Assembly: GCF_024521635.1 (NCBI RefSeq)
Contig: NW_026250415.1
Span: 310,001-374,000 of the forward strand
Length of the DNA: 64,000 bases
Direction of reading: 5' to 3'
Source of the DNA: Tricharina praecox
Lineage: Eukaryota
Shown here in pieces: positions 1 through 64,000 of the stretch. The first letter of the stretch is position 1; each line of letters opens with the position of its first letter. The position numbers and the translations under genes are program-made. The notes beneath the pieces were generated by a model. The model was not told the origin of the DNA. It did no database searches and saw only the letters and a program-made list of their open reading frames with translations.

Positions 1-303
1 ATGGTGACCACTGCACCAAGTGGAGTATTCAACTCTTGGGTTCCATCTAGCACGTCGAACGTCGAACATCAGACATCATACATCACAATCACATCAGACA
101 TCAGACATCACATCACTCGTCCGCACGACCTCCCATGACATCCCATCCCATCCCACTGCACTGCACACCGTGTTCCAACATCTTCACATCTTCACATCTT
201 CACGTACCCCCCCCTCGGGGAGCAAGTATGGGAGCAAGTAGGTACGGGTATTATCTATTGTCTCATCCGTTCAGTACTTAGTTGGGTAGTTATATTCCCG
301 CCG

Positions 304-2276
304 TTACGCGCTCGCGCCCGCCCTCTTCCCGACCGAAACAATCGACGGCAAGTCTTTACACTCAGTCGTTTCGTTAGTATTCAGGTCGACGACCCTAACG
401 CCCTCGAGGGTGAGTAGACCCGTCGTCAGCGGGACGAAGCTGAGCTCCGTTGTGTGGCAGGCCGAGGGCATGAGCGGGCTATGTTCCTGTTAGAATGATC
501 CAGCTATAGGGGGTGGGGTAGGGGAGACGTACCCGATTCTGACATCGTGGACCAACGGGACGAGTTCCGCGGGTTCCAGGTAGCGCGACTTGTGCGACTG
601 GTAGACCATGGACTCGTCGATGACGGGCTCGGGGGGGTCTGCGCCCGCGGGGGTAGCCGGCAGTGTCTTTCCGTCGCCCACACGCTTGCGCTTCGGCGGG
701 ATGAGCAGCGCGAGCTTCCGGGTGCGGCTGGACCGGTTGACGACGAAGACCGACCACGTGAATGTCTCGCCGACGTACACTCGCGACGGTCCAGTGAACG
801 TCACGGTGAGGCCTTGTGTGCCCCCGTCGGCTATCGATGGCCCGTGGCTCTGTGAGAAGCCGCGCACGTCCATGGGCGGTGTGAAGACAACGTTTGGGGA
901 GGGGAGGGGGGCGGCCGCAGGATATCCTGGACGGATGCCGGATGAGGCCTGGACTGTGGCGCCGTGGACGATTGCGCCGAGTGATGGGGGTCGGTGGGCT
1001 CGCTGGATTCCCGCGTGGGGGGAGAACACCGGAGGAGCTGAGGGTGGTGCGAAGTCTACTGTTGTCGTCCAGTTCGTGTAGATTTGTGGGTGGCAGGTTT
1101 CAGAGACCAGTGCTGTGGCTTTGAGGCTGACCGATATCGCTTTGACTTGTGAGCCTGGTGGTGGTGTTTGCGTAGGCGTCATCTCGCTGCCGGTATCTAT
1201 CTGTGTCAGGGTGTAGAGGAACGTCATGTCGTCGCGCGGCCGACATGTAACCGGCAATGCGGTGGATGGCGAATCCCCGACCAATGTCGCCTTGCCCCCG
1301 TCTACGGTGATGTCGACGCTGTTGATACTGACATTGCAATCGCTGAATGGCGTAATCTCAAGATCGAGGGATGCGATTACGATGTGCCTGCTACCAGAGG
1401 GTATCCGGGAGTATCGCAGGCGAATATTAATCGCCGGATAGATGTTGAACGCCCTCTTCGCCGCATAGCCCAGCGGTCGGATTGCTTGCTGCGGAGCTTG
1501 GGTGATCGGGATGACGCGAGATACTCTGTGGGCCGACAAGCGAGGGGACGCCTTAGACACCAAGGGGTCTTCGGCAAACGACTCGAGCAGGTTGACCCCC
1601 ATGGGATGTCGGGATGTCATGTAATCATCTTCGAACAGCGGTTTCTGTAGCTCAGCAGGCCGCAAGGTAGCCGAGCAGGTGAGGAGCACTTTGGGATTGT
1701 TGAGACGGGCTCGTGGATGGCCGAGTGGAACCTGTAGCTTCCATACCGCGAGTCGCGTCGTCGACTCTCCGATCGAGATTCTAGGCGTATCTTTTTCGTT
1801 GATGACTGTTTGAAACAACAGGTGCACCGAGTCTTGTGTCCTCCCCGGATGGCCCTGTTGCTGCTTCTGTCCGTCGATCGCCGTGACCTCCAACGAAACG
1901 GCGAGGCGGGCGAGGTAGTGCTCGTAGAGCTCGTTGCTCAAAGGAACCAAAATTTGTAGGACGATAAAGACGGGCAGTTCCTCATCTGCGGCAAGATTTA
2001 TCGGTGTTCAGTCGGAGTGGCCAAAAACGCACGGAGCAGCGGCCGTAGGAAAGGACGAAAGCCTGGCTAACCGTAGAAAAGATGACTCCGTTGCTCAATA
2101 GGTGCGACGGCCGCGATATTGGAGACGGTGGAACCCTTAATATCCCCGCCTGCAGCAGCCGTGATAACCTCAGCTATGTCGAGATCGGAGACGTGGGGCA
2201 CAATCACGTCCAGTCGCGCAGTCTCGGAGATTTCGGTGGAGAGATTTCGCCTGTGGCCGCGCGGAGGGCCGGACAT
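304..2276 (-). CDS. TRS65: TRAPP II complex subunit Trs65-like protein (3 exons: 2276-2072, 1985-533, 478-304)
   Basis: Spliced frame MSGPPRGH...EQRSHLFY|DEELPVFIVL...TFTWSVFVVNRS...DVRIG|PLMPSACHTTELSFVPL...EGVRVVDL...DLPSIV, with canonical GT-AG introns at 2071-1986 and 532-479. The C-terminal motifs match the fungal Trs65 family. An alternative in-frame ATG lies at 2288. Confidence 0.8.
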
Positions 2277-3120
2277 GACTGGCAGCATCGGGTGATGGGG
2301 ACTGATGCTGATGGACGGCGGGAGTGAGGTCGGGCTCGTGGGAAAGGAGACGGAGGTGAGGTAGACGGTCGACAAGCTTCACGGACGTTTAGGCCAGCCC
2401 GGACACTAGCGAACATGCACGCGACGATATCGACCTGTCTTCCTCGACGACTCCTGATTGACCGTGAGCGCCACTCAACCGAAGCACCGGTGCTCTCGTC
2501 ATGGAATGCCGACTTACAATTTGATACGAAATGTACTCTTCTCTCTCCGAGAATCTCTTTGTCCCTCTTCTCCGGAGTACCTATAACCAAGTGAGATTGT
2601 ACGTACTTCAGCAGCTACCTATAGCTTTGTCGGAATTTGCCGGAATGTAATATTCAACGAAGGAAGATCTATTGACTGTATTCAGTCTACGAAGATCTAG
2701 AACGAAGTGAAGGCCGAAGGACGGAGAAACGAACGAACGGTGGTTCCTTCTCGATGTTTTGGGGGCGGCGAATTCGGGGCCGTGCTTGGCATGGTGTTGA
2801 GGGAGGGTCGTGCATGTCGTTGTCGCTTAGCACGGCGTCCTTTCTTTTTTCTTGTCGTTCCTCGAGTCTTGAACGGAACTCCTTCTCTGCTGTCTTCTGT
2901 ACCGATACCACCCGCCCAGCAGCTCGGCTTCCATCTCTCCTACTCTTCCACCCCCCGGCCCAGCCTCCTGCATACAACAAACGAAATCTATAGTATCACC
3001 GCACCCCATCTGTCCCCCCGACACGTCTCTGTCCACGTCTCACAATACCGCAAATCTTATCGGTGCGCGTTTCGACCACTGCGACTACGCGGCTGACTTT
3101 GCTCTCGCCCGAACCCAAAG

Positions 3121-6100
3121 ATGTCGCAAGTCTGGCAGGAGGCTAAGGCCGCCGACGGCAAGATCTACTACTACAATGTGCAGACGAAGGCAACCCAATG
3201 GACGAAGCCGGTGGAGATGATGAGCACGGCGGAGGTAAGAAGTCCCCCAACCGCGCTGCTTCGCGCTCGCCCGCTGACACGAACATCGCAGAGAGCATTG
3301 CAAGATCTCGCCTGGAAAGAACACAAGGCTGCCGATGGGAGGGCCTACTGGTACACCATCCCACCCCTTACGCGTTCGCGTCCCGACAGACACGCTGATC
3401 ACACTCAATCATACAGGTACCATGCGCAGACGCGAGAGACCACCTGGTCGATGCCCGATGAATATCGCCAGGCGTTGGAGAAGGTGCAGGAAGCGCCGCC
3501 GCACGGGCTTCCCGCGATGCCCGCATTCGTCGCGGGAGGCACGCAACAGTTCGGCCAACAGCAGCAGCAGTCCCAGAATACCGAGCGTGCACTTGCGATT
3601 CCGGGGCAGCTGATGGAGGCTGCGGCTGATGGTACTGCGAGACCGATGACGTTGCCTGCGTCCATCACTGCGACCGACAAGAACGAGCCCCAGTATAGCA
3701 ACTTTGATGAGGCTGAGGGTGCGTTCGTGAAGCTGTTGCGTCGTAGCAATGTTGGCGCCGATTGGACTTGGGAGAGGACGATGCGTGCGATCATTAAGGA
3801 GCCGCAGTACCGTGCGCTGAAGGATCCCAAGGATCGTAAGGCCGCCTTCGATAAGTACATTGTCGAGCTGAAGCAACAGGAGCAAGAGAAGGCCAAGGAC
3901 CGCATTGCGAAACTGAGGCAGGATTTCTCTGTGATGCTCAAGAGCCACCCCGAGATCAAATACTACACTAGATGGAAGTATGCAATGCATTCAAATCTCC
4001 GACGCTTTGCGTAAAATGCTAATTTCTGTCGTCCAGGACTGCGCGCGTCATGATTGAAGGTGAAACTATCTTCCGTTCCACATCCAACGAAGATGAACGC
4101 CGACAGCTGTTCGACGAGTACATTCACGAGCTTCGCAAAGCCGAGCAGGAGCGCGAGCAGCGTACGCGGAAGGAAGCAATTGACGATCTTGTGGGCTTGC
4201 TCAAGTCGCTCGAAATGGAGCCGTACACTCGCTGGTCAGAAGCCCAGACGATTATCAAGCAGAATGAACTTTTCCGGTCTGAAGAAAAATTCCAGGCTCT
4301 CTCCAAGCTCGATGTTTTGAACGCGTTCGAAAGCCACATCAAAGTCCTCGAACGAGAATTCAACGACAAAAGACAGCGTCTGAAGACCATGAAGAACCGA
4401 AAGGAGCGCAAGAGTCGGGAAGCATTTGTTGTAAGTGGCACTGATATACTCCTCATCACTACCGTACAGATCGGCTTACCATTGACCAGGCTCTCCTCAA
4501 TGCACTGCGCTCAAAAGGTGAAATCCGGGCTGGATCCAAATGGAAGCAAGTGTTCCCCTTGATTAAGGATGACGAGCGTTATCAGAACATGCTGGGACAA
4601 AGCGGATCAACGCCCTTGGACTTGTTCTGGGATATGATCGAGGAGATGGAGCGTGATGTTCGCTTGAAGAGGAACACTGTGCAAGATGTCATGGAGGTAT
4701 GTTTGCTGGAAGCCTTATTCCTTTTACTCGACTAACGTTCATATGTAGGAAAAACGCTTTGATATCACTGAAAGTACCTCTCTCCAAGAGTTTGCCGAAT
4801 TCCTAAAGAAAGATTCACGCACTGCTCAGTATGACCAGGATACGGCCTCGGTCCTCTTCGATAAGGTAATACTTTTCTCGCCCGTGTCTTTACCTGTGCT
4901 AACGATGCATTGCGCAGCTCCGCGAGAAAATCGTTCGACGCATCGAGGACGACCGCTACCAACAGGAACGCCACCAGCGCCGTCGCGTCGATGCCTTGCG
5001 CTCCGTCATTAGGCATCTGGAGCCTGCAGTAGAGGTGACGGATACGTATGACAAAATCCGACCCCGCATCGAGAGGACAGAGGAGTACCGTACCCTTGAC
5101 TCTGACGACCTTCGTCGCACCGCCTTTGACAAGCACATCCGGCGCCTCAAAGAAAAGCAGGAAGAGCGCGACAAGGACCGCGAACGCAAGGAGAAAGAGA
5201 AGGAGCGCCACAGTAAACGTCCGGCAGCCGCAGATGAACCCAGCAGAAACGGTGGCTATGACTCCTATCACAAGTCGCGCTCCTCGCGCCATGATCGTGA
5301 GCGCTCCAGGCATCTTACTAGGACCCCTGAGCCAGATGCGTATGAAGCAGAGCGCCGACGTGCCGCCGGAGAGCGCGAGAGACAGTACCGTCGCCGTGAT
5401 AGTTCCGTCCACCGCTCTGACCGCGGGTCCAGGCCCGACAGTCGCCCGCCCCGACACGAGCGAGACCGTAGCTCCCGCCCCGAGAGTGTCTACGACCGTG
5501 AGCGACGCGAGCGTGAGGAGGAGCGCGAGCGGCAGTACAGATCGAGAGGTGACGAGGCGCCGAGGGATCGCGATGAGTATCGTCCCCGCCGTAGACGCGG
5601 GATGTCGCCTGAAGACGACGAGAGAGACTCTAAGGTACGCCATTCTTTCCTCCTTCTTCTTCTTCTTCCCTGTGCGTGTCCGCCGGCAACGCGCTAACGC
5701 CGAGATTCAGAGGACGAGACGTGAGCGCACCCCTCCACGCACCCGTACCCCCCCGCCCAGGGAACGCATCTTTGATGACACCGTCCCGGTCATGAACTAC
5801 GGTGAGGACCCCATGATGGACTACGGGAAAGACCCGTACTCCGGCCCCAGCAAAGACAGCAGCAGCAGCAGGCGCGCATCGAAAGCCAAGTCGGCGGCGG
5901 GAGAGCCTAGAGTAAAGGATGAGGAAAAGGCAAAGGTGACGACCAAAGATGCGGCGAAGACGGAGAAGGAGAAGGACGCCAAAGCCAAGACGGACAAGGA
6001 GAAGGTGGACAAGGTGGACAAGGACAAGATGGACAAGATGGACAAGATGGACAAGATGGACAAGATGGACAAGATGGACAAGATGGACATCGATGTGAAG

Positions 6101-6136
6101 GCTGAGGAGAGCGAAGAGGGCGAAATCGCCGAGTAG
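3121..6136 (+). CDS. PRP40: U1 snRNP factor Prp40 (two WW domains, FF repeats, Arg/Glu/Asp-rich tail), multi-exon
   Basis: WW1 WQEAKAADGKIYYYNVQTKATQWTKP; WW2 WKEHKAADGRAYW|YHAQTRETTWSMP; FF repeats (e.g. WTWERTMRAIIKEPQYRALKDPKDRKAAFDKY); GQSGSTPLDLFWD; C-terminal ESEEGEIAE. ORF pieces are joined by GT-AG introns. Confidence 0.93.
6023..6085 (+). repeat. Coding 9-bp tandem repeat (GACAAGATG)x7 encoding (DKM)7 in the Prp40 tail
   Basis: Perfect repeat read directly from the sequence, preceded by degenerate GACAAGGTG-type units. Confidence 0.95.
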
Positions 6137-7339
6137 CTAGCTAGCTTAGCTTAGCTTAGCTTATCTTAGCTCGATCGGGTCAGGTCACGTGCCGATGACG
6201 TGGTGGTGGGGACCAGTGGGGACGAAAAAGTGGTGGGCAGCTCTGTAGCTTTTGCTTTGAAATATGAGGGGTTGTTATGTTAGAGTACAGTCTGTCTGTC
6301 ACTCTAGGGGGTAGATGTGCTGTTGCTGTTGCTGTGTTGTGTTATTTGATTTCAGGCTGTTCTCGATCGAAAGCCTGGTCGGTCGTTAAAGTACTTCACT
6401 TACTTAACTTGCTTAGGGTGTGCTGGCGGATTTGAGATACTTGGCGCAGGACGTAGATGTTTCCTTTGCAGTTTTCCAGCCCAGCAGCCCCGCGGCCCCG
6501 CACATGGGAATTTGGGCGAAACATTTGTGATTTGTTTATTCGAAGGATTGGGGCGAGCAGAGTAAGGCAAAGCGCATGGCGCGAGCAGTGCAGCGAGGAA
6601 GAAGAGGGCCATGGCCCATGGGAGTCCTCCTCCAGATCAAATCAAACATTATTGGCCCCCCAGCCCTAGCACCAGCGAATTGCTCGATTACGGTATCGAT
6701 ATCTATCTCACCAGCCAGCATTGTAGGTGAGTACTCATCGATATTGGACCGTAGTTAGTGGGCATTTTCCTCAGCTTTGCCACTCCTCTACCAACGGGGT
6801 GAACCTGTGTACATACTGCATCCCATTCTCATGGCCAACGGACTGGACTGGCACAGTTCGGACGCCAATCGTGATGTAGGATATGATATATGTATGATAT
6901 GTATGTAGAGGAGAGTATGCAATCTGCATTCAGGAACCTGTCCGCCCGCCAGCCAGCCAGCCAGAAGAGCGATGAGTGGCGATGGATTGATGGATGGAGG
7001 GGCAACCACAGGCAGACACAGATAGATAGACAAAGAAGGGCTTGCGGCCTGCGGCTTAATTAAATATTTGCCAGCCTGGCACTGGCACTGGTACGGGTGG
7101 GTTAACCGCACGATAGCCGGTGCGATGGTGGAAAGTCCGAGTAGGTACTGGGAGGTACTAGCTGCAGCTTCGAGACCGACCCGGAGCATATGTAGCAGCA
7201 TAGGTGCTTTGGAGGCGTGAAAAACTTCTGCTGCTCGTAGAGTAATCTCGGCGATGGGGTTTAAGTACTGAGGTAAGTACTCTACTCTACTATAGCTCGT
7301 GTGAGCGAATTGCTCTGGGTTTGAGGCTGGCGGCGGCGG

Positions 7340-7372
7340 CGGTGGTGGTGGTGGTGGTGGTGGTGGTGGTGG
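7340..7372. repeat. (GGT)n microsatellite
   Basis: Read directly from the sequence. Confidence 0.9.
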
Positions 7373-7585
7373 ATTATATTAACGAGGCCCCCGGGGATGG
7401 CGGAAGAGGGGGAAGCAGCAGCAGCAGAACGCAGCGCAACGCAATGCGGCCTTTGTTTTCCCTCTCCTCACATTATGCATCTAGAGTAGTGGTAGTATAC
7501 TGTAGGTAAGAAGTAGTAGGGCGGGTGTTTTCCGTTTGCGTGTGCTGTCCGTCGTCGTGGTCCGCAATCTATCTATCCCCCGAGT

Positions 7586-7586
<1 letters not shown>

Positions 7587-7653
<67 letters not shown>

Positions 7654-7667
7654 TGTGTGTGTGTGTG
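7587..7667. repeat. Compound (GA)~32(GT)n microsatellite upstream of the deaminase gene
   Basis: Read directly from the sequence. Confidence 0.95.
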
Positions 7668-7884
7668 GTATATAACGTGCGGATAGGGAGCGAGAAGTGG
7701 GAGGAGGCAGGTAATCGTCATCGGCATCCCCCGCTTTCAACCCCTCCCTAACTACCTCCACCTCTCCACCTCATAGCCCCCAGCTCTCCCGTCCACCTGT
7801 TGTTTCCACCACCCACCTACCTACCAACCAACCAACGCACCCACAACCACAAACAAGACAAAGCCACACCCTCCCTCCATCGCG

Positions 7885-8430
7885 ATGTCCACCACCACGA
7901 TCACCACCACACCTCCGGCGGTGTCGCCTCCCGCCGTCAGCAGCGGCAGCGCACACCTCTCACCCGCCGCACTAGAGGAGCAGCACCATCTGCGACACCT
8001 GCGGCACGCCCTGACGCTGGCGTGGCAATGCACTCCGACTTCTTCCGCATTCTGTGTCGGCGCTGTGCTGCTGTCGTCGTCGGGCACGGTTCTGTCGACG
8101 GGGTACTCGCGGGAGCTGCCCGACAACACGCACGCGGAGCAGGTGGCGCTGATGAAGCTGGGGTCGCCGCCGCCCGAGGGTAGCGTGCTCTACACGACCA
8201 TGGAGCCGTGCGCGAAGCGCACCTCCGGCGACAAGAGCTGTGTCGAGCGCATTGTCGATGCCGGCGGTATCGGAACTGTCGTCGTCGGCGTTAAGGAGCC
8301 GAATACTTTCGTCCAGGGGAATCAGGCGAAGGAGCTGCTTGAGGTGAAGGGAATAAAATATTTGTATGTGCCCGGGCTGGAGAGGGAGATTCTTGTGGTA
8401 GCCGAGAGGAGCCATAAGAAGGAGGAGTAG
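7885..8430 (+). CDS. Zn-dependent cytidine-deaminase-like protein (Rib2/DRAP deaminase-like stand-alone domain), intronless
   Basis: Motifs AFCVGAVL, STGYSRELPDNTHAEQ (HAE) and LYTTMEPCAKRTSGDKSC (PC..C), plus GVKEPNTFV. Confidence 0.85.
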   Translation: MSTTTITTTPPAVSPPAVSSGSAHLSPAALEEQHHLRHLRHALTLAWQCTPTSSAFCVGAVLLSSSGTVLSTGYSRELPDNTHAEQVALMKLGSPPPEGSVLYTTMEPCAKRTSGDKSCVERIVDAGGIGTVVVGVKEPNTFVQGNQAKELLEVKGIKYLYVPGLEREILVVAERSHKKEE

Positions 8431-8589
8431 TGGGCGGTGGATGCAGTGATATCAGAATGTGCTCGGTTTTTGTTTTGTTTCCGCAGTTGATTTTATTTTT
8501 CTTAACGAGGGATACTCGGGATACTCGGGATGGGTCTATGAATTTAATGACCGAACTGAACTTAAGGAACTGTCTGTCTGTTTGTCCGT

Positions 8590-9863
8590 CTATTGGCTGT
8601 TTGCTCGTTTGCGCCATCCCATTCCCGCGGCTTCAAGCCTCTGGCGATACTCCTCCAATCGCCTACTAACACTCACCCCATTCCACAACTCATCCCCATC
8701 CACCCCCCGCGTCAGCACCGGCATCCCGATCTGCTCTATCGCAAAGCTCGCGGCGACCGTGCCCATAGCCGCCGCCTCCACCATGCCCACGCCTCTCGCC
8801 AACCCCATCCCGAGCCCACCAACAAAAGCATTCCCACCGCCCGTCGGATCCACGACCATGCTATGGTTCCGCTCACCCCCCTCGTAATACGCCGGTAACC
8901 TAACTGCCCCCTCCGTGCCCACAACTAAACACCCCAACTTCCCCGCCCTCACCACCACCGCCCCGGCGCCCGCCTGCATAACCCTCATTGCCAGCACCTC
9001 CATCCTCTCCCACTCTCCGCCGGGCAGCTGCGACAGCAGCTCATCCTCCCAAAACGCCCCCAGCTCCTCCCCATTAGGGCTGACCACATCCATGGTGCTC
9101 ACAGTCCTCAGCATCTCCGCCCGCTGCGCAGGCGTGCACAGATCCGGCACTGGTTCCCACACCGCGATCTGTCCCGCGGCCCCGCCGCCGATAAGTTCAC
9201 GCCGCAGCCCTGCTGCGCGCGCGGCAGAGCAGATCAGGTGTACGCAACGGGCGCGCACGAGACCGCTGGAGATCAGGTCGATAGCTTCCAGTCGCAGCTT
9301 TGGAGTCAGGTAGTGGAAAGCGCGGGTGTCGCTGGAAGCGGAGGGGTAGGAGTTCCAGCCGCGCGTTGTCAGTCGCGAGGTGGAGCGCCGGAGGATCAGG
9401 TGCGTGTCTAGGGCTGTGAGTGGTGCGAGGAGTGACGGAGGGAAGTCACGTCCCGCGTCCACAATCCAGCCGATGCGCCGGGATTGCGGCGGCGGGGAGA
9501 AGAGGCGTGCGCCGAGGATGGCTGTGGGTGTTAGCTACCTATGAGGGAGGGGGGAGGGGGCATCCACCATATGTGCCCGCGCCGCCGATGATGTCGTCGA
9601 CTACTTTGCGCGCGGAGGCGGGGCCGAAGTGGATTTGGTCTATCTAGGCGGGAGGTCAGGATGGGATGGACTGGGCCGGTGCGGGACGGGACAGGTGGTG
9701 GGTGGGTGAGTGGTACTATGAACATCCCGACTGCTCGCGAGGTTAGTTACCTCTGCCGGCTCATAGAGAGGTCGGAACACGAACGGGTGGTGAAGTCGAG
9801 CTCTCGCTTGTCGTCGTCGGCGTCCTCATGGCCGTGATCTGTCTGTTCTGTCTGTTCTGCCAT
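8590..9863 (-). CDS. MAK32: PfkB/ribokinase-family protein, Mak32-like (4 exons including a 14-nt microexon at 9730-9717)
   Basis: Spliced N-terminus DFTT|LGMFI|IDQIHF...IIGGAGTY|..ILGARLF..IGWIVDAGRDFP; WEPVPD; VSPN; PfkB signature VVDPTGGGNAFVGG; VAASFAIEQIG. Confidence 0.85.
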
Positions 9864-10774
9864 AGCTTGCGGGGAATGCGGGATGCGGAGCGGGCGGGCT
9901 CAGAGCTGGAGCTCAGGTCTACTGGAGTTCCGGAGTTTCAGAGCGGCTTGTTTTGTTCGCTTGTCGCCGAACCGAACCACTATGTCGGGTACGCTACGGG
10001 GCGCTAGAACGCCGTGGACAAAGGAAGAAAAGTCGCGTCTCAGATCCAGCGGGGGCGGACGGCACAGGCAGATATCGTATGAGGAGAAAGAAGGAAGGAA
10101 GGTATGAATCAAACCCACGATGTCGATATATGGGAATGCGGGATATTTCTCGTGTGCGCACTGCGTAGCGTACTGCGTGTGGTTGCCATGGCATTTTATT
10201 GCGCGGCGTGCGTCCAATCTCGCTCTTGCGGAATGACGTCGCGCGAGCTCAAGGGGTGAACGGGGCCCCATGGGGGTTTAAAGGGGCTGAGACTTGGGCG
10301 AGGTTTATCTCAGCACATGTCCAAGTAGGCAGACTGTAGATACCGGTGCTTAGATAGTTGCTGAAGAACTCACTTCTCAAGCAATCAATCTGACACGGAG
10401 GAGAGATCGAGAGCGGGTGTGTTGTACAACCTGAAGTTTAGCTCTATTGTATTGCGTTGTTTTGTTGTTCTTTTCTCTGCCTTCGGAATTTATTTGTTGA
10501 CACGAGCCCCTCCAAACAAATCAACCGAGACGGACACCAACAAGCACCACCGACCGACCAAACCCTTTTCTTTCCACCTCCACCTCCCTCTCACACTCAC
10601 ACACCAAAACCCACAACCACGTTCACCACCAGAACCACACAACCACAACCACAACAGAACGACTGACCCACCAGTACAGCAGTATCTTGCATTTGCCTTC
10701 GCTCGTACATACTCGCACACTTCACACGCTTACAAATTATCGCGCCATTTGGCAGTGTCCAGTCCAACACGGAG

Positions 10775-13700
10775 ATGTCTGTGAAGGAATCACAGGCGTA
10801 TGACCTGCTGGAACTCGTCCGCGGCCAGGGCGGTGAGCCAGCCCGCTCGCTTTCTTCCTCAGTCCAGTCCGCGCATGAGCTGGGTCGCTGACAGACAGCC
10901 ACCATAGATGTTGACAAAAAGATCGCCGAGTTCGCGACGGTAAAGGCTCTCGTCAAGCACAATACAGTTCACGTATGTCGTCGTGTCCATTCTTTGTCGC
11001 GTCGAGTTTGGTTGCACGGAAAGGAGGAGGGGGGGAGAGGGGGGCCAAGGTTGGCTAACGGGTGCGCTTTTTTTCCTTCGCGCAGGCCGCCTCCATAGAC
11101 GCTCTCTTCGAAGCGTGTCGCGTGGGCGCGATCTCACCCAACAGCACCCTTGGCGCACACGCCCTATCGTGTCTCGGACACCTGACGAAACGAGTATCGA
11201 TCCAGGACCCGTCGCGTTTGCGAGCGCATGCGCCGAGCACACTGCCACTGCTCATCGACAAGCTGGGGGATGTCAAGGAGCGGAACAAGACCGTTGCCTT
11301 GGCGGCGATCATCGATACGTACAAGCATTGCCCGCAGGAGGTCGAGAAGGCCATGAAGGAGTTGGGGTTCCCGAGCAAGAATGCCCGCGTGCGCCTGGAG
11401 TCGATAAGGTGGCTCGCTCAAACCAATGCTCTCAATCAGGCTTTTTCGTTCAAGTCGTACACGCCACTCCTGATCGGCATGCTTGAGGATCCGAATGAGC
11501 CGGTCCGTGAGGCGGCTAAGAATATCGTGGTGGAATTGTTCGCGTATGTCACCCCCGACGTCCCACCCCCCGGTTGCTGACCAATGGTTTCTGACGGCGG
11601 GTTCGTGAAATAGTTCTGCGCCGGAACACGCCAAATCGGACGTTAAGAGAGAGCTGCAGAAACGGGGCGTGAGGAAGGGAATTGCAAACTACATCGTCTC
11701 GCAACTCGGCATTCCCGGCGGTGCGCCTGAGGTTCTTTTACAAGATGGCCAAGAGGAAGAGGCGGCTCCATCTAGTGCCGGCGGACGCGGCGCGGCGGCG
11801 AGCATCAGTGGTAGCATGGCATCCTCGACATACGTGATGAGCCTGCCTGGGGCTGAACTCGAGGAACTGCCACCCATGTACGTCAACACGAACCGGGAGT
11901 TGGAGGACATCTTTGATGGCATGATTCCACCGTTCGAAGGCAAGGAGTCCGAGCATAACTGGGTAGCGAGAGAGGGCAACGTCCTGCAGATGCGGAAGAT
12001 GTTGAGAGGAAACGCATATCGGGACTTCCAGATCACGTTCCTGGCTCGAATCAAGTCGTTACTGGACGGAATCCTGAAAACGTTCAACTCGCTGCGAACT
12101 ACGACCTCGACCATGGGAGGTCAGTTCATCAAGGATCTGGCCATCATCGCGGGTCCGGGCATCGATAACATGGTGGAGATTCTCTTGGTCAATGTCCTCA
12201 AGCAGTGTGCGAACACCAAGAAATTGACGTCGCAGCTCGCAAACCTGGTGGCGTCTACGCTCTTGGCCAACGTCTCGTACCATCCGAAACTGCTTCAGCA
12301 TGTGTGGAATGCGTGCCAGGACAAGAATGTGCAGCCCAGATCCTATGCCCCAGGGTGGATCGCGGTTCTGCTCGAGACCCATATCGACCACAAGGCGCAC
12401 ATCGAACGTTCAGAGGGTGTTGAGACCTTGGTGAAGTGCGTCAAGCGAGGTCTGGCTGATGCCAATCCTGGTGTAAGAGAGAACATGAGGAAGACATACT
12501 GGAAGTTTGGTGCGATATGGCCCGATCACGCCCATGCGTAAGTATCCTCCGCTCTGGTTCTCGTACGGATAACGTGCTGACCTCCGTACAGTTTGATCGA
12601 AGGCCTCGATGGTGCCTCCAGAAAGCTGTTGGAGAAGACCAACCCTGATGCTGCTGCCCAACCTAAAGGCGGCGCCTCTACCCTTCGCCCACCTCCGGGC
12701 GGTCGGAGTGCCACTGCACCTGCCCGTCCTTCCATCAGAGACGCAATTCTTGCCCAGAAGAAGAGCAAAGGAAACCTCAAGTCCCAGATGACCTCTGCAG
12801 AGGTTGCCAGCCGAGCCATCTCGCCGCCACCTGCAGGACCTACCGGGTTGGCTTCCGCTCCTGTACGCAGGCCCCACATGAAAGCTAGACCAGCGACAGC
12901 GAATGACAATCAGGCGGCCCGTTCCGCGAGCCCAATTCCGGGTCGTGCGTCGCCGGCGCCGACGAGTGGTACGAGAATTAGATCAGGGACGTCACCCGCC
13001 CCGGGTTCTCCTCCTAGTGCGCGTGTCCGTGGAGCTACACCCGCCCGCGCTCAGAGTCCGCTCGTAACGGGTCCCCGGAAACTCACCGTCCTAGAACAGT
13101 TGAACAGCCCCGATTGGAAAGTTAGGGTTGAGGGAATCGTTGTGGTAGCCTGCATTCTCGCTAAGCGTTCACCGCCTGATTACGAAGGACAGAAGATGCC
13201 AACACTGCCTCCGAGTGATATCTTTGCGCCAACCCTGGCCAAGCTGTTTAACGATCCCCAGTCTGAGGTTGTCGAACATTTGGTTGCCCCTGAGGTCCTA
13301 GCGGAACTTGCGAAGGTAGTGCCAATGGAGCAGATTATCCCGAAGGTCCTTCTGCTCAGTGAAGGGGATGACGAACAGCATGCCCAGCCAATCAATGCCT
13401 CAACGATGCCCGCCTTGAAGCAGCTTATGACGGATGTAGAGGCTACAGACTTGCTCCTGAAAATAATCCAGGGAATGAACTCTTCAGGTGTGCTCACGAA
13501 GAAGCTGGTACCCGGATCATTCACGCCAACACAGAAGCGGAAGATCACTCATGGTAGTCTCATCTGGATGAACGAGCTTGCCGAAAGATGTGTCAGTGGA
13601 ATACCAAATGTGTTTTTCACCGACAGAACCAGCTACAAGCAGATCCTCAACCGCTTCGTTCAGATGATGTCCACCATGAAGCCGCCGAATACCCAGATGC

Positions 13701-15047
13701 TGACCACCCTGTTGAAAAACCTGCAACGTCTGGACGAGGAGACGTTCAACAAGACGCTCGCCACGTACGAACCGGCGATTGCGAAGGAGCTCCGAAGGGC
13801 GTGGGGACTCAACGTCGAGGAGGATGAGTCGATCATCGTCGAGGAAAAGGTGGCCGATGTCGAGCAGGTGTTGGGATCTGTTCCTGAGGTTGGAGGAGCG
13901 GTGCCCAGGTCGCGTCCCGAAAGTGTTCATGTCCCACCTGCGCCACGACCTCTCACGCCGCCGCCGTTGTCTGCCGGTGCCGAGGAGGGCCTCAAGGATC
14001 TTCCCGCACTGCCGGCTTCTCCGGAAGCTTCAAATGACCGGAGAGGTCGCCAGGACGAAAACCCCGCCATCAAGGTCTACCAGGACCCAGTCATCGAGTC
14101 TAATGGTGCTGTCGCCACTACCGCCCCGCTCGAGCGTAGCACGCTGGCCACCAACAAGGAGTGGCAGAACTACGGAAAGCTGAATACGTCGGCCAACTCT
14201 CCGAAATCATCTGGAGATTCTGGAAGATTGCTGCAGTCTCTCATCGTGAAACTGCAGAATCGTGACATGGATACCCAAGCTTTCAGGAAACTTATTGGTG
14301 TTGCACGCGAGAACCCGGTCAGGGAACCGCTACAGGAAGCGAACCACGATGGTGCGCATGATATCTGGCAGGGAGGGTCGGTGTTTAGGGAGCTTCTTGT
14401 GACGCTGCTCGAGTACCTCATGGCCGAAGACATTGAGCCCTCGAGAGCGACCGATCTCAGGGTCCAAGGCCTGCTGGTTCTCAAGCAGCTGCTATCGAAG
14501 GCCGCGCCCTACTTTGACCGGCACGAGGCCGAGATCCTGACTACGCTCATTTCGCTGCGCGGTAAATACCCACAACACTCGCAGATCACCACGGCCATCG
14601 AAGAGATATCCGAGGAGTACTTAATGGTGGCCGACCCAAAGGTTGGAATCACGGCGATCTTGGACCTCAACCTGCCCGCCAGCAAGCCGACGTATAGACC
14701 GGCGACGCAGAGCTGGTGCATGAGCCTGCAATGCCTAGCTGCTCTCGTCGGTGCGTCGAAGTCGTCAGCACTCGAACCGCAGTACATGCGGCTAGGCCAG
14801 TTGGCTCTTAAGGTATTCCGTCCTGCTTTCCGTCGTATATTGGCAGTCTTACTGACAGATGTGATGTTAGTCGCTCAACGATGATGACTCGGAAATCCGC
14901 CGGTCGTGCGTGACGATGTGTATCGAGATGCATAGCAAGCTCAACGACGACGAGAGACTGTTCGACGAGATCCTCAAGGGGATGAAGTCGGGGCATCAGA
15001 ACTTGCTCGCGTACTACTTTACGAGGAGAGAGACGGAGAGACAATAA
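10775..15047 (+). CDS. STU1: CLASP/Stu1 microtubule-associated protein (TOG-like HEAT repeats), multi-exon
   Basis: LPLLIDKLGDVKER, FEGKESEHNWVARE, SLRTT, CANTKK, CQDKNVQPR, KRGLADANPGVRENMRKTYW; C-terminal D-SEIRRSC...QNLLAYY. ORF pieces are joined by canonical introns. Confidence 0.92.
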
Positions 15048-15630
15048 CAGCAACTGGTTTTCTCTTTTCTTCCACACTAACTTAGGCGCTTCTTTTCTTT
15101 TCTATTCTTTTTTCTTCTCTGTGCATTCTTTGTGGTTTTGTATTGCAAATCCCTGCTGTGGGGAGTTTTAGGTATACCTTTTTTTGTCTGGATTGTTTTT
15201 TTTTTTTTTTTTATGTTTTCTCGTCGTTTGCAGTTTGGCTTGTGATCAAAAGTGGGGATTACCTATTGGATTAGTATCGTTGTAATTGAATTTGAGAGGG
15301 TTTGTTTCTGTTTTGCGTGTTGCGCTTTGTGGTCTGCTTTGTTGTGTACTTAGGTTACCTATCGTAGGTAAGTTGGAAAGTGAAAGTTTTCATGCTCTGG
15401 TTGGTTCTGGATGTGTGAGGAATGACTGAATTCACCGTGAGATTCCAAGACTCGTCAATCGCGACAGAGGTGATACCCCATGAAGTTACCCTCCCCTCAC
15501 GTTCCCGAAAACCCCACACAACAGGCCTAGTCCGGCCCGTCTACGTCCGTCCGTCTACGTCAACCACCGCACCACCGGAAACGCCCAACACCACACTCCC
15601 ACCCCACAGCATACTCACACGCAACACACA

Positions 15631-16132
15631 ATGGTACGCCCCCCTCCCCTTCCCCCTCCATCTACCTCGCTAACACCCCCAGGGCGGCGGCGGTAAAATT
15701 CCGTAGTTCACCCCCTCCTCCCCGTCCCCTCCCCCTCCCAGCTCCCCCGCCTATCGCTCACACACGGAACAGCTACCCACCCCACGTCTGGTCTCCATCA
15801 GGAGGCTGGTACGGCCAGCCCAAGAACTGGCGCGCCAACACGGCGGTCATGGCGCTCGTCATCGTCGGCTTCACGGCTATGGCCTGGAAGGCGTCTGCCA
15901 ACCTCGAGGAGCGCTCAAGGATGCCGGATCCGGACAGGGTCTTTCCTAGTCGGAGTGAGTTCTCCTTCTCCAGTGGGGCGGGGGTGAAGGGGGGGTGGAG
16001 GGGGTGGGGGGGGATGGGGGAGACAAAGGGAGAGAGATGCGGGTGGACTGGGGCTAATGCGTGTGCGTGCCGACAGACTGGAGCAGGCAGATAATCGAGT
16101 TCGAGAAGGCGAAGCGCGAGGCTCAGGAATAG
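15631..16132 (+). CDS. Mitochondrial complex I accessory subunit, NDUFB2/AGGG (NIGM)-like, about 86 aa; 4 exons, the first coding exon is only the ATG
   Basis: Spliced product M|GGGGKIP|YPPHVWSPSGGWYGQPKNWRANTAVMALVIVGFTAMAWKASANLEERSRMPDPDRVFPSR|NWSRQIIEFEKAKREAQE*. It has one TM helix and the conserved WSP-GGW-QP-NW motif. Confidence 0.75.
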
Positions 16133-16706
16133 AGGGTAAGGGAGGGGGGAATGCTACGGGCTACAAGGATTGGGTAGACCGGTGAATACCGCATGCGGGG
16201 GATGGAATACTACACTGCGATGATTCATGGAATATGCGCTGCTACGATTGGAACTTGGTGACTGAGTGCTTGGACAAACTGGTAACGGGGTGTATGGAGG
16301 CTGGAGGTGAAATTACAATCGCGTGCTACTTCAAGATCCGGATATACCGAGTGATGTAGGGTGATAGAGAGTCACGCCGCCGCCGCAATTTCGATAATGC
16401 AGCGAGCGACCACGCTCTCGAGTTCTCCTTTCCTCTTATCACGCGTATGTACATGGCGGCGCCCTTGATTACTAGCCAGCAGCGTTGCCTGCCCTATCTC
16501 CATATCATCGGTGCCTCCCAGATATTCGGAGCCGGAGCGGGCAGGTGTGAGGATATTCCAGATCCCTGCCGCCTTCTCTATCGGGAAACATGTGGGATAT
16601 CATGACGGAGTCCGCCGCTGCCCCACGGGCACAACAAATAAATGCATAAATATCATGACGTCCAACGCCCTTCCTCCAGCGTGTTCGCCCCAATTCATTT
16701 CCAGCC

Positions 16707-17740
16707 ATGAAGCCCACCCTCCTCCTCCCGCTCCTCTTCACCGCCGTGCACGGCTGGGGAACACTGGGCCACCAAACAGTAGCGCTGCTGTCGCAGCAAT
16801 ACCTTCTCCCACGGACCATCTCGAGTGTGCAAAGCCTGCTGAACGACACTTCGTCTACGTACCTGGGCAACATCGCGCTGTGGGCGGACAGCTACCGCCG
16901 CGAAGTCGGCGGCGAGTTCTCGGCTGCGTTCCATTTCGTCAATGGAGATGATGCGCCGCCCCCAGAGAGCTGCGAGATCATCCTCCCGCAGGATTGTCCG
17001 GATGGGGGGTGTGTTGTCAGCGCTATTGCGAATTACGTGAGTGAAGAGGATGCTGTCTTTGCATTGGGGGGAGGGGAAGGCTGACGGGTAGTTATGTACG
17101 AATAGACGGAGCGACTCAAGGACCAGCACCTCACGACCACGGAGCGGCAGCAAGCGCTGAAGTTCGTCGTGCACGTAAGCCGCCCTCATGTCACCCATCC
17201 CACACCCCCTCGGAGCATACTGACCCCCACCAGTTCCTAGGCGACATAGCGCAGCCGTTGCACACCGAAGCTTTCGGCGCAGGAGCCAACAACATCAGCG
17301 TGACGTTCTGGGGGTACACGACGAACCTTCACGCGGCGTGGGACACGTCGATTCCGAACGCGATGTTAGGTCTCGCGCCGACCGCCGCCATCACCACGGG
17401 CGACAGTCTCGGCTGGGCGAACGGCCTGGCGGCCGCAATTAACGCCGGGAAGTATAGGCGCCTCGTGAAAGGGTGGCTTAAGTACCATGATGTGCAATCT
17501 CCGAAGGCGGAGGAGAAGGCCGCTGCCGCCTGGGCGAACGAGAGTAATGATCATGTCTGCGATTATGCCATAGTTAGGGGAGGAGATGCGTATAATGGCA
17601 CTGAGATCGGGGGAGAGTATTATGATGGCGCCAGGGAGATCGTACAGGTCAGTGTGGCTAAGGCGGGGGTCAGGTTGGCGGCTTGGTTGAATCTGGTTTT
17701 TGCGGGCGAGACGGGGTTTGAAGGGTCTTGCAGGAGTTAG
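16707..17740 (+). CDS. Secreted S1/P1 nuclease (3 exons)
   Basis: Signal peptide followed by mature N-terminus WGTLGH; WADSYR; FHFVN; GCVVSAIANY; ALKFVVH|FLGDIAQPLH; NLHAAWD; AGVRLAAWLN. These include the tri-zinc ligand motifs. Confidence 0.95.
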
Positions 17741-19688
17741 TTACTGCTAGATGTAATTGTACGGAGTACCTAATCGACTCGCTGTTATGTGTGTGTGTGT
17801 AATACCATCAGGTTGATTTGCGCTCGAGTTTACCCCCGCTACATGTCCACCGGCTGGTTGTGAATCTGTTGCGAATTTGACCCAATCCAAATCGGAGCAG
17901 ACATGTTGGCAGCGAGTGATATCAAAGGCATCCGAGCGGACTCGAATGAAACACCCCCCAACACCGCCTGTATCGCTAGGTAAAGTCCCCCAACCTACGC
18001 TGTATCTCCGAGCATCAAATGCAAACCCCCATCGCTCGCAGGGCACACATGGGGGCACACGGGCGTACGCGGCTCTACGATCTCCACATCCGCATCCGCT
18101 ACAGCACTGTTGCCCGCATCACCGAGGATTTGAAGTATGTACATACTGGGAGGACACAGCGATAGGGACAGTTCGAGCAACTAGACACCAGCGGCGGTGA
18201 TGGATTTCCCCGCGCACACGCACTGGACCACTGGCACTCTCCAATCGGCGCTCTCCAATCGGCGCATTCCCCTGCTGATGCCCATGCCCATGCTCATGCA
18301 CCACCAGCAACCGCAACAGATCTACCCACTAGTACAGCCCCTACAGCCGCTTCGGCCGTTGCAGCCTATAGCCTGTAGCCTGTAGGAGGGGGAGATAACC
18401 GCCAGGCGCCTACCAAGTATGTAGTTACGCGGCTGCGGCGCCGCGACCGCCATCTTCGCACCACCTGCACCACAATCCAAGTTCACTATTCTCACGGATG
18501 AAAGCTGAAACAGCGAGCAACAGCTCTTTACTGTTTACACAGGAAGTATGTACTTAAGTAGATACCTAGGTAGTGTCGATGGGCGGTGCGGAAGTATGAT
18601 CGTACGGACGGAAGGTACTAGTGGAGAGGGAGAAGGAAACAAGAGGTTGAATTGACTGAGTACTTGGTTGAGAAACAAAAGAGCGGACAACATAGACGGT
18701 TTATATACGGCGAGAAAACAAGAAATGCAGTACTATACTGGACGACACCTGTCCTCCCAAATCCCTAGCTTTTCCCTTCCCTCATTGCAAATAACCGTTG
18801 CGCATACCATTGCGAATGTCCATTGCGTGTCCTACTTTTCCCACATTACATGCCCTAGCTTTTGAATTCGCCAGGCTGTGACGACGTAACTTTCTCCAGG
18901 TAGGACGCCACTGGACCACTGAGCCACTGGACCACTGGGTGTTTTCGAATTACTGTGCAATCGCCATCGTGTGATCGCCATTGTAGGAATGCCAGCCAGC
19001 AGTGAAGAAAGCGAGCGGAAAAGGAAGAAAAGAAAGAAAAAACAGAAGGAAAAGAACTTAGAAAAGAGCTGGATCCAAAACTGGGTTGGGTTTGGTTTGG
19101 TGGATGGGACGGCAACTATGTAAGTAGGAGGTAGGTACGTCAGCGATGATGCCGCACTACTCGTATACATAGGGAGCGAGAGTTCATACCCCCGCAGTGG
19201 AAAAGTGTGTTGTGCCGTATGTAGAATACGTGGCCTCGTCGACCAGCGAAGTTTCAACTTTCGAGAAGAAGTTTCCCCCCTCTGCAGTGGCTGGCACGCT
19301 ACCATCCATAGAGAGGATGATTTCAGCGAAAATCGTGCAAGTACTTCACTACAGTGGTATGTAGATGTTCTAGGAAGAAGCCAATCAATTAAACTACCTA
19401 GCTACTTTTACTAACTACATAACAAAAGCAGTGCAGTTTTTTATCCAGAATTTTTCCCTTTTCCCCGCCGACAAGACCAAAACAAAACAAAACAAAACAC
19501 AAAAACCAGCATAAAACAGCATTCAATCACACAACAATCTAATAAGTAGCAAGACACACTGGCGTTCCAAGCAGGGCATGGGCTAACAAAAGAATGTGAT
19601 AACCCCGGACAATGATAAGAGGGGGTATAGGCTGAGCAGACTCCACAGGAGGATGAATCAAAAAAACAATAGTCTACTTGCGTGAGCC

Positions 19689-22600
19689 CTAACATGTAAT
19701 CATAACGAAAGCAAAAAGAAAGCAAAAAGAAAGCAGCAACAAACTCGAAACCTTCCCAGAGCACTGGAACCATAGGCCGAGACTGCGACCCGAGCTATTT
19801 AGACCTGTGCATAGAGCATATCTTGACGGTGGGTTAGCATACGACCGAGGAGCAGATTGCCGGTCACTAGGGATCACTTACTTCCTATAACCGCCAGATA
19901 CCAACTCAACGATGCACCGTTGTCCAAGTCAGGGGGACCGAAATAATGCGTAGTGAAGTAATCCCAGGCGGCCTGCGGGTCGACAATAGCGTAGTTGGCC
20001 ATGAGAACGGCCTTCCATCCCCCATCCGCCTTAAGGTAACGGCCGTCGGAGAAGAACGAGTCCCACTCGAGCTTGACATATTCGGGTGACCGCATGTACG
20101 GCAGAACGGGGGTGAACGGAAGCATGTGGATTCTGGTGGAACGGTGTCAGCGGCGAGGCTCGGAGCAAAGCGGGGACGGTGGGCAGAAACTCACCCGTGG
20201 ATGTACTCCGGGTTCATGCCGAAATAAGTTACGCAGTCAACCTTGTTCTCAAAGAGCTAGGACGGAGACACGTCATCAATACTGACCGGTTGAATAGCGA
20301 CCGGTAGTGGTGGTGAACATGGGGGGTTACTTACAATTCCCGTGACCCTGTTCCCGATGAATGCTGCCGGGTGTGTGGTGTTGGATGGCATGATGTACAT
20401 GTACTCGTTGATCGACCTGTGCATTACACCCAGCATCAATGTCCCTCGGGCTTCCATTGCGGCGTCGCCGCTAACCATTCCCCACATCTTCATGGCCCAG
20501 GCAAAGTTGTAGTCCTCAGACGAGGACTCCTCGTCTTTGCCATCACCGCTCGGAAACAGGCCCTTCGCCCACGAGTGCCCGTGATACCAATCAAAAGCTC
20601 GGGACACAGGAAAATAGGGGTCCAGAGCGCTAGGATTAGCGACGTCTCTGACAAGGCTGTTCACCCAGTCTCTGTTCTGCTCGAGGAACTGCGAGCGACC
20701 GTACATGATGTTTTCGGCTCTGACGATGCAAGCAGCGCCAAGGATGAAATATCCGTAATGGAATTGGTGATCGTTGTAGTGAGAGTTGCCAAAGTCCACG
20801 CCAGGATCGCCAGTCGCCCAAATCGACGACGAAATGAGACCCTTCCACTTGGTGTCGTAGACGAGCGGATGCTTCTGTTTGTTTTGAGTGAACCTAGAGA
20901 CGGCCTCCTTGATGTCTCTGATTCCTTGGGCCGCGAGTTCGGGCATCGTCCCCACCATGGCCGCAAGCATAACGATCTGGTGAGCGGTTAGTGTCAGAAA
21001 AAAAGAAGAAAAAAACATCCAAGAACGCAAATGATTCACCTGTGAGAACTTTCCAATACTTTTACCAGCAAAGTACATCGAGTCAAGGTCGGTGGCGGCA
21101 GACATGTTCGCTTGCAGCTCCTTGGAAGCGGCTTGTGCGACTGCTTGACTCACAACGGGAGGCATGGTATCTCGATTGGGGAGCCATTTGAGGTCGACCG
21201 GAAGGTCTCTTTCTACAAGGTTCCAGGAGTTTCCAAAGATGCCAGTCATCATTCCCTTTGTCGGGGAGCGAATCTTCAATGCGGTTGCTCCAGCACGCGT
21301 GGCATTATCGAACGAATCCATATGATGCTTCAAGGCGAACATCAACAGCTTACCGGCTTTGTTGGTGCCTTGTTTGGCCCAGGTGAAGCCATAGGACCCG
21401 ACGGTCCCATTGACCGAGCCGCTGAGCCTGGCGGCTACCGGGAAAGCACCAGCAGCAGAATCGATCAGATCCTCCTCGATCTTTGGGATGACCGAGAAAA
21501 TGTCCTTCGAATCGGTCGGGACCTTGGCTACCTGCATGTAGCCGCTATACGGTCCCGGGGCGGTGAGGTATATACCTCCAGCGGACTTGGGAACTATGGT
21601 GAGCTTAGGAGAGCCCGGATCGGCCCATGCATAGAGGAACCACTCGGTGAAGCCTTCCATCGCGATCCTGAACTTTTGCATGCCAGGACGTGGGGTCTCG
21701 GCGTATTCGGTGACCTCCCTAAAGATAACTGCGGACCTGACGGTCGGCACCAAGTTGTCGTACCGAGCGGTGACGAGTCCCATTCCCTGGACCAGAGGGA
21801 AGGTGATCTTGTGGGATTCGTTGCCGTACTTGGCTCTGTCCTCGTGGATGTTGAGGTTGACACTTAGCTTTTCAGTCGAATCGGCAGTGATGGACGCGGT
21901 TCCGTTCTTGAACTCCTTGGCCCCGAAGACGAAGTACCGGTGGCTGGGCGAGTTGATGTAATACTGAACAGGGTCCGCATTGGGATTCGGGCCGAGGGTT
22001 ACATGTTCAGCGGAGGGATGCGAAACTATCATTCCAAGCCAACCGTACTCATTCACGTAACGTAAAAAGTATGGGAGGGTCCACGTCGGCTCATGCTGCG
22101 TCGCGATCAACAGGTTGGTGTAGAAACTAGCCGATATCAGCAAGAAGAATTTCCGTTATCGGCTGTTGCACGTACAGATTTGTCCCGACCGGATGGCTCG
22201 GATCATCTAGGACGTTGTCTCGGGAAACCGGGTGGGTACCGTTTCTGGGGAACACGGCCAGTGGGGGCGCTCGGCTGATTGGCTGGCTAAAGATATCGGC
22301 CATTCCGTTGTGAGTTCCGTTGTTAGTTTCGTAGATGTACGTTCGGTTTCGAAATGAACCGGTAAAATTATAATACGGTCGGTACTCGCTAACGTTGTAC
22401 GCCGCTGCGTACTCGCTAAGGTCGATTAACCTTGGATACTCGTTGACGATGGTTCCGTCCACAGGCGGTCCTAGTACAAGCAGGAGAGTTAGGAATCATT
22501 CCAGAGAGAGAAGCGAAGTTTGTCCGAGAACAGTCCCACGCGGTGAGGGTCAATAATGTGAATATGAAGAAGGGGGAGGATAGGGGAGTTTACTTGGGAC

Positions 22601-22746
22601 TGCGAGGTAGGCAGAGTTAGCATGATATCAGGAGGAATAGGAGAAAAGGAAAGGGAAGATGACTTACCACCGAGGGCAAACTGTGCGTTGGTGACCAGTA
22701 GCGACAACATAAGACCGCTGATACTGGGATAATATTTCCCCATCAT
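19689..22746 (-). CDS. Secreted GH81 endo-1,3-beta-glucanase (Eng1/Acf2-like), multi-exon, with a hydrophobic C-terminal tail
   Basis: Signal peptide; FPLVQGMG; DSMYFAGK; DFGNSHYNDHQFHYGYF; FDWYHGHSWAKGLFPSGDGKDEESSSED; LFENKVD; IHMLP; LDNGASLSWYL. The last exon 19804-19689 is inferred from a GTAAGT donor, GCTAAC branch and CAG acceptor. Confidence 0.92.
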
Positions 22747-25028
22747 GGCGGATTGGGGGGGCAAAGGGGGGGGGGATGATCGGTATAGGCTTTAGGAATT
22801 GAATCGAGAGCGATGAGTTGGTGGGGCAAGACGAGGAAATCACAGTGATTCTTATACAATTCTAGTTCTGTGTGGAAACATAGAGAGAGTATATCGTCTC
22901 CCGTAGAATAGCTCTAATGCGAGCCAGCCCTGAGCTCGCTCACGGCAAGACATGAGGACTATACCTTCTTGCATGGCGCGGCCCGACACTTTGTCCCTCA
23001 AGACGTAATGGAAGGTTATGGGAAGGAGGCTTGAAGCAGCTGAAATAGAGATTTTACCTACCGAAGTGTTTTGAGTGACGGTGATTGTGGTTGTGGTGGT
23101 GATGACGATGATGACGATGATTACTGGAGGGGTGCGTGTAGGGAGAGTCGATAAGGTTGAATAGAGGCGGTCCAGAACGAGTCAATCGGGGCTTTATAAA
23201 GTAGGAGCTAGAGTACGTACCCCCAGCAAGGGACCGCGTGAGGGGGGGAGGGGGCGGTTGTGGATGGAGAGGATGACTTGTTGTTTAGATGTGCGGTACG
23301 ACGTCGGATTAATGTTTGTTGACTGGGGATGGTTAGCAGCTGCCACTGGATCCCCAGATCGGCGTATTAGCGCGCATCATCTCAGGCCCTGCCAGGGCAG
23401 GCATGGGCGTCCACTCGGCCGTTGCTTGACCGGCGCGTGGTGCGGTCAGGGGACAGTCCAGCCCAATCGATGAATAAAAAAAAAGACGGCCCAGCCCCTC
23501 CCAACTGGCTGCTTCCGATTGATCTGGACGTAAGATAAGATAATACCTCTCGCGGCGTGCTGAACGAAAGCCGTCCATCAGAGGGAAACGCTCTACTGTA
23601 GAAACTCACATGGGAGACTTCCCTTTTAAGGCGGTACATCTTCCAGTCCGGTAATCTCCGCGCCTAATCGGGACTTTGGCAGATATTTACATTATGCTCA
23701 TACATAGCAAACAGGTCGCACTCGTGGGAAAGCCTACTCCATTGCTGGACAGGAAACGCGTCACCGGGAGGGGGCTGAAGAGAGATACTGCGTGGTGTAT
23801 GTTATTGTTATGGGGGATGGGTGACTGCCGTTATCGTCGTGAGGAGTTTTGCCCGAACAAGTACGCATGTACATACCGCAATCCACGTTTGGACCAAACG
23901 ATGCAATTACAACGGACCTTAACTATCCTGCGAATGCGCATGCGCACCAAGTCACGAGTCATGACTGCAACGCCATTGCTGGCGCGGCGGCCCCGCACCA
24001 AATCGATTGATGGACGGCGTCGGTGCATTAGGTATGTGGGTAGCCCGTATCCGTGGCCAGGCAAACTCAATATACGAGCCTTGGGGCTGGCCGCATGTCA
24101 GTATGTAGAGTAAGTAGAGTATGCACCCAACTTCGGGTTTGATAGCGGCTGTCGAAGACGTCACAGGATGGTGCAATGTACTTACTTGAGACTTGAATTA
24201 CTCGGAGTTTATGTCGAATACTTGGTTATGCATATTATTGGACCGTGGAGCCCAGAGTTCCATGTACTTATAGTTGGTCCTGCTGTCACCGGAGGGTGGT
24301 GCGTGCCTCTCCAGCACCGATGACCGTCCACCGCCGCGGCCGCGGCCGTACTTCTCCATTCGCTCCATCATGTGTGGGGTGAAACTCCGCCAACCACGCA
24401 CTTGACGAGCGATGTGAAATGCACTCGAGCGATGCGGAAGATCCACTTAACGAGCGATTCCAAAAACGCACTTACATCGCCGTGGCGGCAGTGAAGAAAC
24501 GCCGTCACTCCAGCCTCAACACGAGGCGAGAAAGTGAAGAAGCGAAATTTCCGCTGAGAGTCTGCTGACACCCGGTACCCAGACGAAAGTCCCCAAGCAT
24601 CCGGATGACTGGATTTCTCCGTGTTGGTTACACCCGCACCGTTGCTTACAACCGCGGTTTCCCCGAGATGGTGGAGGAAACATCGCGCCTGGTGGCGAGT
24701 CTCCAGGTAGCTAAGTAAGTACCCGTACCTATCTGCCCCAACACTGTACGATGTTCTGATATGAAGGAAATACCGTAATGCAGGTATGGGAGTAGTGAAT
24801 CATTCTACCGCCGCCGCCCCCTCTGATGTTGTCGTTCTCATATTCCGATTCCATCATTCGAAGTGGGGGCTAGGCTACCTACCTAATGTACCTAGGCAGC
24901 CACCGATAGCTATTCGTACAACATCTGTGCGTCATGTCCACCCTGCACCCCTCATCCCGGCGCAGCTTCCCCCGCATCCTCCAGATCCTCACTGTCTCCG
25001 AAAATACTTCAGACGAACAAGCCGAACC

Positions 25029-26324
25029 ATGTCCGAAACCATCACACAGAAGCCCAACATCCCCTGGGAGGTGGGAGTCCATGATGCCCAGTACGTTACC
25101 AAAAAAATAAAAATCACCACTCTTCATGCCGGCCCCTTCGTTTTTTTTTAGAGACTGACAGCAACACACAGCTGTCATCCGACCGACACCATGGCCACCA
25201 TCTCGACCATCCCCGAGATGAAGGCGGCGACGCTGGCAATCATGGGAACGCGCCTCGAAGACCAAGACCTCGTCGCGCAGGTTGCACGTTCCCACCCCTC
25301 GAAGGTTATCCCAAGCTTCGGGTATCACCCATGGTTCTCGCACTTCATCCAGGACGACCGCGACCTCGACCGCGACGGCCCCTCCGAAGAGAAGGAGAAG
25401 GAGGATGAGGAGGAGAAAGAGAAAACCCTGAAGCTACGGCATTATACGGCAGTCCTGACTCCACCCCCAGACGCCGACTTCATCCTGCAGCTCCCATGTC
25501 CTCGCCCGCTCTCAGCAGTGCTGCAAGAGCTGCGGCAGCACCTCGTGGAATTCCCGCACGCGCTGATCGGCGAGATCGGCCTGGATCGGGGCTTCCGTCT
25601 ACCGCATCCCACGGTAACAGAGGGACCCGCCGGCTCGACGCCCGGCCACCGCGACGGCCGCGGACTGACACAGCACCGCGTGGCCATCTCGCACCAGAAA
25701 ACTATCTTCCTGGCGCAGCTGGCACTCGCGGGGGAGCTCAAGCGGGCAGTCAGCGTGCACGGCGTGCAGTGCCACGGGATCCTCTTCGATTCCTTCCGCG
25801 AGGCGTGGGCGGGCCACGAGATCCCGCGCGAACGGCCCAAGGACCGGAAGCGGCGGAGACGCAAGACCGCCGCGGGCGATCACGAGTACCTTCCCGACTT
25901 GGCGGGGTCGGACGTAGAGTCGGATGAGGACGAGGGGGGAGAGGAGCGTGACGAAAAGCCAAAGCCGTTTCCGCCAAGGATATGTCTGCACTCGTTTTCG
26001 GCGCCGCTGGAAACACTGAAGCAGTACTTGGCGCCGCCGACGCCGACGAAATTATACCCTTCCCAGCTGTTCTTTTCGTTCTCGAGCACGATCAATGCCC
26101 GCCCCGAGAAGGGCCATCTGAGCAAAATCGAGGACACCATCAGGACTGTCCCGGACGAGAATGTGCTAATCGAGAGTGATTTGCATACGGCGGGTGGGGA
26201 TATGGATGATGCGCTGGAAGGCGCTCTACGCTTAATCGTGCAGCAGAAGGGCTGGGATATGGAGCATGGGGTCAGACAGCTGGATAGAAATTGGCGCCAG
26301 TTTGTTTATGGAGATGCAGAGTGA
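25029..26324 (+). CDS. TatD-family metallo-hydrolase, Scn1-like (2 exons)
   Basis: DAH|CHPTD across the intron; VIPSFGYHPWF; IGEIGLD; VSVHGV; ICLHSFS; LIESD. Confidence 0.88.
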
Positions 26325-26420
26325 TGTACATTAGCAATTAATCACCCTCATACGGCCATTCTCATCGTATCATGCCCGTGAATTATGAATCGGAGTGGCG
26401 GTGTAGTCATATGTAGAGTC

Positions 26421-26470
26421 GAGCCACAGAGCCACAGAGCCACAGAGCCACAGAGCCAGAGCCACAGAGC
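26421..26470. repeat. 8-bp tandem repeat (GAGCCACA)n
   Basis: Read directly from the sequence; one unit is shortened. Confidence 0.9.
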
Positions 26471-27136
26471 CCGTGCACTTGCCACTCAACTACTTCCATA
26501 AGCCACGCATCTATGCCACAGTAGCACACGTATACACGATTCCACCTACAATATTAAACCTCCAATGCCCTACCACACACATCCAGTACTTGAAGTAGCT
26601 ATACCTAGCAAACAACTGGCCCATCGATTTTCCCACCGAGTTCTTCGATTTTCCCATCTATTATATTATAGTAGACTACGTATTTCCAACATTGCATCAC
26701 ATACTTTTCTACAAAAAAAAACACCGCGCAATCGAATCCGTCTCCCAAGTCCCAACTTCCAACCCTAAATGCTATCCCATCCACCAAAGTATGTGGTGCC
26801 TAGTTCCGCCTGGATCCCAATCCCCTACGTAGCCCGGGAGACGCATCAGTATTGCGATAAACAATTGCGTCGGCCAGAGCTCCAAACCCTCACCCCTCGA
26901 GTCGAGAGTCAAGAGTGATGCATGCATCGAGTACGTGGATACTGGATACTGGACACTGGACGCGAGTACATCCAGACGGGCTACGCGGTTTATGCTTAAT
27001 CGATTCCAACTTAATCTCTTGTGTCTTGATTGCGTCGCCGAGTCCACGACTCCTTGGATCGTCATACACAAGTTTAATCTTCTTCCTCGAGGCCACATTG
27101 CTTCCACCCTCTCTCTATATATACAGAGTCTGGAGT

Positions 27137-28387
27137 CTAGAAGTCAACCTTCACGCTGACCAGCTCCTCCGCCAGTGTCCAGAGCTTCGCCGCCGCATCT
27201 GTATCCGTAAGGTGTTCCTTCATGCTCTCCCTGGGGACCACAGTGGCATCCTTCATATACGCACCGGACTCGTCTGTTCATCACCACCACCATGCATGTC
27301 AGTCACCACCCATCACCTCCCGCAGCCCATATGATGCAGGTAAGTACACACCTTCCAAAGTCGGGTCCAAAGCCGCCCTCACAGACGTAGCTGATCCTGC
27401 CGCCAGCGATTTCACCACCTCGATTGGCGGGACACCTATTCGCACCGGATCAGATGAGCTCTATGTGAATGGGGGAGTGTGTATTAGGTATGTACCTCCG
27501 TTCCTCTCGGTCCCTAGCTTCCACGCCTCCGCGAACGACTCGGCACTAACGTCGTCTGCTAGGCCGGTGGTGTTTATGACTGTTGATGTGTCAGTTAACT
27601 AGGCAACCGCTACGTATGGCTGGGAACGTACGGCCAGGGTGGGCGGAGAAGGACAGCACTCCGCGGGCCTTCGCCTTCTCCGCGAGAGAACTGGTGAAGA
27701 GGATGTTTGCCGCCTTGGACTGGCAGTATGCGAGCCAGGGGTGGTAAGTTTCCCCGTCCTTTCACGGTCAGCGCATGCACCAGCAGATTAGAAGTCGTAG
27801 CTACGTACGGAAAAGTTCCAGTCGTCCTCCCGGAAGCCTTCCATATTCGCCGCGGCGGAGGTAACATTAACGACCCTGCTGCCCCTCTCCAGCTTCCCCT
27901 GCTGCAGCAGGAGATTCGCGAGCAAAAAATGCGCGAGGAAGTTCACGCCAAACTGCGCCTCGAAGCCATCAAAGGTCTTCGTGTACGTCTTCAGCGCCAT
28001 CACTCCCGCGTTATTGACCAGGACATCGACGCCGGTCGGGATCTGCTCCGCGGCCGCGCGCACCGAGGCGAGGTCCGCCAGGTCGACCTGCACGAACTTC
28101 GTCTGCACGGACGGCGCCAGCGCAGCGATCGCGGCGAGAACCGGCGATACCTTGGATTCGCTGCGGCCAAGCAGGATGATCCGCGCGGGGTTGTGCGCGG
28201 CAAAGTCGAGCGCGGTTTGTGCGCCGATACTGCCGTTCGAGGGGCCGGTTATCACGACTGTGTGTCGGTAAGTGCATGAACTGAAAAGAGACGGAGGAGG
28301 AAGAAGGGACTGACAGGTCTTCCCCGTGATCTGCGAGGCGAAGAGATCGGCAATCTCGCTGCCGGTGGTGGTGTTGGTGTAAGACAT
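27137..28387 (-). CDS. Short-chain dehydrogenase/reductase (retinol dehydrogenase/WWOX-like subgroup), multi-exon
   Basis: VITGPSNGSIG Rossmann motif; VDLADL; DVLVNNAG; FGVNFLAHFLL; VVNVTS; YxxxK as AYCQSK; VHPG; C-terminal KNTLRIQMRRRS region read in frame as AAKLWTLAEELV. Confidence 0.88.
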
Positions 28388-29206
28388 GGCAGTGGTGGGA
28401 TGGTTTGTGATTGAGGTAGCTACTATGGGAGTACTGGTGCTGATGTTTGCTGTGATGAATTCCGAATTTCTAATATTCGTCCTCAGGCCGCCGCGGAATA
28501 TATAACGACAATCACGCCCCAAGACCGGGCCATTCTAGCCCGCCGTGGCGGCATCTTGCAAGTTCCCCGGCTAGAGCATCAGCCGAACCGCTTAAATCCG
28601 CAACCTCCGGGCCGTGCGTGCGTCTGACGGCAGATACATACTTACTCAGACGCAGTCAATCCCCGATGTCTTGTTTCCGGGCACTCGGTATTCCGATCCT
28701 TCGTTGGTGAGCCGGTACTCCGAAGCCCCGAACGTGTATCATGATTCATAAATGATTTTTCGGGATGAAATCACGCCGGCTGGTTACTCGCACACGATGT
28801 CACTCGCCTGCTGATTTATGCAGTGCAGGCTCACAGCCCGAAAAGCTCATGGGCTGGGCTCGGGATGATAGGCTAATGTGACAGGTAGCCCGGGCTGGAG
28901 TCGATGGGCCGGCAGCCTAGCCCGGGATATCAAACGGCGTTGGGCGGGCTGGATCCTATAGTTTTTAGGGCAACCCTGTGACAACAAAACGAAGGACAGA
29001 AGAAAGAGTAGAGAATGTAGATCGGAAACAGGCCCACGCCGGTAGCACCCTCAAGAAAGACAGAAGAAAACAGAAGAAAAAAAACAGTACATAAAAGGTA
29101 AAGCTACTAAGAAAACAGGCCCACAGTGACGGAAGCACGCCATGCCGCAAACATTCACAAGTCTCAACGATCTCCGGCTTCAATATTTGGTGCGAGATTG
29201 GCGCTC

Positions 29207-32200
29207 TCAGTTGTGTCTGATATCTCGTTGGGGGTGATGTGGGAGGTGATTCTGTTGCGGTTGTTGTTGGGACACAGGAGGTGGCCGTGCTGGATCACCC
29301 TCGAGGATACTGGCAGTGGAAAGAATCATTGGAACCCACTCGCTACGGCCCACCAGCCCGGGCTGGGCTACAATCGCCGGGCTGCTGGCTGTCTTTGATT
29401 GGGCTGGGCTATTGTCTGCACTGGCTGAGACTTCCGGTTGATTGCGCTCTACAGCGTCTGTGGCCTCTAGAGCAAGGAGCAGCCATGGAAAGCGCTCGTA
29501 CCTTTCCCGAATCGCCAGCTGTCGCGCCGTCCTACCGTCTCGATCTTTGGCCGCGACGTCTGCACCGCGGTCGAGAAGTAGCTGCAGTGTAGCCGTGTGC
29601 CCATTCTCAGCCGCCAGGTGAAGCGGCGTCCAGCCGAAGTTATCCTTGGCCTCGATGTCTGCACCGCGGTCGAGAAGTAGCTGCAGTGTAGCCGTGTGCC
29701 CATTCTCAGCCGCCAGGTGAAGCAGCGTCCGGTCGGAGTTAACCTTGGCCTCGATGTCTGCACCGCGGTCGAGAAGTAGCTGCAGTGTAGCCGTGTGCCC
29801 ATTCTCAGCCGCCAGGTGAAGCGGCGTCCAGCCGAAGTAATCCTTGGCCTCGATGTCTGCACCGCGGTCGAGAAGTAGCTGCAGTGTAGCCGTGTGCCCA
29901 TTCTCAGCCGCCAGGTGAAGCGGCGTATGGCCGGAGTTAACCTTGGCCTCGATGTCTGCACCGCGGTCGAGCAGTAGCTGTAGTGTAGCCGTGTGCCCAT
30001 TCTCAGCCGCCTTGTGAAGCGGCGTCCAGTCGGTGTTATCCTTGGCCTCGATGTCTGCACCGCGGTCGAGCAGTAGCTGCAGTGTAGCCGTGTGCCCATT
30101 CTCAGCCGCCTTGTGAAGCGGCGTCCAGCCGAAGCAATTCTTGGCGTCGATGTCTGCACCGCGGTCGAGCAGTAGCTGCAGTGTAGCCGTGTGCCCACAC
30201 TCAGCCGCCTTGTGAAGCGGCGTCCAGCCGAAGCAATTCTTGGCCTCGATGTCTGCACCGCGGTCGAGAAGTAGCTGCAGGATATCCGTGTGCCCATTCT
30301 CAGCCGCCTTGTGAAGCGGCGTCCGGTCGGTGTTATCCTTGGCCTCGATGTCTGCACCGCGGTCGAGAAGTAGCTGCAGTGTAGCCGTGTGCCCATTCTC
30401 AGCCGCCTTGTGAAGCGGCGTCCGGTCGGTGTTATCCTTGGCCTCGATGTCTGCACCGCGGTCGAGCAGTAGCTGCAGTGTAGCCGTGTGCCCATTCTCA
30501 GCCGCCTTGTGAAGCGGCGTCCAGCCGAAGCAATTCTTGGCGTCGATGTCTGCACCGCGGTCGAGCAGTAGCTGCAGTGTAGCCGTGTGCCCACACTCAG
30601 CCGCCTTGTGAAGCGGCGTCCAGCCGAAGCAATTCTTGGCCTCGATGTCTGCACCGCGGTCGAGAAGTAGCTGCAGGATATCCGTGTGCCCATTCTCAGC
30701 CGCCTTGTGAAGCGGCGTCCGGTCGGTGTTATCCTTGGCCTCGATGTCTGCACCGCGGTCGAGAAGTAGCTGCAGTGTAGCCGTGTGCCCATTCTCAGCC
30801 GCCTTGTGAAGCGGCGTCCGGTCGGTGTTATCCTTGGCCTCGATGTCTGCACCGCGGTCGAGCAGTAGCTGCAGTGTAGCCGTGTGCCCATTCTCAGCCG
30901 CCTTGTGAAGCGGCGTCCAGCCGAAGCAATTCTTGGCGTCGATGTCTGCACCGCGGTCGAGAAGTAGCTGCAGGATATCCGTGTGCCCATTCTCAGCCGC
31001 CTTGTGAAGCGGCGTCCGGTCGGTGTTATCCTTGGCCTCGATGTCTGCACCGCGGTCGAGAAGTAGCTGCAGTGTAGCCGTGTGCCCATTCTCAGCCGCC
31101 TTGTGAAGCGGCGTCCAGTCGGTGTTATCCTTGGCCTCGATGTCTGCACCGCGGTCGAGAAGTAGCTGCAGTGTAGCCGTGTGCCCATTCTCAGCCGCCT
31201 TGTGAAGCGGCGTCCAGCCGAAGCAATTCTTGGCGTCGATGTCTGCACCGCGGTCGAGAAGTAGCTGCAGGATATCCGTGTGCCCATTCTCAGCCGCCTT
31301 GTGAAGCGGCGTCCGGTCGGTGTTATCCTTGGCCTCGATGTCTGCACCGCGGTCGAGAAGTAGCTGCAGTGTAGCCGTGTGCCCATTCTCAGCCGCCAGG
31401 TGAAGCGGCGTCCAGCCGAAGTAATTCTTGGCCTCGATGTCTGCACCGCGGTCGAGAAGTAGCTGCAGGATATCCGTGTGCCCATTCTCAGCCGCCTTGT
31501 GAAGCGGCGTCCGGTCGGTGTTATCCTTGGCCTCGATGTCTGCACCGCGGTCGAGCAGTAGCTGCAGTGTAGCCGTGTGCCCATTCTCAGCCGCCCAGTG
31601 AAGCGGCGTCCAGTCGGTGTTATCCTTGGCCTCGATGTCTGCACCGCGGTCGAGAAGTAGCTGCAGTGTAGCCGTGTGCCCATTCTCAGCCGCCCAGTGA
31701 AGCGGCGTCCAGTCGGTGTTATCCTTGGCCTCGATGTCTGCACCGCGGTCGAGAAGTAGCTGCAGTGTAGCCGTGTGCCTGTTCACGGTTGCCAGGTGAA
31801 GCGGCGTATGGCCGGAGTTATCCTTGGCCTCGATGTCTGCACTGAGGTCGAGCAGTAGCTGCACTGTATCTCTCTGGTCGGAGATAGCTGCGCAGTGCAA
31901 CGCCGTATATCCTCTCTGGTTCCGGGACTCCTTATCGATTCCTAACTTTTCTACAAGCATTTTGACCGTGATGTTATCTCCCTTGCGAGCTGCGTTGTAC
32001 AACATGGCGGCCCGCTTCATCTCAGGGGTCAGGCGATGCCGAACCGTGGTAGTCATCTTGCTGCTGCTCTGCTGTAACCGTTGGAGTCCTTCCCCGGTGA
32101 TACTGAGCAGTTGCGCCAGGTTATCGCGGGATTTCCGCTGCTCGTACATATCGCCGTTATTCAGCTCGAGAGGGTAGATGGGCAGAAAGATGACGGATAT

Positions 32201-33090
32201 ATTCGATATCTGGTCTAGGCTCACACCGGTGAGCTGAGACCAGTTGGATTCCGCGGTGCCGATGGTCTTGAAGGAGTTCGATGAAGAGTTCCTGGCTGCG
32301 TTCCTGTACAGCCGAGTCTCTCCCAGAATCCTGCGAAAGGATCGGACAGATGCACTGGAGAAGACCGAAGCTCTGGAGCGGACTGAGGACGCGGCAACGA
32401 CGCCCACAAAGGAAGTGGCTGCTGACATGCGCTCCGATAGGTCTGGATTCGTCTGCAGGACTGTCGCCATGAGCTGCTTCATTTCAGCCATGTCGTTTTG
32501 CAGTTGCTGCGTTGATGAGCTGAGCTTCGTCAGCAACTATCCGTACACACGCGGTGGTCGGGTGCGAAGGAGATCATCCATTCTTCGGGGGAGCTGGGTG
32601 GAGCCCTGGGAACCTATCGATACACATATATCGATCGAGAAGAACTCTGAACTAACCATGTATAAACCGACAGCAACAGACTCAGCGAAGTCTTATGCAT
32701 CTGTAGGTTCCGTAGTATCTTAGCGATATCCTGGTCTTTGGCTGCCCACTTGACGCGGTCCCAGGCCCCCAACTGATGTTTGGTGCCGTAGGCGTAGTCC
32801 GTCTTGACGCCTTTGAGCTCCCCATCCAGCTCCGAGAAGGTACACACGCAGCCCGTCAGGATGACTACCAGGTCGTCGATTGCAATTCTGGATTTGCGAG
32901 TCATGCTCTGCTGGGCGAAATTGACGATGAAGTCGTCTAACTGGCGAAATATCCCGTGCAGCGCTTGGACTTCTGCGAGAACGTTGCGGACAGTGCTGGG
33001 GGCGTCGATGGCGGTGGAAAGAAAGCCGATGACCTTGGCTCCGGCTTGCAATAACCCTGCTACCGATGCGGCAACCGAAAGAGGGTCCAT
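29207..33090 (-). CDS. NLR-like protein: N-terminal HeLo-like (fungal STAND N-terminal) domain, linker and about 26 ankyrin repeats, no NTPase domain; 1248 aa; exons 33090-32657 and 32519-29207
   Basis: Exon 1 MDPLSVAASVAGLLQAGAKVIGFL...DAP...L..EV..L...WDRVKWA..L..HK.SL.LLL is typical of HeLo-like/SesA-type N-termini. Intron 32656-32520 (GTTAGT...GCTGAC...CAG) joins in frame (TG+C = Cys) to the 1109-aa ORF carrying TPLH-AA-NGH-LLLDRGAD repeats. Confidence 0.88.
29537..31813 (-). repeat. 23 near-identical 99-bp ankyrin-coding tandem repeats
   Basis: Counted from the translation; 23 x 99 = 2277 bp matches the span exactly. Confidence 0.97.
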
Positions 33091-33755
33091 CGTGGAAGTG
33101 GTGGTTGTCGGTTGACGCTCGTGGTCCGGTAGGCAGAGAGTGTTCGTCTGGCGATCGCGGGGTCCGTGATGTGCGACTTGTAATGTGGAGTAAGCGCACA
33201 TCATGCATGGTGTCGGCTGGCACCTATCAAATCTTGCACGTTCCACGGATTCCACCAGTAATGTAGAGAGGACGTAGCTACATAGCTACTATAATGAACT
33301 GCATATATAGAAGGGCACCGGCCCGGAGTAGAAGAAGTACGAAGTAACAAAAACAGCTATATGATTTATGGAGACCAATGATTAATCCGAGCGACAGTGG
33401 GGGCCGCCGTGGACGGCGCAGCCAGTGAAGAGTTGGAGTGGGAGTTGAGGGAGCGGGAAGAGAGACGGGCGGAGAGGAGGCGGGAGGGAGGACGGCCCTG
33501 AGGTTGAGGAACTGGTGTCACTGCCGCTGTTACTACGCACTCCCCACTCCCTTCTTCATAGCATCTTATCTTGAAGCGGCAGGGCGAGGCGGAGTGAGAA
33601 GCGGGCCTTCTTTAGTGCGCTCTGATGGTAGGAGTTCAAGCACGGCACCCGAGTGCTTCCTAGCTAGAGCTTGCGATTCCGGGCCGCCGTCCTTACTGGT
33701 TCGTAGGCGCTGCCACCCGAGCAGTTCCCGCTCTCATGATAGGGGGGTGGTTTGG

Positions 33756-35150
33756 TATTCCTCATGGATGACGGAGGGTCGGATTGTGGCCATAGGTATG
33801 GGTACATAACTCCTCATCATACGCAGTGTCTTGCGAGTCCTGGAGGTAGCGGGCAGCATTCTTCGTCCCCAAAGACTTCGGACGCAAACCCGAGCGCCTA
33901 CCAGAGGAGCACCGGACTCGTCATCGCGGCGCCGCCGCGCTACGCTGCAAGGCCACGCCTCCATGTCTACTGCGAAAGGTTTTGGCACATCATCCATGGC
34001 TTGCGACAGTTTTCTGATGGAATGAGCTGCCACGGAAGTTGAACGTGGTTCCGTTGTCGCCCACGCAATGAGGCTTGCAAGAAAACGCTCTCTGGACTCA
34101 CCTACCTACCGCGGCAAGCATTCCGAACACACGTATTCCTCCGCTTCCTACAGCAGAGACAGCAGAGACAGCAGTTATTCGAAACGCCATATGTGGGGCT
34201 GGGCACGACAATCGGAACTGCTGACGGAGAACCCGTGGAGCACATACGTAAAATGACTGTGATAGCCTAGTAGATGTCGCCAGGTGGTGTTGGGAAAGTA
34301 ACGCGGGGAGTGCTGTTGTCGAGATCGAGGCTTCTCGGGGGCTGTTTGGTGAAAAGGCTTTATGTGCATGGATTGCGTGGTGCCTCGGCGAGACGAACGA
34401 GCGGTAGGCCCAGTGCGTGCCAATGTACAGCACATGCTCTCGCTCATATGTGCTCCCAATGCAAGCCTTGTGCGCGAGTTGTGACCTCTTTCGAACCACG
34501 AAGACGGATACGCATATGATGTCACTCGCTGCTTGGCCCGCGGACTCTGGTAGATACGTATTCCTCATGGAGGGTGCGAAATAAAACGGGAAGGTCTCTC
34601 TCTCTCCTCATGGAGGGTTGGATAATGGCTATGTATGGGTAAATATCTCCTCCTCACCATACGCAGTGTCTCCCGAGTCCTAGAGCCTGGAGGCAACGGA
34701 CGCGGCAAGTATTCCGAAAACGCATATTCTTCCGCTTTCTACAACAGAGACAACAGAGACAACTGTTTTTTCGAAGTTGTCAAGATTGAGGCTGCTCGGG
34801 GGCTGCTCGGCGAAAAGGCTTTACATGAACAACATGGGTGTTTGAGTGATCGTAATCTACCTACAGGTTACCTTGGTATATCTAGATATACTGGAGGGGG
34901 CTTCGTCGGGGGGGAGGGACGGGCGGTAGGCCCAGTGTGTGTGTGTTGATGCGCAGCACAGACACTCACTCATATGTGCTCCCGATTCAAGCCTCGTGCG
35001 TGAGTCCTGACTGGGAGTCGAGTCCTCCCTTCCATGAAGACGGATATGCATGCTCTATCACTCGCTATTTAGCCGCAGACTCTGGTGGATGGAGACCCGT
35101 CCGCCTGTTTGCGTGGCTAGAATTTGGCCGCGCGCCGCGTTTGTGGTAGG
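33756..35150 (+). pseudogene. Two decayed tandem paralogous copies of an unknown coding sequence (copy 1 about 33756-34558; copy 2 about 34606-35150, with deletions)
   Basis: Four collinear homologous blocks. Many differences are synonymous in one frame (e.g. VVEIEASRGLFGEKAL vs VVKIEAARGLLGEKAL), but both copies carry stops or frameshifts. Confidence 0.65.
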
Positions 35151-38100
35151 TAGTTGCGTGAACGCAGTGTTCCGTCTTCACGTGGAGGGCGAGGAGTCGT
35201 AGATGTAGGTCGAAGCTCCCGATCAGTCGCACTGTACTAGGTATAGCTAGGTTGATGACGCTCGATAGATACACATCTCCAAGACCCTATTCATTCTTAC
35301 TGAGGCCCCCGCGTCTACTACAGACTGCTCGCGTATGGACAACCGACGCGAACGAGGGAATCACAACTTCACAAGTGGTCTGTGGATGGCAGAGCCGACA
35401 GAGGACTGCATCGACAAGGTGACATACCTATGCAATCGGCTGTCTTCGGGTCTCGGTATGTAAGATGTATGTAACTCCTGCATTCTGGTGTGGATCAGCG
35501 AGAGGAGGAAGCGAGAGGAGGACCTGTCGGCGGGAGAAAACGAATGTGGTTAGTAGTGGGCATCAACGTTGGCGGCTATGGCGGGGTCTTCTTCTTCTCT
35601 TTCTTCTTTCTTGATCATCATCCACTGAATACCTGCACGATCAACCTCTATACCCTCTTTCTTCTGTGTGTGCTCCCCTCTCGACCCCTGGCCGGCCTGA
35701 AGGGGTGTTGGCCAAGGAGCCGTCAGCAAAACCGGCTTTCGAACTTTCGATCGGGAAGCTGGAGTGCTGCGGGCTGCGGGCTATGGGCTATGGGCGGTGG
35801 CATCGCATGTGTGGAATTCATACCCAACTGGTATGTAGGAGCACTCCGAATCAGGGCAGGACAGGGCAGGGCAAGGCACACCGCGGCGCCACGATCTCGA
35901 GGAGCTGCCTCACTCGATGTATGTACTCTACATACAAACGACCGCACGGGAAGTTCCATCTATTCCAGCCCGATGCCCGTATGCATTCTGGTCTCCTCGC
36001 TATACCCATACCTCCCGCGCGACAAAAAGAATCCTCCGGAGCTTGCCGCTGCATCCTGCAGCCAGCGGCGCCCGAGTGATCTACTGTGATTCACGTCAGA
36101 GACTTACGGCCGATACGGTACCGTAGTTACCCAATGTGCTGCCTGCTGCCTGCTGCCTAACATCAACGCACGTCAGGAGCGTAGACGGCCCGATGGGCGT
36201 TATGCAGTGCCGCAGTGCTTAAGGGTGGTAATATTCACAGCCAACCAACCACACTTTTTGGAAATTTGCCGGCCAAGGGAGAAGGAGGAACTTGGAAGGC
36301 GGAGTGGAATTTCGCTTCGTCCTGACCTGCCCGCCGCAGTGGACCGACCGACAGCAAATATACATGCTTTTGTGGATAGTTTCCTTCTCGTGCCGGTCCA
36401 CGATACCCCTTCCGACAACCCACTCAGTCCCCCTGCTGCGATGCGATGCGACAGCGCATGCCGTTTCCCAGTCTTTAGAGGATGCGCACGCCTCGTCCGG
36501 TGCGACGAGGCAAAGCCTACACATCACTGGTGAAGGAGAAGTACGTACGTACGAGCATACGTACGGACATATTTGCCCCGCTCACGGGGGTTTTGGAGGG
36601 GGTTATAGCAGCGTCCGCTATTTGTTTGTTTGCTGACCTGCCTTCACGCATCTAGACACCTATATTACGATCGATGATGGCGGCATGGGTGTGTGTATTT
36701 ATGCTGTTCCTGTCGAATCCTCCGTCTGGACGGTGCCAGCAGCCAACTTATAGGTGGGGGATCTCGAACAAAATGAGCGAATACCGTACCTACCGTACTC
36801 GATGGATGGGTGTCCCCGCTCAGATTCATCCGCAACTCCGCAACTGGTCCTCCGTGTGAAGGTGTATGTAGAGGACAACCCGAAAAGTGCTCTAGTTACT
36901 CTACTATAGAGTAGTCTCGACTCTCTCGCACTGTGCAGCTACATACCAGTGGAAGTTTGGATGGACGGACTAGTTACTATATCCAGTTGGCCACGGCGGT
37001 GGTGACGAGAATGATTCGGGATCGGAAGTACCGCCAATCTACCAGTACATAACTATCCTATATACAGAGATGGTTAGACGCGCTTGAGCGGAAACACCTG
37101 GCGCGAGATACTTGGTCGAGTATCTACCTACCTACTACATACTTGGTAGGTAGGTATCTGGGTAGCCATCGGTTCGGCACATACCTACGGTATCGATGGG
37201 ACCTGGAGGTTGTTTTTATTCCCCTCGGCTTCGTACCGTACCGTATGTACTCCTCTACATACGATGGATAACCGTAGGCAGCAGAGCAGGTAGAAGAGAA
37301 TGGAAAGGAATAATTCATTTATTGCCCGCAATAGCGAGCCACTCACGTCACCATCCGTTGATTTGAATTATTTTCTCTCTCGCAGAAACAGAAACAGAAA
37401 CATCGCCAATCGAATCTGAACCCCCGTCCGTCTGCCTGTCTCTCCATCTCCGAACGTATACGCTATCCTATTGGCGGGGACCCCACCAAAGAGGGCACTT
37501 ACATAGTCAACTAGCACCGGCGGAACTGTTGGTTGTTCCGGAGGCTTTCCGCATGCAGTTAACGCGGCCGGGCGGACGAGCGGCGAGCGACCAGCGACTT
37601 CCGCAAGGCCCTTTCGCTCGGAAAAACCTTAGATACAAATACGTGCGCAGCGGCCGCCCGTGCATGGAGGGGCTGAGAAAGAGAGACGGACGGGGTGGTT
37701 GATACGGGATGCGATACACGACTACGACGACCACGATGACGATTGACGGGCATGGAAACGGGCACGCGACCTACGGTACAGCTGCGACCGCCGACGGTTT
37801 TTCTACGACGCGCAGAACGGACTTGATACTCGTATTGGAGTGACGACTGCGACATGCGGGATGCGGGGGGTTTACTTTTTTTTGCCTGGTGAAGCCTGGG
37901 ATGAGTGATGAATTGCGACTTGGGATTGGGATTGGGATGCGAGTGGGTGGCTGTTGGGTTGTGGTTATGGTGGAGGTGGAGGTGAGGGTGGTGAAGGTGA
38001 GGGTGGTGAAGGTGGTGGTGGTAGTGCTGGTGGTGGGCACGAGGTCCATTTCATCAACGAGGATCCGGATTTGACCGTCAAGAAATAACGTTGTTCGGAA

Positions 38101-40832
38101 CCAAGCAGGCAGGAACCAGGGGCACGACGAGAATACATCAACTCCGGTGAAGGATTTGCTGGCGAGGTACCGAACCGGGAGGGTGGTTTATCCATAGCAG
38201 GCCGGTTTTTTTGGCCAGGGTTGTGGTCGAGTTGAGGTCGAGACTCGAAAGCGACGCGGATCCACCCCCTCCAACCTCATGCCTCGTTTCGCGCGGATCA
38301 ACTCGAGAGTAACGCAACCGGCGCAACTACCCTATCGCCGTTGCTGCTGCTGCGCTGTGGCCGCCGCCGGATAAACGCACACGCGCCATGCGACGTCGAC
38401 CTGCCTGAAGAGAAGGGAGCGATACTGGACGGGACGGGGAGTTACGCGTACGGCGCGCTGGCCACGGCGATTGATTGATTGCCGTCGCAGTGGAGCAGGT
38501 TCGGCTGGATATATACTTTCCAGCCAAGGAGGTGAGTAATTGCTGGATGTACTCTAGGTACTCTAATACCCAGTATACTCTATGTGCTTCGGATCCACTC
38601 AAGCTGGGAGATCTGGAAGAGATACCGCCCCCATCCACACACATCTTCATCCTCACTCAGATCCGCGACAGGCCAGCCACTGCATGAGACCCAATTTCAT
38701 GTCCGGGCGAAATAGAGTGCTCACCTTCCTTCTTTTTTCTTATTCTTATTCTTGTTCTTCTTCTCGCCTGCCCGTGGGGGCCGCCGATTTGTCACCTACC
38801 TTCTCTCCTCCACAGTCTGTCACACGAAGAAAAAAAAGAATTGCCACGAGCACTGCACACTGCAAACTGCACAATGCACGTACTGCGAGTTCGGAGGTTT
38901 CAGCAGCTTGCGCGATCTGGGCATCGGATTCTTCCTGCCACGAGGGAATGATCTACATCCCTCATTGCACAGGTTTTTCCTTTTTTTGCCTCTCTGTGGG
39001 TGTCCGCCATTCCCATTGGACAACCGGCAGTAGAGTAAGCAGAGAGGAGAGAGGAGAGAGGAGGAGGTAATGTGCGCGTGCCTTAGGCCCCCTTTTTCAC
39101 CGCCAATAGACGCAAGGCATCAAAGACAATTTACTCGCCATCCCGATTGTAACCACCGACTGCCGCTGCCACCTCCATCATCTCGCAACGGACAAACGCT
39201 GCATTCGATACCTGAGCGCCTATTCCCCTTCCGGTCGAGGAGGAGACGGCCCCGCCGACGAAGAGCCGATAACGAAACTTTCACGAGCGATATATTCCCG
39301 CAGCGGTCCGCGAGCAAATAGAATAGATACGGTAGATACGCATACGCACACGCCCTCATCTCATCTCATGCGGCATGTCCCATTCATCCGAATCCAACGG
39401 AGCACCGTGGGTCTACTATACCTACACCTACCTATCCGCCATGCCAACTGGTGTGCGGTCGGCGGGTCCGGTGGAACGGGTGTTGCCAGGCCAATAGTTG
39501 ATGAATGCATACACGCCCCCACGGATGATGAGATCGAGTCTTGTCGTCTGCTGCACGTCCATGTCTCGGATCCGACCATGGACAAGCTGGAATGGGAAAT
39601 ATGCCAATCGCATGAGGCGTCGCTTCTGGCTGGCTCCCAAGCCATCGGGTGAGCGGTTCGGAGACGACGACGGCCGAGATTCCGGGGTAATAGCGGGCGT
39701 GAGGTGGTGCGATGGATAGTATTGGATCGTATTGGATTGGATTGGTTGGAGTGGACGGATTGGACTGGAGGTAACCATATAGGCGAACGAAAAGCCACCC
39801 GGACCGTCAGCAGCATCAGCAGCATCAGCAGCATCAGCAGCAGCAGGTGTGCAGCGAGTCTCCGCCGATCCGGCCCTTTCGTCCTCGGTAGGTACGGTCA
39901 AGTCTCGGATCTCGAAAGCTCGAATGTTCAAATGCTCGAAAGCCCGAACGCCCAAATTTCGGCCCCTCTCTCCATCCACGTGGCAGACTCGACCCGATGC
40001 TGCACCACGTTTCGGGAGCGCAGAGGACTCAGTCGCTCAGGAGGGCGCTCGAATAACCCCCCCTCCCCTAGCGAGAATTCCCATTACCCGCGCCGCAGTC
40101 GGCAGTTCGTTTGCTTCTCTCGCACATGGCATGGAAGATTTCTCTCGTCCCTCCCTCCCTTCCCATTCCCCGGGCTGCTGCTGTCTTGGATGCAGCTACT
40201 GTGCTCTGGGTAAGTAGGTAAGTATCTAATTACTGGCCGCATTTCCTTCTGAAACCGCAAGTCACCCAACTTCGGAGCTTCCACTTTTGCGTGGCTCCCG
40301 TTAATTGGGAAAAGCTTGTTTTTGTTTGCAGTTGCAGTTGCGCGCACTCCTTCCTTCATTCCTTCCTTCCTTCCTTCTCTGTGGATTCACGAGGACTGAC
40401 GGTCGACCTTCGCCGCGCTATACGGTGCGGCAATTTCAATTTCATTTGGTATATACAAGTACAGTACCTACTTCAGTAACCACATAATGAACCCATATAG
40501 GTCGGATCCCATCGCTTCCGGGGGAGCCGCTCGTTCACTCGTCTTGTCGCGTCCGTCCGTCCGCGCTGTTTGTTGCACTCTGCGTTTCCAATCATTCGAT
40601 GCAAGCATCGTGGCGAATCGGGGGGGGGGGGGGGGGGGTATCACAGTTCACTTGCCTTTGCCTCGGCGAGGGATGGCTATGTTACCATATCTGCTTATCG
40701 TGATTCATGGTCTCGCACGACGCAGACTCGCCACCACTTCCGAGTTTCGGGACTGGCTGGTGTGTGGAGTATACATAGCACTCTAGTTAGTTAGTCAGTC
40801 AGGGAGGGGAGGGACTCAGAGGAGGGGTTAAC

Positions 40833-40898
40833 GTGTCTGGCATGTGTCTGGCAGGTGTCTGGCAGGTGTCTGGCAGGTGTCTGGCCGGTGTCTGGCAG
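40833..40898. repeat. 11-bp minisatellite (GTGTCTGGCAG)n, about 6 units
   Basis: Read directly from the sequence. Confidence 0.9.
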
Positions 40899-43800
40899 GC
40901 AGGCAGCACCCGGGGTTTGCCTGCAAACCGCTCGCTCCCAGCTGGCCAGCTGGAAAATCGATCGATTACACACACATACACAATATACATGAGATAGGGA
41001 TCCAGACTACCGAACCGTACCGTACCTAGACTCTAGACTTCAGAGTGACTGCCGTACCGTACCGCCTTCAAACGCAATATATGAAGCATGTATGTAGATG
41101 ATACGGTAGCATGTAGATGATAGCTGAGACCTGCCAGTGCCGCTGCTGCTGCTGTCATCGCTACATACTCGGCAAAGCACGCAGAGGGACGCAGAGCACG
41201 CAGCCTTCCGTCTCCACTGTCCATATGTGCGTGGTTCCGACTGAATACGGGCTGTAGCCTGTAGGTGCTGTACTCTCGCCAATGTAGGCAGACCTAGAGG
41301 CTTGAAGCTCCCAGAAAGAGCAGCGTACTTCCACCTCCGTCCGCCGCGCCGCTTGTGTCCCCGCCCCCGCCCCCGCCTTCGCCAATCCATGCCAACCCCC
41401 GCAAACTTGCCAATCCGCGTAGTCGAGGCTTGGAGGCTGGAGGCTGGAGGCTGAAGGCTGGAGCGATTGAGCTGCGGATTGGATGGGTGGGCTGGGCTGG
41501 GCATGGCTGGATTGGATTGGATTGGATTGGACTGGGCATGTATGTGCCATGGACATCGAACATACCAAGAACATCCGGCACGCGGACGAGCCACAAGCAC
41601 ACACGGCTGCATCGCTGCACAGCCCCGTTCACGATCAGAATCCACGATCCGAATCGCTGTCGAGCACTTCTACTCGAGCACATACATACCTCATACCTCC
41701 TACATACAGGATACAGATACCCACAGCGCCAGGACGAAAGCACGTACATACGCACGACGTATTACGGTTTACCTGTAGGTACTACCTGTAGGCACATATA
41801 CACACACATGTATGTAGTGTGGTATATCTAGCGTGCATACGTAGCCCCAACATCCCCACCATCCACGCCGTCGGAAGCTGGGCGTCCGCCGTCCACCGTC
41901 CGCCTTTCGCACTCCAATGTCCGTCCGGCCGTCCGGCCGTCCGGTCGTTGACTCTTGGAAGTTGGCGTTGGAGTTGGTACCTAGCGCTCGGAACGGCCGA
42001 GCACCAGCGACCGTAGCCATGGCCATGGCTGTGGCTATGTATGGCCAGACTGGAGTGTGGAGTGTGGGGACAAGCTTAGCTTACTAGCAGGCTACCTAGC
42101 AGGCTACCTAGCTGAAGCCTGGGCCTGGGGAATTGGACCTGGGGAATTGGGAATGTGGGGAAAGCAGACGGCGCGGCGGCGGCGGCGAACGGGGTCGGCG
42201 ACGGCGTTGGTGTTGGCGTCAGCATCACATCGGCGGCGGGTGCGCCGTTCGGTGGTCACTGGGGTGGGGAAAAAGCGGGGAAATCTGGGGTTGCCGGGGT
42301 TGGAACTTGGTGGAGTTTCCTCTGGCGTGGTTTGGCGTGGTTTGGCGTGGTTTGTTTCGTTTGGTTTGGCCTGGCGCGGCGTGGTGTTTGTTTGGCGTGG
42401 CGCGGCGTGGCGCGGCGTGGTGTGGTGTGGTTCACTGGTTCTCTCCCACGAATTACAAGCCCCCGCGAATTACAAGCCCCCGCGTATGGATGTACAGATG
42501 TATGTACATGGGAGGCCTGGGCACCGTGGGATACGAAATGTGGGGCACGGGCACTTGGAAGTGGGAAGTGGGAAGTGTTAGATATGTGGGATCGAAATGT
42601 GGGATCGAAGTTGGAAGTCAGTTAGCCCCGGTGGAACGGATGCGCTTGGTGAGTTCCTACCCAACGTACGTATGGCACCTCCACATATCTATGATCGCGA
42701 ACGTTGCCCAGGATCTGCACGGTGCAAGCCACACATCTGGGGGGATCTCTGTGTGGTTACTGGTATCATGGTGGTGGTATGGTGGTGGTCCTGGAGCACC
42801 GTTGTACAGTAGTTACATAGCGCGCCCCACAGCCGACCAGCGAGCCGTCCAACATCTAGCAGTCCAGCCCTCGTCCCAACCTCCTGTGCAGATACAAAGC
42901 CTGGTCTGCTCTGGCTTGGAGTCTGGTCTCCTCTGCTCTGGCCAGCTCTGGCGTTCCCCAGGTTATGTATGCCCCGCACACGGATCTTGCCAGTGGTATA
43001 AGTACTAGCGGTGCTAGTAGACTTGGTACATTCGCCTCCCATCTCCAAGCCCAGATAGACGCAGATACCTGTGCATACATACCTTGGTTGTATGTAAGTA
43101 GAGCACCCACCTGTGCGACTGGGCCAGCCGCTGACTCACGAGTGCCAAACATCCCGACTCGGATCATCCACCTATCCACCCATCCACGGACCACCCATCC
43201 ACGGACCACCCACCCACGCATCCATCCATCATCGCGGCTGCAGCACGCCATGCTTCTGCCACATGGGGAATCTCAGAATCTCAGCTCACGTCGGATGGAT
43301 GTGCGTTCGGGGTGGGATGTGCGTTTGGGGTGTGCGTTCGTGGTGTGGAGGGGAGAATCTACGGAACGTCGTTCGATGGGCCGATGCCCGACGCCGCTCA
43401 CGCTCGCGCATCCATGGCCCATGGGACGTGCGAGTAAAGTACGAGTAGAGTATGTACGGTACGGTACCCACCCGTACCGCCGTACCGCGTTGTGGTAGTA
43501 TATATGAGTGTGAGGTATGCATAAATGTATGTACGTAGGTTAGGCAACGGGGAGAGGGGGGATGGGAGGAGGGGGGGAGACACGGTACTGGTAATGCAGC
43601 GGTTTATTGCGAGCAGTTGGGGAAATAGAGCGACAGAGCGACAGAGCGACAGAGCCAGAGGCCCAAATAGAGGGGAGCCAGAGGGAGATCGATCTCCAGC
43701 GCACTGCAGAGTCCCCTCGTCGCTCTCGCGGCTCACGAGAGTGTGCGTGTGAGGGTGCGGGGTTTTCCCATCTACATACCTACTCTACTCTGCCTGTGTG

Positions 43801-44835
43801 TTGTGCCGATTTCGTCTCGATCTGTGTCTGGTAACGAACCATCACCTCTATGCGTGTGATAGGCAACGGGGACCCCGGCTACTCTGCTCCAGCTAGTCTC
43901 CATGTGGAACTCTACGTCAGATAGAGTGCGGAAACATGGAAGAAGGGGGAAAAGCAAATACGCAAAGCAAAAGCAAGCGAAGCGCCGCAAAAACCGTCCC
44001 GACGCGCGCTCGCATGCGCCGCGGCGGATGGTCTCGCCGTTTCAGGTACATTTTCCGAAGGCTGGGAAAAGAAAGGAAAAGAAAGAAAAGAAAGGAAGGG
44101 AAAGGGAGGGAAGGATGATGATGTCCCCCCACCGATGAACGCGCCTTTGTTTTTGTTTTTGTTTTTTACTTTTTATTTTGGCTGACGCCCGTGTCTCACT
44201 GGTTTGGAGCGACTTGACTTTGACTTGAGATCTGATCTGTCGCGAGAACAGACATGATCGCTGCTGAACGGGGACGGAGGGAGGGGGGAGATACGCTCTG
44301 TCCGCATCGATATCTACTATCTATACCATAGAGACTGGCAATGGCCATTGTCAGGTAGAGTGCTCTACCACACTCACCACCTACCACTATAGAGTCACTA
44401 TAGAGAGCCTTGGTAAGATGCACCCACTCACTTAGCACGACCAACCAGCCAACCAAGTCCTAACGCTTGGGTGGATACTCTATATACTCTATCCATAGTG
44501 GAGCACTTGCGACGGGCGACAAGGTTTTTCAACCGCAAAAACTACTGCGTCTTTGTTTCCCCACATTTTTAACGGGGCAAGGCTCGCTCACTCTTAAGAC
44601 TCTTAAGCTTACGACTCTAATACTCTAGCTAGGGTAACCATACCATGTGTGTAGATACTCGACAGTCTCGACTAGGTAGGAGGGTAGCAGACACTCTAAG
44701 TAGGTTGTCGACGGGGATTGTAAGCACCGGTGTAGCGCGACGACGCTTTTAACCTCAGCCAATCCTGCTCGTGTCAGCTCGAGACGAGTGCGAGTACTAC
44801 TTTATAGAGTAGTAGCAATTGCATCCTGCGAAATC

Positions 44836-44869
44836 GGGGGGGGGGGGGGGGGGGGGGGGGGGTGGGGGG
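44836..44869 (+). repeat. Long poly-G tract
   Basis: More than 25 consecutive G. Similar G/C runs occur at about 40620-40638 and 46197-46223. Confidence 0.9.
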
Positions 44870-46742
44870 AGAGAAAACGGGCGGACCTTCTCCGAGCTGG
44901 ACCTTCTCCGAGCTGGACTCTTCTCCCTCTCTTGGGTCGTCCCGAATGGAGCGGGCAGGCTGCAAGAAGGAGGAGAAGGAAGATGAAGAGGAGGAAGAGC
45001 ATTCATCCGGAATGGCATTCATGTATCGTCTCTGGCTGGCTGGCGACGGTTACATAGGAGGTAGGTACTCGAGTGCTCACTAGAGTAGGTACGTTAGGTG
45101 GTTACTCTACACCTAGTGCACTGCCAAACCGACCGCCAGACCGACCTCCCCCCCACACCTACTCTGCTCTGAGCCTGTCCACAATCTGCAGAAACTAGTG
45201 GATGTTCTGCACCGCGCATTGGCAGACACACCCTAGAGTACAGGCATGTGTTTGTCGGCCTGCGCTCTTGAATATCTTGATATCTAATCATCATCATCGT
45301 CGTCGTCGCCGTTCAGCCAGACAAGCAGGTGGCGGCGAGAGGGGAGAGAGGATGACCATTGTACTCGCTCACGGGCAAAGGGGACAAGACAAGACAAGCC
45401 GTGGAAAGCGAAAAACGAGCATGGTAACGAGAGGCTGGACTCTGCGTGCAGTCTGCAGCCTACAGACAAAGGAGACGAGGGGCTGGATGTCTGCGGTGCG
45501 TCTAGCTCGCACATATCTCTTGGTGCGGTTGCAGTCTGCAGGCAAAGTCCCGAGGGTTCTCGCAGACCCCCCACCCCCGGGACTGGAGCGGAGCGGAGAA
45601 TCCTCATGGAAATGTAACGCTGGGCTGAGCTGTGGGAAGCCGTCGCTGCCACCGCAGCAGTAACTCGCTCGCATTGCCACACGGTGCCTGCCCACTGCGG
45701 GCATATTCCATTCCCGCGGTTTCAGGGCAATCGTAGCGAAGCAAGTAGGTATCGTAAGTATCATACATTGTACATGCTATCGCTCGCATGCTACATAGAG
45801 TACCGATCCAACTCCTTTTTTTTTCTGCCACTTTCCCAGATATCGCCGCCGCCGCGAACCCGCAGCGGCAGAAACGGGATCCAGTTCCAGCTCCCGTGGC
45901 CTTGATGCCCTTCCTGCCTACCGTACTCACATACCCGCTCTCCTTCTCCTTCTCGTTGTGATGTAGCAGTGCTTGGTATCCCATGGGTTCGACGATTCAG
46001 TGCACACTGCACAATATAATCCTTCCTACCTATATTCAGAAACCCACAGCTGCCTGCGTATCTACTAACCAATGTAACCATTATACCCTGCGTCCCCCAA
46101 TGGCGCTGCTTTTTTTGCTCTTTCTTTGCTTTTTGTGGCTTCGGAAGAATACTCGTCACACTTGCCCCCCCCACCCACCGTAGACCCAGCCTTATTCCCC
46201 CCCCCCCCCCCCCTCCTCCCCCCAATATAATCTTCAGCCAACCAATGAGACGACTGCCGTGCAGCTGCTACCGTACTCTACAGGGGAGCTGTGGAAGGTT
46301 ATTGTTATTATTATTTATTTAATTTTTATTGTTACTGCTGCTGTGGTCGTTCACGGTTGAGTAGAGTAGAGTACTCTACAGTGGTTCAGGTTCCTCTGGA
46401 CCGACGTCCTCCGCAATCAGGTATAGCAGTTCTCTCTCTGTGTCTCTCTGGTGGACAGTGTGTCTCAGACGAATGTAGGTACATACAATTGATCCAACTG
46501 GAGAAAGTACTTATACCCCCCGCCGTGCCCCGTCACATCCCGCCTTTCCTTTCCCCCCCTTCTATTCAGACATCCCCATCCATCCATCCACCTGGCACTC
46601 GAAACAACTTGGCCCAGGACCAAAGAAAGAAGCATCGACATCACAGCGAGACTCAGCGCAGTTTTCGCAGTCGTCCCCCGCCGACTCGGCTTCCTACATA
46701 CATACACACACATTCATCGATCGATCGACGAGATACACAGAA

Positions 46743-48466
46743 ATGGCGTCGACACCGAATTACAACTCCTCCTCGGGCGACCTGGGCGAGAAGGAGACCG
46801 TGGCCCACGTACAAGGGCCTGGCTCGCTGGAATCGGGCTCTATCGGATTCGATCCGGAGGCTACAAAGAAGCTGTTGAGACGGATGGACTGGCATCTGGT
46901 GCCTTTCCTGGCTCTGCTGTACCTGTACGTTCTCCCTTCCCGACACGAGTAGAGTGAAGAAGAAGAAAAGATCCCCGGACTGACGTCGCGCAGGCTCTCT
47001 TTCTTGGACCGCACAAATATCGGAAATGCCCGTCTGGCAGGTCTCGAGAAGGATCTCGGCATGACCGGCCTCGACTACAATGTTGCTCTCGCCGTCTTCT
47101 TCCCGTGGTACGTCGCGGCCGAGATTCCTAGCAACATGATGATGAAGAGGACCAGCCCTTCCATGTGGCTTTGCGTTATCATGGTTGCCTGGGGTGTTTG
47201 TAAGTTTTTCTTCTTTTTCTCCCCGGACAAATATATCAAAAGTGAGCGATAGGCGCTGACCAAAAAAAAAAGGCATGACTCTCATGGGTCTGGTTACCAA
47301 CTTTGGCGGTCTTCTCGCTGCCCGTATGGCTCTCGGTATCGCTGAGGGAGGTCTCTTCCCCGGTGTCACTTTCTACATCACCCTCTGGTACCGGCGCCAC
47401 GAGTGCGGTCTGCGAATGGCCATCTTCTTCTCCGCCGCCACCCTCGCCGGTGCTTTCGGTGGTCTGTTGGCTCGCGGTATCGCCGAGATGGACGGAATAG
47501 GAGGAAAGCCCGGTTGGGCCTGGATCTTCATCCTCGAGGGCATCCTGACTCTCGCCGTCGCTGTCGTCGCCTACTGGGCCATCAACGACTACCCCGCCAC
47601 CGCAAAGTTCCTGAGCGCCGAGGAGAAGATCGAGGTTGAGCGCCGCCTGAAGGAGGACCGCACCCACTTGGCCGACGAGTACGACATGAAGTACTTCTGG
47701 GACGCCATGAAGGACTGGAAGATCTACGTCCACATGTTCATCACCATCGGAATCTACACCCCGCTGTACTCCATTTCGCTCTTCCTCCCCACCATCGTCA
47801 AGAACATGCACTACACCAACGAGAAGTCGCAGCTGATGACTGTGCCGCCCTACGTCGCCGCCTGTGTCATGACCATCGCCTGCGGCTACTTTGCCGACCG
47901 CCACCAGCAACGCGGCGTCTACATGCTCCTGTGCTGCGTGATCGCCATCATCGGCTTCACCCTGCTGATCGCCACCGACGACCCCCACATCCAGTACGCG
48001 GGTACCTTCTTCGCCGCCTGCGGTATCTACCCCGCCGTGCCCATGGGAGTCGCCTGGAACGGCAACAACATTGGCGGCTCGACGAAGCGCGCCGTCGGCA
48101 TCGCCATGCACGTCGGCTTCGGCAACCTCGGAGGTGTGCTCTCGGCCTTCTCCTACCGCGCCACCGATGCGCCCCGCTACTTCTCGGGCCACGGACTGCT
48201 CATTGGAACCGTCACCATGAGTGCTTGCTTCACCATCTTCATGACGCTCTACCTCCGCCGCGAGAACAAGCGTCGCGACGAGCTCATGGCGAGCCAGGGC
48301 CTCACCCTCGCCACCTACACGGACGAGCAGAAGGATGCAGAGAGGGAGCGCGGCGACGATGCCACTGTAAGTTTTTTTCCACCCCACCCCACCTCATCCA
48401 CCACGCTTTCGAGACCATCCCACTGACTTTGTTCTTTTTCTGCAGTTCTACCGCTACACCGTTTAG
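46743..48466 (+). CDS. MFS transporter, anion:cation symporter family (Tna1/Dal5-like), 4 exons
   Basis: LLRRMDWHLVP; SFLDRTNIGNARLAG; EIPSN; EGGLFPG; WYRR.E...R.AIF; GWAWIFILEG; WNGNN.GG.TKR; terminal FYRYTV*. Confidence 0.93.
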
Positions 48467-49070
48467 AATGACGCCGATCGCGCGATCGCCATCGCCATGG
48501 TCATCGCCGTCGACTACGTAACGCATCTCATTGTTCATTTCTTTGGATAGAAGTAGATGGATGGGGGCTAGATGGATCATGTCCGCAACCGTTTTTTTCT
48601 TATCTTCTTTTTATTTTAGCTTGACAGCTTAACTTACTATTCGTTATACATATTTTTTTCTTCATGACTCTGCTGGAGGGTATTTAGCTGCCGCATTTTT
48701 GTAGTTTTTTATTTATTTTATTTTACTGTTGGTGAGGGGAGATGGGAGAGGGGAGAGGGGGAGAGGGGAGGGGGGATGGAGATGGGGGGTGGATGGGAAT
48801 CGATATCGATATGATTACTTCTACGTACAGGTGCTGAGCGAGTGAGATTGTGAGTGAGGAAGTGAGTGAGCGGGCGAGTGAAAGATTGAGTCAGTGACCG
48901 AGTAACTATTATGTAGCGAGCAACCCACGGCGCAGTGGAGGGAAGCGGAGGGAAGTGGGGGGGAATGGGCAGCAGACGAAGCGGGAAAGCCGCCGAGTAC
49001 ATACATCTTAAGTGCATAGACTCCCTTCCACAAGCGAGGAGCTACTTAGGTAGGTGGGTAGCTCTGGCTG

Positions 49071-49226
49071 GTACTTGGGGTGCTTGGAGTGTTTGGAGTG
49101 TTTGAAAGTTGGAGTACTTGGAATACGTGAGGTATATGGAGTACCTACCCGAAGTACTTGAAGTACTTGGAGTAATTGGAGTTCGTGGTGCTTGGAGTAG
49201 TTAGAGTGCTTAGAGTGCTTGGAGTG
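49071..49226. repeat. Degenerate 9-bp minisatellite (GAGTRCTTG-like)
   Basis: Repeated ggagtgctt/gaagtactt/agagtgctt units; two more units occur at about 49562-49581. Confidence 0.75.
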
Positions 49227-51091
49227 ATAGCTCGTTCCCAGGATAAGATCTCGGGTCCGTAGCTTTATACCGTATTGTACACGCACCGGGCCTCCAGTAG
49301 GTACAGTACAGTATCCGGACCATGGCGCGGCGCGTGGGAAGGGGGACTACAGTGGGCACGGCGGGATGCTGTGGGGTACGGTGGGCACCTCGCAGGCAAC
49401 ATCGCCGTGGGAACTGGGTATTTGGAGCGAGTGATAACGAGTGCGTGCTACGTGATGTGCAAGCCGGTTCTTTTCCGCTTCCACCGCCGCAAGCGAGGAG
49501 CTAGCGACGGCTGTGACGGCTGCGAGTGACGCGGAGAGTGATAGGAGAGTGACGGAGAGAGGGTACTTGGAGTGCTTGGAGCACCGTGACACCGCTCAAC
49601 ACTCACCGCTCAATGCCAGCTTCCCCGCTCAGTCTCAAATAGCGGCTCAACCCCCCATTCAACCTTCACCACTCAACTCCCCATTGAACCCTCCTCATTG
49701 AACCCTCCCCGCTCAACGATAAGCACTGGAAGCAGCAGTATTCTCCATCGTCCGGTCCGGCCAGTCCGAGCCTGGGACAGACAGACGGTCGCAAAAAAAT
49801 TCCGCCAGGTCCGAGCCTGGGCCCTGGGAGGGATGGGCCGGTCCCCGTCCGACGGTGGTGGACGACCGTCATACTATATAGCATGGTAGTCACGTGAACA
49901 TGATTCGACTGCTTAATGATTTCCTCGCAGCGGTATCCTTCGCACCACCGCGTCAATCCATCCCTTACCTGCCTCGCCAAAAGCTGTAAAAACTGCAGTA
50001 GGTATTCCGACTCGGCCGCCTAATGTAATGTGCGGCGCCTGGCCCGTATCACAGCGCTCGTTAGCAGGCACCATGTCCCACTATATCTCACTCGGCCACC
50101 AAACCGAAGGTCCACGCCCGAAATCAGGTTTTCACTCTACCCAAGGCTTGGCCTACGGCCGTCCGTCTCGTCCGTCCGCTGAAAACGAAAAAAAAACCTG
50201 CGCCTGACGGTCACATCCTACATAGGCTCGGACGTCCTAGGCTCGGACCGGGGGGGGGAGGCCCGCCGTCCGTCCTCGTCCGTCCTCGTCCGTTCTCGTT
50301 CTCGTCCCGTCCTCGTCCCAGTATGGACAGACGGACCGGACATGGAGAACGTAGTCAGTGACTGGAAGAGGATGAAAGAACTGTTCACATGTTTTCCATG
50401 ACCAGACTAGACCAGACCCTAGACCAGAGTACGCACGCAATAATGCTTCGACGCTCTTACCAACGATCTTACCACCTCTTGTCTCTTGTCTCGTCTCGCC
50501 GTTCAGACATGAGCTCTCATTCGACGTCCGAACAAAAAACTAACTTTGTCCTCGTCCGTTACTCACCATTTCCAGCTAGTATCACGCTCACAATCCATAT
50601 GATGCACGTTAAAATCATCACGTCACATCACCATCACAATCAAGAACACACCCATTCTCCATGTTATCCTCTCAATTACTACACAGTCCACCGACCAACC
50701 ACAGACAGTGAACTAAGCTTCAAGTAGGTAGGAAGAACAAGAGATGAAAGAAAAAAAAACGAACCACAAGAAAACATTCATTAGTCATCAACGCGCAGAC
50801 AAAGACAAAGACCAAGACCAAGATTATCGTAAAAAAACAGAAAAGAAAAGACGAAAGAAAAGAAAAAGGTCGTAGCAATTTTACAATATCCCGAAAGAAA
50901 CGGAAAAAGGAAGAAGAATAAAGCGCCCTTAACATCCACAATCATTCGGTCGACATAGGAAAAGGTGAACAAGACCAGTAGGTAGCAAACCCAGAAAGAA
51001 AAAGAGAAAAGAACCCCTCACCAAAGCGTATCCAACCATTAACTAACGCCTTGCATTCGTACAACCTCAGGTCCGCGCAAAATGAATCCGT

Positions 51092-53896
51092 TTACACAGG
51101 GTAAGGAGCAGGCTGGGTGTAGCGGTCGTAAGTCTCATTGACGCCCTTGCTCAAGTGAACGGGGTTGTTGAGCATAACCGGGGGGTTGCTTCCAATGCTG
51201 TAGGAACTGGCAGCAGCGTTGTGGTGGGTGTTTCCGAAAGCGCTGGACCCGTTGCCGGTAACACCATCGTAACCGCTGTCCCTAGAAGACGGTCCCTTGA
51301 CGGCGCGGCGGTGCGCGTGTGGAGACTTGCGAGTGACCTGAGGAGCCTTGGGAATGCCAGTGGTCGGGCTGGCAGAGCCGATGCCGAAGATGTCGTTCTG
51401 CCATCTGTCACCACGGGCAGCCTGGTTCTTGTACTCAGTAGCCCGAGTAGAGATGCCGCCGGGGAGCTTGACGTCCTTGAACATCGAGTCGTCTGCGGTG
51501 ATAGCCATCTTTGCGTGCTTGTCGGCAACCTTGGCCTCCGCCTTCTGCTTGCGTGCCAAAAGCTCCTTCTGGAAGGCCTGGTAGTAGCGGGCGTAGATGT
51601 TCTGCGCGTTCTCGGGGTCGGGATTTGCCCGAAGCTCGGACTCAACCTTCTGCTCCTCCTGGTAGATGCGGTAGCAGAAAGCATCGAGGTCGCTGAACGT
51701 CTGGCGGATCTGCTTCTCCAACAGCTTGACGATCACGGGCTTCAAGACCTTGAGGAGGAGGGGCTTGAAGATGCCGAACAAGGCCTTGTGCTTCGACTGC
51801 TTGAGCTTGATGTTCAAGTGCTTGATGTTGACCTTGACGTCTTCGACCTTGAAGAAGCGAGCGCGATCGTGCTTCTCGGCGGTAGAGAGCTGAAGCTTGA
51901 AGCCGAAGCCCTCGCCACCAAGGAAGACATCGCAGACACCAGTGTCAGTGATAGCCGGGAAGCCCTGCTTACGCTTGACATAGTAGCTGATATCTCTCAG
52001 ATCGCACTGGATCTGTGAGGCGGATACCATCACCTTCTGCGAGCGCCTGCTGTGTTCAGTCTTGCGTCCGAAGCGGAAGTGAGAGTCGTTGCCGATCTCA
52101 AGGACGTTGGGCATTAGGTTATCGCTCTCAAGCACCAAGTTCTCGATGACAGCGTCAAATGCGGGATCCGAGTACTCGATACGAGGCACCGGGACGTAGC
52201 GAACGCTCTCGAAGATGTCGGGAAGCACAACCTGGGTGACGTCTTTGATGAGGTGCTTCTTGAAGGTGGGCTTGCCGTTCTCGTCGTTGCCAAGATCGTT
52301 GAACAACTTCTGAAGCGCCTGGGCAAATCGGTTGTTGTCGGCATCGGCAGCGAACTGATCACCCATGAACTTGAACTCGTCCACGATGCGGTCGGTATGA
52401 TCGCGGTAGCGGTTGCGAAGCAAGTAGTTTCCTTGGTCATAGAGCTGGTTGTACTCGCGGGTGGAGTCAGGCTGCATGATGTAACCCTCTTCCTGGAGGC
52501 AGCGGCGGATGTAGCGGTTGACCGCACGGAACCAGTTCTTGAGCTCGGGATCATTGTCGGCATCACGGTAGATGTCGTTGATGGCATCCATCAGGTCGTC
52601 GGTACTTGTGTTGTTGGCGAAACGCTCAAGGAGAACCTTGAGGTGGTGCTCGGCCTTCTGCAGGTTGGTGTCCTGGCGGGCATCTTTGAGACCGCCGGCA
52701 CCCTGGGAAGTGATGTTCTTGCCGTGGCCGGTGTAAGTCTCTGCGAGATTGAGAAGGGTGTTGATAGCTTCAGTGTAGTCCTGGTGGCTTTGAATCTCGA
52801 CGACCATCTTCTTGAGACGCCAGATGGTCTGCTCTCGGCGATCCTTGGGCATCTTCTCGTGGAAGTAATTCTTGGTGCGATCGCGGTACTCACGGCCCCG
52901 CTGTTTCTGGTCCTCGGGAATGTTCTCTTCGGCACGCTGATGGAGATCGTTGATGCCCTGGCGGAGGCCGCCCGCGACGTCGACACCAGAGTTGGTTCCC
53001 TGGCGCTGGTCCTGAGCGGCACGCTGGGCAGTCTGCCGAGGATCCCGAGATCCGTTAGGATCGGCAGCCTGGGTCATGTTGCCAGCGACGTCTCTAAGGT
53101 CGTTGCGGTCGACGGGCTTGTTGCGGTCGACCTTATCGCGGAACTGTTGTTTCAGGTTGTCCCGCGAGAAGTTGGGGGCATCGTGCCACTCGTGATCGGC
53201 AGCGGGAGCATCGATGTTTTCGAGCTCCTCCTGGGAGGGGTTCACGCGGCCCGCAGCTTTGGTGGCGGCGTCGCCGGCGACACTTCGGAGGAGTACGACG
53301 CTGTCGTTGAGGAGTTTGCGGAATTGACCTGTGCACGACGGTTAGAAATGCTCCTCACCCGAAATCATCCAGGGCTCGTCTTCGCTTACCATTGGTGATG
53401 ATCAATTGACCCAAAGTCTTCAGACCAGCAAGTCCCTGCTCCTTATCTCTGTTCGCGGTGTCCTTATCGACCGGTGCATTGGGGGTTCCCGCTGGCACAC
53501 CCTGCTGTCCAAGTTGGGTAGCGTGCCAGATGAACTCTTGTAAAGCCTCGTCGTGGTTCTTCAGAAGCAACAGCCTCTTGGCCTCCTCGACAACGTTGCG
53601 GAAATCTTCCAAGATCACCCTTCCTTCGTCCGAGAGCTTGCCATTGGGGGTCTTTAGCTTCTTGTGGTTGACGAAAGACGAGAGCGCAACGTCGATCTGG
53701 CTGTTCGAAGGGAGTTTTCCATTTGAGAAGGCTACACAAAGAAACGGGTGAGGTCAGAATGTGTGTGCAACCATAAGTGATAGGAGCATCGAGAGCTAAT
53801 CAACTTACCATTGAAGATCCCGTATAGCCGCAGCTTGTTATCGACATCGGCATCTCTCTGCTGAGGGTTTGTGGGAACGTTGACTGAGGTATTCAT
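51092..53896 (-). CDS. Conserved fungal DUF4449-type protein (SPAC32A11.02c-like; BPI/TULIP-like fold), 3 exons
   Basis: MNTSVNVPTN...KLRLYGIFN|AFSNGKLPSN.QID...LIITN|GQFRKLLND...RLKKMVVEIQSH.DY...YVPVPRIEYSD...VIENLVLESDNLMPN. Confidence 0.8.
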
Positions 53897-55115
53897 GATT
53901 GTGATCTACGAGCGATTCGTCTGTGTGGGGAGAGGGCTGGGAAGAGAAAAGTAGTATGAGTGGTTTTGAGGCAGTATTCGCTTGTGGACGATGGGATTAG
54001 GTGGTGTATGGATTAGATGGATGGTATCAAGGGCAGGTTTGTAGTTGTGGTTGAATTATGTGTGATGGAAGTGGTGATGGTGGTGTGGTGGTGGTTGTGG
54101 TGGTGGTTGTGGTTGGTGTTTGTAGCGGTGGTTGTGGTTGGTAGTGGGTATCGTGAGTGTTCGTGTGTTGTGCTGAGTGAGGGGGGAAGTCCAGATCAGG
54201 GGAGAAAAGAGGATTATAAAGGGTGCAGCGGACGAGAGTCGTTCGCAGCAAGATTTCTTTCAAAGCCCGGTTTTCCCGCACTCCTTCTTTTTTTTTCACT
54301 TGCTTGCTTGAAATTGCGTGTGGTTGACTGGTTCGAGATCTTGCTTTGCGGTGCATGGTTTCCTTGGGGAAAGGTAGATGGAAGCGTCATGACCGATAAC
54401 TCGCAGTTCTAGTGATCGACGTCGTTGTACCATTATGTCACCGTGCGATGACGTCGCAGCTACGTCTACGCCAATTCCCCAGCGATGCACGCACCAACCA
54501 ACCACGCTGCCATCGTCCCGTCAATCGCCAATCGCACCGCCCAGAGTGCAGTCTGGTCTCAGATACAGTACATCATCATCACATCCCTACCCTTATAGGA
54601 ATGGATCGTACCTCAGCGCATTGCTGTCCAGGGAAGAACCATCGCCCGTGGGACACGCAGCACGTCCATTCCCACTCTCGCCTGCCCATGTGAAAGGAAA
54701 AAAGTGCAGCGTCCTGCAGATTGGTCCTCGTGCTCTGTCACTCTGCTTTCCTGCTCAGTCGAGGGTAGTGACGCAGGTGGCTGGGCAGGTTTCTCGATCT
54801 TGAGCTCCCACGGAGCTTCCCGGTGGCAGCCAAAACGGTGGGCGACCACGCTCGAACGTTCGCGCTGCTCGCCCCTTCCACCAATGCCCGCCGAGACCGT
54901 TCGCGTCGCTTGCTTGGCTGGTCGGAGGTCTCTGCCGCTTACACAACCCTACCAATCCCGCACACCTCCCTCTGCCTTTAGCCTGCAGTCCTAACTTCCA
55001 CGCGTCTCCCTGATTCGCGTCGTCGCGAACCTCGCATATTCGCCTCCCCCACTTCACGTAATCACCTCCCCCCACTTCACGTACCTGTATCGAGTTTCAG
55101 AACAAGCCTCCCATC

Positions 55116-57468
55116 ATGCCACCCAAGAAGAAGGACAAGAACCAGGTTAGCAAAGCATCTGCTAAGAAACGACAGACCACTCTGAAGTTTCCCAGCAGCA
55201 GCACCACCGGCGGCGGCGATGGCGGGAAAGCCTCATCTTCGGCCACGCGTGACTCGAAAGTCGCGGCGATAGCTAGCGGGAGCGCTGGCAAGACCACGAA
55301 CCGCAACGTCGCTGGCAGCGCGAAGACTCCTTCTCACGTGCGTCATGCGAAAGACACGGCGAAGATTGACAGCAAGGAAGACGGCGGCCCTGCTTCCTTC
55401 AACGTCGACCGAGCGAAAACGTCCGCGGCGACCACCAAGACGGCTGGTGCAGGCGGGAAAACCGCTGCTCCGATCGCACGTACTCTTCCAAGCCCGGCGG
55501 CGGTGGTTGACGGCAACAAAAGGGTTCACGGCAAAACCGATCCAGAAAAAACCCCCAGCTTTGCTGTCGTTATCAACGTTTCCAAGAAGACGAAATCCGA
55601 ATTGAATGAGTTCGCCGAAGTCGATGAAGGCGGCTACGGGGACAGCGAGGACAATACAGACGAAGACGGGGACAGGGACGAGGACGATGAGCCGGTTCGG
55701 AGATCGAGTAGGAAACGAGTTCGTCGAGAGGCACCGTCGGGTGGCAGTGGGAAGGGCGGGGCTGGTTCTCGGGTCAAGGATAATAAACAGAAACCTACTG
55801 TCGAAAGTCAAAATGGAGACGATGAGATGGTGGCTAGCTCTGACGACGAGAGCATAATCACGCCCGCAGCCAGGAAAAGGCAAAAGCCAACACCCACTCC
55901 CCCCTCGACCTTGAGGAAGGGTAAGAAGAAGGTTGTCGAGAGTGAAGACAGTGATCTCGAACTGCCTATTACGAAAAAGAAGAAGATATCGTTGGATGAC
56001 GATGAGGAGAGTGAGCCTACGTTAAAAAAGAACGTCACTTCACTGGAAGACGACAAGAGTGACTTGCCTCCGAGGAAGAGGAAGAGCTTGGTGAGGGGTC
56101 TTTCGAAGAATGACGAGAGTGACCCGGAACTGCCCACTCCGAAGAAGATGGTTCTATTGGATGACGACGAGAGTGATTCGAAACTACCGCGTATTCCGGG
56201 AAAGAGCTCTTTATCGGAGGAGAGTAGCAGTGACCACGAACCTCCTACCCAAGATGAGGAGGATATAAAGGAGGACATGGAGTTGGCTGCGGAGAACGGT
56301 AGGCGTAGTATCATTCCACGAGGAACTATGGCTTACTAATAATAAGACTACAGCCATCTTGGATAGGAGGGAGCGCAAGGGTGGGTCTAGCAAGAAGATG
56401 TCTTTCAGACAGAGGATGGCACATTTACGGGCCAAGCGTGACCGGAAGGCTGGAATTACTAGCTCGCAAGCCGTACGGTCTTCCACACCTTCAGCTTCTG
56501 CTCCTTCCTCTGGCGGAGATGGAGATGGTTCCGACTCAACCTCAGGCGATGAGGACTTGGACAGCTTCGTTGTGGAAGACGACCCCGACGACCTGATTGG
56601 AGCTCCCGATGTCCAAATCCCTCTCGAATTCACTTCGGCTGCACACGAGTCCGACTCTGAGCAGTTCAGGCTCTATGTGGAGTTCCTGATACACGATGTT
56701 CTGTTTCCCAATACCGTCACCAAAGGCGAAGTGGAAACCAATGCCGTCAGACGTTTGGAGACAGCTGCTGCCTCTTTCGGAAACTCAGTGATCCAGAGCG
56801 GTGCCTGGACGGCTTCATTCGCCAGAGCACTGAAGGCCAGACCCAACTTGGTTACTGGTGAGTGTGAGAAAGCAGATCACTGTGATGCCTGTAACAGGAA
56901 CAACCAGCATTGCACCCTCACAGTTCAATTCTTGGGCCACCGTTACAACAAGGACACTCTCTGTGATTTGTCGAGTGGTGAGGAAGAAGAATCAACGGAT
57001 GAGCATGGAGAAGAACTGTTTCCCGAGGACAAAATCTTCCAGCTTGGAAAAATGTGTTATACCAGAGCACGCAGTGCGCATACTCTGTTCCATTGGAAGA
57101 AGGAGCTCAAGGGCTGGGTCGAGAAGCACCTCGAGTCCACCGGTTACATTGATGAGGATGGCGATCTCGTGGACCAGTCGATCGGTGACACGCCGATTGA
57201 GGGTAGGCTGCTTTCATCCACCAATGGAGACCGCTGGCTAACGTGGATTCTCCGCTGGCGACAGATCAGATGGAATATGTCAAGAAGGTCATTCACAAAT
57301 GTCGCAAGGACATCAAGGATCTCTACGGCGACTTCAAGCGTACCGTGAAGCAGGCGCGCGAGAGCATGGTGCGCACACCTGTCCCCCTACTCACGAGGTT
57401 CTTTGCTGACATCGCCATAGGAAGCGAAGAAATGGAGAGGCGGTGATAAGGCTGGTACCTTCATCTAA
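55116..57468 (+). CDS. DUF4211-domain protein with a long acidic/basic disordered N-terminus, 4 exons
   Basis: DLDSFVVEDD; IPLEF; SGAW...F.RALKARP; CDACNR..H; G.MCY.RA..AHTLFHWK (candidate Zn ligands). The final exon EAKKWRGGDKAGTFI* is inferred from splice phase. Confidence 0.72.
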
Positions 57469-57645
57469 TGGCTGGCATCGGCACCTTCCCCTCAACTCGC
57501 CGATGCAGTACATACACCATGGACGTTCGTTGGGTTTGGATCTGTTTATGTCTTCGGGCCAGGCGCATCTCGGGAATTCACTTTTACCCCTTCCATTGTC
57601 GGGGCGTGTATTTTTACTTTCGTCTGGGTTTCTTTTTGTGTTTAC

Positions 57646-57719
57646 GATTTCCTCGGCGTAGGAAGGATTATGTTGCTGGGTTGCTTATCTGTTTAAGATT
57701 TCCTCGGCGTAGGAAGGAT
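57646..57719. repeat. 23-bp direct repeat GATTTCCTCGGCGTAGGAAGGAT x2 (about 51-bp period) in the convergent 3' intergenic region
   Basis: Read directly from the sequence. Confidence 0.85.
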
Positions 57720-57951
57720 GATGTTGATGTAGATGGGCTACTTAACTATTTTCTGGCGTAGACATGCATGAGTACGGGGCACGGGTGGAGTTGCATCGCA
57801 ATTCATTTTATCCATCGGTTGGTAGCATAGCATGGTATCGAATACGATTGTTTGACTACCCCGAGTGCAGCATTGTAGTAGCAGATATTCGGTCGTGCTA
57901 TCGTGTTGTCGCATAAAAACCCACAATTCGTCTCGTCCGCATATCCGCCGC

Positions 57952-58462
57952 TCATTTCTTCCCCTTCTTCTTCTTGCCCTTCCCCTTTGCCGCGCCACCA
58001 TCTGCCGGTGTCGGTGCTGGTGCCGGTGTCGCAGGTGCCGGTGTCGCAGGCGCCGCAGCCGCAGCGGGCGTAGCAACCTCCTTTTCGTTCGCCTCAGCCA
58101 TCACCACATCTGTTCATTCCCCATCAGCCCCCATCAGCCCCATCCCCTTCCCTATCCCCATCCCCTTCCCCTCCCTATATCCATTGCAAGTATAACTCAC
58201 CCTCCCTCTCCTCCTCCAGCACACCAATCTGCTCCCTGGCGAGCCGTTGCAACCCAGCAACCAACCGGCCGACATCGGCAATCTTTGTGGTCGAGAACTT
58301 GATCACGACGCCGGACACAGGATCGTACGTCTTCAGAGTCAGCGCGCCCTTGCCCGTCGCCGACGAGTGGTACGTCGTGGTCACTTTCGTGCTCGACGGG
58401 TATGCGCGAAGTAGGCGTACCGAGTGCGTTTGGAACTCGGCGGGGGTGGCGGTGAGTTTCAT
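57952..58462 (-). CDS. SRP21: Signal recognition particle Alu-domain subunit Srp21/SRP9 (2 exons)
   Basis: S..LL.AYPSSTKVTTTY...LTLKTYDPVSGVVIKF.T.K.ADVGRL; the second exon is Ala/Pro-rich and ends KGKGKKKKGKK*. Confidence 0.85.
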
Positions 58463-58731
58463 TGCGGGTTCAGGTTGGGGGTGGTGGTGGTGGTGTGGTT
58501 GGTTGATTGGAGTAGTGGGGGGAGAGGTCGGGGGAGAGGTGTTATGGAGTAGAATGTATGTAGGGAAGCGAAGTGAAGCTACATACAACAGTGTGGGGTT
58601 CGCGCCAAGCAACGACGCGACTCCCAGTGCAGTCCCCCAGTCTCGCCCAGACCAGCAGGGTAGTTAGAGCACCTCGCGCTATCCACCCAGAGCTACCTCA
58701 TGCTCTACAGAGCTCCATTCACACCGATGTA

Positions 58732-60252
58732 ATGTCCGTCCCGACCCCCTCTCGCGACTCCCGCGCTTCCGCCGACACACCCGACGCGCGCGAATACCTC
58801 GCAACCCTCGTGCACACGCTGAGTGACATCGAGCTGGCGCTGCTGCTGTGTCTCGTTGCGGACCGGCACTGTATTCTGACCACGGAGGCGGGCTATGTCG
58901 CGACGCTGGAGGAGGCGGTTGAGATTGTGGGTTTGCTTTCCACATCGCATTATGGCCTGAATGGGGGGATGGGAAGGAGGGCTAATGCGAAGGGAGACGG
59001 CGGAGTAGACTGCGCAATCGAAGTTCGCCCTTGCGGTACGCAGCGTGCAATGTGTGCCCGAGATGACGCTCGAGGAGTTTGTGGCCGCCGTTACGGGCGG
59101 CGAGGAGAGGAGAGGGTCGTCGGAGGTATGTAGGGGTTTCCCGAAGGAAGGTGGGAGGGGGCGGTCGTGATAGATCATAGTTAGGGGCTCACGACGGATG
59201 GGGAGTCAGGATGTGGCCCGCCAGTCGACACTGGGAATTCCGAACGTGCTGGTCCTTTGCGATCTGGAGAGTGCGGGTCAACTGGTTCAGGCGCAGGTGC
59301 TCGAGGTGGGTTTTGGCTTTTTGGCTTTTAGTTTTTGGGGGGCGGGTGGTGTAGTGGACTGGCGGGATAGGAGTGAGCGCTGATGAAAGAATAGCTGATG
59401 CGGACAAGAAAAATCACTACTACCGCGGGCACCACGGTGGTTGTGCCTGAAAGGTTTTTGATCATTGCGCTTATGGCGAAGATGAGTGGAAGGCTGAGGT
59501 TGTTAAGTCACTTGGTATGTTCCACTATTGGGGGAGGGGGGGGAGAAGGGCGGGTGGGTGGGCTGACAACCGGTTCAGCAAGAGCAATTCTTCATCTCGC
59601 ACCATCACTCGCCGCCGGACTCGGGCGACGGCGACGACGACGACGCATCCTACACGGAGACGGACACAGACTCGATTTCGTACAACCGGCAGCTACACAC
59701 GCGCCCTCCCACAGCATCGGACACATCCTCGCTCGCCTCAGTAGTCATACGCAAATACCCATCGTTCCAACCGCCGCCACAGCCCGAGACTCCGCCAATC
59801 CCCGCCGAGATCATCACCGAAACCCGTGCCCTCGCCGCCGACGTGTGCGTCAGCACCGAGATTCGTCGGTACTTGCTCGACATAATCGTGTTCCTACGCA
59901 TGCACCGAGCCGTTCGCGGCGGGGTGACGGCGCAGGCGACGGTGGATTTCGAACTGCTCGTTCGGTAAACACCCCTTCCCCTTCCCCTCGTCCCCTCGCC
60001 CCCGTCCCCCTCCATACTGAAAGTAGTAGATGCCTCGCGCCCCTCCATAATCTGGATTTTGCCACGCCAGCGCTGGTGAGTCTCGCGGCGTTTAAGGTGT
60101 ACGCGCACCGCATCGCGCTAGCGACATCCGCCGACGACGAGAGGAGCACGCTCTGGGGAAGCTCTAAACAGGCTGCCGAGACGTATCTTGCGCGCATCGA
60201 TGTGGAGGCAGTTATTGAGGATGTTTTGGCGGGGGTCAAGGCGCCCGTGTGA
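58732..60252 (+). CDS. Conserved fungal protein, degenerate MoxR/ChlI-like AAA with lid domain (Mtc2-like), multi-exon
   Basis: LSDIELALLLCLVA..HCIL; IPNVLVL.DL....VQAQVLE|LMRT; EQFFISH; YLLDIIVFLRMHRAVRGGVT; ATPALV.LAA.KVYAHRI; ERS.LWGS. No intact Walker A motif was seen. Confidence 0.65.
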
Positions 60253-60637
60253 GCTATCGTGCTGCTTGTAATCAGGGTTGTTTTATCGAGATTTGCGTCG
60301 TATTTCTGTCGACTCCGTCATATGTATCTTGGATTCTTAGTGCACCCCGTATCATCCGAGTGAGGTAATCCTGAGATCGTGCCGGCCGACGTGGGCGTGG
60401 GCGTGGGGTGCGCATGTATGTAGCTCTTATCGCTGGACCCTGCCGACGGGCCCCGCCTAACCGCGGGCGGGAGCGGCAGCCCCCAGCAACCTAGATACCT
60501 AGGCGAAACTCTATCTCCCCCTCCATCAACCTTATCCATCGCCATACCTCATAGATAAATACATAAACCTCACCGTCCCTCCCCACACCACCACCCCCTC
60601 CCCCTCCACCACAATCACGCCCATTACCACAGTCAGA

Positions 60638-61581
60638 ATGCTCCTCCCAACCCTCCTCCCCGACCCCCCGGTAGCAACCCCCGAAGTCCTCTCACTGCTC
60701 TTCGAGCCCTCACCAGCGCTGCACGCGCTCATCGCCTCCGCCATTTCCACTTCCACCCCATCCCTAGCACTAGCAGGACGAGCACACCCAGCCCTCCACG
60801 CGCTCATCAGCACTCCCACTTCCATATCACCATCACCAGCGGAATTCCTCACATACGCCGACCTGATCGAGTGGACCACGTCACAGATCCTCTCGCTGCG
60901 CCGCGACGATCCGCGCTTACTGGAGATCCTCGCGTCACATCCTAGGCTCGGCGAGAAGAAGGTCGATAGCGAGGTTTCGCGGAAGGAGCAGGCGTCGCTA
61001 AGTGGTGGGGATAAGGAGGACGAGGGGGTGCGCTTAAGCGCATTGAATAAGCGCTATGAGGAGACGTTTCCAGGTGCGTTATTGTGTTCTGTTCTGTGCT
61101 GGTGTGGCTGGGTGAAGGTGGGAGGGGGGCGGGGCGAGTGAGAGTGGGTGCGGGTGGGGCGGGGCGAGTGCGGGAGGGTGCTGACTGTGCGCTGACGAAC
61201 TGTAGGATTGAGATTCGTGTACGTCGCCAGCCTTGCACCTACGGTGTAGCGATTGTGCCTCACATGCTGACGGATAGGTACTCTACTTACTGTACACAGC
61301 GTCTTTGTCAATTCCCGGTCCCGCGACGAGGTAATGGCAGACATGGTTGCCCGCATCGAGCGCGGCGACATCGAGTTGGAGAAAGTAGAGGCTATTACTG
61401 TTCGTCCCCTCCTCTCCCCTACCCTCCCCCTCCCCACCATTTCATCTCCTCCCCCTCGGCCCCCCTCCGCCCCCAAGGTTTTCGTTTGCATGTCTCGCTT
61501 ACTACGGGGACAAACGAAAATATGTAGGCCATGCGCGATATCGCATTAGATCGTGCGGCGAAATTTACGGTTGCTTTATAA
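60638..61581 (+). CDS. OHCU decarboxylase (purine catabolism), 4 exons including a 13-nt microexon at 61207-61219
   Basis: LLFEPS; ILASHPRLG; SRKEQ; LNKRYEETFP|GLRFV|VFVN.R; AMRDIALDR. Confidence 0.85.
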
Positions 61582-61975
61582 GGCAGGACAAGAAATGCAA
61601 GGTAAGAAAGGCAAGAAAGGAAGGAAGGAAACATGCAGCAGAAAATGAAATGACAAGACAAGAAATACCACCCCTCCCATGATGTACCGTGCCGAACCCC
61701 GTAGCAAATGCATATTTCCGCTCCCCACCCCCGATTGATTTCCCCGGAATAAAAGAAAATGACGAGAGAGAGGGACAAAGGAGAGGGACAAAGGAGAGGA
61801 AAAAGGAAGGAAAAGAGAAAGCGGGGTGGCAGTGGCAGTGGAAGTGGCCAGTTCAGTTCGTCATAGTTGGAGCTGAGAATTTAGCCCCCTCGACTCCTCC
61901 TTGCTTCTCCCGGTGTCGGTTGAAAATAACACAGAACACGGCAGATGCTTCCACCACTAATGCAGCAGCGACGAC

Positions 61976-62877
61976 TCAGCAACAGCCAATATCCAACCCC
62001 AAGCCCAACCCCAAGCCCAACCCCAAGCCCATACCTACACGCTGCCTGTCCAATTCCGCCTCGCTAGGCGGCGACGGCGGGCGGTAGAAGCTGGGAATTT
62101 CCTCGTACGGGTTCACCGCATGCTTCTCGCGCCCGCGTTCGCTGCTGCCGTCGTCAAAGAACGTCGCGAACAGTGGCTGCGGGTACGCAGTGGTTATGCA
62201 CGATGTCTCCTCGGTCGGCGGCGACGGCGATCTCGACGGTGTATGCGGTGCTGCCCGCACCCGCCGCCGATGGAACCGGACCACGCCGTTACGCTGGAAG
62301 CTGGAGTGTGCCGCTGCAGCGAGCCGTTCCCTATGCACGCAATCCCCGATCAGCCGCCATCCTCTTGTTCCAGTGGACCCGCAGTCCACTCCCATTTCCG
62401 TCCAGTTACTAACCTAAACTCCCTCCTCGCCGCCTCCACCCTCTTCTCGTGCTCCACCTTCTTCGCGGCTGCATCCCGCCTGATCTTGTTGAGTATCGCC
62501 GCCTTCCTCAACACGCTGCCACCGCGGCCCCTGCCGCCGCGGCCTGTACCCAGCCGTGGTATCCGCAAGCCCAGGTTCGCCGCCGGGCCTGCGAACGGCG
62601 ACGAGAGGCGCGAGGTGACGAGGTTCAGCCACAGCCGCCGCTTCTTCGCTGCCGGGGGGTGGCCGTCTGTGTCTGCATCCGAGAGGTCGGCGGGTCGGGC
62701 GCGCTTGAGCGTGTACGTGGAGGTGTAAGTGTGCGTGTAGGTGTGCGTATGTGATGGTGCGAAGGTGAAAACTACCTCGACATCGGCGACGGCGGCCACG
62801 GCGGGTGGAGCAAAGCTAAAGGTGATGTGTCCACCGGGTGTCATGGCTGGATGGAAGACATGTTGCGCGGGATCCAT
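61976..62877 (-). CDS. Uncharacterised conserved fungal protein, probably nuclear; 2 exons, ends uncertain
   Basis: KRAR...KKRRL.L.LVTSRLS.PF..PA...LRKAAILN.IR motif; GTTAGT donor near 62413; second exon lies in the 61976..62395 frame. Confidence 0.5.
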
Positions 62878-63121
62878 CGGGTTGCGTGGGGCATGCAAGT
62901 GAGCTGCGCTGGGTTGTCCGTTAGGGATGGGTTGCCGTGGCGAGTGGTCGAGTGTTCAGTGTCGAGTGGACGAGCTGGCTGCTGGGACTGTGGCTGGGAC
63001 TGCGACTGGGGACCGCGGGATTTGTTTATTTCGCCGTTCGGGAAAGCAAAGCTTTGGTTCTGGTTCTGGTTCTGGTTCTGGTTTTGGTTCTTGTTCAGGG
63101 TCGGCTTCAGGCTCGGTCGAT

Positions 63122-63302
63122 GTATGTCCGTATGTCCGTATGTCCGTATGTCTGTATGTCTGTATGTCTGTATGTCTGTATGTCTGTATGTCTGTATGTC
63201 TGTATGTCTGTATGTCTGTATGTCTGTATGTCTGTATGTCTTGTCTGTATGTCTGTATGTCTGTATGTCTGTATGTCTGTATGTCTGTATGTCTGTCTGT
63301 CT
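63122..63302. repeat. 8-bp minisatellite (GTATGTCT/GTATGTCC)n, about 22 units
   Basis: Read directly from the sequence; preceded by (TTCTGG)n at about 63054-63090. Confidence 0.95.
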
Positions 63303-64000
63303 ATGTACGTTTGTATGATATGTACGTATGGTATGTAGTCCGGGCCGGGCGGGCGGGTGCTTCCTTTTCTTCTGCGCGTTGAAGATGGTGGTGTGGATGG
63401 CGGGGGGAGGGGGGGAGGGATGAATAGTCAACCTCTATATCTACCCCGAGCCCGTCCCAGAGCCCGTCCCAGTCCCCAGTCCCAGCCCATGTCCCCCAGA
63501 CCATGCATCCACCCACCCATTCACCCACCCCTCCAACGATCTCTCCGCCAAAGGCCCCTGGGCACTATCCCGCTAGCCCCAAAGACCCACCCACCCACCC
63601 ATGCACGCGAAAATCTGGGGATGGATGAAGCGAGCGAGCCCTTGGTCCTTGCCTCCCTGACTCCCTTGACTCCTTGCAGACATGTAGGCAGACAGACACA
63701 CAGACCAGACAGACCAGACAGACAGGTCAGACCATATTCTGGTCCGGGCCGGGATTGGATCCATGCGGTGAGGTGAGCGAGGTGAGAAGAAAAAAAGGGG
63801 AGGGGAGGGGAGGCATGCATGCATGCAACCCATCACCATCACCATCACCCATCACCGCCGTCCACTGCCCATCATCATCATCGTCAGTTAAAAAAAAAAG
63901 AGGAAGAAAAAAAACTGTAGGGTATGTAGGGTATGTAGGGGATGGAGGGGGGAGGAGGGATGATCACGCCGCCTTGCAGCCCAACACGGCGGTACCGTAC

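Follow-up and report, generated by a model that had tools for sequence, protein, structure and literature searches.

Can a fungal protein sense a ligand and carry out cell death when its HeLo-like helical domain is joined directly to ankyrin repeats, with no nucleotide-binding switch in between? The question is raised by a gene of Tricharina praecox (Pezizomycetes) lying within the window, the 64,000-nucleotide stretch of genomic DNA analysed here. To our knowledge fungal NLRs dominate the work on cell death and non-self recognition, and activating ligands have been named for very few of them. The present gene is simpler than an NLR, with a putative executioner domain placed directly on an NLR-style diversifying ankyrin array.

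The gene is on the minus strand and is intact and spliced (Table 1). The two exons form a coding sequence of 3747 nt, specifying 1248 amino acids followed by a stop codon, as a preliminary description made from the sequence had proposed, and the same junction is present both in contigs from two public sequencing runs, X1 and X2, and in the NCBI protein model P0003. The runs, which are presumed by guess to be of RNA, were compared with the window over positions 31900-33300. The intron, for which the preliminary description had sought confirmation from RNA, is skipped exactly in one contig from each run, with 32519 joined to 32657 and 137 nt bounded by GT and AG removed. One X1 contig covers 32726-33083 with no differences from the window. 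The X1 contig that spans the junction differs at six positions and, since three of these correspond to residues of a paralogue, P0004, it may stem from a near-identical copy or allele. P0004 is located on the same 932,696-bp contig, outside the window. P0003, a T. praecox model that is 100% identical, begins at an upstream ATG, so that its residues 39-221 correspond to aa 1-183 here. A start at the ATG at 33090 rather than at the upstream ATG is supported by the homologues, about 120 out of 150 of which begin, at their own residue 1-4, opposite the methionine encoded at 33090 (counted by hand).

Table 1. Features of the gene, in positions of the window.
Feature	Position	Strand	Remarks
Exon 1	32657..33090	(-)	ATG at 33090; aa 1-144 and two bases of codon 145
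Intron, 137 nt	32520..32656	(-)	Donor GTTAGT, branch-like CTGAC, acceptor CAG
Exon 2	29207..32519	(-)	aa 145 (third base) to 1248; stop 29207-29209
Helical domain of family PF17111 (PigL_N / Helo_like_N), aa 1-183	32405..33090	(-)	Interrupted by the intron; Pfam 32.0 bits
Conserved family motif in the supposed linker, aa 237-271	32141..32245	(-)	NWSQLTGVSLDQISNISVIFLPI...; conserved in alignment A1
Ankyrin domain	29546..32005	(-)	24 x 33-aa units (aa 345-1136), preceded by a degenerate cap that starts at aa 317
Tandem array of 99-bp units	29543-31868	(-)	Mean DNA identity 92.5% among units 3-24
C-terminal tail, aa 1137-1248	29210..29545	(-)	Partial capping repeat, then low-complexity tail

Exon 1 codes for the first helix, which is hydrophobic, and for the greater part of a PF17111 domain. 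For membership of this family the curated gathering cut-off is 27.2 bits; the spliced N-terminus scores 32.0 bits (E 1e-07, residues 39-221 of P0003 aligned to positions 1-173 of the 209 in the profile) and exon 1 alone 26.2 bits. The domain extends across the intron to about aa 183, and the size of about 145 aa first given for it was too small. In the AlphaFold model residues 40-220 of P0003 form a confident helical bundle with pLDDT above 90. Among the VIA fold matches are MLKL (4btf_A, Z 8.9, rmsd 2.4 with 100 residues aligned; 6ux8, Z 8.3, 16% identity; 6d74, Z 8.0) and the CC bundles of plant proteins (NRG1.1 CC-R, Z 8.0; Rx-CC, Z 7.0), the top match being IncA and designed proteins scoring level with MLKL; VIA trusts helical bundles from a Z of about 13, and values of 8-9 lie below this and are possibly generic. 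The HET-S HeLo structure is absent from both VIA lists, an absence that is no sign of difference. Foldseek gave no matches in the PDB at E ≤ 0.001, and a profile search of the PDB gave only non-significant ones (E ≥ 0.09), namely coiled coils and influenza M2 transmembrane peptides, the latter aligned with helix one. With a KD19 of 1.63 at aa 6-24, the first helix is only borderline hydrophobic. Helo_like_N has been aligned with the MLKL executioner domain by HHpred in a published paper, and PF17111 domains are described as N-terminal effector modules of fungal NLRs. On the modelled structure, the likeness of the N-terminal bundle to the MLKL executioner bundle is no more than moderate. The HeLo-like assignment originally made agrees with membership of PF17111, and the best natural fold matches include MLKL and NRG1 CC-R.

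As had been stated at the outset, there is no sign of an NTPase: neither G....GK[ST] nor GK[ST] itself occurs across the 1248 aa, and Pfam searches of exon 1, exon 2 and the linker, taken to E ≤ 1, gave neither NACHT nor NB-ARC. The region that separates the bundle from the repeats, originally described as a linker of about 170 aa, matches no Pfam family on its own and carries the motif WS..SGLSLS.VSNIS..ALPI at aa 237-271. This is kept across the 63-sequence alignment A1, and the block-mean pLDDT there is 86-92 over residues 281-310 of P0003. Judged from the alignment, the linker is a conserved portion of the N-terminal module and not a spacer, and we propose that the motif may act as a latch or brace.

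Alternatively, the gene might be a relic in decay, left when an NLR of the HeLo-like/NACHT/ANK type lost its NTPase. Tripartite proteins with PF17111, a NACHT-type domain and ankyrins exist, P0221 and P0270 being examples, and their bundles align with the present family at hhalign probabilities of 92-95%. However, none of 146 related representatives, matched via the N-module or the linker, carries a NACHT or NB-ARC domain, which argues against a deleted NACHT and hence against a relic; the five longer relatives listed likewise have neither. The conserved linker motif is kept in the NTPase-less family and fails to align in the NLR-type PF17111 proteins compared (two examples, hhalign). The junction between the linker and the ankyrins is also the same in relatives, 12 fragments aligning from query 182-235 to about 395, and the 3.7-kb reading frame is open. 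It is extremely improbable that the gene is such a remnant. The preliminary description had named three observations that would count against it, unspliced reading frames, an N-terminal domain without a HeLo-like fold and orthologues with a NACHT, and none of them was made: the exons are spliced, the PF17111 domain is present and the 146 representatives have no NTPase domain.

The relatives make up a widespread ascomycete group in which an N-module of about 280 aa stands directly before varied C-terminal domains. At least 44 of 150 matches align unbroken from query 39 to about 310 (hand count). Ankyrins are found in 16 of the 146; the other fusion partners are Cdc24-like (10), RhoGAP (7), G-alpha (3 and one weak), Ras (2), SH3 (2), CRIB (2) and Spa2 SHD (1) domains, and one relative, P0120, has a kinase domain. 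We found no description in the literature of a HeLo-like module fused to Cdc24-like, RhoGAP, G-alpha, Ras, CRIB, SH3 or Spa2 domains. The N-modules group by fusion partner: there are 26 label changes, whereas shuffling the labels gave 35.2 on average and reached 26 in none of 200 trials. The Cdc24-like, RhoGAP and G-alpha clades are old and look like conserved signalling proteins, not fast-shuffling immune genes. Both the partner-specific clades and the predominance of polarity and GTPase-signalling domains among the partners would suit a membrane-tethered scaffold or regulator rather than a death effector, in which PF17111 would have a regulatory role and serve to target the cortex or membrane; it would position Cdc42, Ras and G-protein pathway domains in the relatives and, in the present protein, a long run of ankyrins that would be a platform for recruiting partners. 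Against this, PF17111 is an effector module of NLRs, and NLR-type proteins have the bundle in common with the family. The ankyrin array also bears on the matter.

Pfam recognises Ank in 24 stretches of exon 2 (739.9 bits) and Ank_2 with 835 bits, both above their cut-offs, and the 24 units are in exact 33-aa register. The low-complexity tail that follows has no family match in Pfam. The mean DNA identity among units 3-24 is 92.5%, and the lag-33 amino-acid identity is 0.89 in the best 132-aa window. For the highly internally conserved (HiC) repeats of fungal recognition proteins Dyrka et al. (2014) ask for more than 85% inter-repeat identity over at least 100 aa, a level that the array surpasses. 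The array is far more uniform than those of 15 ankyrin-bearing relatives, for which the lag-33 value is 0.08-0.71. Twelve codon columns vary in amino acid as against three that are synonymous only, and the overall within-array pN/pS is 2.03, for units that are non-independent. At codons 1-5 and 10, a post hoc choice, pN is 0.335 and pS 0.029, compared with 0.0235 and 0.044 at the remaining codons. With six binding codons set a priori, these contain 10 of the 24 variable sites (p=0.0015, the units again being non-independent). The differences between units are thus focused on the hairpin and inner-helix codons, the predicted binding surface. The array had been called hypervariable; the variation seen is between the units of this one array, within one genome copy, and pN/pS here is only a proxy for selection between alleles. 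A search with the array gave 7764 matches (E ≤ 1e-10), with identities of at most 59% and with Tricharina unrepresented, and is uninformative on the origin of the array. High DNA identity combined with replacement changes on binding-surface codons has been reported as the signature of recognition domains, and an array of 24 such units would not be expected of a fixed scaffold. On these grounds a membrane-tethered scaffold, while a serious alternative, seems unlikely.

A further alternative is that the array, or even the whole gene, is without meaningful function, whether through recent selfish expansion, as an artefact of tandem-repeat assembly or as an incipient pseudogene. A 396-bp block of four units is exactly duplicated, units 11-14 being identical to units 15-18, the contigs from the runs were compared only down to 31900, upstream of the array, and the public models of the gene and of P0004 end within about 10 bp of the start of the array. 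However, the 24 units contain no stop or frameshift, synonymous change is low with replacement changes limited to a few codons, and the 5' part of the gene is spliced in both X1 and X2 (presumed RNA), all of which make a lack of function very unlikely. As public annotation ends at the first repeat, proteins of this type are probably under-counted.

The surrounding genes are of housekeeping type (26 ORFs scanned), the nearest ORFs with a domain match being an SDR, a TatD nuclease and a GH81. This setting fits a scaffold or regulator. None of the 26 ORFs gave a NACHT or NB-ARC match, and no amyloid-motif partner was seen near the gene. PF17111, formerly Helo_like_N, takes its present name, PigL_N, from PigL in the azaphilone cluster of Monascus, and the name might suggest that the gene, like PigL, is accessory to a cluster for a secondary metabolite. 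That is scarcely credible, given that the ORFs scanned include neither a PKS nor an NRPS, nor any other gene of such a cluster, and that PigL itself is reported to be without a role in pigment synthesis.

The reading that we prefer is that the gene acts as an MLKL-like single-chain sensor-executioner switch, to which, taken as a whole, we give a little short of an even chance. In the resting state the bundle's N-terminal helix would be held, perhaps through the conserved motif. Once a variable ligand had bound on the concave side of the ankyrins, the N-domain would be released or clustered, and would then target and damage the plasma membrane. The array would diversify by unequal recombination among its units, like the repeat domains of fungal NLRs, and recognition of non-self or of an antagonist would be the likely role. 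A sensor-executioner function, put forward in the preliminary description, is plausible, and we infer that killing may be controlled by ligand; the interpretation given there is supported in part. The age of the partner clades, the housekeeping neighbours with no NLR or amyloid-motif partner seen among them, the borderline first helix, the lack of Foldseek matches and the low Z values count against the switch. Should the model hold, a single protein would allow toxicity, autoinhibition through the motif and capture of the ligand each to be addressed.

More speculatively, and with considerably less confidence, the N-module of bundle and motif may define a class of NTPase-independent fungal single-chain guard switches in which a pore-forming bundle would be coupled straight to its sensor, the sensor being either a diversifying binder, like the present array, or a fused copy of the cell's GTPase or polarity machinery, offered as bait to the toxins or effectors of antagonists. 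Were the bait reading true, it would amount to integrated-decoy immunity without an NLR. The wider family would bear on fungal immunity if its copies of Cdc42, Ras and G-protein pathway components serve as decoys; should the module prove to be a new device for targeting membranes, the interest would lie in polarity signalling.

How far does this arrangement depart from known systems? The layout of PF17111 followed by ankyrins without an NTPase is not new and is on record for many fungi, and the novelty first claimed for it was overstated. PigL of Monascus (MrPigL) and other PF17111-ankyrin proteins, which go by the name 'Fungal N-terminal domain-containing protein', likewise have PF17111 and then ankyrins with no NTPase domain; the layout of PigL is taken from the Pfam name and from a paper that describes it as an ankyrin-repeat protein. 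Ankyrins recur among the relatives, as counted above, and PF17111-type N-termini co-occur with Ank in the Atlas clusters. We found no paper on an NTPase-less PF17111-ankyrin array; architectures of this kind may be among those tabulated in the supplements to Dyrka 2014 and Wojciechowski 2022. What sets the present array apart from those of its ankyrin-bearing relatives is its uniformity.

With the HeLo-like/NACHT/ANK NLRs the gene has the bundle family in common, and Podospora NLRs also have repeat arrays that are internally conserved with variable binding-surface positions, as has been reported; unlike fungal NLRs, it has no NACHT, NB-ARC or Walker A, and its bundle is followed by an additional conserved motif with no counterpart in the alignments to the two NLR examples. 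HET-S and HELLP belong to a related superfamily of membrane-targeting N-domains, in which the first helix is described as essential. They have an amyloid motif and an adjacent NLR gene, whereas neither was found here; the Pfam search gave no HET-s prion-domain match at E ≤ 1, the PP and sigma motifs being outside the models used. Similar in plan are MLKL, the executioner of animal necroptosis, and the MLKL-like proteins of plants and fungi, in which a membrane-targeting bundle of helices at the N-terminus is linked through a connecting stretch to a regulatory domain at the C-terminus, likewise without an NTPase. Among natural fold matches of similar size MLKL is the best, although this likeness is at the level of the fold only and its Z value may be generic. 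MLKL-like fusions of HELL domains to kinases are noted in a review. In MLKL the C-terminal domain is a pseudokinase, and in the present protein its place is taken by the ankyrin array.

The window contains no N, and its region of interest holds a single minus-strand gene whose two exons join in frame into a coding sequence of 3747 nt, in agreement with the 1248 amino acids counted in the preliminary description. The proposed intron was recovered exactly: in one contig from each of two public sequencing runs (X1 and X2) position 32519 is joined to 32657, skipping precisely 137 nt whose minus-strand ends read GT..AG, though the run type is not on record and RNA is a guess only. The same junction is crossed directly (...SVYTCSST...) by P0003, the NCBI protein model of this gene from Tricharina praecox ('partial', 397 aa), which is 100% identical over exon 1, and the junction codon encodes cysteine, the majority residue at that column of a 63-sequence family alignment (A1). 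The X1 junction contig shows six differences from the window and may derive from a near-identical copy or allele, since three of the six lead to residues that also occur in the paralogue P0004; another X1 contig is identical to exon 1 along 358 nt. P0003 starts 38 codons upstream of the ATG at 33090 (window 33090-33204), at an ATG that has no support among the homologues. The gene start is taken as 33090, because about 120 of the 150 listed homologues (hand count) place their own residue 1-4 opposite the Met of MDPLSV and contig cover from X1 and X2 stops at 33083-33103. What had been observed of the gene is confirmed as a whole.

Features of the gene and its neighbour in window coordinates
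Feature	Position	Strand	Details
Exon 1	33090-32657	-	begins at ATG 33090
Intron, 137 nt	32656-32520	-	donor GTTAGT, branch-like CTGAC, acceptor CAG
Exon 2	32519-29207	-	stop at 29207-29209
Conserved motif	32141-32245	-	aa 237-271, alignment A1
Tandem array, 99-bp unit, 23.5 copies, 92% matches	29543-31868	-	TRF
SDR	27788-28534	-	family match

The full-length protein is absent from the databases searched because the public models end where the array begins: P0003 and P0004 both stop at ...AAISD (31877), within ~10 bp of the array start at 31868. The annotation of this genome may systematically fall short for proteins whose repeat arrays are highly uniform. P0004 is ~98% identical and lies beyond the window, on the contig of 932,696 bp that also carries this gene; its model is short of 63 bundle residues, owing to a deletion or to an intron called in error. 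A scan of 26 ORFs in the surroundings found no NLR, polyketide synthetase or peptide synthetase; the families recognised include Trs65, a WW/FF protein, PfkB, CLASP, GH81, TatD, an MFS transporter and HAM1. The ORF at 7777-8430 (+) matches the Pfam families Inv-AAD (invertebrate AID/APOBEC-type deaminase) and dCMP deaminase, and further tandem repeats lie at 63121-63302 (8-bp unit, 23 copies) and 5998-6089 (9-bp unit, 10.6 copies).

Exon 1 alone scores 26.2 bits against PF17111, just below the cut-off of 27.2, and for the spliced model the score is 32.0 bits, across residues equivalent to aa 1-183. This profile, now PigL_N, was formerly named Helo_like_N and has been used for the 'HeLo-like' class of NLR effectors in fungi. 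AlphaFold2, run with the 63-sequence alignment, predicts a helical bundle with pLDDT >90 at aa 2-182 (mean pLDDT 73.6, pTM 0.64). Foldseek against the PDB returned nothing significant for the predicted domain. In an exhaustive VIA fold search of 48,161 chains, MLKL ranked second (4btf_A, Z 8.9, rmsd 2.4, 100 aligned) and sixth (6ux8, Z 8.3) and the CC-R domain of NRG1.1 ninth (Z 8.0), with Rx-CC and MLA13 further down; the top match was IncA (Z 10.0), designed helical proteins fell in the same Z range as MLKL, and a second look was similar (MLKL 6d74, Z 8.0). Because, by the tool's own caution, Z values under ~13 may reflect helical bundles in general, the predicted fold is counted as consistent with the published HeLo-like/MLKL relationship and not as independent proof of it. 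A sequence search of the PDB aligned the first helix (aa 2-15, window 33046-33087, -; DPLSVAASVAGLL...) to transmembrane peptides of influenza M2 without significance (E 0.09-0.85); the likeness to a transmembrane helix is one of composition only.

The supposed linker of ~170 residues holds a conserved family motif and belongs to the N-terminal module. In A1 this motif has the consensus WS..SGLSLS.VSNIS..ALPI...DL.N...Y; it is located between bundle and C-terminal domains in the NTPase-less family and is predicted confidently (block-mean pLDDT 86-92). Among 1.84 billion representatives phmmer detected relatives numbering 1381 at E<=0.001 and 569 at E<=1e-10; of the 150 listed, at least 44 (hand count) align without a break from the start to around query residue 300-329. 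Of two NLR-type PF17111 proteins, P0221 and P0270, only the first 138-161 residues align to the family profile (probability 92-95%), and the motif finds no alignment in either. Because the motif is conserved in A1 yet unaligned in these two, sequence comparison indicates that the NTPase-less family has its own ~280-aa module of bundle plus extension.

The stated lack of a Walker A motif is borne out, as neither that pattern nor any GK[ST] occurs in the 1248 residues. Pfam was run on all 150 listed relatives (E<=1e-5), setting aside P0016, P0038 (a caspase-NACHT-ANK protein), P0077 and P0111, which match via an ankyrin stub only. No NACHT or NB-ARC was found in any of the remaining 146 listed, nor, by a word-based search, an NTPase domain in five longer listed relatives, which speaks against the gene being the relic of an NLR whose NTPase domain was deleted. 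The partners among these 146 are ankyrins (16), Cdc24-like domains (CH, RhoGEF, PH_10; 10), RhoGAP (7), G-alpha (3, plus one below cut-off), Ras (2, one also Cdc24-like), SH3 (2), CRIB/PBD (2) and, once each, Spa2 SHD, kinase, FHA, ubiquitin, beta-lactamase, HET and a weak TPR; 97, many of them short fragments, have no recognised partner. In other ascomycetes the module is joined to parts of the polarity pathways that run through Cdc42, Ras and G proteins (Cdc24-like, RhoGAP, G-alpha, Ras, CRIB/PBD, SH3, Spa2-SHD) and to a kinase. Nine of ten fusion proteins traced come from named genomes or genome bins, the genera being Wilcoxina, Geopyxis, Sphaerosporella, Oculimacula, Xylaria, Gaeumannomyces, Geoglossum and Bogoriella. 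Signalling-domain fusions are P0012, P0022, P0036, P0037, P0052, P0053, P0070, P0076, P0090, P0094, P0096-P0098, P0100, P0101, P0105, P0119, P0120, P0123, P0131, P0132, P0137, P0138, P0146 and P0153-P0155; these might serve as decoys or else represent a novel means of membrane targeting. In P0093 (1380 aa), with an unusual layout, a HET domain occupies 193-327 and the module, elsewhere N-terminal, is internal at 693-889.

On a tree of 108 N-modules, built without fragments below ~220 aa, fragments of linker or ankyrins alone, and the four relatives matched via ankyrins only, partner labels cluster: they change 26 times, as against 35.2 times on average after shuffling, and none of 200 shuffles came as low. 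The partner-specific Cdc24-like, RhoGAP and G-alpha clades lend credibility to the main rival reading, in which the module would be a plain membrane-targeting and regulatory device for signalling proteins. The window protein falls in a poorly resolved group of 20 rows, nearest to P0005 and P0014 (no domain), P0015 (ankyrins) and P0022 (SH3). The three ankyrin rows require three changes.

For this gene, however, the diversifying array shifts the balance towards recognition. Following a degenerate cap, 24 units run in exact 33-aa register over aa 345-1136, with a mean DNA identity of 92.5% among units 3-24; 17 of the 24 are distinct in DNA and they give 14 amino-acid types. A four-unit (396-bp) block is exactly duplicated in units 11-18 (~29939-30730) and followed by a further identical first unit, a sign either of very recent duplication or, possibly, of an effect of assembly. 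Between units of one array in one genome copy rather than between alleles, amino-acid variation occurs in 12 codon columns (positions 1-5, 7, 10, 14, 18, 19, 30 and 31) and purely synonymous variation in only three. Over 15 distinct, though not independent, units the Nei-Gojobori pN/pS is 2.03, with pN 0.335 and pS 0.029 at codons 1-5 and 10, picked after looking, and pN 0.0235 and pS 0.044 at the others. With the same dependence between units, 10 of 24 variable sites fall in six codons that are randomised when ankyrin binders are designed (p=0.0015) and 11 of 24 in hairpin codons 33 and 1-5 (p=0.0002). Most likely the protein would pair an executioner with a sensor: the bundle would target membranes in the HeLo-like/MLKL manner, the conserved motif might act as a brace or latch, and ligand binding by the ankyrins would activate through release or clustering, with no part for nucleotide exchange.

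The interpretation in the preliminary description holds in part. The gene is intact, spliced and not an NLR relic, while the supposed linker is not a spacer and the architecture is not new: PF17111 with ankyrins and without an NTPase is already catalogued, and some Atlas clusters named 'Fungal N-terminal domain-containing protein' bear ankyrins. The polarity/GTPase-domain fusion spectrum, of which no description was found in those portions of main text covered by the literature search, is a more surprising lead than the gene's architecture. The array exceeds the 85% internal-conservation criterion of Dyrka et al (2014), who report that 60-70% of such arrays in Dikarya sit in NLR-like proteins; on the internal-conservation measure it reaches 0.89 against 0.08-0.71 in 15 ankyrin-bearing relatives. 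The gene is of modest novelty as a further example of the known, uncharacterised PF17111-ankyrin kind, notable for its unusually uniform NLR-style array and truncated public annotation.
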